Source: a virus. Taken from it: 39,185 bases of DNA. The stretch lies in UHGV virus genome UHGV-1491546. The stretch is one strand, 5' to 3'. The notes below the pieces were generated by a model, which ran no database searches, had not been told where the DNA came from, and was given only the letters and a program-made list of their open reading frames with translations. A program made the position numbers and the translations under genes. Below are positions 1 through 39,185 of this stretch, one piece after another; the stretch's first letter is position 1, and the number at the start of each line of letters is the position of its first letter.

Positions 1-345
1 ATCACTATTACTTACAGGTTCGGCCTGAAGCATGGCGGCGCGATAGGCGTTCCAGCCGACAGCTTTTCCGTGTTCAAACGCACTGTCAAAGTCATCATCA
101 ATTTCTATCGCATCAGGAACCACCGCTGGCTGCGGTAACTGTGGCGCTGCGTAGAGTGGCATCGGCTCGCTATATTCTGCCAGCTTAGGGTCATCTGCAT
201 GCAGTAGATAGCCCTTGTATGTCATGTATGCCACCGGCTCCTGCTCCATGCTGGCGAGTAACTGTAGAGCGAGTTCACGTTCAAGGTCATCATAACTGCC
301 GCGATATGCGATATCTATAAGGTCTTCTATGGTGAATTTGGTCAT
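1..345 (-). CDS. hypothetical early-left protein, 3-prime end beyond window start
   Basis: Reverse frame aligned to position 1 is open for all 115 codons; ATG at 343-345 (MTKFTIEDLIDIAYRG...) sits 3 nt after the stop of the upstream minus-strand gene. Confidence 0.45.
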   Translation of the reverse strand, partial: MTKFTIEDLIDIAYRGSYDDLERELALQLLASMEQEPVAYMTYKGYLLHADDPKLAEYSEPMPLYAAPQLPQPAVVPDAIEIDDDFDSAFEHGKAVGWNAYRAAMLQAEPVSNSD

Positions 346-348
346 GGG

Positions 349-888
349 TTAGCCCTTCCCGATAACTGCGTTAATTTGATTAAGAACGATATCTGTCATC
401 ACGCCTTTCCCGTTTGCGGCAACGTGGGACAGAATTTCTCTGCGTGCGGCTTTGAGAGTTCCGACACTCACCATGACCATTTGCCTATTCTCGTTGTTTG
501 CCGCCTGCAAGCGCTCTAAAGGAGATTTGTCAGTCACCTCACCCACCCCCTTCACGCCAATGCCAGCTGCTGGCATATCGCACATGTTAGTTGGATGAGG
601 GTTCTCGCGAATAATCCGCGCCATTCGAGCTGCAGGGGTTTCTGTTTCTTCATTGAACTCGCGAATTACAGCAGCCAACTTGTCAGCGTCATCAGGCGAG
701 ATATCGCCATCAATAAACATCACTGGCTTACACTTATTCGCCTCCAGTTCTGCTATGCGCTTCTCTGCGGCTTCCAGCTCATCCAGCAGCGCCAGAACGG
801 TTTGTGAATGTATATCCATGTTGAACACGCCATGCTCTTGAGCTTTCTCAGCTGTTTGGCGCAGCGCCTGTTTGTTGAGTGCTGTCAT
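349..888 (-). CDS. hypothetical protein with coiled-coil N-terminus (Ea22-like style)
   Basis: 179-aa ORF; ATG 886-888 preceded by AAGGAG; shares the motif VLALLDE..ELEA with the gene at 1094-1780. Confidence 0.6.
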   Translation of the reverse strand: MTALNKQALRQTAEKAQEHGVFNMDIHSQTVLALLDELEAAEKRIAELEANKCKPVMFIDGDISPDDADKLAAVIREFNEETETPAARMARIIRENPHPTNMCDMPAAGIGVKGVGEVTDKSPLERLQAANNENRQMVMVSVGTLKAARREILSHVAANGKGVMTDIVLNQINAVIGKG

Positions 889-1097
889 TGGGATGCTCCT
901 TGGCTCTCGACTGCGCCATCTAGCAGAAACACACAGTCATTTTTGTGTTCGGCACATGACCAGAAAACCTCATCATCGCCACGAAAAATATCTACCTGCA
1001 CCGTGGTTTTATATTTAGCCACTGCGCCACAGCGGCATTTCGCGGAAGTGTTTTTCTTCTTGGATAAGACACCTTCAACTCTCGGATATTTGCTCAT
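885..1097 (-). CDS. small Cys-rich hypothetical protein (possible zinc ribbon)
   Basis: 70-aa ORF; ATG 1095-1097 preceded by AAGGAG; ATGA overlap with the downstream gene; several Cys and His residues. Confidence 0.55.
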   Translation of the reverse strand: MSKYPRVEGVLSKKKNTSAKCRCGAVAKYKTTVQVDIFRGDDEVFWSCAEHKNDCVFLLDGAVESQGASQ

Positions 1098-1780
1098 AGC
1101 GAGGCTCCTTTGCGAATTTGCTCCCTGAACAAGCGGGCTGAGACGATGATGTCTCTGATGCGTACTGATTTTTCGTCGAACTGCTCACCACTGTTTTTAA
1201 TATGCGCATCCAGTTCTGCACTGTGATGCCGAATGAAAGCGTTGAGGTCATGCGCCCGCACTTCAGCCAGGAAGGCGTCTGTCGCCGGGGTTTCAGGAAT
1301 AGTGTCTGGAATAACTTCTGAGTAAATGCGATCCATTGCTTCGCGCCATCCATATTCACAGGCGTTATAACCGTCAGTCTGAAGACCGTTATCCTCAACA
1401 CCACAGCCCATTCCGATGCTTTGATAATCAGGCTCGTTACTGCGGTCAATCACTGCTGATAGAGTGTCTTTCAGCCCCGTATTCTCCGCAGCCAGCGCCG
1501 AAAACTTCTCGTGTGCCAACTTAACAGCTGCATCAGCCTGCTTAATTGACTCAGTCGCTTTCTGGTGGTCTTCGGCCAGCCCTGCTAAATCAGCCTCCAG
1601 TTCGGCTAGGCGTTCATTTAATGCATCTCGTTCATCCAGTAGAGCCAGCACAACCTGAGGTGTTACTTTCATACGAAATGCCAGCAATTTTTGAGGTGTT
1701 GCTACTGTTTCAATTGCTACTGCTGCCTCACGCAGTACCTGATAGTCAATCTTGCTCACTGGTTGCCTCCTTTGCGCCAC
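1094..1780 (-). CDS. hypothetical early-left protein
   Basis: 228-aa ORF; GTG start without a clear SD so the start is uncertain; contains the coiled-coil motif shared with 349-888. Confidence 0.5.
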
Positions 1781-1923
1781 ATCGCATTCAGATATTTGTT
1801 GTCATTAACAGAACCGAAACTCTTTCTCTTAAGCAATTCCTCTCTCGATGGCATTGGCTTTACGCGTTGGCGAATAATAATTTCTGCCGGAAGAATGCCG
1901 GGATTGTATGCAAGTCCTCTCAT
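1756..1923 (-). CDS. small hypothetical protein (55 aa)
   Basis: ATG at 1921-1923 preceded by GAGGAA at 8 nt; lies inside the longer alternative-start ORF 1756-2073; overlaps the start of 1094-1780 by 25 nt. Confidence 0.3.
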
Positions 1924-1933
1924 GGTAAATTCC

Positions 1934-2227
1934 TCAGTCATTACTGATAGCGCCATAGCGTGAGCGGTAATTACGCAGGCGCGGGTCAATTTCAGGGAAG
2001 TGGGTATATGTGGCTTTGCGGAATGGTCGGATTGATGTCTGGTAAATTCGCTCGCGTTCTTCTTTCTCTGCAAGCCATATACAGTGGCGAAATTCCTTTT
2101 CCTCTTTTGTTTCCTGCGGTAGCGACATTATCAGGTCGTAGTTTTTTCTGAATTTATCCAGCACCTCCGATACGGAATTGCCGGAACAGCGGCGCGGGTC
2201 ATCCGCACCATACAGAGGCGCTGGCAT
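1934..2227 (-). CDS. hypothetical early-left protein
   Basis: 97-aa ORF; ATG 2225-2227 preceded by AGGA at 7 nt. Confidence 0.5.
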
Positions 2228-2250
2228 AATGGAATCCTTATTTTGCTAAT

Positions 2251-2634
2251 TTAGAAGGGAATTGAATCGTCGTATTCAGGATGATTTTGATGATTGCTAC
2301 TTTGTTGCTGTTGGCTGTTTCCTGAAGTTGCAAATCCAATCTTTGCATTCAGTAATTCAAGAGTGATTGATTGACCATTTTGCCCCTGATAAACATCAAC
2401 CCTGATGTTTTCTCCGGTAATTTCTACAATGCCTCCTTCAACCAGAACGCTACGATAGTAATCCGCTTGCGCTCCCGGCTTGGCAAATACAACGGCGCTG
2501 TAGTTTGTCCATTCTTTCTTTTTTGTCTGGCGATCGTAATACTGAACGCCAGCACGGATGTTGAATCCGATATTTTCCCCGGCCTGAAACTCTCTTGCAG
2601 GCTTGTTTAGTCTTACAGTAATCGAATGTGCCAT
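2251..2634 (-). CDS. single-stranded DNA-binding protein-like (short SSB)
   Basis: Ends in EYDDSIPF, resembling the acidic SSB C-terminal tail DDDIPF; ATG 2632-2634 overlaps the erf stop (TAATG); track ORF 2251-2724 is an upstream extension. Confidence 0.55.
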   Translation of the reverse strand: MAHSITVRLNKPAREFQAGENIGFNIRAGVQYYDRQTKKKEWTNYSAVVFAKPGAQADYYRSVLVEGGIVEITGENIRVDVYQGQNGQSITLELLNAKIGFATSGNSQQQQSSNHQNHPEYDDSIPF

Positions 2635-3239
2635 TAAGCAGCCGCTCCTTCTAATTCGTCTCGTCTGATGTTGTAAACGTCCTGCGCTTTGTGCTGCTCC
2701 GGTGTGCCTTCGAGCATCTTCCACGCTTTGGCGAACGCCTGTTTAAGCTCTTCCACGGTGTTTTTCTGCATTGCTGCGTCAGTGAATGCTTTTAGAACCT
2801 GTTCAGGTGTAGGTGATGGTTTTGATTGCTTTGCTGCTGCGTTCTGCTGATGTTTATGCTCGTCTGTATCTGCATCTTTCGCATCATCAATGCCGAACAA
2901 ACCATTGAGGCAATACTTGCGTGCATAAGAGCTTGTAGCTCCAGTAACTTGTGCAGAATCCATTCCTTTCTTGCTTTCTTCCTCTCGTGCAAGAGCGGTT
3001 GCCGTATGACTGTTTTCGCCATCGGTAATAGTTGCCGTGGCTTTCACGTAATACCGATCACCAATCAACACAACTTCATCGCTGATTGATAAAAACAGGC
3101 CATTCAGTAACGGCTTAACGCCTTCAAGAATGTCTTCGCAGCTTCTGTATTTATATTTGCCGAATGAGTTGTACTGATTCTTTGGCGCGTTCAGATTCTC
3201 CTGAATAGCTGCCAGTCTTGCGTAAAATTCTTTGCTCAT
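2634..3239 (-). CDS. erf: Erf-family single-strand annealing protein
   Basis: From ATG 3237-3239 the protein begins MSKEFYARLAAIQENLNAPKNQYNSFGKYKYRSCEDILEG, matching recalled P22 Erf; track ORF extends to a TTG at 3269. Confidence 0.85.
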   Translation of the reverse strand: MSKEFYARLAAIQENLNAPKNQYNSFGKYKYRSCEDILEGVKPLLNGLFLSISDEVVLIGDRYYVKATATITDGENSHTATALAREEESKKGMDSAQVTGATSSYARKYCLNGLFGIDDAKDADTDEHKHQQNAAAKQSKPSPTPEQVLKAFTDAAMQKNTVEELKQAFAKAWKMLEGTPEQHKAQDVYNIRRDELEGAAA

Positions 3240-3328
3240 ATGTTTGTTCTCAGAATGGACATGGCCCAAGGAAATAACGCTGATTTAATACTTCAGTCTT
3301 TGCCGCATTTAAAAATACGCGAACACCT

Positions 3329-3499
3329 TCACGATCTCCCTTCTGGCGATACATTAACGCCTGCTGCGTGTACATGCGTCTCTGTAACTTGCTCTCCTTC
3401 ACTGTGGTTGCAAGTGACATGAATATCTCCTTCGTTACCGATTAATTCTTTCATCTGACGAATGAATTCTTCGTCTGACCAGTTATCTGTAAAGCTCAT
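3329..3499 (-). CDS. small hypothetical protein in the arf position
   Basis: ATG 3497-3499 overlaps the kil-like stop (ATGA); 56 aa; sits between kil and erf as arf does in P22 but identity is not recognised. Confidence 0.4.
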   Translation of the reverse strand: MSFTDNWSDEEFIRQMKELIGNEGDIHVTCNHSEGEQVTETHVHAAGVNVSPEGRS

Positions 3500-3648
3500 T
3501 TCCTGCGATACCACGGAAGGTTGATAGCTGATTTCATCGCTTTATTTGCTTCAAGCCACATTTTGGAATCACCAATAAATCGGGCTATTACTGCTTTGTT
3601 CTGTGCAGCACGAAGCATCTGGTGATTGATGGCTATTTCATTGCGCAT
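3496..3648 (-). CDS. kil: Kil-like small protein
   Basis: 50-aa ORF (MRNEIAINHQMLRAAQNKAVIARFIGDSKMW...) with GAGG SD; FIGD.KM motif resembles recalled lambda Kil; lies between cIII and erf. Confidence 0.45.
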   Translation of the reverse strand: MRNEIAINHQMLRAAQNKAVIARFIGDSKMWLEANKAMKSAINLPWYRRK

Positions 3649-3764
3649 AATAAGACCTCAACTCTTTTCCATCCGTCACGTAATTTACGGGTGATTCGTT
3701 CAAGTAAAGATTCATTTAGTTGGAAGGCACCCATGCGAGCGCCTCCCGCGATTGCGTAAATCAT
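3633..3764 (-). CDS. cIII: CIII-like FtsH inhibitor
   Basis: 43-aa ORF MIYAIAGGARMGAFQLNESLLERITRKLRDGWKR...; the ESLLERITRKLRDGWKR core matches recalled lambda CIII; AAGGAA SD; below the ORF-track length cutoff. Confidence 0.75.
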   Translation of the reverse strand: MIYAIAGGARMGAFQLNESLLERITRKLRDGWKRVEVLLCAMK

Positions 3765-3788
3765 GGGTGGTTCCTTATGTTGGTTTTA

Positions 3789-4757
3789 TTAGTAGGTTAT
3801 TTTTGTTGCGAATACTTCGCCTTTTACGATGGCTGTTATGATATTTTTAGCAACATCTTCTGATGCGCCAACCTTGATAAGGTCAGCAAGTATTTTGTTA
3901 TTTACTTCTTTCCGGTGAGCTTTATCCTTTGCTCTACGCTCTTCTTCTTCCTTGATTCTTTTTTCTTCTGCTATTCTGGCTTGCTCTTTTGCTTCAGCCT
4001 CGCGCCGGATTCGTTCAGCCACCTCCTGTGCTTTTCGGCGTTCTGCTTCAATTGCCGCCTGCTTTTCTCTTTCAGCTCGTTCTGCTGCCTCTTTTGCTTC
4101 GCGCTGTGCTCGTTGCTCGGCTTCAATACGTTCACGCTCTGCACGTTCCGCTGCGGCCTTAGCTTCTGCTTCTCGCCTTGCTGCTGCTTCAATTTCGGCT
4201 TTTGCCTTTGCTTCGGCTTCTGCTCTGGCTTTCTCTTCAGCTTCTCTTTTTAAGCGTTCTTCATGCTCTCGCTTTTCCCGCTCCGCTTTGAGTCTTGCCT
4301 CTTCTCTTTGGCGGTCAAATTCGCGATCCATCAAAATCGCTATTTCATGGTCAGACTCAATTTGCTTTGCGAGAGCTTCAGCTGCTGCCTTAGCTTCTTC
4401 TTCGGCTTTAATCCGCGCCTGTTCTTCCTCATAATCAGTAAGAGGCTGGCGCGCCTTGGCTTTCAGCTCATCAAGGCGATCACGCACTGTCTTGCGGTTG
4501 GCATCAATTAGCTTTGGAATTTCCTTCAGTTCAGCAACAAGGTCTTTGCCAAGACCATCGAGATATGTTTTCGTCTGCGCAACTTTATACGCCAGAGAAG
4601 CGATCTCATTTCTGCCCTTTGCCGTTGTGATATCAGGCACAAAGGACATAACTTCACGTTCAACCTTTTGGAGAATTTCTTCAATCTGGTCGGCAGACTG
4701 AAATACAGTCATTGCATTTGCTTTTTCAATAACAACTAAATCTGTTACTTCACTCAT
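3789..4757 (-). CDS. highly charged Ala/Glu/Arg/Lys-rich coiled-coil protein
   Basis: ATG 4755-4757 with strong GGAGGA SD (track ORF extends to 4811); about 170 residues of low-complexity AEAEAKAKAE/RERIEAEQR repeats. Confidence 0.6.
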   Translation of the reverse strand: MSEVTDLVVIEKANAMTVFQSADQIEEILQKVEREVMSFVPDITTAKGRNEIASLAYKVAQTKTYLDGLGKDLVAELKEIPKLIDANRKTVRDRLDELKAKARQPLTDYEEEQARIKAEEEAKAAAEALAKQIESDHEIAILMDREFDRQREEARLKAEREKREHEERLKREAEEKARAEAEAKAKAEIEAAARREAEAKAAAERAERERIEAEQRAQREAKEAAERAEREKQAAIEAERRKAQEVAERIRREAEAKEQARIAEEKRIKEEEERRAKDKAHRKEVNNKILADLIKVGASEDVAKNIITAIVKGEVFATKITY

Positions 4758-4769
4758 ATATCCTCCGTC

Positions 4770-4798
4770 AAAAAAATTGCCCTCACATTGGAGGGCAA
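4770..4798 (-). terminator. rho-independent terminator in the pL operon (tL-type)
   Basis: Minus strand reads TTGCCCTC-CAATGT-GAGGGCAA followed by seven T; immediately upstream of the SD of the 3789-4757 gene. Confidence 0.6.
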
Positions 4799-4891
4799 AG
4801 AAGATTTCCAATAATCAGAACAAGTCGGCTCCTGTTTAGTTACGAGCGACATTGCTCCGTGTATTCACTCGTTGGAATGAATACACAGTGC

Positions 4892-5080
4892 TTATTCGTC
4901 ATGCATTTCAGGTAATTCTTCGTATTCGACGCCCCATACGAGTTTACACCAAGTGACTCGCTCATATCTTTTACAAAAATCAGACCACATAACTTGTGTT
5001 CCATCATGGTTTGTTATTACTTCTGTAATATCACCAACACTAACAAAACTGGTATTAGAAGCAGTTATTTTTACTTTCAT
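4892..5080 (-). CDS. hypothetical early-left protein
   Basis: 62-aa ORF; ATG 5078-5080 overlaps the upstream stop (TAATG). Confidence 0.5.
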   Translation of the reverse strand: MKVKITASNTSFVSVGDITEVITNHDGTQVMWSDFCKRYERVTWCKLVWGVEYEELPEMHDE

Positions 5081-5367
5081 TACTTATCCCCAAGAGCTTT
5101 TCTGATTGCTGCAAGACCTTTATTAACAGCTTCATACCATTCTGGATATGTTGTCGTTGTTCTATTTTTGGATTGCTTAAGTAATAACTGAAGTGCTTCG
5201 AGAAGGTCAGGTGCTGCCGCTATCAGTAGCGCATCCTCCCTTTCATTTCTTGTTGCTGCTTCAATGTATGTGTCACCAATCGTCACACCATGGAACGTAG
5301 TCATCATCTCGTTGACGTTTCTAACCGTGTACTTCCATTTACCAGGCGTACCCTTAAACTCTTTCAT
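5080..5367 (-). CDS. hypothetical early-left protein
   Basis: ATG 5365-5367 preceded by AGGTG; track ORF begins at a GTG at 5373; 95 aa. Confidence 0.5.
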   Translation of the reverse strand: MKEFKGTPGKWKYTVRNVNEMMTTFHGVTIGDTYIEAATRNEREDALLIAAAPDLLEALQLLLKQSKNRTTTTYPEWYEAVNKGLAAIRKALGDK

Positions 5368-5375
5368 ATTCACCT

Positions 5376-5415
5376 CTGTTGTTTATGCCCAAAATAAAGG
5401 CCGACTATGCGGCCT
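5376..5415. repeat. direct repeat copy 1 (terminator-like)
   Basis: CTGTTGTTTATGCCCAAAATAAAGGCCGACTATGCGGCCT; near-identical copy at 5919-5956; contains hairpin AGGCCG-ACTATG-CGGCCT. Confidence 0.7.
5390..5415 (-). terminator. rho-independent terminator after gene 5414-5884
   Basis: Minus strand: AGGCCG-CATAGT-CGGCCT hairpin followed by TTTATTTT; the gene stop codon lies in the stem. Confidence 0.5.
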
Positions 5416-5884
5416 AGTAGAATACCCAATTTTCTGTTTCTTGGTTGTGTCCAAAGTTATATTCAATATCTGGTGTTGATGTATCAATATTCTTCATCCC
5501 ATCAACAAGAGTTGATACAACAGCCAAATCTTGTTTGATTCTCATCAAATGGTATTTCTTTCGGCGCAATAAACTTTCAATGGCAAGTTTCTTAGTCGGG
5601 AATGCAAAAGATCTTTCTGCATTTTTTGCTACTTTCTTAATTGCATATCTATTTCTCTTTTGTTTCCATTCCTGTAACCACTGATTTGGTGCTGGTTTAA
5701 AATTAACAATCCAATGCGCAGGAACCAACCATGCATAATGCTCTGTCTGATGAAAAGCTATATATTGAAGTGCGAATATTTTGATTCCATCTTCTTCAAC
5801 TGTCGCTTGGAATCTCCAGAAAACAGGCATTCCATCATGTTCAGTTTCTGATTCAGGAAAAGGTACGCTCCATGATTTTGTCAT
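5414..5884 (-). CDS. hypothetical protein bracketed by direct repeats
   Basis: 156-aa ORF; ATG 5882-5884 with GAGGTG SD; flanked on both sides by the 38-40 bp repeat. Confidence 0.6.
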   Translation of the reverse strand: MTKSWSVPFPESETEHDGMPVFWRFQATVEEDGIKIFALQYIAFHQTEHYAWLVPAHWIVNFKPAPNQWLQEWKQKRNRYAIKKVAKNAERSFAFPTKKLAIESLLRRKKYHLMRIKQDLAVVSTLVDGMKNIDTSTPDIEYNFGHNQETENWVFY

Positions 5885-5918
5885 ATCTCACCTCAAATAA
5901 TTCAGTGCAGTGTTTATT

Positions 5919-5956
5919 CTGTTGTTTATGCCAAAAGAAGGCCGACTATGCGGCCT
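5919..5956. repeat. direct repeat copy 2 (terminator-like)
   Basis: CTGTTGTTTATGCCAAAAGAAGGCCGACTATGCGGCCT; differs from copy 1 by one substitution and two deleted bases; same hairpin. Confidence 0.7.
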
Positions 5957-6569
5957 CGGAAGGAAGTCCAATCATCTTATTCAAATCTTCTACCCGTAAA
6001 GCAGGAAGTGCTGTACTTGCTTTATCTGCTTCTTTTGGTAGCAATTCTTTGCTTTCAGGCCAAACCTCAATAAGTCGCTTAACTGTTGTGACTGAGTTCA
6101 AAGCAGCCCATACATTTGATTCGATATCCTTTTTCTTGGCTTCAAGTTTTTGTTGCAATGCGCAGATTTCATCAAACCTTTTTGTTATTTCGTGTTCTGC
6201 GCTAAACATGCATTTATCTTTGTTCGGAGTAGGGAGCAATATATCTTCGCCGTTGCCGTCTTCCCCATATGAAAGCCATCCAACCCTTCTGCCAGATACA
6301 GTCAGATAAATTGAAGTAGAACGAACATCGTATGAGTAAAATGAACATCCCATCTTTCCAAGTTCTTCACTTATAGCTACCAACTTGGATGATAACTGAT
6401 CCACTTCCTCAGTTTTCTTTTTACCGCCAAACGCAATAACTCTGGCGTCAAGTGCAAGCTGGTTCTTTAACTTTGTTACTTCTTCAAGTTCAGTGAAAAC
6501 CCCAGACTTAATTAAAGCGTTACGAGCGATTTCCTCTTTCATTCTCGTAGTTAAGCGGATTGATGACAT
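5946..6569 (-). CDS. hypothetical early-left protein
   Basis: ATG 6567-6569 with GAGGA SD (track ORF extends to 6638); 207 aa; stop codon lies in the loop of repeat copy 2. Confidence 0.6.
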   Translation of the reverse strand: MSSIRLTTRMKEEIARNALIKSGVFTELEEVTKLKNQLALDARVIAFGGKKKTEEVDQLSSKLVAISEELGKMGCSFYSYDVRSTSIYLTVSGRRVGWLSYGEDGNGEDILLPTPNKDKCMFSAEHEITKRFDEICALQQKLEAKKKDIESNVWAALNSVTTVKRLIEVWPESKELLPKEADKASTALPALRVEDLNKMIGLPSEAA

Positions 6570-6634
6570 ATTAATTCCTCTCAAATAAGTGGTTTGCTGC
6601 CAAAACAATGAACCATCCGGAAATTCCAGATAGT

Positions 6635-6859
6635 TCATAATTCACTCTTCAATACTTCCAACTTACTAATCGCCGATAGATATCCGCGCTGATAGGGCAT
6701 CATCATTCCTTCGAGCTTGCCACTTCTTAACTCCTCCCTGAGCAATTGTATTGCTTGATCAATAACCTCTGCCTTAGCGTCCTTTATGGCTTGCTTGCGG
6801 GGCTTTGCTTTCTGCTTTGGCAGATTTCTCAAGCATGATGGAATGTATGTCTGATTCAT
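6635..6859 (-). CDS. small hypothetical protein immediately downstream of N
   Basis: ATG 6857-6859 with GAGG SD inside the N 3-prime end; 74 aa. Confidence 0.5.
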   Translation of the reverse strand: MNQTYIPSCLRNLPKQKAKPRKQAIKDAKAEVIDQAIQLLREELRSGKLEGMMMPYQRGYLSAISKLEVLKSEL

Positions 6860-6862
6860 CAC

Positions 6863-7135
6863 TTACCTCGCCGTCAGTTGTTTTGATTTCCGGTAGCCTG
6901 CCGCGTAAAGAGCTACGTTTGGCAGGCAAATACTTCCACTGCATTCATCTGCCTTCTTGCAGCGAAGGCTTCCGAGTGAAGCTGCTTTGTCTGCTCTGAC
7001 GCAACCAGAGAGCTTTAGCGCAATTTTTCGCGCCAGTCGCTGCTCTTGCATTGCCTGTTCACGTTGAGCCTGTCTGCGTGCTCTGCGGCGATTTCTGGCG
7101 TTATCGTCAGCCAGATATGTAATGACTACTGTCAT
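6863..7135 (-). CDS. N: N-type transcription antiterminator (P22 gene 24-like)
   Basis: From ATG 7133-7135 (GGAGG SD): MTVVITYLADDNARNRRRARRQAQ... with an N-terminal arginine-rich motif and C-terminus LPNVALYAAGYRKSKQLTAR close to recalled P22 gp24; track ORF extends to 7207. Confidence 0.8.
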   Translation of the reverse strand: MTVVITYLADDNARNRRRARRQAQREQAMQEQRLARKIALKLSGCVRADKAASLGSLRCKKADECSGSICLPNVALYAAGYRKSKQLTAR

Positions 7136-7175
7136 GTTGACCTCCGGGTAGGTGCACATCCTTGTGTGTCGATGA

Positions 7176-7295
7176 TTATTTGTTTTTGCGTTCCCACATC
7201 CAGTCATCTACTTCAGACCAGATAGTGAAACCGAAGCCGATGGCGAATGTGGTAACTAAACCACCGAGAATTGGGTTGGTCATGATGTCTAACAT
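7176..7295 (-). CDS. small hydrophobic peptide (39 aa), possible type I toxin-like membrane peptide
   Basis: ATG 7293-7295 preceded by GAGGAA; MLDIMTNPILGGLVTTFAIGFGFTIWSEVDDWMWERKNK; below the ORF-track cutoff; overlaps the track N extension in another frame. Confidence 0.4.
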   Translation of the reverse strand: MLDIMTNPILGGLVTTFAIGFGFTIWSEVDDWMWERKNK

Positions 7296-7320
7296 TTTCT
7301 GTTCCTCAGATGATTAGCTT

Positions 7321-7547
7321 TGGTGGTGTGGTGGCTGGTAGTCTAGCTCCAGCTTGTTGAGTCTCATTCGGAGGGGTATAACCGGCACCCCAGCGATTTT
7401 TCCATGCGACAACGTGCGCGTTATGGCGGCCTTATCGCCCGCGGCTCCCCATCTCGTCCACGCTATTGCTAGCGTTGGGAGCGCTTCACCGCTCAACAGT
7501 AGGTAAGCACTTGCCAGTGACTAGCTGGCTTCACCACACCCCAAAGC
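7321..7547. other. GC-rich ORF-free element bounded by imperfect inverted repeats (structured RNA leader or MITE-like insert)
   Basis: About 58 percent GC by eye against a more AT-rich background; only TTG/GTG ORFs without SD; 7321-7342 and 7520-7547 are inverted complements (GGTGTGGTG / CACCACACC). Confidence 0.4.
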
Positions 7548-7561
7548 CAACTACTCTTTGG

Positions 7562-7604
7562 TTCCCGCATTTCGGCGGGACAATCCCATCAATGTTAAAG
7601 AGCC
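7562..7604 (-). promoter_or_regulatory. nutL (boxA and boxB)
   Basis: Minus strand: boxA GGCTCTTTA (plus 7596-7604), 14 nt, then boxB GTCCCGCCGAAATGCGGGAA, 19 of 20 identical to the nutR boxB at 9258-9277. Confidence 0.7.
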
Positions 7605-7649
7605 TGCCAATCTGTTCCGTTTGGCTACCAGCGTCCTGCTGATGGCTAA

Positions 7650-7736
7650 AGAATACTGTAGGTATTTTATTGTGTAAATACCCAAGGTATTTATTTTTGG
7701 TGAAATAATGATAAGCAAATGAATACAAAGGATATT
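7650..7736 (-). promoter_or_regulatory. OL operators and pL promoter
   Basis: Three 15-bp sites AATAC-N5-GTATT (third ATATT) at 7652-7666, 7677-7691 and 7722-7736; minus-strand -35 TTTACA (7673-7678) and -10 TATTCT (7650-7655) with 17-bp spacer. Confidence 0.6.
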
Positions 7737-7822
7737 TATTTTTTCGGTGTCTGCTTGTTCAGTGCTTTTTATGCGGGATATGTGAAGTGGATCCCGATAG
7801 CTATTGCTGCCGGGATTATGGG

Positions 7823-8191
7823 TTAGTCAGCGAAGGTTAAGACGAGAATTACCTTAATGATGTCTGCTACAACAGACACGGCCATAGATAAACCAAAGAC
7901 AATCCAAGCCATAGAGATGTCTTCACTACCATCGTATAGAGTTCCGTAATCACTGGTGTAAGGCGTAAATGTCGCGCCTTGATACAATAGGTATAAGCTT
8001 GATCCATAGAGGATAAATGCAGATATCCCTTGTATTGCCATGATCGCCAGAATCATGAAACGAGCTGATCTATGCGCCCAAGCCTGGCTTATTTTTTCTG
8101 ATAGAGATTTCGCAATAAAAGCATGCGCTAAGCCGTAAATTGTTGAGATTGCCAACATCCCCAAAAAGCTTGCTATAGCGGTTACAACCAT
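7823..8191 (-). CDS. multi-pass membrane protein downstream of cI (rex/sie-slot gene)
   Basis: ATG 8189-8191, 18 nt after the cI stop (track ORF starts at TTG 8212); 122 aa with about four hydrophobic helices; likely co-transcribed with cI. Confidence 0.6.
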   Translation of the reverse strand: MVVTAIASFLGMLAISTIYGLAHAFIAKSLSEKISQAWAHRSARFMILAIMAIQGISAFILYGSSLYLLYQGATFTPYTSDYGTLYDGSEDISMAWIVFGLSMAVSVVADIIKVILVLTFAD

Positions 8192-8208
8192 AATCGCCCC
8201 TTGCGTGA

Positions 8209-8925
8209 TCAAACCAGCCTTAGTTTTGTCTCAATTGCAACGCCTATAATCTTGCAGTTTCCATTGATTGGCACGAGAGGCCATGCAGGATTAAGTCCCT
8301 TGAGGTATTTATTTCCGCCGTCGATTATCAGCTTCTTGAATGTTGCTTCGTTAGAGTCAGAAAGTTTTGCTATGACCAAGCTGCCGTTGATCGCCTCCCT
8401 TCCGGTATCGAAAAGAACGAATGTTCCCTCTGGAATGCTTAACCCAACCGGTGCCGTCATTGAATCACCTTCCACTTTAAGCCAAAACGCATTACCTTGA
8501 ATATGCGCGTCAGACTCAAGCCAAACATCTATGTCTTTAATGGTGTATGGTTCGCATGCTTCACACCACGAGCCAGCCTGGATACTGCTTAACACCGGAT
8601 ACCTCTTTCCTGCTCTGTATTCCCCTGCATACCTTACGTTGGCATCGCTCTTAAGGCTTTCTGCCTGTTCTGCAACCTTGGCAGCAATTGACTGGCTAAA
8701 ATCAGCAATTGAGACTTGCAACAATCGTGCAAAACCAGATGCAACCTCAACGTTTAGCGCATTTCTGCCATTAAGATAATGCCCTACCGCTCCTTGGGTG
8801 ATACCCAGTTCATCAGCGATTGAGTATTGGGTTATTCCCAATTCTTTCTTTTTTGACTCATACAAAGCCTTAAGCCGCTTAGCGTCTTCGAGCTGTTCTG
8901 TCGTCAGTGATTTTTTATTTTCCAT
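8209..8925 (-). CDS. cI: CI-type prophage repressor (HTH domain plus S24 LexA-like peptidase domain)
   Basis: 238 aa; N-terminal helix-turn-helix (ITQYSIADELGITQGAVGHYLNG) and C-terminal autocleavage-type domain (VEGDSMTAP...); divergent from cro across OR. Confidence 0.9.
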   Translation of the reverse strand: MENKKSLTTEQLEDAKRLKALYESKKKELGITQYSIADELGITQGAVGHYLNGRNALNVEVASGFARLLQVSIADFSQSIAAKVAEQAESLKSDANVRYAGEYRAGKRYPVLSSIQAGSWCEACEPYTIKDIDVWLESDAHIQGNAFWLKVEGDSMTAPVGLSIPEGTFVLFDTGREAINGSLVIAKLSDSNEATFKKLIIDGGNKYLKGLNPAWPLVPINGNCKIIGVAIETKLRLV

Positions 8926-9031
8926 AGCTTAATTCTAATAGCTAAGGTACTTAAACTAAAAATACCCTGAGTATTGATTGCCTTGAATACCTGTAGTATT
9001 CTTTGTTCATGGTTAATAACGGAGAGTGCAT
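8926..9031. promoter_or_regulatory. OR operators with divergent pR and pRM
   Basis: Sites AATAC-N5-GTATT at 8961-8975 and 8986-9000 plus a degenerate site at 8937-8951, centres 24-25 bp apart; pR -35 TTGATT (8974-8979) and -10 TATTCT (8997-9002). Confidence 0.65.
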
Positions 9032-9226
9032 ATGATTCGAATGACACTTGCCGATTACGCCAAAATCCATGGACAGGCTAAAGCAGCCAGTGACTTTGGT
9101 GTAATCCAGTGCGCTATCAGCAAGGCCATTCTGGCAGGCCGTAACATCATGGTTACGGTAAAGCCTGATGGCAGTGTGATTGGAGAGGAAGTTCGTCCTT
9201 TCCCAAGCAACAAGAAAAACAAATAG
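9032..9226 (+). CDS. cro: Cro repressor
   Basis: [37 protein letters not shown]...PFPSNKK closely resembles recalled lambda Cro; GGAGAG SD before ATG 9032; track ORF starts at GTG 9026. Confidence 0.85.
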
Positions 9227-9232
9227 TAACAC

Positions 9233-9277
9233 CGCTCTTTAACAGTCATGGTCCTCATTCCCGCCGAAATGCGGGAA
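9233..9277 (+). promoter_or_regulatory. nutR (boxA and boxB)
   Basis: boxA CGCTCTTTA at 9233-9241; boxB hairpin TTCCCGC-CGAAAT-GCGGGAA at 9258-9277. Confidence 0.7.
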
Positions 9278-9283
9278 TACAAC

Positions 9284-9314
9284 GCGCATAAGTTGATGCG
9301 CATAACTTCTTATT
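9284..9314 (+). terminator. tR1-like terminator between nutR and cII
   Basis: Hairpin GCGCAT-AAGTTG-ATGCGC followed by a T-rich tract ATAACTTCTTATT. Confidence 0.4.
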
Positions 9315-9334
9315 AGTTAAGGAAATACTTACAT

Positions 9335-9613
9335 ATGCAACTTACAAGTACTCGCAAGAAAGCGAATGCAATTACAAGCAACATCCTGAATCGAATTGCT
9401 GTACGTGGTCAGCGAAAGGTTGCCGACGCGTTAGGGATTAATGAATCGCAAATTTCGCGATGGAAAGACAGCTTCATCCCAAAAATGGGAATGCTTCTGG
9501 CTGTTCTTGAATGGGGTGTTGAAGACGAGGAGTTGGCGGAACTGGCTAAGAAAGTAGCCAGAATGCTGACAAAAGAAAAAGCCCCGAAGAACGGCGAATT
9601 CTTCGAGGCCTGA
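9335..9613 (+). CDS. cII: CII transcriptional activator
   Basis: 92 aa; motif SQISRWK...PKMGMLLAVLEWGV matches recalled lambda CII. Confidence 0.85.
   Translation: MQLTSTRKKANAITSNILNRIAVRGQRKVADALGINESQISRWKDSFIPKMGMLLAVLEWGVEDEELAELAKKVARMLTKEKAPKNGEFFEA
9571..9608 (-). terminator. minus-strand terminator inside the cII 3-prime end (OOP-like antisense RNA terminator)
   Basis: Minus strand: CCTCGAAGAA-TTCGCCG-TTCTTCGGGG hairpin followed by CTTTTTCTTTT; position matches lambda tO for OOP RNA. Confidence 0.45.
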
Positions 9614-9647
9614 TGTAGAAAGACTGGATCAATCCACGGGAGTAATT

Positions 9648-9809
9648 ATGACAAAACGTCGTAAGAAATACCAGGAAAAAGAAGAGATTCGACACCCTGA
9701 TTCACCTGAGGGATTAGTGGTAGCCGCAGCAAATAACAGGGCGTTCGCAGAGCGCCTTGTTGGTGTTTACAGACTAGCCAAAGCAGGAGTGAAACATGGG
9801 CGTCGTTAA
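9648..9809 (+). CDS. small basic hypothetical protein (53 aa)
   Basis: ATG 9648 preceded by GGGAG; MTKRRKKYQEKEEIRHPDSPEG...; below the track cutoff; overlaps the possible O start at 9796. Confidence 0.4.
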   Translation: MTKRRKKYQEKEEIRHPDSPEGLVVAAANNRAFAERLVGVYRLAKAGVKHGRR

Positions 9810-10686
9810 GTTAGCTGATTACAGGCATAACCCTGTACAACATCAGGAGGCATCCAGTATGGGGTATGTCTCTATACACCGCCAGTTTATGGACAGCAGG
9901 CTCTATAAGGACTCTCAGGCAGTACATCTTTGGCTTCACTTAATCCTCAAGGCTAATCACGAATCTACTGTCGTCAATACGGATATCGGGCCGATAACTG
10001 TTGATCGCGGTCAGATGATAACTGGACGCCCGTCGCTGGTCAGAGAAACATTCATCCCCGACAACAAAGTTCGGAGCTTATTGCGGACTTTTGAGTCGAA
10101 AGGGATGCTTAATATTTGCTCGATGGGGAAGAAATTTAGCCTGTTTACAATCGTTAAATATGACGATTTTCAGGCAAAAAATTGTCCAACGGTTGTCCAA
10201 CGGTTGTCCAACGCAAACACCAGTAATGGCGCGGCTCTCAGCGGAGATTGTCCAACGGTTGTCCAACGGTTGTCCATAAACAATAATATAAATAATATCT
10301 CTAATACTGACGTATTAGAGAGTACCGCAGCAGACAAAAAGTCTGACAAGAAAAAACCTTCCGTTAGCTGTCAGGATGTTGTCGATGCTTACCACGAAAT
10401 CCTTCCTGAAGCGCCAAAAATCCGCGCACTGAATGACAAGCGTAAAAACCAGATCCGAACGTTCTGGCGCAAAGCCGGAGTGATAACCCGCCAGCTTGAC
10501 GGGCATGGGTTCACGATGCAGGACTGGAGAAATTATTTGAGCTACGTAGGCGAAAATTGCCGATGGATGTTCGAAGAGCGTCCAAACCATCAACGCGGAA
10601 CCGTCTGGCACAAAAAGGGATTTGATTTCCTGCTTAACGATAATACCTACCTGAAAGTTCGTGAGGGTGAACACGATGACCGATAA
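9796..10686 (+). CDS. replication initiator (O-like, origin-binding) with internal ori
   Basis: ATG 9796 (AGGAG SD) or ATG 9859 (AGGAGG SD); the gene body carries six iterons and an AT-rich tract; followed by DnaB-type helicase. Confidence 0.8.
   Translation: MGVVKLADYRHNPVQHQEASSMGYVSIHRQFMDSRLYKDSQAVHLWLHLILKANHESTVVNTDIGPITVDRGQMITGRPSLVRETFIPDNKVRSLLRTFESKGMLNICSMGKKFSLFTIVKYDDFQAKNCPTVVQRLSNANTSNGAALSGDCPTVVQRLSINNNINNISNTDVLESTAADKKSDKKKPSVSCQDVVDAYHEILPEAPKIRALNDKRKNQIRTFWRKAGVITRQLDGHGFTMQDWRNYLSYVGENCRWMFEERPNHQRGTVWHKKGFDFLLNDNTYLKVREGEHDDR
10182..10320. repeat. replication origin iterons plus AT-rich region
   Basis: TTGTCCAACGG-like 11-mers in two tandem triplets (10182-10214 and 10248-10280) followed by AT-rich 10281-10320; encode the repeated peptide CPTVVQRLS. 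Confidence 0.8.
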
Positions 10687-12112
10687 TTTTTATGCGCCGC
10701 CCCATAGCATCGAGGCAGAGCAGGCGGTGATTGGTGGATTGCTTCTGGATGATGACAGCAGTGAGCGCGTCCAGAAAGTCCTGGCGATGCTGAAGCCTGA
10801 TTCATTTTACAGCCGACCACACAAAATCATTTTCGAAGAAATAACCAGAATGCACCGTGAGCAAAAGCCAGTAGATGGCCTGACGCTTTTCGATGAACTG
10901 GAGCGTAAATCGTTAACGGTGTCTGTTGGCGGTTTTGCTTATATCGCTGAGATCGCAAAGAACACGCCAAGCGCAGCAAACATCGTTGCCTATGCAATGC
11001 AGGTTCGTGAAACCGCAATGGAACGCTACGCCATCAACCGCATGACTGAAGCGACGGAATTGCTCTATTCCCGCAACGGAATGACTGCAACGCAGAAGTA
11101 CGAAGCTATTCAGGCGATTTTCACGCAACTGACAGACCATGCAAAAACCGGATCGCGTCGCGGACTTCGCTCATTTGGTGAGGTCATGGAAGACTGGGTT
11201 AGCGACCTTGAGAAGCGATTTGACCCGTCAGGAGAACAACGAGGAATGAGCACAGGGATCCCATCGCTGGACAGGATGCTGTCACCGAAAGGTCTGGTGA
11301 AAGGCTCTCTGTTTGTCATTGGCGCTCGCCCTAAGATGGGGAAAACGACGCTATACAGCCAGATGGCAATCAACTGCGCAGTTCATGAGAAAAAGCCTGC
11401 TCTGATGTTCAGCCTTGAAATGCCAGGTGACCAGATACTGGAAAAACTGGTGGGACAGAAGTCAGGTGTTAACCCGAATATTTTTTACCTTCCGGCGACA
11501 AATGACGCTGATGACGGCTATCAGGGTGATTACGATGGTGACTTCAACAGGGCGATCGAAACAGCCAATCGCTTGAGTGAAATCGACATGCTTTACATCG
11601 ACGACACGCCGGGATTATCTCTGGCTCAAATCGTCAGCGAAAGCCGTAGAATCAAGCGAGAAAAAGGATGTGTTGGCATGATTCTGGTCGATTACCTGAC
11701 ACTAATGACCGCTGAGAAGGCCGATCGCAACGACCTTGCTTACGGCATGATCACCAAAGGACTGAAGAACCTTGCCAAAGAGCTTGATTGCGTTGTTGTG
11801 CTTCTGACGCAGCTTAACCGCGCACTGGAAAGCCGAACCAATAAACGCCCATTACCAAGTGACTCACGAGATACAGGGCAGATTGAACAGGATTGCGATT
11901 ATTGGGTCGGGATCCATCGGGAAGGCGCTTTTGATGACAGTGTTCCACCTGGTGAAACTGAACTAATCCTTCGTCTCAATCGTCATGGCAATACCGGCAC
12001 GGTGTATTGCATTCAGGCAAATGGCGCTATTTATGACACAGACCAACAGTCTGCTGAAATGCGCCGCCGTGAACGCGAGGAACCGCAGTCCAAGAAGAAA
12101 GGAGGATTCTGA
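10676..12112 (+). CDS. DnaB-family replicative helicase (P22 gene 12-like)
   Basis: 478 aa from ATG 10676 (GAGGG SD); Walker A GARPKMGKT; DnaB-like N-terminal region; track ORF starts at GTG 10661. Confidence 0.9.
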   Translation: MTDNFYAPPHSIEAEQAVIGGLLLDDDSSERVQKVLAMLKPDSFYSRPHKIIFEEITRMHREQKPVDGLTLFDELERKSLTVSVGGFAYIAEIAKNTPSAANIVAYAMQVRETAMERYAINRMTEATELLYSRNGMTATQKYEAIQAIFTQLTDHAKTGSRRGLRSFGEVMEDWVSDLEKRFDPSGEQRGMSTGIPSLDRMLSPKGLVKGSLFVIGARPKMGKTTLYSQMAINCAVHEKKPALMFSLEMPGDQILEKLVGQKSGVNPNIFYLPATNDADDGYQGDYDGDFNRAIETANRLSEIDMLYIDDTPGLSLAQIVSESRRIKREKGCVGMILVDYLTLMTAEKADRNDLAYGMITKGLKNLAKELDCVVVLLTQLNRALESRTNKRPLPSDSRDTGQIEQDCDYWVGIHREGAFDDSVPPGETELILRLNRHGNTGTVYCIQANGAIYDTDQQSAEMRRREREEPQSKKKGGF

Positions 12113-12381
12113 TGAATAAAAAACAATTAGCCATTCTCGAAAAGGCATGGGATGCACAAATATCATGCGCTTTGAAAGAACAGGCACTACCAATAATCCA
12201 GACCAAATCGAAAATAGCCAGGCAGTTATGCGATGACGGATTCCTGAACGAAGTTGAGATTACGCGCCAGATGGTAACGTTCAAAGGGTATGAGATAAAT
12301 CATCATGGTATAGCGGCGTATTGCTCCCATCTTCCTGATGACGTTGACATTGATGAAATGGAAAGGGAGATGAAGGAATGA
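12112..12381 (+). CDS. hypothetical nin-region protein
   Basis: 89 aa; ATG overlaps helicase stop; AAGGAGG SD. Confidence 0.5.
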   Translation: MNKKQLAILEKAWDAQISCALKEQALPIIQTKSKIARQLCDDGFLNEVEITRQMVTFKGYEINHHGIAAYCSHLPDDVDIDEMEREMKE

Positions 12382-12464
12382 CCATCTACATCACTGAGCT
12401 TGTAACAGGCCTGCTGGTAATCGCAGGCCTTTTTATTTGGGGGAGAGGGAATTGGAGGCTTTAA
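12378..12464 (+). CDS. 28-aa single-helix hydrophobic peptide
   Basis: ATG 12378 overlaps upstream stop (ATGA) with GAAGGA SD; MTIYITELVTGLLVIAGLFIWGRGNWRL; below track cutoff. Confidence 0.35.
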   Translation: MTIYITELVTGLLVIAGLFIWGRGNWRL

Positions 12465-12467
12465 GAA

Positions 12468-12683
12468 ATGAGTACGATAGCTGAGCTTGTCAGGGCTAAT
12501 TTTCGTGAAGAGTTGGTGCGTTGGTATCGGTATCGTTCATCGTCCAGTTTGCCGATTGATGAGTTGTATGAGCATTCACCTGCTGCACGACGCTATCCGC
12601 GTGACCGTGTTCTTCGACGGTTGTCCAAACTCAACAATGAGTTTCAGCGCAACAGAATTATTCGGAGTCTGGATTTAAAGTAA
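12468..12683 (+). CDS. hypothetical nin-region protein
   Basis: 71-aa ORF starting 4 nt after the previous stop. Confidence 0.5.
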   Translation: MSTIAELVRANFREELVRWYRYRSSSSLPIDELYEHSPAARRYPRDRVLRRLSKLNNEFQRNRIIRSLDLK

Positions 12684-12693
12684 AGGAGTGAGC

Positions 12694-12900
12694 ATGACAA
12701 ATCAGCAGCAAATAGAGTTCATCCTTGAGCAGATTCGAAAAATGCGAGAAAAGAACCAGCCAGACATGATGGAAATATGGAGACGCCAGCAGGAAGAATA
12801 CCGCAAGCATATTTTTGGTGAGAGAAAACAGGATGACTGGAGCCTATATGGCTATGGCACCAGGACAAATAAAAACGGATATAGCCTTTACACATATTGA
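12694..12900 (+). CDS. hypothetical nin-region protein
   Basis: ATG 12694 preceded by AAGGAG; track ORF starts at GTG 12688. Confidence 0.5.
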   Translation: MTNQQQIEFILEQIRKMREKNQPDMMEIWRRQQEEYRKHIFGERKQDDWSLYGYGTRTNKNGYSLYTY

Positions 12901-12908
12901 GGAATTCC

Positions 12909-13319
12909 ATGAAACAGACAATTTTCCTCAGGAGTAAGCAACAACAGCAAGCCGCAATCACCGCCATCCTCGCAACACCACTCGATAAAGACAAGCCAGT
13001 TACCATCCGCATTACTGACTACAAGCGCAACCTTGACCAGAACGCAAAATTTCACGCGATGCTGGCGGATATCGCAAGTCAGGTTCAATGGTGCGGCAAA
13101 TGGTTAAAACCAGAACAATGGAAGGTTTTGTTGATAAGCGGTCATGCAGTGGCAACAAAGCAGGAAGCTGATGTTTTGCCCGGGCTTGAAGGCGAATACG
13201 TCAACATTCGCGAAAGTAGCGCGCAGATGAGCGTGAAGCGCATGGCAAGCCTGATTGAGTACACGACAGCATGGGCTATTGGTCAGGGTGTCAGATTTAC
13301 CGACAGGAGGTACGAATGA
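12909..13319 (+). CDS. ninB: NinB recombination protein
   Basis: ATG 12909 with GAGGAA SD; motifs RSLDQN.K and W.GKWL resemble recalled lambda NinB. Confidence 0.8.
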
Positions 13320-13498
13320 GACGACAGCGACGAAGCATCACCGACATCATCTGCGAAAACTGCAAATACCTTCCAACGAAACGCTCCAGAAATAAACGCA
13401 AGCCAATCCCAAAAGAATCTGACGTAAAAACCTTCAACTACACGGCTCACCTGTGGGATATCCGGTGGCTTAGAGAACGTGCGAGGAAAACAAGGTGA
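13316..13498 (+). CDS. ninE: NinE
   Basis: [23 protein letters not shown]...[22 protein letters not shown] matches recalled lambda NinE; ATGA overlap with ninB. Confidence 0.7.
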
Positions 13499-13665
13499 TT
13501 GACCAAAATCGAAGTTACGAACAAGGAAGTGTCGAGCGAGCTTTAACGTGCGCTAACTGCGGTCAGAAGCTGCATGTGCTGGAAGTTCACATGTGTGAGC
13601 ACTGCTGCGCAGAACTGATGAGCGATCCGAATAGCTCAATGTACGAGGAAGAAGACGATGAATGA
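13495..13665 (+). CDS. ninF: NinF
   Basis: GTG start overlapping ninE stop; [41 protein letters not shown] matches recalled lambda NinF. Confidence 0.7.
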
Positions 13666-14380
13666 GTTAATAAATGGCAATGCTATCAAAATGACAAGCA
13701 TTGAAATCGCTGAGTTGGTGGGTAAGCGTCATGACAATGTGAAACGTACCATCGAAACGCTGGCTAAAAATGGTGTTATCCGGCTTCCTCAAATTGAGGT
13801 TTCCGAAAGAATCAATAACTTAGGGTTCAATGTTCAGTACGAGCATTACGTCTTCGAAGGCGAACAAGGTAAGCGAGACAGTATTGTCGTTGTTGCCCAG
13901 TTGTCGCCGGAATTCACCGCTCGTCTTGTTGACCGTTGGCGAGAGCTTGAAGAAACTGCGGTTAATATCCCCAAAACGCTACCAGAAGCGTTGCGCCTTG
14001 CTGCTGATCTTGCTGAGCAGAAAATGCAACTGGAAAACCAGCTCGCAATTGCCGCACCTAAAGTTGAGTTTGCCGATCGCGTTGGCGAGGCCAGTGGAAT
14101 TTTGATTGGAAACTTTGCAAATGTTGTTGGAATTGGTCCAAACAAACTGTTTGCATGGATGCGCGATCACAAAATCCTTATTGCTTCAGGTTCCCGGCGC
14201 AATGTGCCAATGCAGGAATATATGGATCGCGGCTATTTCACAGTGAAAGAAGCAGCGGTCAACACAAATCACGGAATACAGATATCGTTCACCACAAAAA
14301 TCACCGGACGTGGCCAACAGTGGCTGACCAGAAAGCTGATCGATAACGGAATGCTGAAAGTAACAGGGGAGGCTGCTTAA
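13658..14380 (+). CDS. Rha-family phage regulatory protein with antirepressor-like C-terminal domain
   Basis: N-terminal IEIAELVGKRHDNVKRTIE motif typical of Rha; 240 aa; occupies the position where lambdoid phages carry ninG. Confidence 0.7.
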   Translation: MNELINGNAIKMTSIEIAELVGKRHDNVKRTIETLAKNGVIRLPQIEVSERINNLGFNVQYEHYVFEGEQGKRDSIVVVAQLSPEFTARLVDRWRELEETAVNIPKTLPEALRLAADLAEQKMQLENQLAIAAPKVEFADRVGEASGILIGNFANVVGIGPNKLFAWMRDHKILIASGSRRNVPMQEYMDRGYFTVKEAAVNTNHGIQISFTTKITGRGQQWLTRKLIDNGMLKVTGEAA

Positions 14381-14670
14381 TGGCTAATCTACGCAAAGAA
14401 GCACGCGGCAGAGAATGCCAGGTACGTATTTACGGCATATGCAATGGCAACCCTGAAACTACAGTTCTGGCACATTACCGGATGGCTGGAATTTGCGGAA
14501 CGGGAATGAAACCTGACGACCTGATCGGCGCATGGGCTTGTAGTGACTGCCACGCGGAGATCGACCGACGCACAAGGATTCTCGACAACAAAGACGCCAG
14601 ACTTTACCACCTCGAAGGCGTGATCAGGACGCAGGCGATACTGCTGAAGGAGGGGAAGATTAAGCCATGA
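14380..14670 (+). CDS. YbcO-like DUF1364 protein (putative nuclease)
   Basis: 96 aa; ARGRECQVRIYGICNGNPETTVLAH...CSDCHAEIDRR closely resembles recalled E. coli DLP12 YbcO. Confidence 0.75.
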   Translation: MANLRKEARGRECQVRIYGICNGNPETTVLAHYRMAGICGTGMKPDDLIGAWACSDCHAEIDRRTRILDNKDARLYHLEGVIRTQAILLKEGKIKP

Positions 14671-15029
14671 ACGAATATCAGTTTGTGCTTCCATACCCAC
14701 CGTCGCTGAACACCTACTGGCGAAGACGGGGAAGCCAATACTACATCAGCGATAAAGGCCAGAAATACCGAAAAGACGTTCAGCAAATCATCCGCCAACT
14801 CAAGTTAGACATTTTCACCAAATCACGACTCCGCATCAAAGTCATCGCAGACGTTCCAGACTCCCGCCGCCGCGACCTCGATAACATCCTGAAAGGTTTA
14901 CTCGACTCACTTATCCACGCCGGATTTGCGGAAGACGACGAGCAATTCGATGACATTCGCGTAATTCGTGGTGTGAAAGTACCAGGCGGAAGGCTTGGAA
15001 TAAAAATCACCGAACTGGAGAACGTATGA
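14667..15029 (+). CDS. rusA: RusA Holliday-junction resolvase
   Basis: 120 aa; PPSLNTYWRRRG...DVPDSRRRDLDNILKGLLDSL...GGRLGIKITEL matches the RusA family. Confidence 0.85.
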   Translation: MNEYQFVLPYPPSLNTYWRRRGSQYYISDKGQKYRKDVQQIIRQLKLDIFTKSRLRIKVIADVPDSRRRDLDNILKGLLDSLIHAGFAEDDEQFDDIRVIRGVKVPGGRLGIKITELENV

Positions 15030-15214
15030 ACGCCACAATTCAAACGATACCAGAGCTTCTTATCCAGACACGAGGCAATCAGACCGAAGTGGCGAGGATG
15101 CTTTCCTGCGCAAGAGGAACAGTGCTCAAGTACAACCGAGACAGCAAAGGCGAGCGTCACGTAATAGTTAACGGCGTCCTGATGGTCAAACAGGGCAAGA
15201 GGGGTAGACCATGA
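15026..15214 (+). CDS. ninH: NinH
   Basis: 62 aa; GNQTEVARMLSCARGTVLKY...IVNGVLMV resembles recalled lambda NinH. Confidence 0.75.
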   Translation: MNATIQTIPELLIQTRGNQTEVARMLSCARGTVLKYNRDSKGERHVIVNGVLMVKQGKRGRP

Positions 15215-15834
15215 GACTGGAAAGTGTAGCTAAATTTCATTCGCCAAAAAGCCCGATGATGAGCGACTCACCACGGGCTACGGCTTCTGACTCTCTTTCC
15301 GGTACTGATGTGATGGCTGCTATGGGGATGGCGCAATCACAAGCCGGATTCGGAATGGCTGCATTCTGTGGTAAGCACGAACTCAGCCAGAACGACAAAC
15401 AAAAGGCTATCAACTATCTGATGCAATTTGCACACAAGGTATCGGGGAAATACCGTGGTGTGGCAAAGCTCGAAGGAAATACTAAGGCAAAGGTACTGCA
15501 AGTGCTCGCAACATTCGCTTATGCGGATTATTGCCGTAGTGCCGCGACGCCGGGCGCAAGATGCAGAGATTGCCACGGTACAGGCCGTGCGGTTGATATA
15601 GCAAAAACAGAGCAGTGGGGGAGAGTTGTTGAGAAAGAATGCGGAAGATGCAAAGGCGTCGGTTATTCAAGAATGCCAGCAAGCGCTGCATATCGCGCTG
15701 TGACGATGCTAGTACCAAACCTTACCCAACCCACCTGGTCACGCACTGTTAAGCCGCTGTATGACGCTCTGGTGGTGCAATGCCACAAAGAAGAGTCAAT
15801 CGCAGACAACATTTTGAACGCGGTCACACGTTAG
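15211..15834 (+). CDS. Q: Q-type late antiterminator (P22 gene 23-like)
   Basis: 207 aa, last nin-operon gene directly upstream of a pR-prime-like promoter; Cys pairs CRDCHGTGR...CGRCKG as in Q zinc finger. Confidence 0.8.
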   Translation: MRLESVAKFHSPKSPMMSDSPRATASDSLSGTDVMAAMGMAQSQAGFGMAAFCGKHELSQNDKQKAINYLMQFAHKVSGKYRGVAKLEGNTKAKVLQVLATFAYADYCRSAATPGARCRDCHGTGRAVDIAKTEQWGRVVEKECGRCKGVGYSRMPASAAYRAVTMLVPNLTQPTWSRTVKPLYDALVVQCHKEESIADNILNAVTR

Positions 15835-15876
15835 CAGCATGATTGCCACGGATGGCAACATATTAACGGCATAATA

Positions 15877-15905
15877 TTGACTTTTTGAATAAAGTTGGGT
15901 AAATT
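15877..15905 (+). promoter_or_regulatory. late promoter pR-prime
   Basis: -35 TTGACT (15877-15882), 17-bp spacer, -10 TAAATT (15900-15905); same hexamers as recalled for lambda pR-prime; 43 bp after Q stop. Confidence 0.65.
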
Positions 15906-15935
15906 TGACTCAACGATGGGTTGCTGCCTTCGTTC

Positions 15936-15966
15936 AAGCCCTGATATTAACGTCTCGGGGCTTTTT
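15936..15966 (+). terminator. candidate tR-prime hairpin in the late leader
   Basis: AAGCCC ... GGGCTT stem with large loop followed by TTTTT; weak, position uncertain. Confidence 0.3.
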
Positions 15967-16202
15967 GCGTTTTAAGCACAACGGAAAGCCTTATTTCATG
16001 CCCTGCTTAGTCTCGACACTAAGTATTTGGGAGAGTTGGCTTCCCCATGTGGTTAAAACAGGGTTTGTAATGGGTACTCAGCCAAAGAACCTTCCTGTAG
16101 GGCGCTGAGCTAAGTCTCACGTAGTAGCCACCACATCCTAACCTGCTACCTCAGGAAATCGGTCGAAAGACGCCTGATAAACGTAACTGGTCCCATTCAG
16201 CT

Positions 16203-16559
16203 ATGGCTAGACCGGCCAGTCGAAAAGCAGTATCGTCACTGCCTGCCATAGCGAACATAGACGAGCAACTAGACGAGGTTGTTATGGAAAAAATCTCTGA
16301 AAGAGAACTGCATTTTCTCAATCGAATTCTTCAATTTAAGCAGGAGAGAATTGCTGATTCTGACGTACAGGATGATGAGATTCTCATGGTTGACTCATTG
16401 GTCCGTCATGGATATCTTGCTGTTGGCTTTTTCGACCGTGATAATAACGGCGGATATCATAGCTTAATGCAATACTACTCTCTTACCGAACTTGGCGTTG
16501 CAGCTCATAAAGATGAATGGAAATGGAGAGGGAATCCAAATTCAAATAAAGGTCGCTAA
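16203..16559 (+). CDS. hypothetical moron protein between Q and holin
   Basis: Track ORF 118 aa; better-supported start at ATG 16284 (GAGG SD, 92 aa); stop codon sits in the loop of its own terminator. Confidence 0.55.
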   Translation: MARPASRKAVSSLPAIANIDEQLDEVVMEKISERELHFLNRILQFKQERIADSDVQDDEILMVDSLVRHGYLAVGFFDRDNNGGYHSLMQYYSLTELGVAAHKDEWKWRGNPNSNKGR

Positions 16560-16573
16560 GGCGGCCTTTTTAT
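16551..16573 (+). terminator. rho-independent terminator of the Q-S moron
   Basis: GGTCGC-TAAG-GCGGCC hairpin (one G-U pair) followed by TTTTTATT. Confidence 0.6.
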
Positions 16574-16862
16574 TGCACGACATTTCTGAAAGCGCATTCC
16601 ACCAAAAACCAGACAGACAAAACCCTCACCTTATCCGCTGTGGCTACGGTGCGGCGTGCTTTGCATAAAAGAAAACCAGCTCAATGGCTGGCTTCGTGAA
16701 AGCGGGTGGCAAGAGGTTGCGCTAACAACCTGATGCCGTTTTGCCCGTGCATATCGGTCACGAACAAATCTGATTACTAAACACAGTATCCTGGATTTGT
16801 TCTATCAGTAATCGACCTTATTCCTAATTAAATAGAGCAAATCCCCTTATTGGGGGTAAGAC

Positions 16863-17186
16863 ATGAAGATGCCAGAAAAACATGACCTGTTAGCCGCCAT
16901 TCTCGCGGCAAAGGAACAAGGCATCGGGGCAATCCTTGCGTTTGCAATGGCGTACCTTCGCGGCAGATATAATGGCGGTGCGTTTACAAAAACAGTAATC
17001 GACGCAACGATGTGCGCCATTATCGCCTGGTTCATTCGTGACCTTCTCGACTTCGCCGGACTAAGTAGCAATCTCGCTTATATAACGAGCGTGTTCATCG
17101 GCTACATCGGTACTGACTCGATTGGTTCGCTTATCAAACGCTTCGCTGCTAAAAAAGCCGGAGTAGAAGATGGTGGAAATCAATAA
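16863..17186 (+). CDS. S: holin, lambda S family
   Basis: 107 aa; [41 protein letters not shown]... essentially the recalled lambda S sequence, including the dual-start Met1-Lys2-Met3. Confidence 0.9.
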
Positions 17187-17646
17187 TCAACGTAAGGCGT
17201 TCCTCGATATGCTGGCGTGGTCAGAGGGAACAGATAACGGACGACAGAAAACCAGAAATCATGGTTATGACGTCATTGTAGGAGGAGAGCTATTCACTGA
17301 TTACTCCGATCACCCTCGCAAACTTGTCACGCTAAACCCCAAACTCAAATCAACAGCCGCCGGACGTTATCAGCTTCTTTCACGCTGGTGGGATGCCTAC
17401 CGTAAGCAGCTTGCTCTGAAAGACTTCTCCCCCAAAAGCCAGGATGCTGTGGCACTGCAACAGATTAAAGAGCGTGGCGCTTTACCGATGATTGATCGCG
17501 GTGATATTCGTCAGGCTATCGACCGTTGCAGCAATATCTGGGCTTCACTGCCGGGCGCTGGTTATGGTCAGTTCGAGCATAAGGCTGACAACCTGATTGC
17601 AAAATTCAAAGAAGCTGGCGGAACGGTCAGAGAGATTGAGGTATGA
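17170..17646 (+). CDS. R: endolysin, lambda R-type lytic transglycosylase
   Basis: 158 aa; [39 protein letters not shown]... matches recalled lambda R. Confidence 0.9.
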
Positions 17647-18080
17647 GCAGAGTAACCGCGATTATCTCCGCTCTGGTTATCTGCATCATCGTCTGCCTGT
17701 CATGGGCTGTTAATCATTACCGTGATAACGCCATGACCTACAAAGAGCAGCGCGATAAAGCCACATCCATCATCGCTGATATGCAGAAGCGTCAACGTGA
17801 TGTAGCAGAACTCGACGCCAGATACACAAAGGAGCTTGCTGATGCTAACGCGACTATCGAAAGTCTCCGTGCTGATGTTTCTGCTGGGCGTAAGCGCCTG
17901 CAAGTCGCCGCCACCTGTGCAAAGTCAACGACCGGAGCCAGCAGCATGGGCGATGGAGAAAGCCCAAGACTTACAGCAGATGCTGAACTCAATTATTACC
18001 GTCTCCGAAGTGGAATCGACAAGATAACCGCGCAGGTTAACTACCTGCAGGAATACATCAGGACGCAATGCCTGAAATGA
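17643..18080 (+). CDS. Rz: Rz i-spanin
   Basis: 145 aa with N-terminal TM helix and coiled-coil periplasmic domain; overlaps R stop; contains embedded Rz1. Confidence 0.85.
17836..18027 (+). CDS. Rz1: Rz1 o-spanin lipoprotein (embedded in Rz, +1 frame)
   Basis: Signal peptide with lipobox LGVSAC followed by Pro-rich segment ([17 protein letters not shown]); wholly inside Rz in a different frame. Confidence 0.7.
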
Positions 18081-18115
18081 TCGGGCGATGAAAACCAAAA
18101 AAACAGGAGCAATAC

Positions 18116-18391
18116 ATGACTAAGCTTTATCACCGCATCTCAACTTTTCTCTCTGGGTGCTGGGCGTTTATCACGTCTATTTCGTTCGCCATCTTTAGTT
18201 TCGGTAGCACAGCATGCTCGCTTAGTCGGGGTATGTGGTGTGCTATTTCAGCACTAGCGCCGAAATTTTTACCTGAAAAGGCTGTTTGGCGAATTGTAGA
18301 GCGAATGTGTAGTGAGAGCGTTCGCGAGAAGATTAACGTATTTGGACGTCATCCTCGAAATACAGGCGCATTGTGCAGTTCGTTACTGTAG
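18116..18391 (+). CDS. hypothetical Cys-rich hydrophobic protein
   Basis: 91-aa ORF; ATG 18116 preceded by strong AGGAG SD. Confidence 0.45.
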   Translation: MTKLYHRISTFLSGCWAFITSISFAIFSFGSTACSLSRGMWCAISALAPKFLPEKAVWRIVERMCSESVREKINVFGRHPRNTGALCSSLL

Positions 18392-18616
18392 TCATTACAA
18401 AGCCCATCAATGGGTGAGCTTGATAATGAAACCGGAATTTATTCTGGGCCACCAGTTACGGCAGTACAGCGAAACAACCCAAGCCAGTAAGTGGGGAAAT
18501 AACACTGGCAGCCACTGAAAGATGAACCTACTGCCTTATGGCAAAAAAGATTCTTTGTGGTGGCGGACTGATGGAAAGACATCCTAATCAAGCAACCACT
18601 CCACAGGGTCATAATT

Positions 18617-18997
18617 ATGAACGACCAGCAAATCGAAAAAGAAATCGTTGAGAAAGGCAAAACGGCACCGCGAATCACCCCGCAGCACATCGAAGACGTG
18701 ATTAAAAGCGAGCATTACTTTACTGCTTATGATGGACGTAATGGTGCCATTTCCAGCAACGAATATTGTGGCAGAGAAAAACCAGAAGAAGGCGATCGTG
18801 ATTTATCACCATTGAAGTTGCTCACTTTCTGCGTACTGGTGCTGAAGAATGGCTTCACCGTCACCGGAGAGAGTGCCTGTGCAAGCCCGGAAAACTTTGA
18901 TGCAGAAATTGGTCGGAAGATTGCCAGACAGAATGCTGTAAACAAAATCTGGATGCTCGAAGGTTACTTGCTGAAGCAGAAGCTAAGCGAACAGTAG
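18617..18997 (+). CDS. hypothetical protein upstream of terminase
   Basis: 126-aa ORF; weak SD; no recognisable family. Confidence 0.5.
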   Translation: MNDQQIEKEIVEKGKTAPRITPQHIEDVIKSEHYFTAYDGRNGAISSNEYCGREKPEEGDRDLSPLKLLTFCVLVLKNGFTVTGESACASPENFDAEIGRKIARQNAVNKIWMLEGYLLKQKLSEQ

Positions 18998-19100
18998 TTA
19001 TTACAAAAGCCATTCCCTACAGAGTGGCTTTGATAATTGCTTATACCCTACACGGGATAACTTAACTGATATCCCTTTTAACGGATAAACGGAGCCAACA

Positions 19101-19343
19101 ATGGCAGAGATTATTCCCATGACTGAAGAACAGAAATTCCAGTTAGAGATTTACAAGCTGGTCATGAACCAGAACGCAGCCGCAGAGGAAGCATTTCAAT
19201 TCATCGGCACTGACGAGCTGAAGCTTGAGCTATTTAAAATTCACTTCCAGTCAGGCGGCGCTAATTCAGATATCACGACCCGCACTATCGAAGCGGTACG
19301 TAAATCGAAGGAAGCGTTAGACCTGTTCACCACCGGAGCATGA
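19101..19343 (+). CDS. hypothetical protein
   Basis: 80-aa ORF; ATG preceded by GGAG. Confidence 0.5.
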   Translation: MAEIIPMTEEQKFQLEIYKLVMNQNAAAEEAFQFIGTDELKLELFKIHFQSGGANSDITTRTIEAVRKSKEALDLFTTGA

Positions 19344-19344
19344 T

Positions 19345-19524
19345 GTGAGTCGCGTAATAAATTTGGGTAAGGAGAAGAAATTCCCAATTACTCAAGAGCT
19401 ATACGAGCGGATGGAAAGCGTCATCCATGATTACGATGGTGAAATCAGTTTATGCGAGGCGATTGGCACACTCGAATTGCTGAAGCAGTCACTGATTGAA
19501 GGCGCGAAAGAGTCCTCAACCTGA
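19345..19524 (+). CDS. small hypothetical protein (59 aa)
   Basis: GTG start 2 nt after previous stop; open to TGA at 19522-19524; below track cutoff. Confidence 0.3.
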   Translation: MSRVINLGKEKKFPITQELYERMESVIHDYDGEISLCEAIGTLELLKQSLIEGAKESST

Positions 19525-19541
19525 AATGACAATTAAGTGAG

Positions 19542-20036
19542 ATGAATATGGCAGCACCAAAGGGCAACCGATTTTGGGAGGCCCGCAGTAGTCATGGGCG
19601 AAATCCTAAATTCGAATCGCCTGAGGCGCTGTGGGCTGCTTGTTGTGAATACTTCGAGTGGGCTGATGATAACCCGCTATGGGAGGGTAAGGTATTTTCA
19701 TATCAGGGAGAAATAATTAAGGCTAATGTCCCTAAGATGCGAGCCATGACTATTTCAGGATTGTGTACCTTCCTTGATATCACCAGGCAAACATGGGGAA
19801 CCTTCCGGTCAATGGAAGGTTTTTCTGACGTCACATCACGAGCGGAAGACATCATCTACGACCAGAAATTCTCTGGCGCAGCCGCTGACCTTCTCAACGC
19901 TAACATCATCGCCCGTGATTTGGGCCTCAAAGAGCAGTCGCAAGTTGAAGACGTGACACCTGATAAGGGAGATCGCGATAAGCGACGCTCTCGTATCAAG
20001 GAGCTATTCAACCGTGGAACTGGACGCGATTCTTGA
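19542..20036 (+). CDS. terminase small subunit
   Basis: 164 aa immediately upstream of and overlapping terL; N-terminus [22 protein letters not shown] typical of TerS. Confidence 0.75.
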
Positions 20037-21513
20037 TAACCTGAGCGACGAAGAGCAAATCGAATTGCTCGAGCTACTCGAAGAAGAAGAGTACTACCGG
20101 AACACACACCTGCTATATGAATTTACGCCATACAGCAAACAGCGTGAGTTCATCGACGCCGGACATGACTATCCAGAGCGATGTTTTATGGCTGGTAACC
20201 AGCTTGGTAAGTCATTTACTGGTGCTGCTGAAGTCGCGTTTCACCTTACCGGGCGTTATCCGGGCACAAAAGGCTATCCGGCTGATGGTAAATATGGTGG
20301 GGAGTGGAAAGGTAAGCGTTTCTATGAGCCTGTTGTCTTCTGGATTGGCGGCGAGACAAACGAGACTGTAACCAAAACGACTCAACGCATCCTGTGTGGT
20401 CGTATCGAAGAGAATGATGAGCCAGGCTACGGTTCCATACCTAAAGAAGACATCATTAGCTGGAAGAAGTCTCCTTTCTTTCCGAACCTTGTTGATCATC
20501 TTCTGGTTAAGCATCACACGGCTGATGGCGTTGAAGATGGCATTTCAATCTGCTACTTCAAACCATACTCGCAAGGCCGCGCTCGCTGGCAGGGTGACAC
20601 AATCCACGGCGTGTGGTTTGACGAAGAGCCACCATACAGCATTTATGGCGAAGGTCTTACCCGTACCAACAAATACGGGCAATTCTCAATTCTGACGTTT
20701 ACCCCGCTGATGGGGATGTCTGACGTTGTTACCAAGTTCCTGAAGAATCCCAGCAAGTCGCAGAAAGTGGTCAACATGACCATCTATGACGCCGAGCACT
20801 ACACAGACGAGCAGAAAGAGCAAATCATCGCATCCTATCCTGAGCATGAGAGAGAGGCGCGTGCTCGCGGTATTCCTACGATGGGTAGCGGGCGAATCTT
20901 CCAGATACCGGAAGAGACGATTAAGTGTCAGCCGTTCGAGTGTCCTGATCACTTCTACGTAATTGGCGGGATGGATTTCGGATGGGATCACCCGCAGGCG
21001 CAGGTTCAGCTTTGGTGGGATAAGGACGCAGACACAATCTACGTTTCACGCGTGTGGAAGGCGAAAGAAAAAACAGCGGTTCAGGCATGGGGAGCTGTTA
21101 AATCATGGGCGCATAAAGTGCCAACCGCATGGCCTCATGACGGAAACCAGCATGAGAAGGGCGGCGGTGAGCAGCTCAAAGGGCAGTATGCAGACGCTGG
21201 ATTTATGATGTTGCAGGAGCATGCGACATGGCATGATGGCGGTAACGCTGTTGAGCCTGGCATCACTGAATTGCGAGACATGATGCTCGACGGTCGCTTC
21301 AAAGTATTCAACACCTGTGAGCCATTCTTTGAGGAGTTCCGCCTCTATCACCGTGATGAAAACGGGAAAATCGTCAAGCTTAACGACGACGTGCTATCCG
21401 CCGTTCGCTATGCATACATGATGCGCCGCTTCGCAAAAATGATGCGCGACATCAAAAAACCAAAAGAGAAAAAGATACCAGCCCCAATCAGGCCCATCGC
21501 ACGGAGAACTTAA
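20014..21513 (+). CDS. terminase large subunit (P22 gp2-like)
   Basis: 499 aa, same length as recalled P22 gp2; GTG start overlapping terS; followed directly by portal. Confidence 0.9.
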
Positions 21514-23679
21514 ATGGCCGACGAAAACAGACTCAATTCCATTCTGTGTAAGTTTGACGCAGACTGGATGGCGAGCGATGAAGCCAGAACCGAGGCGACA
21601 AATGACCTGTATTTTAGCCGAGTGTCGCAATGGGATGACTGGCTATCAAACTACACGACCCTGCAATATCGCGGACAATTCGATGTTGTTCGCCCGGTGG
21701 TCAGGAAGCTGGTCGCAGAGATGCGCCGTAACCCTATCGACGTTCTCTTCAGACCAAAAGACGGCGCTAATCCTGATGCTGCCGATGTGTTGATGGGAAT
21801 GTATCGTACTGATATGCGCCATAACACGGCAAAGATTGCCGTTAACGTTGGCGTTCGTGAGCAGATAGAGTCCGGCGTTGGTGCATGGCGTCTGGTCACC
21901 CAGTACGAAGACAACGACCCAACAAGCAACAATCAGGTAATCCGACGCCTGCCAATCCATGAAGCCTGCTCACACGTTATATGGGACGCCAACAGCAAGC
22001 AGATGGATAAGAGCGACGCTAAGCACTGCACGGTGATTAACGCTTTGTCACGCAATGGATGGAAAGAGTTCGCAGAGGATTACGGTATTGATCCGGACAC
22101 CCTGCCATCTTTCCAGAATCCGAACGATACATGGCTGTTTCCGTGGGTATCGAATGATGTCGTATACGTCGCTGAGTATTACGAGGTAGAAGAGAAGAAA
22201 GAGAAAGTTTTCATCTACCGCGACCCGCTGACAGGTGAGCCGGTCAGCTATTACCAGCAGGATATTAAAGACGTTATCGACGACCTGGCTAATCGTGGAT
22301 TCATTAAGGTAGCAGAGCGCAAGGTGAAGCGTCGGCGTGTGTATAAGTCGATCATCACTTGCACGCAGATACTGAAAGACCGCGAGAAGATAGCCGGAGA
22401 GCATATTCCAATCGTTCCAGTGTATGGCGAATGGTCATTCGCTGGTGACAAGGAGTGCTACGAGGGCGTGGTAAGGCTGACGAAAGACGGTCAACGCCTT
22501 CGTAACATGATCATGTCGTTCAACGCCGATATTGTTGCTCGTTCACCGAAGAAGAAACCGACCTTCTTCCCTGAGCAAATCGAAGGCTACGAATACATGT
22601 ACGGTGGAAATGATGACTATCCGTACTATCTGCAGAACAGGACCGATGAAAACGGTAGCGACCTGCCGATTGGTCCAATCTCCTACATGGAAAACCCTGA
22701 AGTGCCGCAAGCCAACGCTTACATGCTTGAGGCTGCCACCAACGCAGTGAAAGAGGTGGCTAGTCTTGGCGTGGATGCGCAGGCAGCAAACTCTCAGGTC
22801 GCTTTCGATACTGTCAATCAACTGAACATGCGAGCAGACCTTGAGACATATGTGTTTCAGGATAACCTGGCTACCGCAATGCGACGTGATGGCGAGATTT
22901 ATGCCTCAATGGTCAACGATATTTATGACGTTCCTCGTCATGTAACGCTGACACTTGAAGATGGTAGCGAGAAAGACGTTCAACTCTACGCGCAAGTTGT
23001 CGATTACCAGTCCGGTAATGTGGTCACACTCAACGACATTCGCGGTCGCTATGAGTGCTATACAGACGTTGGACCATCCTTCCAGAGTATGAAGGAACAG
23101 AACCGCGCAGAGATTCAGGAGTTACTCACCAAGGTTCCACAAGGTACTCCAGAGTTCCAGATGCTGATGCTGCAATACTTCACGCTGCTTGACGGTAAAG
23201 GCGTCGAGATGATGCGAGAGTACGCGAACAAGCAACTGGTGATGATGGGGCTGAAGAAACCAGAAACACCTGAAGAGATGGAGATGGTACAACAGGCACA
23301 ACAACAGCCGCAGCAGCCATCAGCAGAGCAAATTCAGGCGCAGGGCATCCTTCTGCAAGGTCAGGCTGAATTGCTCAAGGCAGAGAACCAACAGGCGCAG
23401 ATTCAGGTTGAGGCCGCCAAGGTTGAAGCCCAAAACCAACTCAACGCCGCGAAGATCGCAGAGATCTTCAACAATATGGACCTCGACAAGCAGGCAGAAC
23501 TGCGTGAGTACCTCAAGCTCGTAGGTCAATTCCAGCAACAGCGCAGCAAAGATGCTCGTGCTAACGCTGAGCTGCTTCTTAAAGATGCAGACCAGACTCA
23601 TTCACAACGCATGGATTTCGCGAATCTTATGCGTCAAGTTCAAATCCCCTCCGGCGGAGTAGCCGAGACACCTCAATAA
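21514..23679 (+). CDS. portal protein (P22 gp1-like)
   Basis: 721 aa; long stretches match recalled P22 portal ([14 protein letters not shown]..., [37 protein letters not shown]). Confidence 0.9.
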
Positions 23680-23692
23680 GAGAGAGTTAATC

Positions 23693-24604
23693 ATGGACCA
23701 AACCACCGACATTCAGGCTTCTGAAGAATTAACCCTGCCCGGCAATCATGCAGCGGCATCTGCTGATGGCTTAGTTGTCGATAATGCCAACGACAACGCA
23801 GGTCAGGAAGAAGGCTTCGAGATTGTCCTGAAAGACGATGAGAAACCAAAACAAGACCCGGCAACTAATGCTGAATTTGCCCGTCGCCGCATCGAACGCA
23901 AACGCCAGCGTGAGCTTGAGCAGCAGATGGAAGCGGTTAAGCGTGGAGAGTTGCCGGAGCACCTGCGGGTGAGTCCTGAGTTACCAAAACAACCAGACCC
24001 TAACGATTATCTTTCCGAAGACGCACTGGCTAAGTACGACTATGACCAGAGCCGCGCACTGGCGGCCTTCCAGCAGGCAAACAGTGAATGGCAGATCAAG
24101 GCTATGGACGCACGAAGCCAGGCTGTCGCCGAGCAGGGCCGCAAAACTCAGGAGTTCACCCAGCAATCAGCGCAATACGTCGAGGCAGCCCGTAAGCACT
24201 ACGACGCAGCGGAAAAGCTCAACATCCCTGACTATCAGGAGAAAGAGGATGCATTCATGCAAATGGTGCCGCCAGCAGTCGGTGCCGACATCATGCGTCT
24301 CTTCCCGGAGAAATCCGCTGCTCTCATGTATCACCTTGGTGCTAATCCTGAGAAAACACGCCAGTTGCTGGCGATGGACGGGCAATCCGCGCTGATTGAA
24401 CTCACTCGACTGTCAGAACGTTTAACTCTCAAGCCTCGAGCCAAACCTGTTTCAGAAGCCCCGCTACCTGATGAACCCATTCAGGGGCACGCTGTTGCTG
24501 CAAATATCTCTGCGATTGAAAAGCAGATGGAAGCGGCAGCAAACAAAGGGGATGTAGAGACGTACCGCAAGCTTAAGGCGCAACTGAATAAAGGAATTCG
24601 ATAA
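23693..24604 (+). CDS. scaffolding protein (P22 gp8-like)
   Basis: 303 aa, same length as P22 gp8; matches recalled gp8 along its length, e.g. [13 protein letters not shown] and [11 protein letters not shown]. Confidence 0.85.
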
Positions 24605-25899
24605 TGGCATTAAATGAAGGTCAACTGGTCACGTATGCTCTGGATGAAATCATCGAAACCGTCCAGAACCTGACGCCAATGGCGTCCAAAGTGACAAAAT
24701 ACACCCCTCCGGCAGAATCCATGCAGCGTTCAAGCAACACCGTGTGGATGCCTGTTGAGCAGGAAGCGCCAACCCAGACTGGCTGGGATTTAACTGGCAA
24801 CGCAACCGGGATTCTGGAACTCTCCGTGAAATGCAACATGGGCGATCCGGATAACGATTTCTTCGAGCTTCGTGCAGATGACCTGCGTGATGAGCGTTCT
24901 TACCGTCGCCGCATCCAGGCATCCGCCAAAAAACTGGCGAATAACATTGAGTCAGCGATTGCCAAACAGGCAACTGAAATGGGCTCGCTTGTTGTTCACG
25001 ATACCCGCGCAATTGGTCCATCTACTGGCCTGTCTGGCTGGGATTTTGTGTCTGATGCAGAGCGCCTGATGTTCTCCCGTGAGCTAAACCGCGATATGGG
25101 CATCAGTTACTTCCTGAACCCTGACGATTACCGCAAAGCAGGCCGCAACCTGGTAGATGGTGACATCTTTGGGCGCGTTCCTGAAGACGCGTATCGCAAC
25201 GGTACTATTCAGCGTCAGATTGCTGGCTTTGATGAAATTCTTCGCTCACCGAAACTTCCGGCAGTTACCAAGTCAACCGCTACTGGTGTAACTGTTTCTG
25301 GTGCGCAGAAGTTTAAGCCGCAGGCATACACCCTTGATACCGATGGTAACAAAGAGAACGTCGACAACCGTGTTGCAACGGTGACCGTATCCTCCACTAC
25401 CGGATTTAAGCGCGGCGACAAAATAAGCTTCACTGGTGTGAAATTCCTGTCTCAGATGGCGAAGAACGTGCTAACTGATGATGCGACTTTCTCAATCACC
25501 CGTGTGATCGATGGTACTCACATCGAAATCACGCCGAAACCGATTGCACTGGATGACGCGTCACTGACAAAAGAAGAGAAGGCTTACGCTAACGTAAACA
25601 CCTCTCTTGCTGATGCCACTCCGGTAAACGTTCTGAACGTGGCAACAACCACCGCTAACGTGTTCTGGGCTGATGACTCAATCCGCCTGCTGTCTCAGCC
25701 GATCCCGGTAACCCATGAACTGTTTGCTGGTATGAAAACTTCTTCCTTCAGCATTCCAGGCATTGGTGTTAACGGCATCTTCGCAACGCAGGGTGATATC
25801 AACACTCTGTCTGGTAAGTGCCGTATTGCTGTGTGGTATTCAGCATGTGCTGTACGACCAGAGGCAATTGGTGTTGGTCTGCCTAACCAGACTGCGTGA
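24604..25899 (+). CDS. major coat protein (P22 gp5-like)
   Basis: 431 aa; matches recalled P22 coat (MALNEGQ..., GDKISF.GVKFL.QMAKNVL, LSG.CRIA.WY). Confidence 0.9.
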
Positions 25900-25905
25900 T
25901 AACCA

Positions 25906-25930
25906 GAGGGAGCTTCGGCTCCCTTTTTTA
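25906..25930 (+). terminator. rho-independent terminator after the coat gene
   Basis: GGGAGC-TTCG-GCTCCC hairpin followed by TTTTTT. Confidence 0.7.
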
Positions 25931-25943
25931 TCTGGAGACAAGC

Positions 25944-26181
<238 letters not shown>

Positions 26182-26204
<23 letters not shown>

Positions 26205-26682
26205 TTTAGTTCTTGCGGCATTACGTAAGCTCGGTGTGGCATCAAATGCCACGTTAACCGATGTCGAACCGCAGTCTATGGAAGACGGCGTCAACGACCT
26301 TGAAATGATGATGGCTGAATGGCTTGGCGGTGATGTGTCACCAGGTATCAACGTTGGCTACATTTTCGCTGATGCAGATGTCGCTCCAGATCCGGGAGAT
26401 GAGCACGGTTTATCAAATAACGCTATCAATGCCGTCATTTTCAACCTTGCCTGCCGCATTGCTCCGGATTATGCGCTGGAAGCGTCAGCAAAACTTATAA
26501 CCACTGCCAGATACGGGAAAGAGCGACTCGTCAAACTGTCTGCAATGGACAGAGCAAAAGCCGCTAAATGTAAGTCCGGTTATCCAAACCGTATGCCTGT
26601 TGGTAGCGGTAACCAGTTGGCGAAGTGGAACGGTTGGAATTACTTCCACCGAAAGGAACCTTGCGATAACGGGAGCGAATAA
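26182..26682 (+). CDS. head completion / tail accessory protein (P22 gp4-like)
   Basis: 166 aa from ATG 26182, same length as P22 gp4; [33 protein letters not shown] matches recalled gp4; track ORF has a TTG-initiated upstream extension. Confidence 0.8.
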
Positions 26683-37814: not shown

Positions 37815-38969
37815 TTATTCATTTTCATCAAGCCAGTCCGCCCACCACTGCATCATTTCTCTGCGCTTGTCTAGATACTGAGCATGGTTATAAATCCCAC
37901 GCACAGATCCGCCGTTGGCGTGTGACAGTTGCACTTCAATAGCGTCAGCAGGCCATTCGTGCTCGTTCATAATCGTGCTGAATTCATGCCTGAATCCGTG
38001 ACCGCTTTCCAGACCCTCATAGCCGATTCGTTTGATCACAAGTAATACCGCGTTCTCGCAGATTGGCTTCTTCTTATCGTTGCGCCCGGCAAAAACAAAC
38101 TCTGATACTGGTTTGGTGATTGAGCTTAGCGTAGTGAGAAGTTCAACCACCTGGTCTGACATAGGAACAACATGAATCTTGCGGCCCTTCATCACACTGG
38201 CGTCGATAGTGATAATCCTGTTTTCAAAATCGACGTTCTTCCATTGCATTGAACGAAGCTCTTTCGTTCTTAGGGCTGTGTAGCGTAAAACTTTGGTCGC
38301 AATGAGCGATACGATGCTTCCTGAAAATGTTGCCAGTGCTTTGTTGAATGCAGGGATCTGGTCTGCAGGAAGAAACGGGAAGTTCTTCTTGCGGTATCCC
38401 TTCATGGCGTCAGCAAGGTCAGGTGCCGGGTTATATTTAGCCCTACCAGTGACAATAGCGTAACGGAAAACCTCGCCGCATCTTCTGCGTGCTTTGTTGG
38501 CTCGCTCCATTGCACCGCGATCTTCAAATCTGCGGATTACTTCCAGCAGTTGCATCGGCTCAATATCCTGAATTTCAAGGCCGCCGATGATGGGTAAAAT
38601 GTCGTCATCAAACATTTTGGCAAGTTCAGTTGCATAGCCTACTGACCAGACTTGCTTCTTGTGCTCGTACCATTCCTTGTAAATCGCACTAAAGGAATTG
38701 TTGTTAGACGAAGCCTTTTTCGCTTTTACCGGATCGATGCCAACCGAGATGTCTTTCCTCGCGGTCCATGCTTTATCCCTTGCCTCCTGCAAAGTCATAA
38801 GCGGATATTTTCCGACGGTCAGGATTTTCTCCTTACCGTCAATCTTGTAGCGAAGCTGCCATACCTTTTTCCCGGATACAGGAACATAAAGGTACAGGCC
38901 ATTACCATCGAGAAGGCGGTATGGTTTTTCTTTCGGCTTTGCTGCTTCAATCTGCTTAACGGTGAGCAT
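37815..38969 (-). CDS. int: tyrosine integrase, P4/IntS family
   Basis: From ATG 38967-38969: MLTVKQIEAAKPKEKPYRLLDGNGLYLYVPVSGKKVWQLRY... matches recalled E. coli IntS (argW-specific, P4-type); catalytic R..H..R..Y region present; track ORF starts at GTG 39005. Confidence 0.85.
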   Translation of the reverse strand: MLTVKQIEAAKPKEKPYRLLDGNGLYLYVPVSGKKVWQLRYKIDGKEKILTVGKYPLMTLQEARDKAWTARKDISVGIDPVKAKKASSNNNSFSAIYKEWYEHKKQVWSVGYATELAKMFDDDILPIIGGLEIQDIEPMQLLEVIRRFEDRGAMERANKARRRCGEVFRYAIVTGRAKYNPAPDLADAMKGYRKKNFPFLPADQIPAFNKALATFSGSIVSLIATKVLRYTALRTKELRSMQWKNVDFENRIITIDASVMKGRKIHVVPMSDQVVELLTTLSSITKPVSEFVFAGRNDKKKPICENAVLLVIKRIGYEGLESGHGFRHEFSTIMNEHEWPADAIEVQLSHANGGSVRGIYNHAQYLDKRREMMQWWADWLDENE

Positions 38970-39130
38970 GGGTAAAAATCCGGTGGGTAAAATTATTTTA
39001 TCCACTTTTTACCCGTCATGGAGTGCGGCTGTCAACGATCTGAAGCGAACCATGACGAACTGTGAATCTACGGAAGGCTTGATATTCAGGGGATTTTGCG
39101 GACTGGTACGGATGGGAGCGAACTGATAAA

Positions 39131-39185
39131 TGGTGTCCCCTGCAGGAATCGAACCTGCAATTAGCCCTTAGGAGGGGCTCGTTAT
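39131..39185 (-). tRNA. argW: tRNA-Arg(CCU) (argW-like), 3-prime 55 nt only; attachment core region
   Basis: Reverse complement ATAACGAGCCCCTCCTAAGGGCTAATTGCAGGTTCGATTCCTGCAGGGGACACCA shows anticodon loop CU-CCU-AA, T-arm GGTTCGATTCC and 3-prime CCA; 5-prime part beyond window end. Confidence 0.75.

Follow-up and report, generated by a model that had tools for sequence, protein, structure and literature searches.

Five early left genes between N and the PreS element of an HK620-like coliphage as a probable set of exchangeable accessory cassettes

Introduction

The left early operon of lambdoid phages raises the question of what is gained from the small genes between the antiterminator gene N and terminator tL2a, and whether such genes act against host defences. 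In lambda, the genes of this ral-containing interval are early and dispensable, and the terminators between them are passed only with N antitermination. The window analysed here, the whole 39,185-nucleotide stretch of the virus genome UHGV-1491546, carries five genes in a comparable place: orf74, the Nmad5 gene, orf156, orf95 and orf62. A preliminary description, made from the sequence, regarded all five as candidates for anti-restriction or anti-defence proteins. The analysis presented below leads to a different emphasis, namely that, with good confidence, an HK620-like, P22-like coliphage carries here, between N and PreS/tL2a in its pL operon, a compound set of exchangeable accessory cassettes.

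Gene content and coding evidence

All five ORFs lie on the minus strand between N and the tL2a-type terminator, and re-examination reproduced the coordinates first read for them (Table 1). The Shine-Dalgarno sequences noted earlier were found again as GAGGT/GAGAGGA-type sites at orf95, orf156, the Nmad5 gene and orf74; the start of orf62 overlaps the stop of orf95 (TAATG), making the two a translationally coupled pair. Only 3 nt separate the stop of N from the ATG of orf74 (TAA-GTG-ATG), a gap through which translation of orf74 may be coupled to that of N. For orf95, taking the GTG at 5373 as start would give a protein of 97 aa. A mechanically called 230-aa version of Nmad5 starting at 6638 was rejected, as its extra 23 residues read through the 14-bp hairpin at 6608-6638 and the Pfam match begins later, at residue 27; NCBI annotation mostly takes 207 aa, and this start is the correct choice.

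Table 1. Features of the block and its borders in the window
Feature	Position	Strand	Description
PreS element (LPR1/PreS homologue, predicted)	4777-4891	-	downstream border of the block; ends in tL2a at 4777-4798
orf62	4892-5080	-	62 aa, acidic, pI 4.8; phrog_10407, E 1.5e-45
orf95	5080-5367	-	ATG start; phrog_1273, E 4e-27
Terminator-linker repeat, copy 2	5375-5416	-	3' of orf156; repeat and terminator scans
orf156	5414-5884	-	basic, pI 9.05, alpha/beta; phrog_1636, E 5e-112
Nmad5 terminator-like hairpin and 20-nt linker	5918-5957	-	GGCCGCATAGTCGGCC plus U-tract; repeat copy 1
Nmad5 gene	5946-6569	-	207 aa; Pfam Nmad5, E 3e-72
tL1-position hairpin	6600-6640	-	14-bp stem 6608-6638, then UGUUUUGG; terminator scan
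orf74	6635-6859	-	small, basic, pI 9.7; phrog_5305, E 5e-38
N antiterminator gene	6863-7135	-	upstream border of the block; 90 aa, HK620 type; Pfam N_peptide, E 2e-15
nutL	about 7563-7604	-	within stretch matching HK620; drives the block
pL and operators	about 7643-7678	-	within stretch matching HK620; drives the block

Since every one of the five proteins has a full-length PHROG family match (E 4e-27 to 5e-112), exact copies occur on many contigs and pN/pS is low, the ORFs are real genes rather than chance ORFs. The exact sequences of orf74, orf156, orf95 and orf62 are each found on 353 to more than 1000 enterobacterial prophage contigs (orf74 on more than 1000), and the 207-aa Nmad5 sequence on 3, its 90%-identity cluster having 2436 members. 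Among close relatives, pN/pS is 0.04 for orf74, 0.12 for orf156, 0.16 for orf62 (from only 5 changes) and 0.42 for Nmad5, so that sequence variation points to purifying selection in the four genes where it is measurable; orf95 has no close variants among the loci compared and hence no value, and its full-length relative in phage APC_JM3.2 (gp50) is 61% identical. All five are conserved, and no likeness to housekeeping or structural proteins was seen in any of them. The preliminary statement that none matches a recognisable family fails for the 207-aa protein, a clear Pfam Nmad5 member (243 bits vs 27), and stands for the other four to the extent that their PHROG families have no functional assignment. 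Every source checked annotates all but Nmad5 as 'hypothetical'.

Borders of the block and the PreS element

Upstream, the N protein is 96.7% identical to that of HK620, and window positions 7529-7830 match HK620 positions 7719-8020, where nutL, pL and OL1-3 are annotated, at 97.7% identity; a consensus scan places a promoter-like site at 7678-7650, the position of pL. This bears out the earlier assignment of the five genes to the pL operon downstream of N. Downstream, a terminator scan located at 4777-4798 the terminator previously placed at 4770-4798. It closes an element that is 98.3% identical over 121 nt to lambda 33925-34045, the interval in which LPR1 was placed by position and through which the match to LPR1 was made, and that occurs in 325 phage records. 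Since the terminator is that of lambda tL2a and the PreS sequences are 98% identical, the block occupies the lambda N-to-PreS interval, where ral lies.

LPR1 of lambda is an Hfq-dependent sRNA, associated with up-regulation of dnaN and encoded between ea10 and ral with its 3' end at tL2a (bioRxiv 10.1101/2024.10.31.621285). In the window, the 93 nt preceding tL2a are 98% identical to lambda LPR1/PreS; the predicted RNA fold is stable (z -5.2) and has the same 3' GC hairpin and U-tract, the difference being that the element follows ral in lambda and orf62 here. It is thus a predicted homologue of the lambda sRNA. No known RNA family turned up when 3500-9500 was scanned against Rfam, and PreS is therefore apparently absent from Rfam 15.

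Terminator-like hairpins and linkers

The region is punctuated by four terminator-like hairpins, located by consensus and folding predictions, after orf74, after the Nmad5 gene, after orf156 and at tL2a. The hairpin after orf74, in the position of tL1, has a predicted dG of -21 kcal/mol (z -5.45), and in the loci that have it, it trails orf74 or its variant JM3_53 and is followed by Nmad5, Ral or JM3_52. The hairpin 3' of Nmad5 overlaps the Nmad5 stop codon (predicted dG -11.6 kcal/mol) and forms with its linker a direct repeat (repeat families D1/D2), the core of which was found at the Nmad5 3' end in ten of the first ten IMG/VR loci listed and exactly once in 78 of 85 sequences scanned. A second copy after orf156 was seen, among the sequences examined, in this window only, and orf156 is flanked by a duplicated 41-nt terminator-linker. 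For the two GGCCG hairpins, predicted stability is no greater than in shuffled sequence (z -1.3 and -1.5). A consensus scan of the coding strand within 4892-6859 detected no sigma-70-like promoter, though weak or non-sigma-70 promoters may escape such a scan.

A mosaic slot in the pL operon

In 80 IMG/VR loci carrying Nmad5, the gene always lies on the same strand, between cI/N on one side and cIII/kil/abc2 on the other, and the marker genes around it show 61 different arrangements that include Ral, gene 17, Ea10/DUF2528, orf156, orf95-family genes and orf62. As the preliminary description had it, this is a place for ral, sieB and gene 17: Ral shares the slot in 9 of the 80 loci, P22 gene 17 in 5, and in HK620 the slot is occupied by the sieB-like hkaP. 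The PreS element starts 43 nt past Nmad5 in 52 of 67 loci, and the remaining 15 have inserts of 364-547 nt consisting either of orf156 or of an orf95-family gene plus orf62. Nmad5 thus usually leads directly to PreS, whereas here both types of insert, orf156 and orf95-orf62, are stacked at the junction; no record covers at least 80% of the block, the best reaching 69%. The pair orf95-orf62 also recurs, with orf62 behind an orf95-family gene in five of the six related IMG/VR loci that carry it. The GC content of the block is 0.35-0.44 vs 0.47 across the window.

Mosaicism extends into orf95 itself. Over residues 1-43 it matches mEp213 gp49 with 100% identity, while its C-terminal half is 49% identical to UDP0123 of Silas et al. 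and contains an AAPDLLEAL helical domain; a search for this motif in the Ead/Ea22-like proteins of the window found it in orf95 only. The protein orf74 corresponds to mEp213 gp46.

The closest well-annotated relative, HK620 (Lederbergvirus, AF335538), has the same type of N, the same pL/nutL and cI and the same PreS/tL2A, but carries hkaQ and, on the opposite strand, hkaP where the block has orf74, Nmad5, orf156, orf95 and orf62. The lambda interval has the same position in the pL operon and the same borders, N upstream and PreS/tL2a downstream; it contains ral and none of the five proteins (no homologue by BLASTP in lambda 32800-35800), whereas the block has the five genes and lacks ral. Because lambda does without all five and HK620 has hkaQ and hkaP instead, the five genes are dispensable. 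Another comparison is offered by the ral-containing accessory region of enterobacteriophages in which orf184 co-occurs with ral and triggers the gop-beta-cII system (Silas et al., bioRxiv 10.1101/2023.04.06.535777). Judged by position, this is the same locus as the block: orf184 is mEp213 gp45, between orf74 and a coiled-coil gene, at the site where four of the block genes stand here. Of the genes in that work, UDP0149, the alternative partner of orf95-family genes, originates in the matching slot of APC_JM3.2, and UDP0115 in the neighbouring part of the pL operon of that phage; peptides of the five proteins are absent from the Silas supplement, and orf62 shows no similarity to UDP0150.

Taken together, the cassettes are N-orf74, Nmad5, orf156 and orf95-orf62, split by terminator-like hairpins, and the region is a typical mosaic accessory region of known hypothetical-protein families, not a new kind of system. 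On the lambda paradigm, from which we infer both the order of expression and the shuffling, orf74 would be made with N as an immediate-early product, and Nmad5, orf156 and orf95-orf62 would follow only once RNA polymerase modified by N passes the terminators. Recombination at the linkers, that is the hairpin after orf74, the Nmad5 terminator-linker and the PreS element, would shuffle cassettes between phages. With N and PreS as its borders and with these linkers, the slot provides a convenient landing pad for cassette-swap experiments.

Are the cassettes anti-defence genes?

That at least one of the five serves as a dedicated inhibitor of restriction or defence and is produced early, as first suggested, is a possibility to which we give somewhat less than an even chance. 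It gains from the company that the genes keep: the slot carries Ral or P22 gene 17 in the loci counted above, orf184, found with ral, is mEp213 gp45 at the position of the block, and the region turns over rapidly and is low in GC. The proteins themselves, in contrast, offer no direct support. Among the five, Pfam matches Nmad5 only, and searches against NCBIfam gave chance-level matches, as did PADLOC-DB 2.0 (E about 0.01), which covers defence systems and not anti-defence proteins. Compared with the sequences of solved structures, orf156, Nmad5 and orf95 matched nothing below E 0.01. Ral (PF11058) has neither a Pfam nor a BLASTP match to any of the five, and P22 gene 17 and orf184 have no BLASTP match to them. 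The net charges of the five are +6, -1, +3, +2 and -5 compared with -17 for both gene 17 and orf184, and over a pI range of 4.8 to 9.7 only orf62 is mildly acidic. A DNA mimic of the Ocr/ArdA type was considered and rejected, no protein being strongly acidic by sequence charge or having a Pfam or PDB sequence match of that type.

Two published data sets bear on this question. UDP0123, the relative of the orf95 C-terminal half, and UDP0149 are listed with the 200 accessory genes synthesised by Silas et al. for their screen, whose reported phenotypes involve neither of the two (bioRxiv 10.1101/2023.04.06.535777); the relevant ORFs are unmentioned in the follow-up paper (PMC12373910). In Dhillonvirus, Nmad5 does alter the outcome of Tmn defence, as a K-to-E change in it leads to escape from Tmn, but deletion of nmad5 does not change Tmn sensitivity (PMC11846954), which means that the wild-type protein is neither a Tmn inhibitor nor the sole trigger. 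The Dhillonvirus relative is 27% identical to the window protein overall (alignment A3), a value that rises to about 34% in the C-terminal 100 residues; its K216 maps to R165 here, assuming that the numbering of phage SMA8 matches that of phage Oekolampad.

An anti-defence role for any of the five thus remains guilt by association, and a role of Nmad5 and orf156 tied to replication and recombination modules would be an equally good alternative. Should any of the genes prove to be a counter-defence factor or a defence trigger, the finding would concern thousands of prophages of E. coli, Shigella and Salmonella in which identical copies occur, Stx-converting phages among them.

Nmad5 and orf156 as possible binding proteins

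The Nmad5 protein matches PF18757, the nucleotide modification associated domain 5, with 243.3 bits against a cut-off of 27 bits over profile positions 1-206 of 206, and RefSeq gives it the same name. Its AF2 model is a confident helical coiled coil (pLDDT 84.8) with no relative among solved structures and no enzyme-like match; Foldseek against BFVD returned 12 matches at E <=1e-3, several of them named Nmad5, with a top TM-score of 0.75. The window protein and the family thus share the full-length HMM match, the predicted fold of viral Nmad5 proteins and the conserved motifs TxKRLIxxWPE and LPAL-V-DLN-IGLP. In unrelated phages, relatives of Nmad5 adjoin genes for polymerase, primase, thymidylate-synthase-like proteins, RecE or nucleases. 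For orf156, a profile search yielded 87 representatives, to none of which Pfam assigns a family, and the protein is a member of a wider, unannotated group of early phage proteins. One phage has a distant relative behind genes for an AAA_24 ATPase and a DUF3799 protein, another has one behind a primase-polymerase and beta-clamp, and the family may be tied to replication and recombination modules. Gene neighbourhood in distant phages is, however, weak evidence for function in this phage, and the binding-protein label of orf156 rests on charge and genomic context, since its structure model is poor (pLDDT only 62.8).

Our best guess for Nmad5 and orf156 is a role as non-enzymatic binding proteins, and we think that they may act on intermediates of phage DNA replication or recombination or on host proteins watching them, which would set them at the interface with host defence and not among classical inhibitors. 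The more specific proposal, that lambdoid Nmad5 is a non-enzyme coiled-coil early protein docking onto a DNA-replication or surveillance factor of host or phage and that orf156 founds a new widespread family of early DNA-binding proteins, is speculative and rather unlikely to hold as a whole. Under it, docking may use the invariant C-terminal Nmad5 motifs TxKRLIxxWPESKELLP ... LPAL-V-DLNK-IGLP, and host defences, for instance the KAP-NTPase Tmn, may monitor the interaction or be defeated by it.

Base modification and prophage expression

The family name invites the reading that Nmad5 belongs to a DNA base-modification pathway, for example one that evades restriction. Both Pfam and NCBI name it so, in Yuavirus/M6-like Pseudomonas phages it lies inside a thymidine-hypermodification cluster by aGPT-Pplase1, a kinase and a thymidylate-synthase-like gene, and in the N4-like phage Pylas it follows the thymidylate synthase gene. 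The association with modification enzymes on which the name is based was observed in Yuavirus alone, with a partial case in Pylas, and the window lacks it: when 29 of its non-structural ORFs, each of at least 70 aa, were scanned with Pfam, the 25 of 27 families listed included no methyltransferase, glycosyltransferase, aGPT-Pplase, kinase or hydroxymethylase. In contrast to the Yuavirus protein, the window Nmad5 is an orphan in a pL accessory slot, and the Dhillonvirus gene stands alone on the opposite strand within the structural module. Furthermore, hydrophobic residues, Gly and Pro make up most of the invariant Nmad5 positions, and no catalytic set is obvious among them. We consider a part in base modification quite improbable, and for lambdoid phages the name 'Nmad5, nucleotide modification protein' probably misleads.

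That the genes are instead morons expressed from the prophage for superinfection exclusion or defence in the manner of sieB or rex is very improbable: sieB-type genes do occupy the slot in HK620 and some E. coli prophages, a terminator-like hairpin closes each cassette as with morons and the GC content of the block is atypical, but the block showed no sigma-70-like promoter of its own on the coding strand in the consensus scan, the PADLOC matches of its proteins stayed at chance level, inspection of the five sequences shows no membrane protein among them, hkaP of HK620 runs on the opposite strand, unlike the block genes, and all five genes read in the direction of pL, a promoter silenced by the repressor in lysogens.

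Gene content and boundaries of the block

All five minus-strand ORFs lie exactly where a preliminary description had placed them, and all five are real genes. Each product has a full-length PHROG family match; four of the proteins occur as exact copies in 353 to >1000 prophage contigs each, and the exact sequence of the 207-aa protein in 3 contigs, its 90%-identity cluster having 2436 members. Close variants differ in four of the genes, giving pN/pS values of 0.04-0.42 (the orf62 value comes from five changes only), and orf95 has a full-length relative with 61% identity. The good ribosome-binding sites noted before are GAGGT-type Shine-Dalgarno sequences in four genes, orf62 instead overlapping the stop codon of orf95 (TAATG). 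The ATG of orf74 is 3 nt past the N stop codon. The 207-aa reading also stands, as a 230-aa ORF just reads through a 14-bp hairpin.

The downstream boundary is set by an element found in 325 phage records: window 4765-4895 shares 98.3% identity with lambda 33925-34045, an interval flanked by ea10 and ral. In lambda it encodes LPR1/PreS, a recently described sRNA that depends on Hfq, up-regulates host dnaN and has the terminator tL2a as its 3' end (bioRxiv 10.1101/2024.10.31.621285). Since the terminator here forms the 3' end of the PreS homologue, which had no match in Rfam 15, the tL-type terminator proposed earlier is tL2a. The block thus occupies the N-to-PreS interval, the ral slot of lambda; its earlier assignment to the ral/sieB/gene 17 slot, annotated in lambda and HK620, was correct.

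Features of the block and the early-left region (coordinates of the window)
Feature	Position	Strand	Remarks
tL2a	4777-4798	coding	terminator-like hairpin; downstream end of block
LPR1/PreS homologue	4777-4891	minus	98.3% identity to lambda; ends at tL2a
orf62	4892-5080	minus
orf95	5080-5367	minus
Hairpin after orf156	5398-5415	coding	terminator-like
orf156	5414-5884	minus
Hairpin overlapping Nmad5 stop codon	~5940-5957	coding	terminator-like
Nmad5	5946-6569	minus	207 aa
Hairpin after orf74	6608-6638	coding	terminator-like; dG -21 kcal/mol, z -5.45
orf74	6635-6859	minus
N	6863-7135	minus	96.7% identity to HK620 N
nutL	~7563-7604	minus	HK620 annotation by similarity
pL	~7643-7678	minus	HK620 annotation by similarity

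Directly after tL2a (3789-4757, minus strand) lies a gene for a 322-aa charged, coiled-coil-rich 'TolA-like' protein (phrog_1376; mEp213 gp44), at a position held by ea10 in lambda. It is present in just 14 of 80 related loci, which marks it as another optional cassette.

Mosaicism and proposed cassette exchange at conserved linkers

The block is a case of classical lambdoid mosaicism at conserved linkers. Its five genes have a GC content of 35-44% vs 47% for the window. No phage or E. coli record covered at least 80% of a 2.6-kb query, the best reaching 69%. Among 80 IMG/VR loci chosen for carrying Nmad5, this gene always has the same orientation and always falls between cI/N and cIII/kil/abc2, and a marker panel resolves 61 distinct arrangements, with Ral (9 loci), P22 gene 17 (5), Ea10/DUF2528 (13), orf156 (8), orf95-family genes and orf62 as neighbours. 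PreS starts 43 nt past Nmad5 in 52 of 67 loci; the remaining 15 carry inserts of 364-547 nt consisting of orf156, or of an orf95-family gene with orf62, and this window has both kinds. Whichever gene follows it, the hairpin downstream of orf74 is conserved, and a 41-nt direct repeat flanking orf156 consists of two GGCCGCATAGTCGGCC hairpins with their 20-nt tails. Databases already contain the region and the five gene families; the particular way in which the cassettes are stacked is new, though of an ordinary kind.

Exchange has reached into orf95 itself, which its sequence identifies as a chimera with an internal exchange point: residues 1-43 match mEp213 gp49, Bas106 and Dewey at 100% identity, and residues 64-95 share 90% identity with APC_JM3.2 gp50. 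Its C-terminal half is also 49% identical to the accessory protein UDP0123. In 10 of 11 IMG/VR loci the gene after an orf95-type gene (orf95 or APC_JM3.2 gp50) is a small coupled one, either orf62 or UDP0149, and mEp213 has gp48 there.

A promoter scan found no sigma-70-like promoter on the coding strand within the block. On the lambda model, orf74 would be made together with N, ahead of the first terminator, and Nmad5, orf156, orf95 and orf62 would depend on N antitermination.

Nmad5, orf156 and the question of anti-defence

It had been stated that none of the five proteins matches a family recognisable from sequence, which does not hold for the 207-aa protein: it matches PF18757 with 243 bits and is a genuine Nmad5 member. 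Its AlphaFold2 model (36 homologues, pLDDT 84.8) comprises three N-terminal helices, a small beta element, a long helix (127-158) and two short helices, followed by a C-terminal tail that is modelled with low confidence yet is invariant in sequence. The "modification" label is unsupported here: when 29 non-structural ORFs of the window were scanned against Pfam, no recognisable DNA-modification enzyme was among the 25 families listed of the 27 matched.

By association, one or more of the five genes may have an anti-defence role, which we regard as possible rather than probable. No protein of the set resembles a DNA mimic, and none matched Ral, gene 17, orf184, PADLOC, NCBIfam or PDB sequences. 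orf74 is mEp213 gp46, immediately upstream in that phage of orf184 (gp45), the trigger of the gop-beta-cII system (Silas et al., bioRxiv 10.1101/2023.04.06.535777). UDP0123 and UDP0149 were listed in the same screen of 200 accessory genes and are absent from those reported with phenotypes (Silas et al.). In Dhillonvirus, a K216E/K296E change in Nmad5 gives escape from the KAP-NTPase defence Tmn, which deletion of the gene does not; cloning of this Nmad5 gene failed, apparently through toxicity (PMC11846954). K216 of the Oekolampad homologue falls within TDKKLIKAWPE, its version of the invariant TxKKLIxxWPE motif, is aligned to R165 of the window protein and, with Oekolampad numbering assumed for SMA8, is probably the site of the published escape mutation.

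In distant phages, the gene neighbourhoods of Nmad5 and orf156 suggest at least as strongly that these two have accessory roles around DNA replication and recombination. Relatives of Nmad5 are found in 384 phage records; the gene lies within the thymidine-hypermodification cluster of Yuavirus, between thymidylate synthase on one side and a nuclease and primase on the other in N4-like Pylas, downstream of a helicase-primase in eiAU, and, in a Vibrio phage, close to RecE and a replication initiator. In Dhillonvirus it stands alone on the opposite strand among structural genes; the Oekolampad homologue (MZ501095 5004-5768; 254 aa) lies between spanin and capsid-module genes.

Close relatives of orf156 (55-99% identity) are confined to Enterobacterales, and among 1.8 billion representatives a profile search recovered 87 relatives, mostly of 130-155 aa; none of those scanned had a Pfam family and no source gives a name. 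Members share a core made up of a beta meander with HET at its end, then K(K/R)(V/I)xKxxxRFAF and a long basic helix; the confidence of the structure model is too low for interpretation. Three distant members belong to early DNA-metabolism modules of unrelated ~40-kb phages, one downstream of an AAA_24 ATPase and a DUF3799 protein, one downstream of a primase-polymerase and beta-clamp, and one near an integrase, SSB and a RecA-dependent nuclease.

The early-left control region

The window is probably a complete viral contig, given that the longest contig recorded for the 230-aa ORF measures exactly 39,185 nt, and by nucleotide similarity its closest DNA is that of the P22-like, HK620-like coliphages HZ41, IME10, mEpX2, HK633 and HK620. 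Its early-left control region shares 97.7% identity with the annotated tIMM/OL/pL/nutL segment of HK620, which places pL and nutL.

Between nutL and N lies a GC-rich leader of 232 nt (7314-7545, minus strand), 100% identical across 19 phages including Sf6, Sf101, mEp213, mEp043, HK633, HK446 and HK544, and absent from HK620. It matches no Rfam family, and its predicted fold (MFE -95 kcal/mol, z -3.1) is closed by the long-range stem GGGGUGUGGUG...CACCACACCACC. Between this leader and N, a hydrophobic 39-aa ORF (7176-7295, minus strand; MLDIMTNPILGGLVTTFAIGFGFTIWSEVDDWMWERKNK) with a GAGGA Shine-Dalgarno could encode a small membrane peptide or have arisen by chance.

The gene at 7823-8212 (minus strand), between cI and pL, encodes a multi-pass membrane protein (122/129 aa, phrog_6534), the counterpart of HK620 hkaS. 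It occupies the rexAB/BstA-type position and is a candidate for a lysogen-expressed exclusion or defence gene.

mEp213 (NC_019720 30879-32636) has two distinct tandem N genes, of the HK244 and HK620 types, with an orf95-type cassette (gp50-gp48) between them, an arrangement that resembles a duplication or stacking of the N module.

Follow-up and report, generated by a model that had tools for sequence, protein, structure and literature searches.

Do phage genomes owe their mosaicism to recombination targeted to conserved gene boundaries, or to random illegitimate joins among which selection afterwards chooses? This long-running debate has not been settled. The question is raised in a concrete form by a 39,185-nt stretch of viral DNA (hereafter the window), in which two near-identical direct repeats of 38–41 nt, at 5375–5415 and 5918–5956, bracket a conserved gene for a 156-aa protein. 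Are these repeats the ends of a mobile unit, or do they belong to the ordinary junctions between phage genes?

Genomic setting of the bracketed gene

The window is a P22-like prophage, with a sar RNA, a tRNA fragment beside an integrase-sized ORF, and ORFs of the sizes of portal, coat and tailspike genes. The sar RNA, an antisense RNA of the P22 immI region, lies at 34773–34840 (minus strand, 92.8 bits), and the tRNA match, truncated at its 5' end (39134–39185, minus strand), adjoins the integrase-sized ORF at the end of the window, consistent with a prophage attachment site. An int-alpA RNA match (Rfam RF02996; 16200–16266, plus strand; 43.7 bits against a gathering score of 35.8) is located mid-genome, distant from the integrase.

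Every gene of the locus lies on the minus strand, in the early-left (pL) operon, an assignment made because an N-like antiterminator gene and a 75-aa gene adjoin it. The entire 4700–6650 segment is AT-rich, with flanks of 47–52% G+C. In minus-strand order the features are:

6866–7135, minus strand: N-like antiterminator gene (PF25694)
6635–7135, minus strand: 75-aa gene (phrog_5305) together with the N-like antiterminator gene
6570–6638, minus strand: second junction type, a 14-bp terminator-like hairpin (6608–6638), U-tract and linker GGCAGCAAACCACTTATTTGAGAGG leading into the Nmad5 gene
5946–6569, minus strand: Nmad5-family gene, 207 aa (PF18757, E = 2e-72)
5918–5956, minus strand: repeat copy B, 38–39 nt, TCTGTTGTTTATGCCAAAAGAAGGCCGACTATGCGGCCT
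5885–5902, minus strand: leader of the 156-aa gene, AATTATTTGAGGTGAGAT, 18 nt, holding the Shine-Dalgarno sequence
5414–5884, minus strand: 156-aa gene of the HK97 Gp45 / 933W ST933Wp19 family (phrog_1636)
5375–5415, minus strand: repeat copy A, 40–41 nt, TCTGTTGTTTATGCCCAAAATAAAGGCCGACTATGCGGCCT
5080–5367, minus strand: 95-aa gene (phrog_1273), its RBS directly after the linker of copy A
4892–5080, minus strand: 62-aa gene (phrog_10407), the last of three genes between the extended copy B and hairpin 2
4854–4891, minus strand: hairpin 2, a 14-bp perfect stem without a U-tract (-25 kcal/mol, z = -5.7)
4770–4858, minus strand: PreS/LPR1 homologue, near-identical to that of lambda, ending at a tL2a-type terminator
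3792–4757, minus strand: gene for a 322-aa, highly charged coiled-coil protein (phrog_1376; no Pfam family; annotated as TolA-like in APC_JM3.2)

In the related phages examined, cIII and kil come after the homologous coiled-coil gene; the locus belongs to the accessory segment between N and cIII.

The Nmad5 gene was listed as an ORF of 230 aa; its true start is almost certainly the ATG at 6569, which gives 207 aa, because the Nmad5 match is full-length and agrees with the annotated 624-nt homologue of HK542. The 230-aa reading would cross the 14-bp hairpin at 6608–6638 and overlap the end of the 75-aa gene. The 95-aa gene is itself mosaic, its N-terminal half resembling that of contig L128 and its C-terminal half that of APC_JM3.2, with the switch point near the conserved motif LIAAAPDLLEALQ (window 5083–5367 against L002 3249–3545 and L128 1245–1529). 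The block of the 156-, 95- and 62-aa genes lies between ...AAACACTGCACTG and hairpin 2, and the motif GCACTG occurs at both of its ends (4886–4899 and 5903–5912), possibly as microhomology left from an original insertion.

Downstream of this block, positions 4770–4891 are nearly identical to the lambda ral–ea10 intergenic region that ends at tL2a, and the tL2a-type terminator is present as a stem at 4777–4798 followed by a T-run. Hairpin 2 abuts the predicted 5' end of PreS and might serve as a processing signal. In lambda, LPR1/PreS is an Hfq-dependent small RNA of about 88 nt whose 3' end is tL2a; it is made in the lytic cycle and activates dnaN (bioRxiv 10.1101/2024.10.31.621285).

Structure of the two repeats

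Copies A and B differ by one substitution and two single-base indels. The window contains exactly two occurrences of their 19-nt core, AAGGCCGACTATGCGGCCT, and 100 shuffles gave none. Read on the minus strand, each copy consists of a hairpin (AGGCCG-CAUAGU-CGGCCU in the RNA), a U-tract and the linker GGCAUAAACAACAG, which leads to the RBS of the next gene. The parts are arranged as follows:

5398–5415, minus strand: hairpin of copy A
5387–5397, minus strand: U-tract of copy A
5375–5389, minus strand: linker of copy A, GGGCATAAACAACAG
5939–5956, minus strand: hairpin of copy B, followed by its U-tract and linker GGCATAAACAACAG
5903–5918, minus strand: extension of copy B, AATAAACACTGCACTG, giving an extended form of 5903–5956

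The hairpin, here termed hp1, is the same in both copies (AGGCCG-CATAGT-CGGCCT), with a stem of 6 bp, five of them G-C pairs, and a loop of 6 nt; folded in isolation, it has an energy of about -9.6 kcal/mol (centroid). Next come TTTATTTTGGG (copy A) and TTCTTTTGG (copy B); the tails on the RNA read UUUAUUUU and UUCUUUU, respectively, and beyond the U-tract both copies continue as GG(G)CAUAAACAACAG. With no gap, the linker of copy A passes into the RBS of the 95-aa gene and then its ATG. Within the extended copy B, only 5918–5956 recurs in copy A, and the extension is, in most phages, the usual 5' flank of hairpin 2 and PreS. The whole element, 40–56 nt between a stop codon and the next RBS, is thus a short conserved intergenic sequence.

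The form is that of an intrinsic terminator, a G+C-rich stem-loop with a U-tract directly after it at the 3' side of a coding region, with a stem at the short end of the usual range. A terminator scan of the window reported copy A alone, and the 61-nt context of copy A folds no better than its shuffles (z = 0.01). The hairpins overlap the ends of the genes that precede them: the last two bases of the TAG stop of the 156-aa ORF are the first two bases of hairpin A, and hairpin B provides the last codons of the Nmad5 gene (GAG GCC GCA TAG), whose stop at 5946–5948 sits within the loop. The original prediction, which had described near-identical repeats of 38–40 bp around the gene, each with a GC hairpin and a minus-strand U-tract and each containing a stop codon, is thus borne out in its structural description.

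Rfam has no family at either repeat or at PreS. A target-site duplication was rejected as the origin of the repeats, 40 bp being too long and the element being widespread as a single copy. A promoter arising from the linker motif TTGGCA was also rejected: no usable -10 was seen by eye at a spacing of 16–18 nt, and none was found in a scan.

The bracketed gene and its junctions

The 156-aa protein is well conserved. Of 83 phage records with a match, 80 encode it at 98–100% identity, Stx phages being numerous among them, and homologues down to 55% identity occur in prophages of other Enterobacterales. The original prediction saw no recognisable family here, and this holds to the extent that the protein has no match in Pfam, NCBIfam, PADLOC or the sequences of the PDB; it does belong to the HK97 Gp45 family, and phrog_1636, the only match among PHROGs, is a family without an assigned function. 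A first AlphaFold model, built with 22 close homologues, was poor (pLDDT 69.5), and its Foldseek comparison with the PDB found nothing. A profile search of 1.8 billion representatives revealed a wider family of proteins of 130–155 aa, no member of which has a Pfam domain. As modelled, the protein has a confidently predicted fold with no solved relative. A role in host takeover or anti-defence is a reasonable guess, because the gene adjoins Ral-type cargo in an early accessory segment.

The junctions of this gene were compared over 21 full-length copies in the fetched loci. What travels as a constant unit is the leader (A)TTATTTGAGGTGAGAT and the ORF, with the leader at 5885–5902 marking the 5' limit of the sequence that moves with the gene in every context examined. 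On the 5' side, the unit is preceded either by some gene followed by hp1 and the long linker, or by the linker GGCAGCAAACCAC; on the 3' side, it is followed either by hp1 or by TACGAATAAGCACTG and hairpin 2. All four combinations of these 5' and 3' junctions exist. In HK97 and 933W, for instance, the gene comes directly after N through the GGCAGCAAACCAC linker and is followed by TACGAATAAGCACTG and hairpin 2/PreS, with hp1 on neither side; in most other contexts hp1 stands on one side only. The same gene therefore does occur without flanking repeats, and the bracket from which the original prediction started is not its normal state.

The direct-repeat bracket arises only when hp1 is present at both junctions, and the window is alone in this among the 21 copies. 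A two-gap pattern requiring both hairpins around the gene detected one further case in 2.9 million IMG/VR contigs, namely L128. This is a different phage, with a lambda-type N and a 149-aa predicted membrane protein upstream where the window has Nmad5, and the homology between the two breaks off precisely at base 5956. The two-sided bracket was absent from 185,579 species-representative genomes, and neither the phage records nor the complete E. coli genomes contain the full arrangement. The only other two-copy contig of the first sample, L118, contains an N and duplicated flanks and was set aside as a probable assembly artefact.

The alternative state of the locus is also found. In APC_JM3.2 and three viral contigs (loci L002, L065, L091 and L111), Nmad5 is followed by one hp1 and then by a gene of the 95-aa family. 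Recombination between the two repeats, with removal of the 543-bp unit, would be expected to leave exactly this product. Because the bracket is rare and the gene occurs with zero or one hp1, the repeats represent a common 3'-end module carried by each of two successive genes and not the terminal repeats of a mobile unit.

Distribution of hp1 and the genes that meet at it

The element extends far beyond this prophage. An exact-match scan found the 18-nt hairpin in at least 119 IMG/VR contigs, almost always as one copy each. It is present in 228 of 50,697 phage records, including lambda, P22-like, HK97-like and Stx phages with E. coli, Salmonella and Shigella as hosts, and in 1,418 of 5,426 complete E. 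coli genomes, about a quarter. In lambda itself, a decayed copy (AAAGCTGCCTGATAGTGGCCTTTATTTTTGGCATAAATAACAGAATAAACACTGCACTG) lies directly after ral, and the same linker comes next, ahead of hairpin 2 and PreS.

To characterise the flanks, 124 instances of hp1 were oriented and the adjacent ORFs clustered into families. At least 28 unrelated families end at hp1 and at least 20 start after it, in many combinations; the frequencies of the junction types are biased, since the IMG/VR sample was chosen for the presence of hp1. The repeat thus flanks different cargo in different phages, as would be expected of the portable junction originally proposed. Upstream cargo includes Ral (PF11058, anti-restriction), Nmad5, DUF7666, a predicted membrane protein of 149 aa and numerous orphans, and homology between phages begins or ends exactly at the edge of hp1.

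In nearly every instance the hairpin shares or supplies the stop codon of the upstream gene, either as a TAA or TAG over its first one or two bases or as the TAG of the loop, which places the stop at +1, +2 or +11 relative to the start of the hairpin. Where the loop TAG is used, as in 13 of the at least 28 upstream families, the protein ends in K/E/Q-Ala-Ala. The C-terminus of lambda Ral also reads K-A-A-stop. A common C-terminal Ala-Ala might affect protein stability, for example through recognition of the ClpXP type.

Beyond the hairpin, the junctions are assembled from a limited list of parts. After hp1 and its U-tract comes one of two linkers, GGCATAAACAACAG or GGCAGCAA(A/G)CCAC. The former runs on into AGGTGAATATG, a gene start, or into AATAAACACTGCACTG, which leads in turn to hairpin 2/PreS or to the leader of the 156-aa gene; the latter runs on into TTATTTGAGGTGAGATATG or AGAGGTGAATATG. 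The GGCAGCAA(A/G)CCAC linker is also found after the end of N and after several hairpins unlike hp1 in sequence. Four such hairpins fill the hp1 slot before the same U-tract and linker:

AAGGCCTC-TGATT-GAGGCCTT
GAGGTCGC-AGAATAA-GCGGCCTT
AACCCGTC-CAAG-ACGGGTT
the 14-bp hairpin also present in the window (6608–6638, minus strand)

Because hairpins of differing sequence share one slot before one U-tract, the comparison suggests that selection may retain the combination of hairpin and U-tract, as would fit an intrinsic terminator.

A probable reusable boundary between genes

The explanation that best accommodates these observations casts hp1 as a conserved sequence between genes at which lambda-like phages undergo homologous recombination; we consider this likely from the pattern of junctions. 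In the same way, it is likely to represent a reusable gene-junction module of the N–cIII accessory segment of the early-left operon. On the mRNA, the module comprises a short G+C-rich hairpin at or over the stop codon, a U-tract, and a linker of 14–30 nt ending in the next RBS. About a dozen unrelated proteins owe their final codons and stop (K/E/Q-Ala-Ala-stop) to it. Genes would be exchanged, gained and lost by homologous recombination within 40–60 bp of common junction sequence, carried out by the host RecA or by a phage single-strand-annealing protein such as Erf or Red-beta; we infer both that crossovers fall within hp1 and that proteins of these kinds mediate the exchange. The two direct copies in the window would permit precise loss of the 543-bp unit, and the rarity of the bracket may itself reflect this, since direct repeats should make the arrangement unstable.

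At the RNA level, the hairpin and U-tract would form an intrinsic terminator of modest strength, which N-modified polymerase passes in lytic growth. Termination without N would stop stray transcription and keep the downstream early genes N-dependent and silent in the lysogen. Judged from the form of the hairpin and U-tract, hp1 is probably an N-suppressible terminator, although its stem has only 6 bp and the lambda copy is degenerate.

It is tempting to go further and suppose that hp1 has been selected for promoting cassette exchange, and is not a passively shared terminator. The element would then offer a universal 3' end that tolerates imprecise joins, with stops in two of the three reading frames, and a landing pad of 40–60 nt for the annealing proteins Erf and Red-beta; phage annealing proteins need roughly 40–60 nt. 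This stronger reading is rather unlikely. If true, it would make the N–cIII segment an integron-like, recombinase-independent cassette array of anti-defence and host-takeover genes.

For the general argument about mosaicism, hp1 as a boundary for homologous exchange provides an unusually clean, countable case in favour of the boundary-targeted model: one 18-nt hairpin, dozens of unrelated genes, sharp breaks of homology at its edge, all junction combinations for the 156-aa gene, and a rare repeat-bracketed intermediate. A defined site of 40 bp also gives a direct experimental handle on deletion and crossover, with and without Erf/Red and RecA. In a segment that carries Ral (anti-restriction) and PreS (regulatory), hp1 marks the boundaries of accessory genes, and these boundaries could aid annotation and the choice of cargo genes such as the gp45 family.

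Alternative explanations

The opposing view of mosaicism could in principle account for the same junctions, if rare illegitimate joins were followed by selection for a compact terminator and homologous exchange only spread the joins later.

A second possibility is that hp1 is conserved mainly because it serves the RNA in some way other than termination, as a barrier to 3' exonucleases that protects the mRNA segment of each gene or as a processing signal for PreS, and that recombination at it is incidental. In most phages hairpin 2 and PreS come immediately after the hairpin, N-modified polymerase would pass it during lytic growth, and the terminator named for the ral–ea10 region of lambda is tL2a, which differs from the degenerate hp1 copy and lies further downstream (bioRxiv 10.1101/2024.10.31.621285). 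However, hp1 also occurs far from PreS with protein-coding genes directly after it, and a G+C-rich stem followed by a U-tract is the canonical form of an intrinsic terminator, so we regard this view as unlikely. It does not conflict with the recombination pattern.

Cassettes moved in a structure- or site-specific manner, with the hairpin recognised by a recombinase or nuclease or used in template switching during replication, would explain why homology breaks sharply at the 5' base of the hairpin in every family, why the promoterless cassettes each end in a hairpin, and why the hairpin structure is apparently maintained across sequence variants. Such attC-like behaviour is nevertheless very unlikely: no dedicated recombinase lies near, the sole integrase-sized ORF (37815–39005) being about 32 kb away; on the 3' side, the linker has breakpoints at three or more different positions, as homologous exchange predicts; the 156-aa gene also occurs with entirely different junctions; and the perfect 6-bp stem lacks the bulged bases of attC sites.

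A classical moron is also very unlikely. On that view the 156-aa gene would be an autonomous insertion that brings a promoter and a terminator along and is active in the prophage, with the repeats as marks of its entry. In its favour, the gene separates neighbours that adjoin each other in the four loci named above, has a terminator-like hairpin at its 3' end and lies in an AT-rich segment. Against it, no sigma-70-like site emerged when the minus strand of 5885–5960 was scanned with the promoter consensus, the travelling leader of 18 nt is just an RBS, the orientation is that of the N-antiterminated operon with the gene directly after N in HK97 and 933W, and its G+C content of 35–36% is close to the 37–43% of the adjacent genes. 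Because promoter, position in the early-left operon and composition all disagree with it, the moron label of the original prediction was rejected. The accompanying proposal of a cassette exchanged at a portable terminator survives in part, as a portable terminator-like junction and a gene that is precisely absent elsewhere, and it is the boundary module described above that this part now supports.

Relation to known systems

Morons are reportedly the subject of Juhala et al. and Hendrix et al. (both 2000). The 156-aa gene shares with them its position as an extra gene between neighbours that are adjacent in relatives and its 3' terminator-type hairpin; unlike them, it has no promoter of its own in the scan, belongs to an early and not a late operon, and has the composition of its neighbours. 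The likeness to integron cassettes lies in promoterless single genes that end in a hairpin-forming sequence and stand in series in variable order. It does not extend to an integron integrase or to attC sites, which are imperfect palindromes with extrahelical (bulged) bases, whereas the exchange seen here fits homology.

Closer to home, the window shares hairpin 2, PreS and the downstream tL2a with the lambda ral–ea10 region, and lambda has its hp1 copy after ral. The differences are that the lambda hairpin is degenerate and that the window carries the 156-, 95- and 62-aa genes between the extended element and hairpin 2/PreS.

A full-text literature search with the hp1 sequence found no paper, in a coverage that leaves key older papers outside; within it, the hp1 element, the shared use of its stop codon and its relation to lambda ral/PreS may be previously undescribed. 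The principle is familiar. According to PMC3233612, which refers to Susskind & Botstein 1978 and to Clark et al. 2001 (on HK620), lambdoid phages have been proposed to recombine at short conserved sequences between their genes, and PMC2327257 summarises the same idea. Like these boundary sequences, hp1 is short, conserved and intergenic, with differing genes on both sides, reassorted flanks and breaks of homology at its edge; what sets it apart from them is a terminator-type hairpin with the stop codon of the upstream gene within it or overlapping it. Rather than a new kind of element, hp1 is a clear example of a known route by which phages shuffle their genes.

What the first reader, a model, noticed from the sequence alone, without database searches (positions are those of the whole stretch)
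7176..7560. GC-rich structured non-coding element plus Ldr-like hydrophobic peptide inserted between nutL and N
Between nutL (7562-7604) and N (starts 7135) lies about 230 bp of GC-rich sequence with no SD-bearing ORF, closed by a long-range helix (7321-7342 pairs with 7520-7547; 9-bp core GGUGUGGUG/CACCACACC). Directly downstream a 39-aa ORF with a good SD encodes MLDIMTNPILGGLVTTFAIGFGFTIWSEVDDWMWERKNK, a hydrophobic helix with a Trp/Lys tail reminiscent of type I toxins such as Ldr (recalled ...PILAGIITAAIVSWWRNRK). The pairing of a structured leader with a tiny membrane peptide fits a type I toxin-antitoxin-like or regulatory RNA module embedded in the pL leader; a MITE-like insertion is an alternative. 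This slot usually holds only nutL and an RNase III hairpin.
Basis: partly seen in the sequence, partly recalled or inferred. Interest (0 to 1): 0.7.

Follow-up and report, generated by a model that had tools for sequence, protein, structure and literature searches.

The report
Swappable tRNA-shaped RNA in N leader
The GC-rich block is this prophage's version of the long hairpin that phage lambda carries between nutL and gene N and that RNase III cuts there, but with an unusually large, tRNA-shaped top that related phages exchange like a cassette; the small peptide gene beside it is a separate add-on, not a toxin-antitoxin partner.

Summary
It comprises a 235-nt non-coding block (7314-7548, minus strand), a long closing helix and a 39-aa ORF. 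The closing helix matches the two arms of lambda's N-leader hairpin almost base for base. From memory, that hairpin is the RNase III site, and its 5' arm is the GU-rich boxC of nutL. The helix occurs in lambda, 21, P22, HK620, Sf6, Stx phages and Klebsiella, Hafnia and Pectobacterium phages, with strong covariation (10 of 17 pairs).

Only the interior differs. It is one of more than 30 interchangeable cassettes of 60-235 nt. Two cassettes are tRNA-like genes. Others keep canonical D and T arms. The window's type keeps the same layout and the same T stem (GCUGG/CCAGC), but its two loops pair by five Watson-Crick bases (UAGUC/GACUA). This loop-loop pairing covaries across cassette types.

Most likely it acts in cis. 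A compact fold closes the leader-trailer helix, RNase III cuts it, and nutL is separated from the downstream ribosome-binding sites.

The 39-aa ORF is a real but independent small membrane-protein gene. I found no Ldr membership, no antisense promoter and no linkage to the cassette. A released tRNA mimic remains possible.

The parts
7650..7678 (-). pL promoter (TTTACA, 17 nt, TATTCT)
   Evidence: Promoter scan. This region is 98.6% identical to HK620, where pL, OL1-3 and nutL are annotated.
7563..7603 (-). nutL: boxA GCUCUUUAA (7603-7595) and the boxB hairpin UCCCGC-CGAAAU-GCGGGA (7580-7563)
   Evidence: The same boxA and boxB occur at nutR, 9234-9278.
7532..7548 (-). P1 5' strand, GGCUUUGG-GGUGUGGUG. 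This is the GU-rich boxC-like leader strand of the leader-trailer helix. By homology to lambda, the predicted RNase III cut lies between G7541 and G7540.
   Evidence: Matches lambda's arm GGCUUUGGGGUGUGUG. Inverted repeats I2 and I3. Covariation. The cut position rests on my recollection of Steege et al. 1987.
7513..7529 (-). H1, the D-arm-like hairpin GCCAG-CUAGUCA-CUGGC, which follows the 2-nt linker A7531 A7530. Loop bases U7523-C7519 (UAGUC) pair with the Hn loop.
   Evidence: fold. (loop complementarity). Invariant in 14 variants while the neighbouring C25 varies.
7354..7512 (-). Central multi-hairpin domain of about 160 nt that replaces the anticodon and variable region. It includes hairpin H3 (7475-7460, ACGCU-AGCAAU-AGCGU). 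The rest of its secondary structure is not settled.
   Evidence: H3 has two compensatory pairs, GC to AU and CG to UA. RNAalifold offers an alternative long-range pairing for the same bases.
7334..7353 (-). Hn, the T-arm-like hairpin GCUGG-AGCUAGACUA-CCAGC, which abuts the P1 3' strand directly. Loop bases G7343-A7339 (GACUA) pair with the H1 loop.
   Evidence: The stem is identical to the T stem of the tRNA-like cassettes L003 and L029. Loop pairing.
7316..7333 (-). P1 3' strand, CACCACACC-A-CCAAAGCU, with bulged A7324. The predicted RNase III cut lies between C7322 and A7321.
   Evidence: Matches lambda's arm CACACACCACCAAAGCU. Covariation. The purine-CCAAAG motif is also present in P22, 21, phiKp_30 and Min27.
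7176..7307 (-). Small-protein module: SD GAGGA (7307-7303) and a 39-aa ORF (7295-7176) encoding MLDIMTNPILGGLVTTFAIGFGFTIWSEVDDWMWERKNK. It has one predicted membrane helix.
   Evidence: phrog_7482, E = 7e-24. The EC20 allele differs at 7 synonymous and 6 conservative codons. Present in 31 of 5426 E. coli genomes and always unannotated.
7171..7178 (-). Second copy of the 8-nt direct repeat TAATCATC. The first copy is at 7316-7309. The two copies bracket the ORF module relative to the HK620 arrangement.
   Evidence: Read directly from the sequence. HK620 has a single AATCATC followed by GGAGGTCAACATG.
6863..7135 (-). Antitermination gene N (P22/HK620 type)
   Evidence: Pfam N_peptide 59.5 bits and phrog_271.

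Best explanation
The 235-nt block is one allele of the leader-trailer hairpin that N-dependent lambdoid phages carry between nutL and the first ribosome-binding site of the pL operon.

Shown here:
- The base helix P1 (8 bp, a bulged purine, 9 bp) has the same arm sequences as lambda's N-leader hairpin. Its 5' strand is a GU-rich sequence resembling boxC.
- P1 is conserved by covariation across lambda, 21, P22, HK620, Sf6, Stx phages and Klebsiella, Hafnia and Pectobacterium phages.
- The interior is a cassette exchanged by recombination within the conserved arms.
- The window's cassette has the layout of a tRNA core. After P1 come a 2-nt linker, hairpin H1, a variable domain, and hairpin Hn stacked directly on P1. 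The H1 and Hn loops form a 5-bp kissing interaction in place of the D-loop/T-loop elbow.

Inferred mechanism:
1. As in rrn operons, the antitermination complex assembled on nutL holds the leader strand near the RNA exit of the polymerase.
2. The cassette folds on its own into a compact body whose two ends lie together, so the trailer strand pairs with the leader strand.
3. This places the downstream ribosome-binding sites (here the 39-aa ORF, then N) next to the nutL-bound N complex, allowing N to repress translation.
4. RNase III then cuts P1, predicted at G7541|G7540 and C7322|A7321. The cut severs nutL from the message and relieves repression, as described for lambda.

On this reading any autonomously folding RNA with adjacent ends would serve. 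That would explain why tRNA-like and tRNA-shaped cassettes of many sizes occupy the slot.

The 39-aa ORF is an independently acquired small membrane-protein gene.
For: 1. Arm identity to lambda. Window: GGCUUUGGGGUGUGGUG ... CACCACACCACCAAAGCU. Lambda J02459: GGCUUUGGGGUGUGUG ... CACACACCACCAAAGCU, in the same position between nutL and the N SD.

2. P1 covariation over 41 distinct arm pairs. 97.3% of cells are paired, and 10 of 17 pairs change on both sides. None of 500 shuffles reach this, and slid controls give at most 3.
   - Examples: GGUGACGUG/CGCGUCACC in HK620, GAUUGGAUG/CAUCCAAUC, ACUGGCG/CGCCAGU in P22.
   - Four phages chosen by N homology alone (P22, 21, phiKp_30, Min27) all have the helix.

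3. Cassette behaviour.
   - The 235-nt block is 98-100% identical in at least four different nutL/N contexts.
   - 80 loci with the same N allele as the window carry other cassettes.
   - More than 30 cassette types of 60-235 nt were seen.
   - One locus, L159, has two cassettes in tandem.

4. tRNA relationship.
   - The L003 cassette scores 47.2 bits on Rfam tRNA, above the gathering score of 29. ARAGORN and PGAP call tRNAs in L003 and L001.
   - L029, L023 and L073 have canonical D and T arms around an insert of about 85 nt.
   - The T stem GCUGG/CCAGC is shared with the window's Hn.

5. Kissing loops. Cognate H1/Hn loops share 5 Watson-Crick pairs, while non-cognate combinations share at most 3. 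Per-type shuffle p values are 0.004-0.036.
   - The distinct pairings are UAGUC:GACUA (window), GACUA:UAGUC (L291), GCUGA:UCAGC, GUCGA:UCGAC (L314) and ACUGA:UCAGU (L415).

6. Covariation within the 235-nt type. 4 pairs change on both sides, and none of 500 shuffles reach this.

7. Background.
   - rrn boxC lies in the 5' strand of the RNase III-cut 16S leader-trailer helix, and helix structure matters more than boxC sequence (PMC10250234).
   - N represses its own translation through nutL across a 'highly structured' leader (PMC5725501).
   - That RNase III cuts lambda's N-leader hairpin, that this modulates N repression, and that the 5' arm is nutL boxC all rest on my own knowledge (Steege et al. 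1987; Wilson et al. 1997, 2002). Those papers were cited in papers I read but are not held here.
Against: - No cleavage or expression data exist for this element. The RNase III step is by homology only.
- The lambda cut positions (+88/89 and +197/198) are from my memory of Steege et al. 1987 and could not be checked here.
- A pure 'any compact spacer will do' role does not easily explain two things. One is why a 235-nt cassette is kept at 98-100% identity with an invariant 35-nt stretch (alignment columns 26-60). The other is why the lower helix UUUGG/CCAAAG and the purine-CCA motif are invariant in sequence while the rest of P1 covaries.
- Many arm pairs were collected with patterns anchored in the arms. 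This biases the P1 statistics for the upper helix.
- The secondary structure of the central 160 nt is unresolved.
- Not all cassettes show loop-loop complementarity. The lambda, SCU-308, L032 and L071 types do not.
Confidence: 0.7

Rival explanations
1. The cassette is a gene for a stable, released tRNA mimic. RNase III would excise G7540..C7322. That RNA would have a 9-bp acceptor-like stem stacked on a T-like arm, a D/T-like elbow, and a 3' tail A-CC. The CCA-adding enzyme could complete the tail to ACCA. The RNA would then act in trans, for example as a decoy for tRNA-targeting defence nucleases, as a competitor for tRNA-binding enzymes, or even as a chargeable RNA. Its effect on N translation would be secondary.
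For: - Canonical tRNA-like genes occupy the same slot.
- The tRNA-core layout and the shared T stem are present.
- The kissing loops covary across cassette types.
- The 3' strand reads purine-CCA directly after the upper helix in every allele, including P22, 21, phiKp_30 and Min27, which were found without using the arms.
- The 235-nt type is very highly conserved, with an invariant 35-nt stretch.
- The recalled lambda cut sites would leave exactly ...ACC-3'.
Against: - The window cassette fails the Rfam tRNA model and ARAGORN.
- It has no anticodon arm.
- The stacked helix is 14 bp rather than the 12 bp of tRNA.
- The L003 anticodon loop has G at position 33 where tRNAs have U.
- CCA lies inside a helix needed for RNase III, so its conservation has another explanation.
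- Short alleles such as HK620's 71-nt cassette lack any tRNA-like features, yet they are the commonest with this N allele (68 of 80).
- There are no data showing a stable released RNA.
Confidence: 0.2
2. The apical 200 nt is a selectively neutral passenger. It would be a remnant of a captured and decayed tRNA or other RNA, hitch-hiking inside a helix that is itself under selection. It would be constrained only not to interfere with P1 formation.
For: - Alleles of 60-235 nt with unrelated interiors apparently all work.
- The high identity of the 235-nt type could reflect recent spread rather than constraint.
Against: - Compensatory changes occur within the type.
- Loop-loop pairing covaries across types.
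- Variation in both loops avoids the five pairing bases.
- Neutral inserts in a phage limited by packaging size would be expected to shrink.
Confidence: 0.07
3. The structured RNA and the 39-aa hydrophobic peptide would form a type I toxin-antitoxin-like module, or alternatively the block would be a MITE.
For: - The peptide has one hydrophobic helix (mean Kyte-Doolittle 1.87 over residues 9-25) and a Trp/Lys-rich tail.
- There is weak local similarity to my recalled LdrD sequence (5 of 12 residues).
- The block is flanked by inverted repeats.
Against: - The cassette and the ORF occur independently of each other.
- The peptide gives no Pfam or NCBIfam hit.
- Its net charge is -2, against +2 for LdrD.
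- No promoter-like site lies antisense to the ORF.
- The ORF is co-transcribed from the repressed pL, so it cannot act as an addiction module in a lysogen.
- The block occurs only in the N-leader slot, with a median of one place per genome and no target-site duplication.
- Its 'inverted repeats' are present in all alleles.
Confidence: 0.03

Closest known systems
Phage lambda N-leader RNase III site (rIII hairpin between nutL and the N ribosome-binding site)
   Same: It has the same position, nearly identical arm sequences, the same bulged A and the same distance to the downstream SD. The presumed role is also the same, namely RNase III cleavage that uncouples nutL-bound N from translation initiation.
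   Different: The interior is unrelated in sequence and about twice as long (roughly 200 nt against 100 nt). It has D-arm-like and T-arm-like hairpins with a 5-bp kissing interaction that lambda's interior lacks. A 39-aa ORF lies between the hairpin and N. Cleavage has not been tested.
rrn operon leader-trailer helices with boxC (16S and 23S rRNA processing stems)
   Same: The order of elements is the same: a nut-like site, then a GU-rich leader strand, then a structured stable RNA, then a complementary trailer, with RNase III cutting the helix. Helix structure is conserved more than sequence (PMC10250234).
   Different: The enclosed RNA is 60-235 nt of variable identity rather than an rRNA. 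What lies downstream is an mRNA whose translation is regulated. [quoted passage not shown]
tRNA and tRNA-like RNAs (Rfam RF00005; tRNA-like domains such as YrlA, tmRNA and viral TLS)
   Same: The connectivity is the same: acceptor-like stem, 2-nt linker, D-like hairpin, then a T-like hairpin stacked on the stem. The T stem sequence matches that of sibling cassettes that do score as tRNA. A purine-CCA follows the stem.
   Different: There is no anticodon arm. The elbow is made by Watson-Crick kissing rather than the D/T tertiary contacts. The stack is 14 bp instead of 12 bp. It gives no Rfam or ARAGORN hit. The CCA is base-paired in the precursor.
Ldr and other type I toxins (for the 39-aa peptide)
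   Same: It is a short, single-helix hydrophobic peptide with aromatic and basic residues at the C terminus.
   Different: It matches no such family. It is acidic overall. It has no antisense RNA signal. It is part of the pL operon. It belongs to phrog_7482, whose function is unknown.

Membership tests
Lambdoid N-leader leader-trailer (RNase III) hairpin | Located between nutL boxB and the first ribosome-binding site of the pL operon | tested here: met
   boxB ends at 7563, P1 spans 7548-7316, and the SD is at 7307-7303. The arrangement is the same in lambda, HK620, and P22, 21, phiKp_30 and Min27.
Lambdoid N-leader leader-trailer (RNase III) hairpin | Arm sequences homologous to lambda's (GGCUUUGGGGUGUG / CACACCACCAAAGCU, with a bulged purine) | tested here: met
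   Direct comparison. The lower 8 bp and the bulge are identical, and the upper helix differs by one inserted pair.
Lambdoid N-leader leader-trailer (RNase III) hairpin | Helix maintained by compensatory change | tested here: met
   10 of 17 pairs change on both sides, 97.3% of cells are paired, and none of 500 shuffles reach this. Caveat: the upper-helix arms were partly selected for pairing.
Lambdoid N-leader leader-trailer (RNase III) hairpin | Cleaved by RNase III, and cleavage relieves N-mediated translational repression | not testable with these tools
   This needs rnc+ against rnc- transcript mapping and N-lacZ fusions. For lambda it is known from literature that I recall but could not read here.
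tRNA (Rfam RF00005 / ARAGORN) | Covariance-model score above the gathering threshold, and a cloverleaf with an anticodon arm | tested here: not met
   The window element gives no hit even at E up to 10, and ARAGORN finds nothing. Sibling cassette L003 scores 47.2 bits.
tRNA-like core (acceptor/T stack plus D/T elbow) | 5' and 3' ends paired, a 2-nt linker to a first hairpin, a last hairpin abutting the 3' strand, and interaction between the two loops | tested here: met
   Layout. Loop-loop complementarity is 5 Watson-Crick pairs, with shuffle p = 0.02 for the window type. It covaries across five pairing classes. The three-dimensional shape was not tested.
tmRNA | tRNA-Ala-like end with G3-U70, a tag reading frame, and detection by ARAGORN or Rfam | tested here: not met
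   ARAGORN reports no tmRNA and Rfam none. Position 3 of the stem is U-A.
Type I toxin-antitoxin (Ldr/Rdl-like) | Toxin belongs to a known type I toxin family | tested here: not met
   Pfam and NCBIfam give no hit at E up to 1. BLASTP against my recalled LdrD sequence matches 5 of 12 residues.
Type I toxin-antitoxin (Ldr/Rdl-like) | Antisense or overlapping antitoxin RNA with its own promoter, with toxin and RNA inherited together | tested here: not met
   No promoter-like site lies on the opposite strand (a weak test). The ORF and the RNA cassette assort independently.
Type I toxin-antitoxin (Ldr/Rdl-like) | Peptide is toxic when expressed | not testable with these tools
   This needs inducible expression.
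MITE / dispersed repeat | Many dispersed copies with terminal inverted repeats and target-site duplications | tested here: not met
   The element is in 58 of 5426 E. coli genomes, with a median of one place per genome, and in every locus I examined it lies in a prophage N-leader slot. The inverted repeats are shared by all alleles.

The most novel reading that the evidence does not exclude
Lambdoid phages may begin their early-left operon with a built-in gene for a stable RNA. On this reading, nutL plus the boxC leader-trailer helix works like a miniature rrn operon. RNase III would release a tRNA-shaped RNA whose ends are already tRNA-like: a 5'-G...C stem followed by purine-CC, which the CCA-adding enzyme would complete. 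The interchangeable cassettes, from true tRNA-like genes to the 235-nt kissing-loop form here, would then be a diversifying family of tRNA mimics. They would act in trans on host tRNA-recognising machinery or on tRNA-targeting anti-phage defences. The known effect on N translation would be only one consequence.
Probability: 0.15. Interest if true: 0.85.

Novelty: new variant of a known kind. Interest (0 to 1): 0.55.

Why it matters
The lambda N leader is a textbook regulatory RNA, but it has been treated as one hairpin in one phage. The comparison here shows three things:
- The helix is universal among N-dependent lambdoid phages and is maintained by covariation.
- Its interior is a recombination cassette slot.
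- Many cassettes, including the unannotated 235-nt block of Sf6, HK544, HK633, mEp213 and this prophage, preserve a tRNA-like architecture. In some of these a covarying loop-loop contact takes the place of the D/T elbow.

This gives a concrete, testable link between N-dependent antitermination and the rrn-type 'leader-trailer helix around a stable RNA' design. It raises the question of whether these phages make tRNA mimics. It also explains PGAP's puzzling 'tRNA-OTHER' calls next to N genes. In practice, annotators should mark this element rather than leave 60-235 nt blank or call spurious ORFs across it.

Tried and rejected
- **Rfam.** At gathering thresholds over the whole window, and at E up to 10 over 7000-7900, nothing hit the element.
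- **ARAGORN.** It found no tRNA or tmRNA in the window or in kissing-type cassettes.
- **Coding reading of the block.** Rejected because natural 1-nt indels fall inside the only long ORF.
- **Searches for the 39-aa ORF in 50,697 phage records.** tblastn and blastn found nothing. The ORF occurs only in prophages of 31 E. coli genomes.
- **Cluster look-up.** It placed the peptide in a cluster whose other members are N proteins. This is evidently a clustering artefact.
- **Collection scans.**
  - The first genome-contig scan (CCAGCCACCACACCACCAAAG) found nothing.
  - The second gave mostly chance hits plus six Enterobacterales loci.
  - The metagenome scan for the divergent 235-nt lineage added no new variant.
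- **Interior structure.** RNAalifold's long-range pairing of columns 77-90 with 133-147 competes with the local hairpin H3. The data cannot decide between them.
- **Literature.** I found no paper describing tRNA-like cassettes in the N leader. Wilson et al. 1997 and 2002 are not held. Steege et al. 1987 has no PMC id and was not looked up.
- **Short complementarities judged to be chance.**
  - An 8-bp match between 7632-7625 and the Hn 3' half.
  - A 7-bp match between boxA and the ORF39 start. The second is absent in the EC20 allele.
Full report
**Setting.** The window is a P22-like lambdoid prophage. It carries a sar RNA at 34773-34840. On the minus strand the order is as follows:
- a cI-type repressor gene (8925-8209);
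- a membrane-protein ORF (8212-7823);
- pL (7678-7650);
- nutL, with boxA at 7603-7595 and the boxB hairpin at 7580-7563;
- the GC-rich block;
- a 39-aa ORF (7295-7176);
- N (7135-6863), which scores 59.5 bits on Pfam N_peptide.

The same boxA and boxB occur at nutR, 9234-9278. The flanks are 98.6% identical to HK620, where pL, OL and nutL are annotated.

**Checking the observation.**
- The block has 0.59-0.60 GC, against 0.30-0.46 nearby.
- The closing helix is real: 7548-7532 pairs with 7333-7316, as 8 bp, bulged A7324, then 9 bp.
- The leader folds better than all 100 shuffles, z = -3.27.
- The only long ORF inside the block is disrupted by natural 1-nt indels in variants L133 and L007, so the block is non-coding.
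- Rfam and ARAGORN find nothing in it.

**What the helix is.** Lambda's own record reads GGCTTTGGGGTGTGTG ... CACACACCACCAAAGCT between nutL and the N SD. These are the same arms as in the window, with the same bulged A.
- From my own knowledge (Steege et al. 1987; Kameyama et al. 1991; Wilson et al. 1997 and 2002; none readable here), this is the RNase III-processed hairpin of the N leader.
- N bound at nutL represses N translation, and RNase III cleavage between nutL and the ribosome-binding site relieves that repression. PMC5725501 summarises the repression and notes that the intervening leader is highly structured.
- Also from memory, the GU-rich 5' arm is the boxC element of nutL. PMC2724277 confirms that lambda nut sites include a boxC.
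- In rrn operons, boxC (UCUGUGUGGG) lies in the 5' strand of the 16S leader-trailer helix cut by RNase III, and helix structure matters more than boxC sequence (PMC10250234).

**Generality and covariation of the helix.**
- I collected 41 distinct arm pairs from viral and genome collections.
- The 17 pairs of P1 are 97.3% paired, and 10 of them change on both sides. None of 500 shuffles reach this, and slid controls give at most 3.
- Many of these loci were found with patterns anchored in the arms. As an unbiased check I took four phages by N homology only: P22, 21, Klebsiella phiKp_30 and the Stx phage Min27.
- All four have the helix. The lower part UUUGG/CCAAAG is invariant. The upper helix is free to change, for example ACUGGCG/CGCCAGU in P22.

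**The interior is a cassette.**
- The 235-nt block (7314-7548) is 100% identical in Sf6, where it lies unannotated between nutL and gene 37. It is also identical in HK544, HK633, HK446, mEp213, mEp043 and Sf101.
- It is present in 58 of 5426 complete E. coli genomes at 98.3% identity or more.
- It sits in at least four different nutL/N contexts: the HK620/P22-type N here, lambda N in L007 and L062, a third N in L006, and a Hafnia-type N in L137 and L148.
- Conversely, 80 loci with the window's N allele carry other interiors. 68 have the 71-nt HK620 type, and none has the 235-nt type.
- Altogether more than 30 interiors of about 60-235 nt were seen. One locus has two cassettes in tandem (L159).
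- Identity between mosaic partners breaks inside the upper helix. The conserved arms therefore probably serve as the recombination homology.

**tRNA relationship.**
- In Hafnia phage Pocitis76 the cassette is annotated as tRNA-Gly and scores 47.2 bits on Rfam tRNA.
- In E. coli EC20 PGAP calls it 'tRNA-OTHER', and ARAGORN calls it tRNA-Pro.
- L029, L023 and L073 have canonical D and T arms around an insert of about 85 nt.
- The window cassette has the same connectivity:
  - P1, then the linker AA;
  - hairpin H1, GCCAG-CUAGUCA-CUGGC (7529-7513);
  - a central domain of about 160 nt;
  - hairpin Hn, GCUGG-AGCUAGACUA-CCAGC (7353-7334), which abuts the P1 3' strand.
- The Hn stem is the same sequence as the T stem of L003 and L029.
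- In place of D/T-loop tertiary contacts, the two loops are complementary over five Watson-Crick pairs: U7523-C7519 with G7343-A7339.

**Is the loop-loop pairing more than chance?**
- Cognate loops give 5 contiguous Watson-Crick pairs in every kissing-type cassette. Non-cognate combinations give at most 3. Per-type shuffle p values are 0.004-0.036.
- The pairing sequences differ between types in a compensatory way:
  - UAGUC:GACUA (window type);
  - GACUA:UAGUC (L291, strands swapped);
  - GCUGA:UCAGC (many);
  - GUCGA:UCGAC (L314, two pairs exchanged in otherwise similar hairpins);
  - ACUGA:UCAGU (L415).
- Within the 235-nt type, the loop bases that vary (C25U; CU to AA at columns 204-205) avoid the five pairing bases.
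- Not all cassettes have such a contact. The lambda, SCU-308, L032 and L071 types do not.

**Structure within the 235-nt type.**
- I recovered sixteen distinct variants, the most divergent with 16 substitutions.
- On a structure made of P1, H1, H2, H3, a middle hairpin, H5, Hn and the kiss, 98.7% of cells pair. 4 pairs change on both sides, and none of 500 shuffles reach this.
- Two of those four pairs are in hairpin H3 (7475-7460).
- RNAalifold proposes a competing long-range pairing for the same bases. The fold of the central domain is therefore not settled.

**The 39-aa ORF.**
- It matches phrog_7482, of unknown function, at E = 7e-24. It matches no Pfam or NCBIfam family.
- The EC20 allele differs at 7 synonymous and 6 conservative codons and keeps the start, stop and SD. 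This fits a real coding gene.
- It has one hydrophobic helix (residues 9-25) and a net charge of -2.
- It occurs in 31 of 5426 E. coli genomes and is never annotated. It is in none of 50,697 phage records.
- It is bracketed by an 8-nt direct repeat TAATCATC (7316-7309 and 7178-7171) relative to the HK620 arrangement.
- It occurs with other cassettes (L005, L001), and the 235-nt cassette occurs without it (L006, L007, Sf6). The two are therefore separate modules.
- No antisense promoter is predicted.
- Resemblance to my recalled LdrD sequence is 5 of 12 residues.
- The type I toxin-antitoxin reading is therefore not supported. Toxicity itself is untested.

**Mechanism.**
- Shown: homology of the arms to lambda's N-leader arms, helix covariation, cassette exchange, tRNA-like layout, and covarying loop contact.
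- Inferred:
  1. The N antitermination complex holds nutL and the leader strand near the RNA exit, as proposed for rrn.
  2. The cassette folds into a compact body with adjacent ends, so the trailer strand finds the leader strand.
  3. This brings the downstream ribosome-binding sites next to nutL-bound N.
  4. RNase III cuts P1 and relieves repression.
- If my recollection of lambda's cuts (+88/89 and +197/198) is right, they map to UUUGG|GG and CC|AAAG. That gives 2-nt 3' overhangs across the bulge. The window equivalents are G7541|G7540 and C7322|A7321.

**An unexcluded, more novel reading.**
- Those cuts would release an RNA ending ...CACACC-A-CC. That is an acceptor-like stem, a discriminator purine and CC, one A short of a tRNA 3' end.
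- The 3' strand reads purine-CCA in every allele seen, including the four found without using the arms.
- Together with the tRNA-like layout, this leaves open that the cassettes are RNase III-matured tRNA mimics with a trans function. I rate this at about 0.15-0.2.

**Verdict.** The element is a new, large, tRNA-shaped allele of a known regulatory hairpin. I found no description of the family-level pattern in the papers I could search: a universal helix, swappable cassettes and a covarying elbow mimic. The peptide is a separate small-protein moron of unknown function.

Noticed in passing
window 34773-34840 (-): sar antisense RNA of the P22 immI region, a full-length Rfam match at 92.8 bits. 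The prophage therefore carries a P22-type second immunity region.
   Followed up: no
window 16200-16266 (+): Match to the Rfam int-alpA RNA motif (43.7 bits; gathering score 35.8).
   Followed up: no
window 39134-39185 (-): The 3' two-thirds of a tRNA, cut off by the window end (Rfam tRNA 32.7 bits). This is probably the tRNA attachment site at the prophage boundary.
   Followed up: no
L159 (IMG/VR 3300045988_069239), about 6690-7142: Two N-leader cassettes lie in tandem, the 235-nt type followed by the SCU-308 type. They are separated by a truncated N start and a second copy of the leader strand. This looks like a recombination intermediate at the conserved arms.
   Followed up: partly
L045 7513-7590 (also L129, L134): Only the 3' third of the 235-nt cassette is present, fused upstream to unrelated coding sequence and followed by lambda-type N. 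This is a deletion remnant in a defective prophage.
   Followed up: partly
L223, L302 and L328 cassettes: These kissing-loop cassettes also contain an internal canonical T-arm sequence (GGCGGGUUCGAUUCUCGCU) just upstream of Hn. This suggests a nested or decayed tRNA inside the cassette.
   Followed up: no
L001 2641-2722 (E. coli EC20) and E. coli AR_0058: PGAP annotates a 'tRNA-OTHER' between the repressor gene and N. It is an N-leader cassette embedded in the leader-trailer helix, not a free-standing tRNA gene.
   Followed up: yes
window 7823-8212 (-): A 129-aa multi-pass membrane protein (phrog_6534, function unknown) sits directly downstream of the repressor gene. This is the position lambda uses for rexB-type exclusion genes.
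   Followed up: no
protein cluster of the 39-aa peptide: In the 90% identity clustering, the 39-aa peptide is grouped with 99-101-aa N proteins that share no sequence with it. This looks like a database clustering artefact.
   Followed up: partly
all P1 alleles, e.g. window 7545-7541 / 7323-7319: The lower helix UUUGG/CCAAA is invariant in sequence even in P22 and phage 21, while the pairs above and below it covary freely. Pairing alone does not explain this invariance.
   Followed up: partly

What the first reader, a model, noticed from the sequence alone, without database searches (positions are those of the whole stretch)
7823..8191. Lysogen-expressed multi-pass membrane protein in the rex-equivalent slot directly downstream of cI
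A 122-aa protein with about four hydrophobic helices starts 18 nt after the cI stop on the same strand, so it should be transcribed with the repressor from pRM in a lysogen. In lambda this slot holds rexA-rexB and in other prophages abortive-infection genes. The protein is not recognisably RexB or SieB, making it a candidate superinfection-exclusion or abortive-infection factor.
Basis: partly seen in the sequence, partly recalled or inferred. Interest (0 to 1): 0.65.

Follow-up and report, generated by a model that had tools for sequence, protein, structure and literature searches.

The report
HkaS: orphan membrane protein behind cI
The ORF is a real, conserved gene (HkaS of coliphage HK620) for a small three-helix inner-membrane protein that always sits just after one family of prophage repressors. 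It is a fair but untested candidate for protecting lysogens against other phages.

Summary
Window 7823-8191 (minus strand) is an intact 122-codon gene with a Shine-Dalgarno site, 17 nt after the cI stop and ahead of OL/pL.

- **Identity:** it is not new as an ORF. It is hkaS of phage HK620 (annotated 'unknown') and PHROG 6534 (unknown function).
- **Structure:** hydropathy and AlphaFold2 (pLDDT 92.5) give three membrane helices, not four. The topology is N-out/C-in, with a basic cytoplasmic loop and an invariant Tyr/Gly-rich acidic periplasmic hairpin.
- **Selection:** the gene is under purifying selection (pN/pS about 0.2). It is intact in 80/80 viral contigs and full length in all 146 E. coli genomes that carry it.
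- **Linkage:** it always follows an HK620-type cI, in every copy with upstream sequence, from E. coli, Salmonella and Hafnia. Flanking modules vary.
- **Homology:** the family is a sequence orphan. It has no detectable relation to RexB, SieA, SieB, Imm, 434 Hex or any PADLOC, Pfam or PDB entry.
- **Dispensability:** one viable phage (HF4s) carries a frameshifted copy.
- **Function:** no published function was found. The best guess is a lysogen-expressed membrane factor that blocks superinfection, working like SieA rather than Rex. This rests on position and topology only.
- **Context:** the cI-to-N slot is already known as a hotspot for such cargo.

Interest is modest.

The parts
7823..8191 (-). 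hkaS coding sequence (122 codons plus stop TAA at 7823-7825)
   Evidence: It is 94-97.5% identical to HkaS of HK620, HK630, mEpX2, HK140 and Stx2c phages, and matches phrog_6534 over its full length with E=1.8e-76.
8197..8202 (-). Shine-Dalgarno AAGGGG, 5 nt upstream of the ATG
   Evidence: Read from the sequence. AAGGA-type sites sit at the same place in the Salmonella and Hafnia copies.
8209..8925 (-). cI repressor (238 aa, HTH_3 + Peptidase_S24), upstream gene of the presumed operon
   Evidence: It is 99.6-100% identical to the cI of HK620 and mEpX2.
8192..8208 (-). 17-nt cI-hkaS spacer with no predicted promoter or terminator
   Evidence: The spacer is 17-19 nt in 79/79 IMG/VR loci and 18-20 nt in the Hafnia and Salmonella loci.
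8938..8999 (.). OR3-OR2-OR1 operators, with cores at 8938-8950 (two mismatches), 8962-8974 and 8987-8999. pRM and pR lie in this region.
   Evidence: The core ATAC-N5-GTAT was found. The positions correspond to OR1-3 and pR as annotated in HK620. The pRM hexamers are my own reading of the sequence and are inferred.
7653..7735 (.). OL1 (7653-7665), OL2 (7678-7690) and a conserved OL3-like site (7723-7735, one mismatch). pL is read leftward from about 7678-7650.
   Evidence: The sites are conserved in the Salmonella, Hafnia and P0011 loci. HK620's record places OL3 at the equivalent of 7698-7714, which lacks the operator core.
7791..7816 (-). Stem-loop just after the hkaS stop (AUCCCGG...CGGGAU). 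No U-run follows it, so its role as a transcript end is uncertain.
   Evidence: It is conserved in the E. coli and Hafnia copies. No canonical terminator was found on this strand. The 'tIMM' annotated in HK620 corresponds to 7711-7741 and is only a weak A/U hairpin.
7982..7994 (.). Operator-core match ATACAATAGGTAT inside hkaS (codons 66-70, which encode the invariant motif YLLY)
   Evidence: It is one of only 5 matches in 39 kb, against 0.36 expected. It is kept in 81/81 E. coli-type copies but not in the Salmonella or Hafnia copies. Its significance is unresolved.

Best explanation
The ORF is the hkaS gene of an HK620-immunity lambdoid (P22-like) prophage.

Shown:
- It encodes a 122-aa protein with three membrane-spanning helices.
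- The positive-inside rule puts the N terminus in the periplasm, a K/R-rich loop (28-44) in the cytoplasm, an acidic Tyr/Gly-rich beta-hairpin loop (71-92) in the periplasm, and the C terminus at the cytoplasmic face.
- Residues D110 and K113 inside helix 3 are invariant.
- The gene is an accessory ('moron') gene that has stayed welded to one family of cI alleles while all surrounding modules were exchanged.
- It is dispensable for phage growth.

Inferred from layout:
- It is transcribed with cI from pRM in the lysogen and from pRE during establishment.
- It is not transcribed from pL or pR.

Inferred, and the least certain step:
- In the lysogen's inner membrane it acts alone as a superinfection-exclusion factor that interferes with genome entry or another membrane step of incoming phages.
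- Its conserved periplasmic hairpin and helix 3 would contact a conserved partner.
- In this it would work like P22 SieA, T4 Imm or HK97 gp15 rather than like the two-component RexA/RexB system.
For: - **Gene reality and selection:**
- **Topology and fold:**
- **Identity with HkaS and phrog_6534:**
- **Position:** the gene lies directly after cI in all 79 IMG/VR loci with upstream sequence, in 8 loci from Salmonella, Hafnia and metagenomes, and in the most divergent member.
- **Age of the linkage:** cI is 84-95% identical where HkaS is 53-80% identical. Synonymous sites between the E. coli and Salmonella copies are saturated, so the linkage is old.
- **Mosaic flanks:** the replication-side flanks fall into 9 clusters, and the N genes differ.
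- **No internal signal:** none is predicted between cI and hkaS, and pL lies downstream of it.
- **The slot elsewhere:** the same slot holds the defence systems rexAB in lambda and bstA in BTP1 (PMC8585504).
- **A precedent:** P22 SieA is likewise a small inner-membrane protein with three predicted TM domains that blocks DNA injection (PMC10883804).
- **No competitor in the window:** it has no SieA motif, no superinfection-exclusion PHROG among the proteins scanned, and no other plausible multi-pass membrane gene.
- **No partner:** there is no second gene between cI and OL, so a sensor partner of the RexA type is absent.
- **Dispensability:** the viable phage HF4s has a -1 frameshift in the gene.
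Against: - No experiment or paper links HkaS to any phenotype.
- The gene occurs in prophages of different virion types: P22-like, lambda-like HK630 and HK140, and Stx phages. This argues against a SieA-style block aimed at one kind of ejection apparatus.
- The periplasmic loop is the most conserved part. That fits a host target better than an arms race with phage proteins.
- cI-downstream cargo is not always defence. Examples are 434 Hex, annotated 'repressor protection protein', and a PagP-like gene in phage Huey.
- Expression in lysogens is inferred, not measured. The transcript's 3' end is not defined by a canonical terminator.
Confidence: 0.35

Rival explanations
1. HkaS is an abortive-infection effector that works like RexB. 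It would be a membrane protein that depolarises or permeabilises the inner membrane when an infection cue arrives, killing or arresting the cell before the invader completes its cycle. It would act without a dedicated RexA-type sensor.
For: - It occupies the same slot as rexAB (PMC8585504).
- It is a small multi-pass membrane protein with invariant polar or charged residues inside helices (Q54, D110, K113), as expected of an oligomeric pore.
- Its three-TM N-out/C-in layout is the same as that of class I holins (own knowledge of lambda S105).
Against: - There is no homology to RexB.
- It has three helices rather than four.
- No sensor gene lies in the operon.
- It has no charged C-terminal tail of the holin type.
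- Nothing indicates a trigger.
Confidence: 0.15
2. HkaS has no anti-phage role. It would be a lysogenic-conversion or host-fitness membrane factor, or a regulator of the prophage's own switch. For example, it might modulate a membrane protease such as FtsH or another host membrane protein, and so affect cII/cIII stability, induction or stress tolerance.
For: - Cargo in this slot is functionally mixed: 434 'repressor protection protein', a PagP-like gene in phage Huey, and unrelated soluble proteins after related cI genes.
- The strict, ancient linkage to one cI family would fit a function tied to that immunity module.
- The periplasmic loop and the C-terminal helix are strongly conserved while the rest drifts. 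This fits binding to a conserved host partner.
- The gene occurs irrespective of virion type.
Against: - No homology to any known regulator or fitness factor was found.
- Physical proximity alone (a 17-nt spacer) can explain the linkage to cI.
- A viable phage tolerates loss of the gene. That shows only that it is non-essential.
Confidence: 0.3
3. The ORF is a non-functional leftover: transcribed spacer between cI and OL that happens to be open.
For: - It is an orphan family with only one 50%-identity cluster among 1.84 billion representatives.
- Rare frameshifted alleles exist at an A6 run: HF4s, P0013, P0005 and P0008.
Against: - pN/pS is 0.215 and dN/dS is 0.15-0.2 with saturated synonymous divergence.
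- The ATG and SD are conserved.
- The ORF is intact in 80/80 IMG/VR loci and full length in 146/146 E. coli genomes that carry it.
- About 50 columns are invariant down to 53% identity.
- AlphaFold2 gives a confident model from only six sequences.
Confidence: 0.03

Closest known systems
HkaS of coliphage HK620 (AAK28867; PHROG 6534, unknown function)
   Same: It is the same gene. Protein identity is 94% to HK620 HkaS and up to 97.5% to other phage copies. The length is the same (122 aa). The position is the same, between cI and OL, within the same immunity module.
   Different: There are a few conservative substitutions (for example V3 and A49 in the window copy). The N-side module to the left of about 7523 differs from HK620.
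Lambda RexA/RexB
   Same: Both lie in the slot directly downstream of cI on the cI strand, before OL. RexB is also a small multi-pass inner-membrane protein.
   Different: - There is no sequence relation.
- It has three helices and 122 aa, against four helices and 144 aa (the RexB helix count is from own knowledge).
- It has no RexA-type partner, so a two-component sensor/channel mechanism cannot apply as such.
P22 SieA (inner-membrane block of DNA injection; PMC10883804)
   Same: Both are small prophage proteins with three predicted TM domains in the inner membrane, both are single-gene systems, and both occur in P22-like prophages.
   Different: - There is no detectable homology.
- The cytoplasmic FxRYPxEAxxFNK motif is absent from the protein and from the whole window.
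- SieA is 162-164 aa and lies in the ant/immI moron, not after the repressor.
- HkaS also occurs in lambda-like and Stx phages.
BstA of prophage BTP1 (PMC8585504)
   Same: It has the same architecture: a gene downstream of the repressor, presumed to share its promoter, in a P22-like prophage.
   Different: BstA is described as localising to sites of phage DNA replication and mediating abortive infection, with a DNA self-immunity element (aba). HkaS is a membrane protein with no PADLOC hit.
Phage 434 Hex ('repressor protection protein')
   Same: It is a single gene right after a related cI (52% identical to the window's cI), at the same position.
   Different: It is unrelated in sequence (hhalign probability 0.05%). 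By its annotation it acts on repressor protection, which is not a membrane role.

Membership tests
HkaS / PHROG 6534 | Full-length sequence match to the family profile | tested here: met
   phrog_6534 matched with E=1.8e-76 over 1-122 of 122 positions. tblastn gave 94-97.5% identity to HK620, HK630, mEpX2, HK140 and Stx2c phage copies.
HkaS / PHROG 6534 | Location directly after an HK620-type cI and before OL/pL | tested here: met
cI-downstream lysogen-expressed cargo (rex-equivalent slot) | Same strand as cI, between the cI stop and OL, with no intervening promoter or terminator | tested here: met
   The spacer is 17 nt, and no signals are predicted. Lambda was used for comparison.
cI-downstream lysogen-expressed cargo (rex-equivalent slot) | Transcribed from pRM in the lysogen | not testable with these tools
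   This needs RNA-seq, Northern or reporter data from a lysogen.
RexB (Pfam RexB family) | Sequence homology to RexB | tested here: not met
   Pfam gave no RexB hit at E<=1. hhalign against lambda RexB gave probability 0.3%.
RexB (Pfam RexB family) | Four transmembrane helices and a RexA partner gene in the operon | tested here: not met
   There are three helices and no other gene between cI and OL.
SieA (P22 type A/B/C) | Conserved cytoplasmic motif FxRYPxEAxxFNK, and homology | tested here: not met
   The motif was not found in any of the six frames of the window. PHROG hits for the ORF are all of unknown function, apart from a weak lysis-amidase match. The motif is taken from PMC10883804.
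SieA (P22 type A/B/C) | Inner-membrane protein with three predicted TM domains | tested here: met
   This is a prediction only: hydropathy and AlphaFold2. It is a resemblance in kind, not membership.
SieB, T4 Imm and other Pfam-defined exclusion proteins | Match to the family HMM | tested here: not met
   At E<=1 the Pfam scan returned only a sub-threshold Cation_ATPase_C match (19.3 bits against a cut-off of 27.3).
Known anti-phage defence systems (PADLOC-DB v2) | Match to any defence-protein model | tested here: not met
   0 families at E<=1.
Class I holins | Three TM helices N-out/C-in, plus a charged C-terminal tail and a location in the lysis cassette | tested here: not met
   The topology is similar. 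However, the protein ends at helix 3 ('...VLTFAD'), lies in the immunity region, and has no holin Pfam or PHROG hit.

The most novel reading that the evidence does not exclude
HkaS founds a new single-protein family of prophage defence. It would be a three-helix inner-membrane protein made with the repressor that protects HK620-immunity lysogens (about 2.7% of complete E. coli genomes) against heterologous phages, by acting on a conserved host inner-membrane component through its invariant periplasmic YLLYQGATFxPYxSxYG hairpin. It would do so independently of the virion type of the prophage that carries it. A further twist not excluded is that the operator-core sequence inside the gene (7982-7994) binds cI and ties the gene into repressor looping.
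Probability: 0.3. Interest if true: 0.55.

Novelty: new member of a known kind. Interest (0 to 1): 0.35.

Why it matters
- If HkaS excludes phages, it would add a new, very small, single-gene membrane defence to the list of cargo in the repressor-to-N slot of lambdoid prophages.
- It is found in about 1 in 37 complete E. coli genomes, including Stx-converting prophages. It could therefore affect phage therapy host range and phage-mediated gene flow.
- It is cheap to test: one 369-bp gene, with lab phages HK620, mEpX2, HK630 and HK140 available, and a natural frameshift control in HF4s.
- If it has no anti-phage effect, it is a useful reminder that position after cI does not by itself mean defence.

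Tried and rejected
- **Family libraries.** Pfam, NCBIfam and PADLOC gave no meaningful hit. The Cation_ATPase_C match (E=0.0011, below the cut-off) is taken as a hydrophobic-helix artefact.
- **Remote homology.** A word-indexed search of 5.8 billion proteins found 11 clusters, all within the family. An exhaustive profile HMM search of 1.84 billion representatives found only the family itself, one truncated allele, and a weak loop match to a 5949-aa YD/RHS-repeat protein.
- **Direct profile comparisons.** hhalign against lambda RexB and 434 Hex was negative.
- **Species-representative genomes.** The GTDB scan found no confirmed copy, so the gene is absent from the representative genomes scanned.
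- **Small convergent ORF.** The 35-aa hydrophobic ORF at 7719-7826 (+), annotated in HF4s, was rejected as a gene. It is cut to 10 codons in the Salmonella copies. What is conserved there is an OL3-like operator.
- **Terminator.** I looked for a canonical terminator after hkaS and found none. There is only a stem-loop without a U-run.
- **Literature.** Searches for hkaS, HK620 with exclusion, mEpX2 and 'downstream of cI' found nothing on function.
- **Downstream flank clustering.** My clustering of the N-side flanks was uninformative, because single linkage merged everything.

Full report
**What is there.** The window is a complete P22-like (Lederbergvirus-type) prophage with a lambdoid early region. 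On the minus strand lie cI (8209-8925, HTH_3 + Peptidase_S24) and an N-family antiterminator. On the plus strand lie cro (9032-9226), cII, an O-like replication gene and a DnaB-type helicase, followed by lysis and morphogenesis genes, Ant, a tailspike and an integrase. The ORF in question is on the minus strand at 7823-8191 and translates to 122 residues. Its ATG is preceded by AAGGGG at a 5-nt distance. It lies 17 nt after the cI stop codon. An alternative TTG start (129 aa) is unlikely. The divergent relatives keep the ATG and an AAGGA-type site, and the Salmonella copy has a stop codon directly before the ATG.

**It is an already named gene.** The immunity region from about 7523 to 9300 is 98.5-99% identical to phages HK620, mEpX2, HK630, HK140, HF4s, HZ41, two EHEC phages and two Stx2c phages. 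The protein is 94-97.5% identical to the product of hkaS in HK620 and its relatives. HK620's record annotates hkaS as 'unknown', between cI and a predicted tIMM/OL3-OL1/pL. It matches PHROG 6534 (unknown function) end to end with E=1.8e-76. RefSeq calls it 'hypothetical protein' in the 146 of 5426 complete E. coli genomes (2.7%) that carry it. All 146 copies are full length and chromosomal.

**It is a real protein-coding gene.**
- Among 41 distinct E. coli-type coding sequences, pN/pS is 0.215, against 0.018 for the adjacent cI.
- Against the Hafnia copy, dN/dS is 0.15-0.17. Against the Salmonella copy, synonymous sites are saturated while the protein is still 59% identical.
- All 80 IMG/VR loci retrieved have an intact 122-codon frame.
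- About 50 columns are invariant down to 53% identity.
- AlphaFold2 gives mean pLDDT 92.5 and pTM 0.79 from only six sequences.
- Rare disrupted alleles exist. The viable phage HF4s lacks one A in an A6 run at codons 32-34, which gives a 44-aa product identical in kind to P0013. P0005 and P0008 look frameshifted at the N terminus. The gene is therefore dispensable for phage propagation, as expected of accessory cargo.

**Anatomy of the protein.**
- Hydropathy shows three hydrophobic stretches, not four.
- The AlphaFold2 model has helices 2-29, 41-74 and 89-121, a short helix 31-38, and a small beta-hairpin at about 78-86.
- Loop 28-44 carries K28, K33, R41 and R44. Loop 71-92 carries D81, D87, E90 and D91. 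By the positive-inside rule the topology is N-out/C-in (inference).
- The most conserved parts are 'KIxQAWxHRxARF' (the cytoplasmic amphipathic segment), 'YLLYQGATFxPYxSxYG' (the end of helix 2 and the periplasmic hairpin), and 'ADIxKxIxVLTFAD' (helix 3 to the C terminus, with D110 and K113 invariant).
- Helix 1, the middle of helix 2 and the distal part of the periplasmic loop vary.

**Context and linkage.** The gene directly follows an HK620-family cI, with a 17-20-nt spacer, in every copy that has upstream sequence. It also precedes OL/pL/N wherever that side was read. The copies examined were:
- 79 IMG/VR loci;
- four Salmonella-type and four Hafnia-type loci;
- the most divergent member, P0011 at 53% identity, whose contig shows the C-terminal domain of an 84%-identical cI upstream and OL3-OL2-OL1 downstream.

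cI is 84-95% identical where HkaS is 53-80% identical, so the two co-diverge and HkaS evolves several times faster. The neighbouring modules are mosaic.
- N genes and replication genes differ between loci, and replication-side flanks fall into 9 clusters.
- Carriers include P22-like, lambda-like (HK630, HK140) and Stx phages.
- cI relatives at 58-71% identity (Serratia OS31, Erwinia 49, Cronobacter ENT39118, E. coli Fostie) have nothing, or unrelated soluble proteins, in the slot.
- 434 has Hex there, annotated 'repressor protection protein'. Lambda has rexA-rexB.

The slot is thus a variable cargo site. HkaS is the cargo of one immunity clade only.

**Regulatory layout.**
- The operator core ATAC-N5-GTAT occurs exactly five times in 39 kb, against 0.36 expected: OL1, OL2, OR2, OR1 and one site inside hkaS. 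OR3 and an OL3-like site are one- to two-mismatch versions.
- The only promoter-like site predicted in 7400-9350 is pL (7678-7650, minus strand). No promoter or terminator is predicted between cI and hkaS.
- hkaS lies upstream of pL and is antisense to pR. By analogy with lambda, it can therefore only be read from pRM and pRE (inference).
- The transcript's end is unclear. A stem-loop sits just after the stop (7791-7816) without a U-run. The equivalent of HK620's 'tIMM' is a weak A/U hairpin that overlaps the OL3-like site.

**Homology searches were all negative beyond the family.**
- Pfam gave only a sub-threshold Cation_ATPase_C match. NCBIfam and PADLOC gave nothing.
- The 5.8-billion-protein search returned 11 clusters, all family members.
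- The exhaustive profile search of 1.84 billion representatives returned one further family member, one truncated allele, and a weak match of the periplasmic loop to repeats of a 5949-aa YD/RHS-type protein.
- Profile comparisons with lambda RexB and 434 Hex gave probabilities of 0.3% and 0.05%.
- The SieA signature motif (PMC10883804) is absent from the whole window.
- No GTDB species-representative genome has a confirmed copy.

**What it most likely does.**

Shown:
- It is a conserved, dispensable gene for a three-helix membrane protein, welded to an immunity module.

Inferred from layout:
- It is expressed with the repressor in lysogens.

Inferred from analogy only:
- It has a prophage-protective role.

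I commit to a single-protein exclusion factor acting at the inner membrane, working like SieA, Imm or gp15. Three points support this. There is no partner gene of the RexA type. The window has no SieA or SieB equivalent among the genes scanned. SieA shows that a three-TM inner-membrane protein can block DNA delivery on its own (PMC10883804). Two facts make me keep this at about 0.35. The gene occurs in prophages with unrelated virions, and its periplasmic hairpin is invariant rather than fast-evolving. Both point to a conserved host target, which is equally compatible with a non-defence or regulatory role (about 0.3). A Rex-like abortive pore is possible (about 0.15). A non-functional ORF is very unlikely (about 0.03).

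**Comparison with what is known, and novelty.**
- The positional idea is established. Owen et al. (PMC8585504) note that the cI-to-N region is a hotspot of mosaic diversity holding rexAB and bstA. [quoted passage not shown]
- The ORF itself has been named since the HK620 genome paper (Clark et al. 2001, cited in PMC2629481).
- What remains open is the function. I found no paper that addresses it. The library does not cover most subscription journals.
- I therefore rate it as a new, uncharacterised member of a known kind (lysogen-expressed cargo behind the repressor). Interest is modest (0.35). It is an easy, well-defined wet-lab target, but not a surprise to a phage specialist.

Noticed in passing
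window 7982-7994 (inside hkaS, codons 66-70): A perfect match to the operator core ATAC-N5-GTAT lies inside the gene. It is the only one of five matches in the 39-kb window that is not OL1, OL2, OR1 or OR2 (0.36 expected by chance). It is kept in all 81 E. coli-type copies, with variation only in the N5 spacer. It is lost in the Salmonella and Hafnia copies, which use the same operator core. It encodes the invariant YLLY motif, so it may be a by-product of coding.
   Followed up: partly
window 7722-7736, against the HK620 record's OL3 (equivalent to 7698-7714): The third left operator annotated in HK620 has no operator core. A one-mismatch site, AATACAAAGGATATT, lies 45 bp from OL2 and is conserved in the E. 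coli, Salmonella, Hafnia and P0011 loci. It is a better OL3 candidate.
   Followed up: partly
window 7719-7826 (+): A 35-aa hydrophobic ORF runs convergent to hkaS and overlaps its stop codon. It is annotated as a 'putative phage protein' in HF4s. It is truncated to 10 codons in the Salmonella copies and differs in Hafnia, so it is probably not a gene.
   Followed up: yes
L097 (phage HF4s) 901-1268; window 8090-8095 (the A6 run on the coding strand, in codons 32-34 at 8090-8098): HF4s is the closest DNA match to this window's immunity region. It carries a -1 frameshift in an A6 run of hkaS, giving a 44-aa product. The same truncated product (P0013) is in the protein collection. This could be recurrent homopolymer slippage or a sequencing error.
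   Followed up: partly
window 7176-7295 (-): A 39-aa ORF with one hydrophobic helix (phrog_7482, unknown function, E=7e-24) lies between nutL and the N gene. It would be the first gene of the pL operon. The stretch 7314-7548 just upstream is 100% identical to Sf6, HK446, HK544, HK633, mEp213 and Sf101, where nothing is annotated.
   Followed up: no
window about 7523: A sharp mosaic junction lies here. To the right, the immunity region is HK620-type at about 99% identity. To the left, similarity to HK620 stops. The N gene and the genes that follow belong to another module: an N_peptide-family protein at 6863-7207, then PHROGs 5305, 1965 and 1636 of unknown function.
   Followed up: partly
HkaS residues 71-96, against P0014 residues 4028-4055: The periplasmic hairpin loop (QGATFTPYTSDYGTLYDG...) gives a weak profile match (E=4e-7, 9 stretches) to repeats of a 5949-aa YD/RHS-repeat protein. 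This suggests a YD-repeat-like beta-hairpin. It is probably structural or compositional resemblance only.
   Followed up: partly
window 7791-7816 (-): A stem-loop (AUCCCGG...CGGGAU) lies immediately after the hkaS stop. It is conserved in the E. coli and Hafnia copies but has no U-run. No canonical terminator separates hkaS from OL/pL in this window. The most divergent copy (L096) does have a hairpin followed by a T-run.
   Followed up: partly

Follow-up and report, generated by a model that had tools for sequence, protein, structure and literature searches.

A putative accessory-gene cassette with an int-alpA-type RNA leader in the late region of the phage genome UHGV-1491546

The late region of UHGV-1491546

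The virus genome UHGV-1491546 was analyzed as a single window of 39,185 nucleotides. Around the insertion considered here, its late region is lambda-like, with Q, pR'/qut, S, R, and Rz, and the interval from Q to the holin gene S comprises the following features.

15211-15834: Q, the late-gene activator (Pfam Antiterm, E = 1.5e-57)
15877-15905, + strand: pR' and qut region (context, outside the insertion)
15936-15974, + strand: tR', the terminator of the short pR' transcript (context)
15980-16574, + strand: 595-bp insertion relative to late leaders of the HK542, HK022, and HK97 type
16053-16155, + strand: segment B, a conserved non-coding block of ~100 nt, outside the cassette frame
16575-16862, + strand: ordinary lambda-type leader upstream of S, 288 bp (context)
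16863-17186: holin S (Phage_holin_3_1), with R and then Rz downstream

A promoter scan identified pR' as TTGACT-17-TAAATT, a site that aligns with the annotated lambda-like PR'/qut of HK542 and lies where the preliminary description of this DNA had put it. Folding revealed tR' as a hairpin (AGCCCUGA...UCGGGGCU) followed by a U-rich tail; alignment indicates that it is kept in HK542 and in strain HL15, and the insertion begins 6 nt 3' of it. The distance from the Q stop codon to the S start codon is 1028 bp, as compared to ~433 bp in HK542, HK022, and HK97, in agreement with the earlier remark that about 1 kb rather than a few hundred bp separates pR' from the holin gene. In these three phages and ~170 others, the match to the Q-S interval is confined to its two ends (43%, in 2 pieces). 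Since local alignments with HK542 stop at 15979 and restart at 16575, the insertion measures 595 bp; its boundaries were taken from pairwise local alignment, MAFFT having misplaced the left end of HK542. The ~290 bp before the holin gene are free of ORFs, as previously noted, but they are co-linear with HK542 and represent ordinary lambda-type sequence.

The insertion was detected in 4 of 5426 complete E. coli genomes at 99% identity and in 2 more at 91%, and only microhomology (GCAC, present at both junctions) marks its ends. One copy that is 99% identical to the insertion, in E. coli OkiPb01684 (L002), is flanked by two IS3-family insertions (106-1319 and 4968-6181) and is accompanied by a truncated Rz, indicating that this prophage is decaying. 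In a Yersinia proxima prophage (L004, 6320-7007), the cassette is separated from the holin gene by two minus-strand genes, one of which matches the AcrIF11 ADP-ribosyltransferase family (PF26151), such that an anti-CRISPR-like gene also occupies that Q-S slot.

Segment B recurs, highly conserved, in the interval between a Q-like gene and the holin gene of Klebsiella phage RCIP0114 and of an E. coli 2017-03-3CC prophage. Both copies are unannotated and precede a terminator; in HL15, other sequence is found in its place. Its fold energy was no better than that of shuffled sequences, hence no structural claim is made, and it may be part of another late-leader type. Elsewhere in the window, a sar antisense RNA (RF00262, 92.8 bits) at 34773-34840 (- strand) points to a P22-type immI/ant region. 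A partial tRNA (RF00005, 5' end cut) lies at the window edge (39134-39185, - strand), as could be expected if the prophage attachment site were within a tRNA gene; no complete tRNA was detected by ARAGORN.

The cargo gene, its terminator, and its predicted product

Two features of the insertion are considered first.

16284-16559, + strand: cargo gene encoding a 91-aa, winged-helix-like protein of a very rare family (91 aa plus stop; GAGG at 16275-16278)
16548-16574, + strand: frame terminator (AAAGGUCGC-UAAG-GCGGCCUUU, then UUAUU)

The start at ATG 16284 and its GAGG Shine-Dalgarno (SD) sequence had been recognized from the sequence and are borne out here, although the product comprises 91 aa plus stop rather than the 92 aa given at the time. 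Among eight copies of the gene, pairwise dN/dS is 0.05-0.20 with dS of up to ~1.5, indicating that the ORF at 16284-16559 is a real gene under purifying selection. It was also correctly observed that the ORF ends inside a clean terminator hairpin: the stem has 9 bp (16548-16556/16561-69), the TAA stop codon (16557-59) sits in the loop, a T-run follows, and the fold energy is -13.4 kcal/mol (z = -3.3 versus shuffles). Both this terminator and tR' were missed by a simple terminator scan and identified by folding.

Homologs of the 91-aa protein form 9 clusters among 5.8 billion proteins, and a profile search returned 6 hits among 1.84 billion representatives. The family thus amounts to fewer than 15 clusters worldwide, with named members from Escherichia, Yersinia, Sodalis, and Serratia, and two scans of species-representative genomes, one based on the protein and one on the 27-nt linker described below, gave no match. 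Some copies of the gene are pseudogenes, as indicated by frameshifted or truncated versions of the protein in Serratia marcescens (P0008) and E. coli (P0009), the latter of which reads on past the terminator into the leader upstream of S.

The product had been described as not recognizable. That holds at the level of sequence, since searches with the 91-aa and 118-aa proteins against Pfam, PHROGs, PADLOC, and PDB sequences yielded nothing significant, but not at the level of predicted structure. An AlphaFold model (pLDDT 78, pTM 0.66) is composed of H1, a short strand, H2, H3, a two-strand wing, and a C-terminal helix, and the fold is predicted to be that of a small winged-helix DNA-binding domain. 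A fold search of BFVD with this model returned generic wHTH matches only. The MarR, PadR, and HxlR families and STIV F93 share the winged-helix fold with the predicted protein; identity to these is 12-20%, however, and at 91 aa the protein is far shorter than MarR. No Pfam profile match to MarR, PadR, or Phage_AlpA was detected, and a weak Pfam match to Epsilon_antitox (E = 0.14) was disregarded, there being no other Pfam hit at E <= 1. Judging from the predicted fold, the product would be a small, probably dimeric, DNA-binding regulator.

An int-alpA-type RNA directly precedes the gene

The sequence 5' of the cargo gene was found to contain a structured RNA.

16200-16252, + strand: int-alpA-type three-way junction (P1 16200-07/16245-52; P2 16210-12/16219-21; J2/3 GAAAA 16222-26; P3 16227-30/16239-42)

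A covariance-model search placed Rfam family RF02996 (int-alpA) at 16200-16266, with a score of 43.7 bits (E = 1.7e-7) that exceeds the gathering score of 35.8; the preliminary description had seen no RNA and missed this leader. The three-way junction has a minimum free energy (MFE) of -20 kcal/mol (z = -2.55), and the motif lies directly 5' of the ORF in every related locus examined. The gathering score was reached in nine loci (L002-L004, L006-L008, and L011-L013; 43.7-48.2 bits), which comprise all copies that are at least 89% identical and a 70% identical Serratia copy, and three diverged copies fall below it (L014 at 35.5 bits; L005 and L015 at 31.5 bits). The motif and ORF are also found together outside of the Q-S slot, specifically after Rz in L007 and L008 and before the terminase in Sodalis (L005).

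Compensatory changes among relatives are evident in P1, P2, and P3. Variants of P1 include GCUAUGGC/GCCAUAGC, GGCAGA/UCUGCC, and AGUGGC/GCCACU, with 8-16 compensatory sequences per P1 pair, and hairpin P2 shows 1-nt indels among copies. RNAalifold recovered P1-P3 with heavy covariation (double changes in 9 of 15 pairs); a further hairpin, P4 (see below), was not recovered, owing to misalignment of the downstream part by MAFFT. Upon inspection, interpretations of the junction as a hammerhead-like ribozyme and of the linker as an attC-like site were both rejected, as the respective core motifs do not match.

The int-alpA motif is reported in Weinberg et al. (2017; PMC5737381) as a product of comparative genomics. 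The element described here resembles RF02996 in its three-way junction with conserved CUAG, CGAAAAGC, and GCCUG and in its co-varying stems, and it is a member of this known RNA family that lies within a moron-like insertion. The family takes its name from an int/alpA setting, whereas the present copy is located between Q and S and precedes a gene that is not alpA. The intA-alpA region of CP4-57 in strain K-12, tried as a canonical example, did not contain the motif. No functional study of int-alpA/RF02996 was found in the literature searched, in which one paper lists the family among Rfam hits, without functional data.

The junction bears directly on the length of the cargo protein. A 118-aa form initiated at ATG 16203, offered earlier as an alternative, has in its favor that the frame is open from this in-frame ATG and that PGAP annotated the longer form in strain HL15 and in Serratia; PGAP calls for the gene are not consistent between strains (91 aa or 118 aa). 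Nevertheless, the 27 extra codons coincide with the structured RNA, and this 5' stretch scores as RF02996 and varies by indels and compensatory stem changes. Moreover, the upstream frame is broken in the copies of four relatives (no in-frame upstream start in L004, L007, and L008; frame shifted in L005), and no SD precedes 16203, as compared to GAGG before 16284. The probability that the 118-aa protein is the real product is considered to be negligible, and the longer frame is artefactual, the RNA element being open in this frame by chance.

The P3 loop is complementary to the SD region and to a possible decoy

The structured leader measures 84 nt and runs up to the start codon. Beyond the junction stems it contains the following elements.

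16231-16238, + strand: P3 loop L3 (UAUCGUCA, core UCGUC at 16233-37), complementary to R1 and R2
16260-16264, + strand: R1, the upstream GACGA copy, complementary to L3
16264-16283, + strand: P4 hairpin (AGCAACU/GGUUGUU; arms 16264-70/16277-83), seen in the MFE fold
16272-16276, + strand: R2 (GACGA), within the P4 loop AGACGA

The SD (GAGG, 16275-78) straddles the P4 loop and 3' arm, and the 3' arm abuts the ATG. Pairing between L3 and either R site involves 5 bp in the UHGV-1491546 copy. The L3 core is invariant in 41 leader variants that differ in the stem and the first loop bases, and L3 and both of its targets are invariant in the enterobacterial subfamily, such that covariation is visible across the wider family only. 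It should be noted that the enterobacterial set was retrieved with a 15-mer from the linker, and part of the linker is therefore invariant by ascertainment; copies retrieved by protein, however, independently show the same invariance, the 27 nt from R1 to the ATG being almost unchanged despite a dS of 0.5-1.5 in the adjoining gene.

Covariation was consequently evaluated across the wider family. GC-rich canonical members comprised 16 viral and 120 metagenomic loci among the matches listed which, together with the enterobacterial set, gave 159 distinct leaders and 62 distinct P3 loops (likewise among the matches listed). In almost all 159 leaders, the P3 loop is complementary to two downstream sites. 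The sum of duplex energies with each loop in its own leader was -505.7, versus a permutation mean of -391.4 (sd 13.8), a value that was reached by 0 of 20,000 permutations, and at least two sites were present for 54 of the 62 loop types versus 21 +/- 3.3 in permutations. Loops that do not resemble an anti-SD behave alike; these include UCGUC with GACGA (two sites), GUGCACCG with GGUGCA (three sites), CGCUUC with GAAGCG and GAAGC, and CUCGA with UCGAGA and CGAGA. The 3' end of the second site, R2, is at a median distance of 7 nt from the start codon, and 50 of 55 such sites include an SD-like tetramer. The first site is located ~13 nt farther upstream, its complementarity equaling or exceeding that of the second in 48 of 55 cases. 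When P4 was defined as a compact hairpin around the second site with its 3' arm reaching the start codon, the complete architecture (R1-P4[R2]-start) was recovered for 45 of 62 loop types, as compared to 17.1 with foreign loops and 2.4 in shuffled leaders; a looser definition of P4 was not discriminating (53/62 real versus 45.5/62 shuffled). A total of 37 distinct P4 stems occur among the loop types.

The covariation of L3 with the SD region points to translational control in cis rather than the sRNA role given by Rfam, and the leader probably influences initiation of translation in cis, at the gene that follows it. The P3 loop (UCGUC) would pair either with the decoy R1 or with R2, which overlaps the SD (GACGA-GG), and the leader would thereby set or switch translation initiation. 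Since L3 co-varies with both R1 and R2, the alternative pairings would involve the SD, a feature of riboswitch-type leaders.

Rfam classifies int-alpA as "Gene; sRNA", and in some instances a promoter directly precedes P1, as would be expected of a trans-acting sRNA that merely neighbors an unrelated ORF. Yet no terminator separates the junction from the ORF, the spacing to the start codon does not vary, the P4 loop holds the SD, L3 co-varies with the SD region across 62 loop types, and a gene follows in 120 canonical instances. A role in trans is thus judged to be improbable. Relative to the Rfam entry, the leader described here appears to be cis-acting, with a P3 loop that pairs with the SD and a decoy and with an added hairpin that presents the SD.

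Leaders that sequester the SD in a pseudoknot include the SAM-II and preQ1-II riboswitch platforms and the PK-repZ translational pseudoknot, in which a hairpin loop is complementary to the SD region. The int-alpA leader is similar to these in having a hairpin loop complementary to the SD region just upstream of the start codon. It differs in that the target is duplicated (the R1 decoy and the R2 SD site) and in that the SD is held in the loop of a separate hairpin.

A frame of leader and terminator shared by unrelated genes

The preliminary description also overlooked that the leader and terminator are common to many different cargo genes. A scan of IMG/VR with the linker 15-mer, filtered for the RNA core, identified at least 75 such frames in at least 62 distinct contexts. 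These enclose at least 18 unrelated cargo families of 53-129 aa, as defined by BLAST at 1e-5 among the matches listed, and only two of ten cargo representatives scanned could be assigned to a family, namely DUF551 and phrog_17136. In 14 of these 18 families, the cargo is followed by the terminator (GGUCGCUNAGGCGGCC-U(5-6)). A given 80-82-nt leader sequence was seen in front of as many as 3 cargo families and a single terminator variant behind as many as 5, and the cargo family of UHGV-1491546 occurs behind five leader variants; these combinations, like the count of terminators, are those among the matches listed. Further, the terminator is invariant in six diverged copies of the UHGV-1491546 cassette, in which similarity begins at P1 and ends after the terminator T-run.

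Two additional arrangements were observed. The phage contig L011 carries two cassettes, the second of which combines the same 27-nt linker and SD with an unrelated 101-aa ORF and the same terminator. In cargo family F6 (L024, L113, and L116), an 89-aa cargo (phrog_17136) is followed by a DUF551-like ORF without a second leader, and the frame terminator is located ~217 nt after the first stop codon, indicating that some cassettes carry two genes. Behind the canonical motifs, 120 ORFs fell into 52 clusters with a median length of 232 aa (among the matches listed); the nine largest of these clusters gave no Pfam match in seven cases, a methyltransferase in one, and a sub-threshold NIT match in one. 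The cargo families that were scanned gave no metabolic clue. Of 5426 E. coli genomes, 57 contain the leader, as do 7 of the 50,697 phage genomes on deposit, and in none of these is it annotated as RNA.

Among the matches listed, most cassettes are positioned in the Rz-to-terminase slot, between Rz and a DUF2560 gene, and a minority between Q and S. A 40-nt flank (AAAAAAGATTCTTTGTGGTGGCGGACTGATGGAAAGACATC) that precedes ~25 promoter-bearing cassettes in the post-Rz slot of other phages is also present in UHGV-1491546, at 18545. Past 18584 it runs into an unframed 126-aa ORF (18617-18997) with no -10 and no int-alpA leader, and 18545-18997 looks like the same post-Rz slot, filled differently.

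The nearest published concept for framed and shuffled ORFans is the PeSL cassettes of T4-type phages, in which promoter and stem-loop terminator motifs flank variable ORFans and modular shuffling has been proposed (Arbiol et al., 2010, PMC2839356; PMC4122927). The cassettes described here similarly place conserved regulatory motifs around interchangeable ORFs, but they reside in temperate lambdoid and P22-like phages and their frame includes an 84-nt structured translational leader. As judged from the combinatorial pattern of frames and cargo, PeSL-type exchange may also apply to int-alpA cassettes, with cargo exchanged by recombination at the frame edges.

This pattern could also mean that the frame is mainly a DNA-level recombination device, akin to T4 PeSLs or integron attC sites, the RNA structure being incidental or serving only, as a 5' stem and a 3' hairpin, to stabilize the mRNA. 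Identical frames around different cargo, the presence of the frame in several slots, and junctions with only microhomology fit such a device, as does the predicted start of transcription at P1, or slightly inside it, in promoter-bearing copies. On the other hand, CUAG, CGAAAAGC, and GCCUG are conserved in very distant GC-rich members with unrelated flanks, the covariation of L3 with the SD has no DNA-level rationale, and the cassettes have no linked recombinase. This explanation is considered to be the less likely one.

Transcription of the cassette

In lambda, polymerase starting at pR' passes tR' only when modified by Q, which also lets it ignore terminators farther downstream. In UHGV-1491546, a consensus scan identified no promoter-like site at 15906-16283, and no hexamer with A2/T6 is present in the 60 nt before P1, so the earlier suggestion of promoter prediction upstream of 16203 led to no site between pR' and the ORF. 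Relatives in the Q-S slot likewise have no -10 hexamer, and several of them directly abut a tR'-type terminator. The absence of a promoter-like site and the position downstream of tR' suggest transcription mainly by Q-modified polymerase, late in infection. Going by these consensus scans, the cassette would be transcribed from pR' only when Q permits read-through of tR' and of its own terminator, and the cargo gene would be the first late gene rather than one expressed in the lysogen.

Sister cassettes elsewhere differ in this respect. Among 154 distinct upstream contexts, 30 have a -10-like hexamer (at least 5/6 matches to TATAAT) whose end is 8-13 nt upstream of CUAG, which corresponds to 5.0 hexamers per position versus 0.14 elsewhere (~35-fold enrichment), and some sister cassettes have a full -35, for example L141 with TTGACA-17-TATAGT. 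With the -10 just 5' of P1, transcription of these cassettes is expected to start at P1 or slightly inside it.

Accessory genes are known to occupy the Q-S slot, and the morons of lambdoid phages, a concept developed for HK97 and HK022, are units of promoter, gene, and terminator inserted between conserved genes. The earlier claim of an accessory insertion in this slot is upheld, in that one real gene with its own terminator is present and HK542-type relatives are without it. Absence of the ORF from close relatives had been named beforehand as grounds for refuting the claim, and such absence was found; yet it is precisely what an accessory cassette should show and does not overturn a moron-like reading. 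The insertion is like a moron in that it adds a gene and a terminator, co-oriented with the late operon, and is missing from close relatives. It is unlike one in that it has no recognizable promoter and in that its structured leader and terminator are conserved and shared by many unrelated cargo genes.

A classical moron would have its own constitutive promoter, would be expressed in the lysogen, where it would serve in lysogenic conversion, immunity, or defence, and would use its terminator to shield the lysis genes from read-through. The presence of a terminator, the TATAAT-like -10 before P1 in many sister cassettes (including L007, which carries the same cargo family), and the use of the Q-S slot for accessory genes, with an AcrIF11-like gene adjoining the Yersinia copy, are compatible with this scenario. 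The absence of any promoter-like site between 15906 and 16283 and of an A2/T6 hexamer before P1, the position behind an intact tR', and the lack of a PADLOC hit weigh against it, and a classical moron is regarded as unlikely. The lysogenic-conversion or defence role once proposed, and an Stx-like toxin role, likewise gained no support, given the missing promoter-like site, the location behind tR', and the absence of toxin or defence domains in Pfam, PADLOC, and PHROGs searches.

Taken together, comparative sequence evidence suggests that 16200-16574 probably constitutes a self-contained accessory-gene cassette (leader, 91-aa gene, and terminator) within a 595-bp insertion after tR', that its frame is shared by at least 18 unrelated ORFs in enterobacterial lambdoid and P22-like phages, that the leader would act in cis, and that transcription would be late. 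A more far-reaching proposal, put forward here as speculation, is that the int-alpA leader is a true sensor, riboswitch-like or protein-responsive, that flips the P3 loop between decoy and SD in response to a common cellular or phage-derived signal. It might then gate translation of accessory genes in prophages, satellites, and other mobile elements and, with its partner terminator, form a plug-and-play system by which temperate enterobacterial phages trade ORFan genes.

Significance

The cis-regulatory extension of int-alpA and the shared frame of leader and terminator appear not to have been described previously. One practical consequence is the correction of gene calls, given that the leader currently lies under CDS calls for a "hypothetical protein" or "DUF551", including the 118-aa calls of the cargo gene, or is unannotated. 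An orphan Rfam motif would also gain a concrete job, namely control of translation in cis via pairing of a loop with the SD or a decoy. For the biology of temperate enterobacterial phages, the findings suggest that many of their small accessory genes travel in one shared expression frame, which offers a handle to find such genes systematically and to study their regulation and exchange, and which could serve as a natural portable expression module.

Follow-up and report, generated by a model that had tools for sequence, protein, structure and literature searches.

A late-operon hot spot with three accessory-gene slots between the lysis and terminase genes of P22-like and other lambdoid phages, with an Acb4-family gene in one slot

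What are the four small genes that lie between the lysis cassette and the terminase in the phage genome UHGV-1491546, and why do they lie there? In the window, by which we mean the whole 39,185-nucleotide stretch of viral DNA that was analysed, the interval extends from Rz (ending at 18080) to terS (starting at 19542), and the open reading frames of 91, 126, 80 and 59 aa (ORF1–ORF4) named in the original prediction are present in it, together with the strong Shine–Dalgarno sequence noted for the first of them (Table 1). Homology searches assigned ORF1 to phrog_34701 (E 4e-54; equivalent to HK140 gp68), ORF2 to PF13876 (E 3.4e-35, 120.8 bits with a gathering score of 27, model positions 1–82 of 82), ORF3 to PF10834, or DUF2560 (E 1.1e-43, model positions 1–72 of 72), and ORF4 to phrog_3546 (E 1.3e-42). 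The description of all four genes as uncharacterised therefore holds for ORF1, which is an orphan, but not for ORF2, which is a member of the Acb4 family with an identical published sequence, nor in full for ORF3 as a DUF2560 protein and ORF4 as P22 orf59c. In NCBIfam and PADLOC the only match for ORF1–ORF4 was a chance-level one of ORF4 to JetB (E 0.008, 13 bits), neither tRNA nor tmRNA was found, and Rfam gave no match with E up to 1 on either strand of 17600–20100. The Q antiterminator gene, the PR'-like promoter, the holin, the endolysin, Rz, the ORF1–ORF4 interval, terS and terL all lie on the plus strand, and the location of ORF1–ORF4 inside a Q-dependent late operon is supported by this gene arrangement.

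Table 1. Positions of the interval's features and of its late-operon surroundings in the window.
Feature	Position	Strand	Remarks
Q antiterminator	15211-15834	+	PF03589
lambda PR'-like promoter	15877-15905	+	
Rz i-spanin, left anchor of the interval	17643-18080	+	PF03245, E 9.5e-37
Rz1 o-spanin, embedded in Rz	17836-18027	+	PF06085, E 2.4e-20
AGGAG Shine–Dalgarno of ORF1	18105-18109	+	6 nt before ATG
ORF1	18116-18391	+	ATG, 91 aa (ORF list)
hairpin H-a	18393-18428	+	begins 1 nt past ORF1 stop; R1 52.4 bits, E 4e-11
constant non-coding core (TTACGGCAGTAC...GGAAAGACATC)	18456-18583	.	separates slot A from slot B
ORF2	18617-18997	+	ATG, 126 aa (ORF list)
hairpin H-c	18999-19038	+	begins 1 nt past ORF2 stop; R1 49.3 bits, E 2.6e-10
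ORF3	19101-19343	+	ATG, 80 aa (ORF list)
ORF4	19345-19524	+	GTG, 59 aa (ORF list)
terS, P22 gp3 type, right anchor of the interval	19542-20036	+	PF16677, E 8.6e-31
terL	20014-21513	+	Terminase_6N and 6C

A synteny comparison of about 125 related loci revealed three insertion slots divided by constant DNA, in the order Rz, slot A, hairpin and 128-bp core, slot B, hairpin with leader and orf80, slot C and terS. Slot A contains ORF1, Tad2, Rha or KilA-N, slot B contains Acb4 or pid, and slot C contains orf59c, other genes or nothing; each of ORF1, ORF2 and ORF4 is missing from, or replaced in, close relatives. The variability expected of this interval among P22-like phages is thus found in slots A, B and C, whereas ORF3 is a constant backbone gene, present in most loci whose sequence extends far enough downstream of the core. 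The homologues of ORF2–ORF4 in Sf6 (66/67/68), P22 (orf80/orf59c) and HK620 (hkbM/hkbN) are 96–100% identical and keep their order. Where the window phage carries ORF1, slot A of Sf6 contains gene 65 (50 aa) and that of P22 contains rha, and slot B of P22 contains pid on the opposite strand. The insertion point of pid, between the core with its hairpin and orf80, is the position of ORF2 here, and this site has been reported to be empty or to carry another insert in related phages (Cenens et al. 2013, PMC3573128; Wolput et al. 2022, PMC8835761). In Huey and IME10, slot A is occupied not by ORF1 but by a Tad2-like gene (PF11195, E 1.7e-24) immediately ahead of the same Acb4 gene, a pairing that agrees with the finding that sponge genes such as Tad2 and Acb4 are often linked or fused (Tal et al., bioRxiv 10.1101/2025.07.12.664507). 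On this interval, the paper describing the genome of phage L was silent, and a transcriptome study of BTP1 and further Salmonella prophages added only that pid is highly expressed in BTP1. In P22-like and other lambdoid phages, the interval is a hot spot for accessory genes of the late operon, and the lysis-to-terminase junction can be described as an organised three-slot site.

We consider it likely that ORF1, the Acb4-family ORF2 and orf59c are the accessory cargo of this three-slot hot spot and are read from PR'. Slot A would carry ORF1, whose small membrane-type product is linked by position to the lysis cassette; slot B would carry ORF2, which is expected from homology to form an oligomer that captures CBASS cyclic-dinucleotide signals and would thereby keep the host effector from being triggered during virion production; and slot C would carry orf59c (Sf6 gp68). 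ORF1–ORF4 would be expressed by read-through of the Q-modified transcript that starts at PR', and the hairpins past the stops of ORF1 and ORF2 would work as RNA elements. Since the validated anti-defence families Tad2 and Acb4 stand beside orphans in these slots, ORF1, orf80 and orf59c form a short list of candidates for counter-defence or lysis modulation.

ORF2, the homologue of Sf6 gp66, belongs to the PF13876 family ('Phage_gp49_66'), which has been defined as the Acb4 family, and a sequence identical to it (A0A0H2Z1H7) was already included in Table S3 of that study, whose homologue list has 1,331 entries (Chang et al., bioRxiv 10.1101/2024.12.30.630793). Whereas the single ORF2 sequence matches SPO1 Acb4 (PDB entry 9E4W) with E 0.007, a profile built from 13 family members, none of the SPO1 type, reaches chain residues 13–87 of the same entry with E 5.7e-14, and this was the only PDB match of the profile. 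The two proteins share the Pfam family, small size, phage origin and a core with the ENF(D/N)xEIGR motif, kept in ORF2 as ENFDxEIGR, and a stacking Phe, although ORF2 is longer (126 aa versus 96 aa) and differs by an N-terminal extension (IEKEIxxKGxTAPRxTP), an insertion of 27 residues that differs among alleles, a gene position in the late operon past the lysis genes, and changes in most of the ligand-contact residues. The contacts compared were K36, F48, E49, V56, Y57, F62, N63, I66, T70 and K81 of SPO1 Acb4. F48, F62 and I66 are identical in ORF2 (F80, F94 and I98), so that only three of about ten are kept, whereas E49 is replaced by T81, V56 by C88, Y57 by A89, T70 by I102 and K81 by M113; N63, a backbone contact, is replaced by D95, and K36 aligns with L68, next to K67. 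Because the pocket is only partly conserved, the ligand specificity of ORF2 may differ from that of SPO1 Acb4, a homotetrameric pinwheel with its pockets at the protomer interfaces. All eight Acb4 homologues assayed bound 3'3'-cGAMP, and those from phages of Gram-negative hosts also bound 3'3'-cAA (Chang et al., bioRxiv 10.1101/2024.12.30.630793). ORF2 is accordingly a member of an already published family with an earlier-listed sequence; it is predicted to be a cyclic-dinucleotide sponge directed against CBASS, and we infer from homology that it would bind such a ligand and inhibit CBASS. The gene is under purifying selection, with a pN/pS of 0.02 over 11 alleles compared with the window sequence. 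A gene of Sf6 and its relatives that has so far been 'hypothetical' thereby gains a name and a testable mechanism, the sequestration of cyclic-dinucleotide immune signals, and CBASS evasion by a temperate podovirus from its late operon becomes testable in phages of E. coli, Shigella and Salmonella.

As a separate observation, the activity of SPO1 Acb4 is seen early in infection, and the late-operon placement of ORF2 counts against its reading as a sponge.

The product of ORF1, in slot A, is an orphan, a small protein of apparent membrane type whose gene position is tied to the lysis cassette. Its leader, ACAGGAG, is conserved and travels with the gene, also in prophage homologues. As had been noted from the window sequence, the product is Cys-rich (five Cys in 91 residues) and hydrophobic, the hydrophobicity residing in its N-terminal half (Kyte–Doolittle 19-residue maximum of 1.69 at residues 11–29). 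The C-terminal 39 residues are highly conserved (WRIVERMCSESVREKINVFGRHPRNTGALCSxLL), and for the C-terminal half a pS of 0.58–1.0, a pN of 0.02–0.10 and a pN/pS of about 0.03–0.1 were obtained against the prophage homologues. Fifty homologues, each of about 90 aa, were collected, and this length is kept even at 22% identity. When 1.84 billion representatives were searched with a profile, only 15 clusters were found, all of about 90 aa, and none linked ORF1 to a known family; Pfam, NCBIfam and PADLOC also gave no match. The AlphaFold2 model from 22 sequences (pLDDT 62.5, pTM 0.25) was too poor for a fold search. Of 62 family members, 47 have a lipobox-like motif (LSGC, residues 12–15 in ORF1); the lipoprotein reading was rejected because the Cys of this motif is missing from most of the more distant members, and the signal peptide would comprise just 14 residues.

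These properties could also suit a fifth component of the lysis cassette, which would tune the timing of the holin or spanin in the manner of P2 LysA or an antiholin, instead of a host-directed accessory protein. ORF1 always starts about 35 nt past a spanin stop, of either the i- or the o-spanin, and does so beside five holin families (Phage_holin_3_1, 2_1/2_3, 8 + 3_7 and 3_3) and three endolysin types, with terminase types that differ as well; the small protein combines a hydrophobic helix at its N terminus with a charged C-terminal domain, its distant relatives have two clear hydrophobic segments, and in one related locus (L132) a LysA gene (PF28015) follows the ORF1 homologue. On the other hand, ORF1 occurs in a minority of phages with the same lysis genes (three phage records, against 164 with the adjacent core), slot A is filled elsewhere by Tad2, Rha or KilA-N, the first hydrophobic segment of the window allele is marginal and its second is not membrane-like, and ORF1 shows no homology with holin or antiholin families. 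A role in lysis is thus conceivable for ORF1, but we think it unlikely.

The hairpins that follow ORF1 and ORF2 belong to one family. H-a consists of a 5-bp outer stem (CATTA/TAATG), a 2 × 2 internal loop (CA/GA) and a 9-bp inner stem, and H-c has the same architecture with a 10-bp inner stem; the segment around H-c (18990–19105) has a fold z-score of -5.65. The family consensus is YATTR-CA-variable stem-GA-YAATG, and its copies are located 0–7 nt past the stop codons of many different genes. In the family alignment 98.4% of cells are paired, as against merely 36–50% in slid controls, compensatory double changes occur in nine of 15 pairs, and none of 500 shuffles matched the pairing. The presence of G.U pairs in 59 of 375 cells, together with the strong preference of the covariance model R1 for the plus strand (10.3 bits on the minus strand of H-a against the plus-strand score in Table 1), suggests that the hairpins act at the RNA level. 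An intrinsic terminator does not fit H-a or H-c because they have no U-tract, and a terminator scan called neither, although a canonical terminator stands at the homologous position in L132. The hairpins were also rejected as promoters, since GATAAT as a -10 box has no -35 box at the proper spacing. T7 RNase III sites and REP-type 3' stabilisers are intercistronic RNA hairpins. The present family resembles them in its imperfect hairpins of about 17 bp with an internal loop, just past stops on a polycistronic transcript, and in its strand specificity with G.U pairs; it has no sequence similarity to any Rfam family, and cleavage or stabilisation is putative. Most likely, the hairpins are 3' stabiliser or processing elements and not terminators.

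The boundaries of the 128-bp core are sharp, with at least five left flanks and at least four right flanks among the sequences listed. Over the 116 distinct core sequences the mean identity to the window is 97.5%, compared with a synonymous divergence of 9–16% in the flanking genes; the constraint is visible only against this divergence, and by raw identity the core is not unusually conserved (Rz, 96.4%; orf80, 95.7%). Several identities for the core were rejected. Against a small protein gene, the ATG of a frame beginning MAKKILCGGG is AAG in seven of the 116 sequences, an extra A falls in an A-run within both plus-strand mini-ORFs in five sequences, and a minus-strand frame of 19 codons is disturbed by indels in a few of the sequences (+2 nt in P22, for example) and has an unconserved stop. 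As a structured RNA the core gave fold z-scores of only -1.4 and -1.8, with too few variable sites for covariation, and P22 'orf25' is not a gene of the core since its start lies within hairpin H-b, downstream of the core.

It might be proposed that the hairpins and the core, far from being passive spacers, make up the machinery of a dedicated cassette system, and that ORF1, orf80 and orf59c are further counter-defence or host-takeover proteins. Each insertion slot would then have its 3' edge defined by a hairpin. The hairpins would serve either as RNA signals that set the dose of each cargo gene through processing or stability, or as recombination signals resembling integron attC, by which lambdoid phages would swap Tad2, Acb4, pid, ORF1 and other anti-defence cassettes at fixed points. 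We regard such a system as a rather distant prospect. The hairpin family and conserved core could nevertheless explain how cargo expression or exchange is controlled, and this is cheap to test.

The original prediction proposed that the interval can host morons expressed with the late operon. In the stricter sense, ORF1–ORF4 would be classic morons, autonomous units that each bring a promoter and a terminator and serve the lysogen through expression from the prophage; the presence/absence polymorphism among close relatives and the hairpins after ORF1 and ORF2 would be in keeping with this, and a proven moron occupies slot B of P22 in the form of pid, an opposite-strand gene with a weak promoter of its own, a Rho-independent terminator and a long 5' UTR (PMC3573128; PMC8835761). 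ORF2, however, lies on the late strand and has neither a promoter nor a terminator of its own. No sigma-70-like promoter was found by a consensus scan in the gaps upstream of ORF1–ORF4; the sole plus-strand match falls inside ORF2, and the total count does not exceed that expected from shuffles. Moreover, ORF1–ORF4 share the strand of the late operon and follow one another at short distances or with coupled starts, the two hairpins have no U-tract, and Acb4-type sponges act during lytic infection. Late expression from Q and the PR'-like promoter is the likely reading, and the genes are better described as accessory late genes than as promoter-plus-terminator morons because no promoter-like site of their own is present. 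The classic moron reading is quite improbable.

ORF3 (P22 orf80, Sf6 gp67, HK620 hkbM) and ORF4 (P22 orf59c, Sf6 gp68, HK620 hkbN) directly precede terS, and accessory DNA-packaging factors working with terS would explain this fixed site. ORF3 is constant in the interval, ORF4 is tightly spaced between ORF3 and terS, ending 17 nt before the latter, and purifying selection acts on both (pN/pS of 0.06 over 71 alleles for ORF3 and 0.21 over 18 alleles for ORF4, each against the window sequence). The GTG start of ORF4 lies 1 nt past the ORF3 stop, so that ORF4 is probably translationally coupled. However, ORF4 is absent or replaced in IME10 (L001), L041 and L069 although terS is 99–100% identical, which argues against a packaging role, and ORF3 adjoins at least four unrelated types of terS (P22 gp3 type, Sf6-like, Terminase_2-like and P27-like) and is truncated and fused, beside an HNH gene, in HK140. 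Neither protein resembles any packaging protein, as judged from sequence families and, for ORF3, a structure search; the packaging accessory functions with known homologues that would have spoken against the original prediction were not found, and such a role is very improbable. PF10834 is carried by all but the weakest of 93 ORF3 homologues, and nothing on the function of DUF2560 was found in the literature. ORF3 is acidic, and its usable AlphaFold2 model (pLDDT 77.5) has four helices; Foldseek gave no match at E<=0.001 in the PDB, and in BFVD a best E of 1.1e-3, with all matches being uncharacterised phage proteins. Sequestin-like sponges were rejected for both (hhalign probability against Sequestin A–C of 0.03% for ORF3 and 0.27% for ORF4; no match to PF21825). 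Neither sequence nor the structure models of ORF1 and ORF3 gave a functional lead for ORF1, ORF3 or ORF4.

It is scarcely credible that some of these frames, above all ORF1 and ORF4 with its GTG start, are open merely by chance in a non-coding spacer, a reading prompted by the absence of RefSeq annotation under ORF1 in the 12 best E. coli genome matches and over the whole interval in IME10, and by the lack of a Pfam family for ORF1 and ORF4, and refuted by synonymous changes that far exceed non-synonymous ones, frames intact in all alleles, the conserved length and Shine–Dalgarno sequence of ORF1 and the PHROG families of ORF1 and ORF4. In homologues pooled from related loci, no allele of ORF2, ORF3 or ORF4 has an internal stop, and Rz as a control gave a pN/pS of 0.15 against the window sequence. 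ORF1–ORF4 are all real genes under purifying selection, given pN/pS values of 0.02–0.21 and the absence of broken alleles. At the right edge of the interval, the true start of terS is possibly 19548 (MAAPKGN, as in P22 gp3) instead of 19542.

The interval between Rz and terS in this P22-like (Lederbergvirus) genome is an ordinary accessory hot spot, the interest of which lies in its clear division into three slots, which house two anti-defence families already validated, and further in a conserved gene that had been overlooked (ORF1) and in a family of hairpins that show covariation. A search for exact copies of a 23-mer taken from the conserved DNA 5' of ORF2 retrieved 120 further viral contigs, and known proteins were mapped onto them. 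Between Rz as the left anchor and terS as the right anchor, slot A is empty or holds Sf6 gp65, ORF1, a protein with a Tad2 domain (PF11195, E = 1.7e-24; seen in Huey and IME10), Rha, KilA-N, T5orf172 or small orphans; slot B is empty or holds Acb4, pid (in P22, on the opposite strand), DUF551, or Acb4 preceded by a 62-aa orphan; and slot C is empty or holds orf59c or several other ORFs. The constant DNA between slots A and B consists of a hairpin and a 128-bp core, and that between slots B and C of a hairpin, a leader and orf80. The cargo combination of the window recurs at one other locus only in the set (L125), and related phages are reported to have either nothing or a different insert at the pid site (Cenens et al., PMC3573128). 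The variability expected of this interval among P22-like phages is thus borne out by synteny, with a consistent plan of slots that carry alternative or absent cargo across related contigs. In the RefSeq record of IME10 (NC_019501, 17680-19305) the Rz-terS interval is wholly unannotated despite containing genes for a Tad2-domain protein, an Acb4 homologue and orf80; both sponge homologues of Huey carry the label 'anti-CRISPR protein'. The short C-terminal motif DGYxSxSPxEVFExxY of a 95-aa slot-C protein at another locus (L119, +431 to +719 from the core) is shared by the N-terminal part, outside the Tad2 domain, of the Tad2 fusion protein in Huey (L003, 1203-1703). Pairwise alignment gave 11 identities in 19 residues (E = 1e-5), and neither part has a Pfam family.

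The closest records for positions 17600-20100 are IME10, HZ41, Sf6 and E212, with an identity of 96-98%, and the region is mosaic, since no single record reaches 80% coverage. The holin, endolysin candidate, Rz/Rz1, interval, terS and terL follow one another in this order on the + strand. Promoter-like sites in the interval show no excess over the shuffled expectation; the gaps upstream of ORF1-ORF4 contain no promoter-like site and the intergenic gaps no terminator-like site. Because the four genes have no such sites of their own and share this strand context, they would most simply belong to the late operon, in agreement with the late expression originally proposed. The 118-aa ORF upstream of the holin lies where lambdoid phages often hold cargo just 3' of PR'. 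The terS gene has two in-frame ATGs, at 19542 and 19548, the second of which matches the P22 gp3 start (MAAPKGN...).

Features of the late region and of the Rz-terS interval
Feature	Position	Strand	Description
Q-type antiterminator	15211-15834	+	PF03589
PR'-like promoter site	15877-15905		TTGACT-17-TAAATT, resembles lambda PR'
118-aa ORF	16203-16559	+	between PR'-like promoter and holin; no Pfam family
lambda-S-type holin		+	downstream of PR'-like site
Endolysin candidate ORF	17170-17646	+	homologous to annotated lambda-R-type endolysins; no Pfam match
Rz (of Rz/Rz1)	17643-18080	+	left anchor
ORF1	18116-18391	+	91 aa
Hairpin H-a	18393-18428	+	36 nt, directly 3' of ORF1 stop
Core	18456-18583		128 bp, non-coding, between variable slots
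ORF2	18617-18997	+	126 aa
ORF2 insertion	18725-18805	+	residues 37-63
Hairpin H-c	18999-19038	+	40 nt, directly 3' of ORF2 stop
Second small hairpin	19054-19075	+	GGGATA-10 nt-TATCCC, then TTTT
ORF3	19101-19343	+	80 aa
ORF4	19345-19524	+	59 aa, GTG start
terS	19542-20036	+	right anchor; terL then follows on +

The ORF list agrees exactly with the four frames of the original prediction, and all four are real genes. The pN/pS values against homologues at related loci are 0.02 (ORF2), 0.06 (ORF3) and 0.21 (ORF4), compared with 0.15 for the control Rz, with no internal stop in any allele; in the C-terminal half of ORF1, pN is 0.02-0.10 versus a pS of 0.58-1.0. Their description as uncharacterised holds for ORF1, for which no family was found in Pfam, NCBIfam or PADLOC, but not for ORF2, which is of the Acb4 family, nor for ORF3 and ORF4, the long-annotated orf80 and orf59c. 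These identities are the main correction: the observation is confirmed and its interpretation was right in part.

ORF2 matches the whole of the Pfam model PF13876 ('Phage_gp49_66'; E = 3.4e-35) and is a homologue of Sf6 gene 66. PF13876 is the family of Acb4 (anti-CBASS 4), which was first found in Bacillus phage SPO1, and comprises 1,331 members, mainly from phages and prophages; all eight further purified homologues bound 3'3'-cGAMP, binding of 3'3'-cAA was seen in addition where the source phage infects a Gram-negative host, and none bound c-di-GMP; Table S3 of the same work includes Sf6 gp66 (Q716B1) and a protein from E. coli APEC O1 identical to ORF2 (A0A0H2Z1H7) (Chang et al., bioRxiv 10.1101/2024.12.30.630793). 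As a single sequence, ORF2 matched the SPO1 Acb4 chain 9E4W with an E value of 0.007, and this chain was the sole match of a profile of ORF2 and 12 other family members, built without any SPO1-type sequence (E = 5.7e-14, residues 13-87). In the family alignment the ENF(D/N)xEIGR motif is retained in ORF2. Three of the published contact residues are kept (F48, F62 and I66, corresponding to F80, F94 and I98 in ORF2), and E49, Y57, T70 and K81 are changed to T81, A89, I102 and M113, respectively. Membership of the Acb4 family is secure because of the Pfam, Table S3, 9E4W and motif evidence; that ORF2 acts by a sponge mechanism, its ligand spectrum aside, is strongly suggested, and it is predicted to be a known kind of anti-defence gene, the exact sequence of which is already catalogued. 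Unlike SPO1 Acb4, ORF2 has an additional N-terminal extension and a 27-residue insertion, which follows the N-terminal helices and precedes the first strand of the Acb4 core. The sequence of this insertion varies among E. coli alleles and is wholly different between E. coli and Shigella alleles, the remainder being nearly identical. In DNA, no other gene of the interval is as divergent as ORF2 (mean identity 88% versus 96% for the flanks).

ORF3 is a DUF2560 protein (PF10834, E = 1.1e-43), from a family of narrow, enterobacterial range, with counterparts in P22 (orf80), Sf6 (gp67) and HK620 (hkbM); those of ORF4 are P22 orf59c, Sf6 gp68 and HK620 hkbN (phrog_3546). The AlphaFold2 model of ORF3 contains four helices (pLDDT 77.5), and its structural neighbours are only uncharacterised phage proteins. 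Neither protein resembles the Sequestin sponges, which often accompany Acb4 and Tad2 (Tal et al., bioRxiv 10.1101/2025.07.12.664507). The alternative weighed in the original prediction, a conserved packaging function, appears unlikely for ORF3 and ORF4, because ORF4 is lost or swapped in IME10 and at two other loci (L041 and L069) although terS is 99-100% identical, and because ORF3 precedes several unrelated terS types.

The features ascribed earlier to ORF1 are present, namely an AGGAG Shine-Dalgarno sequence, 6 nt upstream of the start, and a Cys-rich hydrophobic product (five Cys, with a hydrophobic N-terminal half). ORF1 matches phrog_34701 end to end, and is shared by only N7 and HK140 (gp68) among phage records. 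It is clearly under purifying selection, yet it seems to be a small gene that annotation misses systematically: at least 80% of its segment is present in 112 genomes, and all of the 12 best E. coli matches (H61-H72) lack a RefSeq annotation there. It belongs to a small family, with 50 clusters at 90% identity and 15 among 1.84 billion representatives, and all members are about 90 aa in length, with a hydrophobic, variable N-terminal part and the near-invariant C-terminal motif W(R/K)(I/V)(I/V)ER..CS...RE.(I/L)N.FG..PR.TGALCSPLL. In every retrieved context ORF1 is preceded by a conserved ACAGGAG leader and starts about 35 nt past the spanin gene, and this placement is independent of holin, endolysin and terminase type. 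Structure prediction gave a poor model. A role in lysis timing can be proposed only tentatively; the favoured reading is that ORF1 may be a membrane-associated accessory protein co-made with the lysis proteins. An apparent lipobox (LSGC) was rejected, as it is not kept in distant members.

The edges of the core are sharp against several different flanks on both sides. Once the 23 positions that the search itself held constant are taken into account, the core differs from the window by about 3%, whereas synonymous sites of Rz, ORF2, ORF3 and ORF4 at the same loci differ by 9-16%, which suggests that the core is under constraint. The core folds no better than shuffles and has no match in Rfam. 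A coding core was rejected, with starts mutated and frames shifted in some alleles. Its AAAAAAG run has an extra A in five of 116 distinct sequences.

The hairpins after ORF1 and ORF2 share an outer 5-bp stem (YATTR/YAATG), a 2x2 internal loop (CA/GA), an inner stem of 9-10 bp with variable sequence and a loop of 3-6 nt. Among 25 distinct copies, 98.4% of the cells are paired and compensatory double changes occur in nine of 15 pairs; none of 500 shuffles matched the observed covariation, a test to be read with the caveat that the copies were gathered by outer-arm pattern and an energy filter, and sliding the partners reduced the pairing to 36-50%. G.U accounts for about 16% of paired cells, in keeping with a fold formed by the sense RNA. 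In the 39-kb window the covariance model found only H-a and H-c, which score 52 and 49 bits on the + strand versus 10 bits on the reverse strand. Related loci carry one to three copies, clustered in the Rz-terS interval wherever positions were compared with the core, and in 60 distinct contexts 23 hairpins begin exactly 1 nt past the stop codon of a frame that is 40 codons or longer. More than 120 other viral contigs contain a variant motif, which lies 0-7 nt behind the genes of Rha, LysC or Rz spanins, ORF1, Tad2 fusions and many orphans. The family occurs in the lysis-to-terminase region of many lambdoid phages (L001-L006, L127-L137 and L139-L258). It matches no Rfam family, nor anything in the published accounts found. 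The hairpins have no U-tract; one locus (L132) has a canonical terminator at the same position. The favoured reading is that the hairpins are putative RNA 3' stabiliser or processing elements. P22 'orf25' (NC_002371; L138, 1530-1607) starts within H-b, the hairpin downstream of the core in P22, and extends into P22-specific sequence with a G-run end; it is probably not a gene. The second small hairpin of the window lies in the conserved leader 5' of orf80, within a strongly folding segment (18990-19105, z = -5.65).
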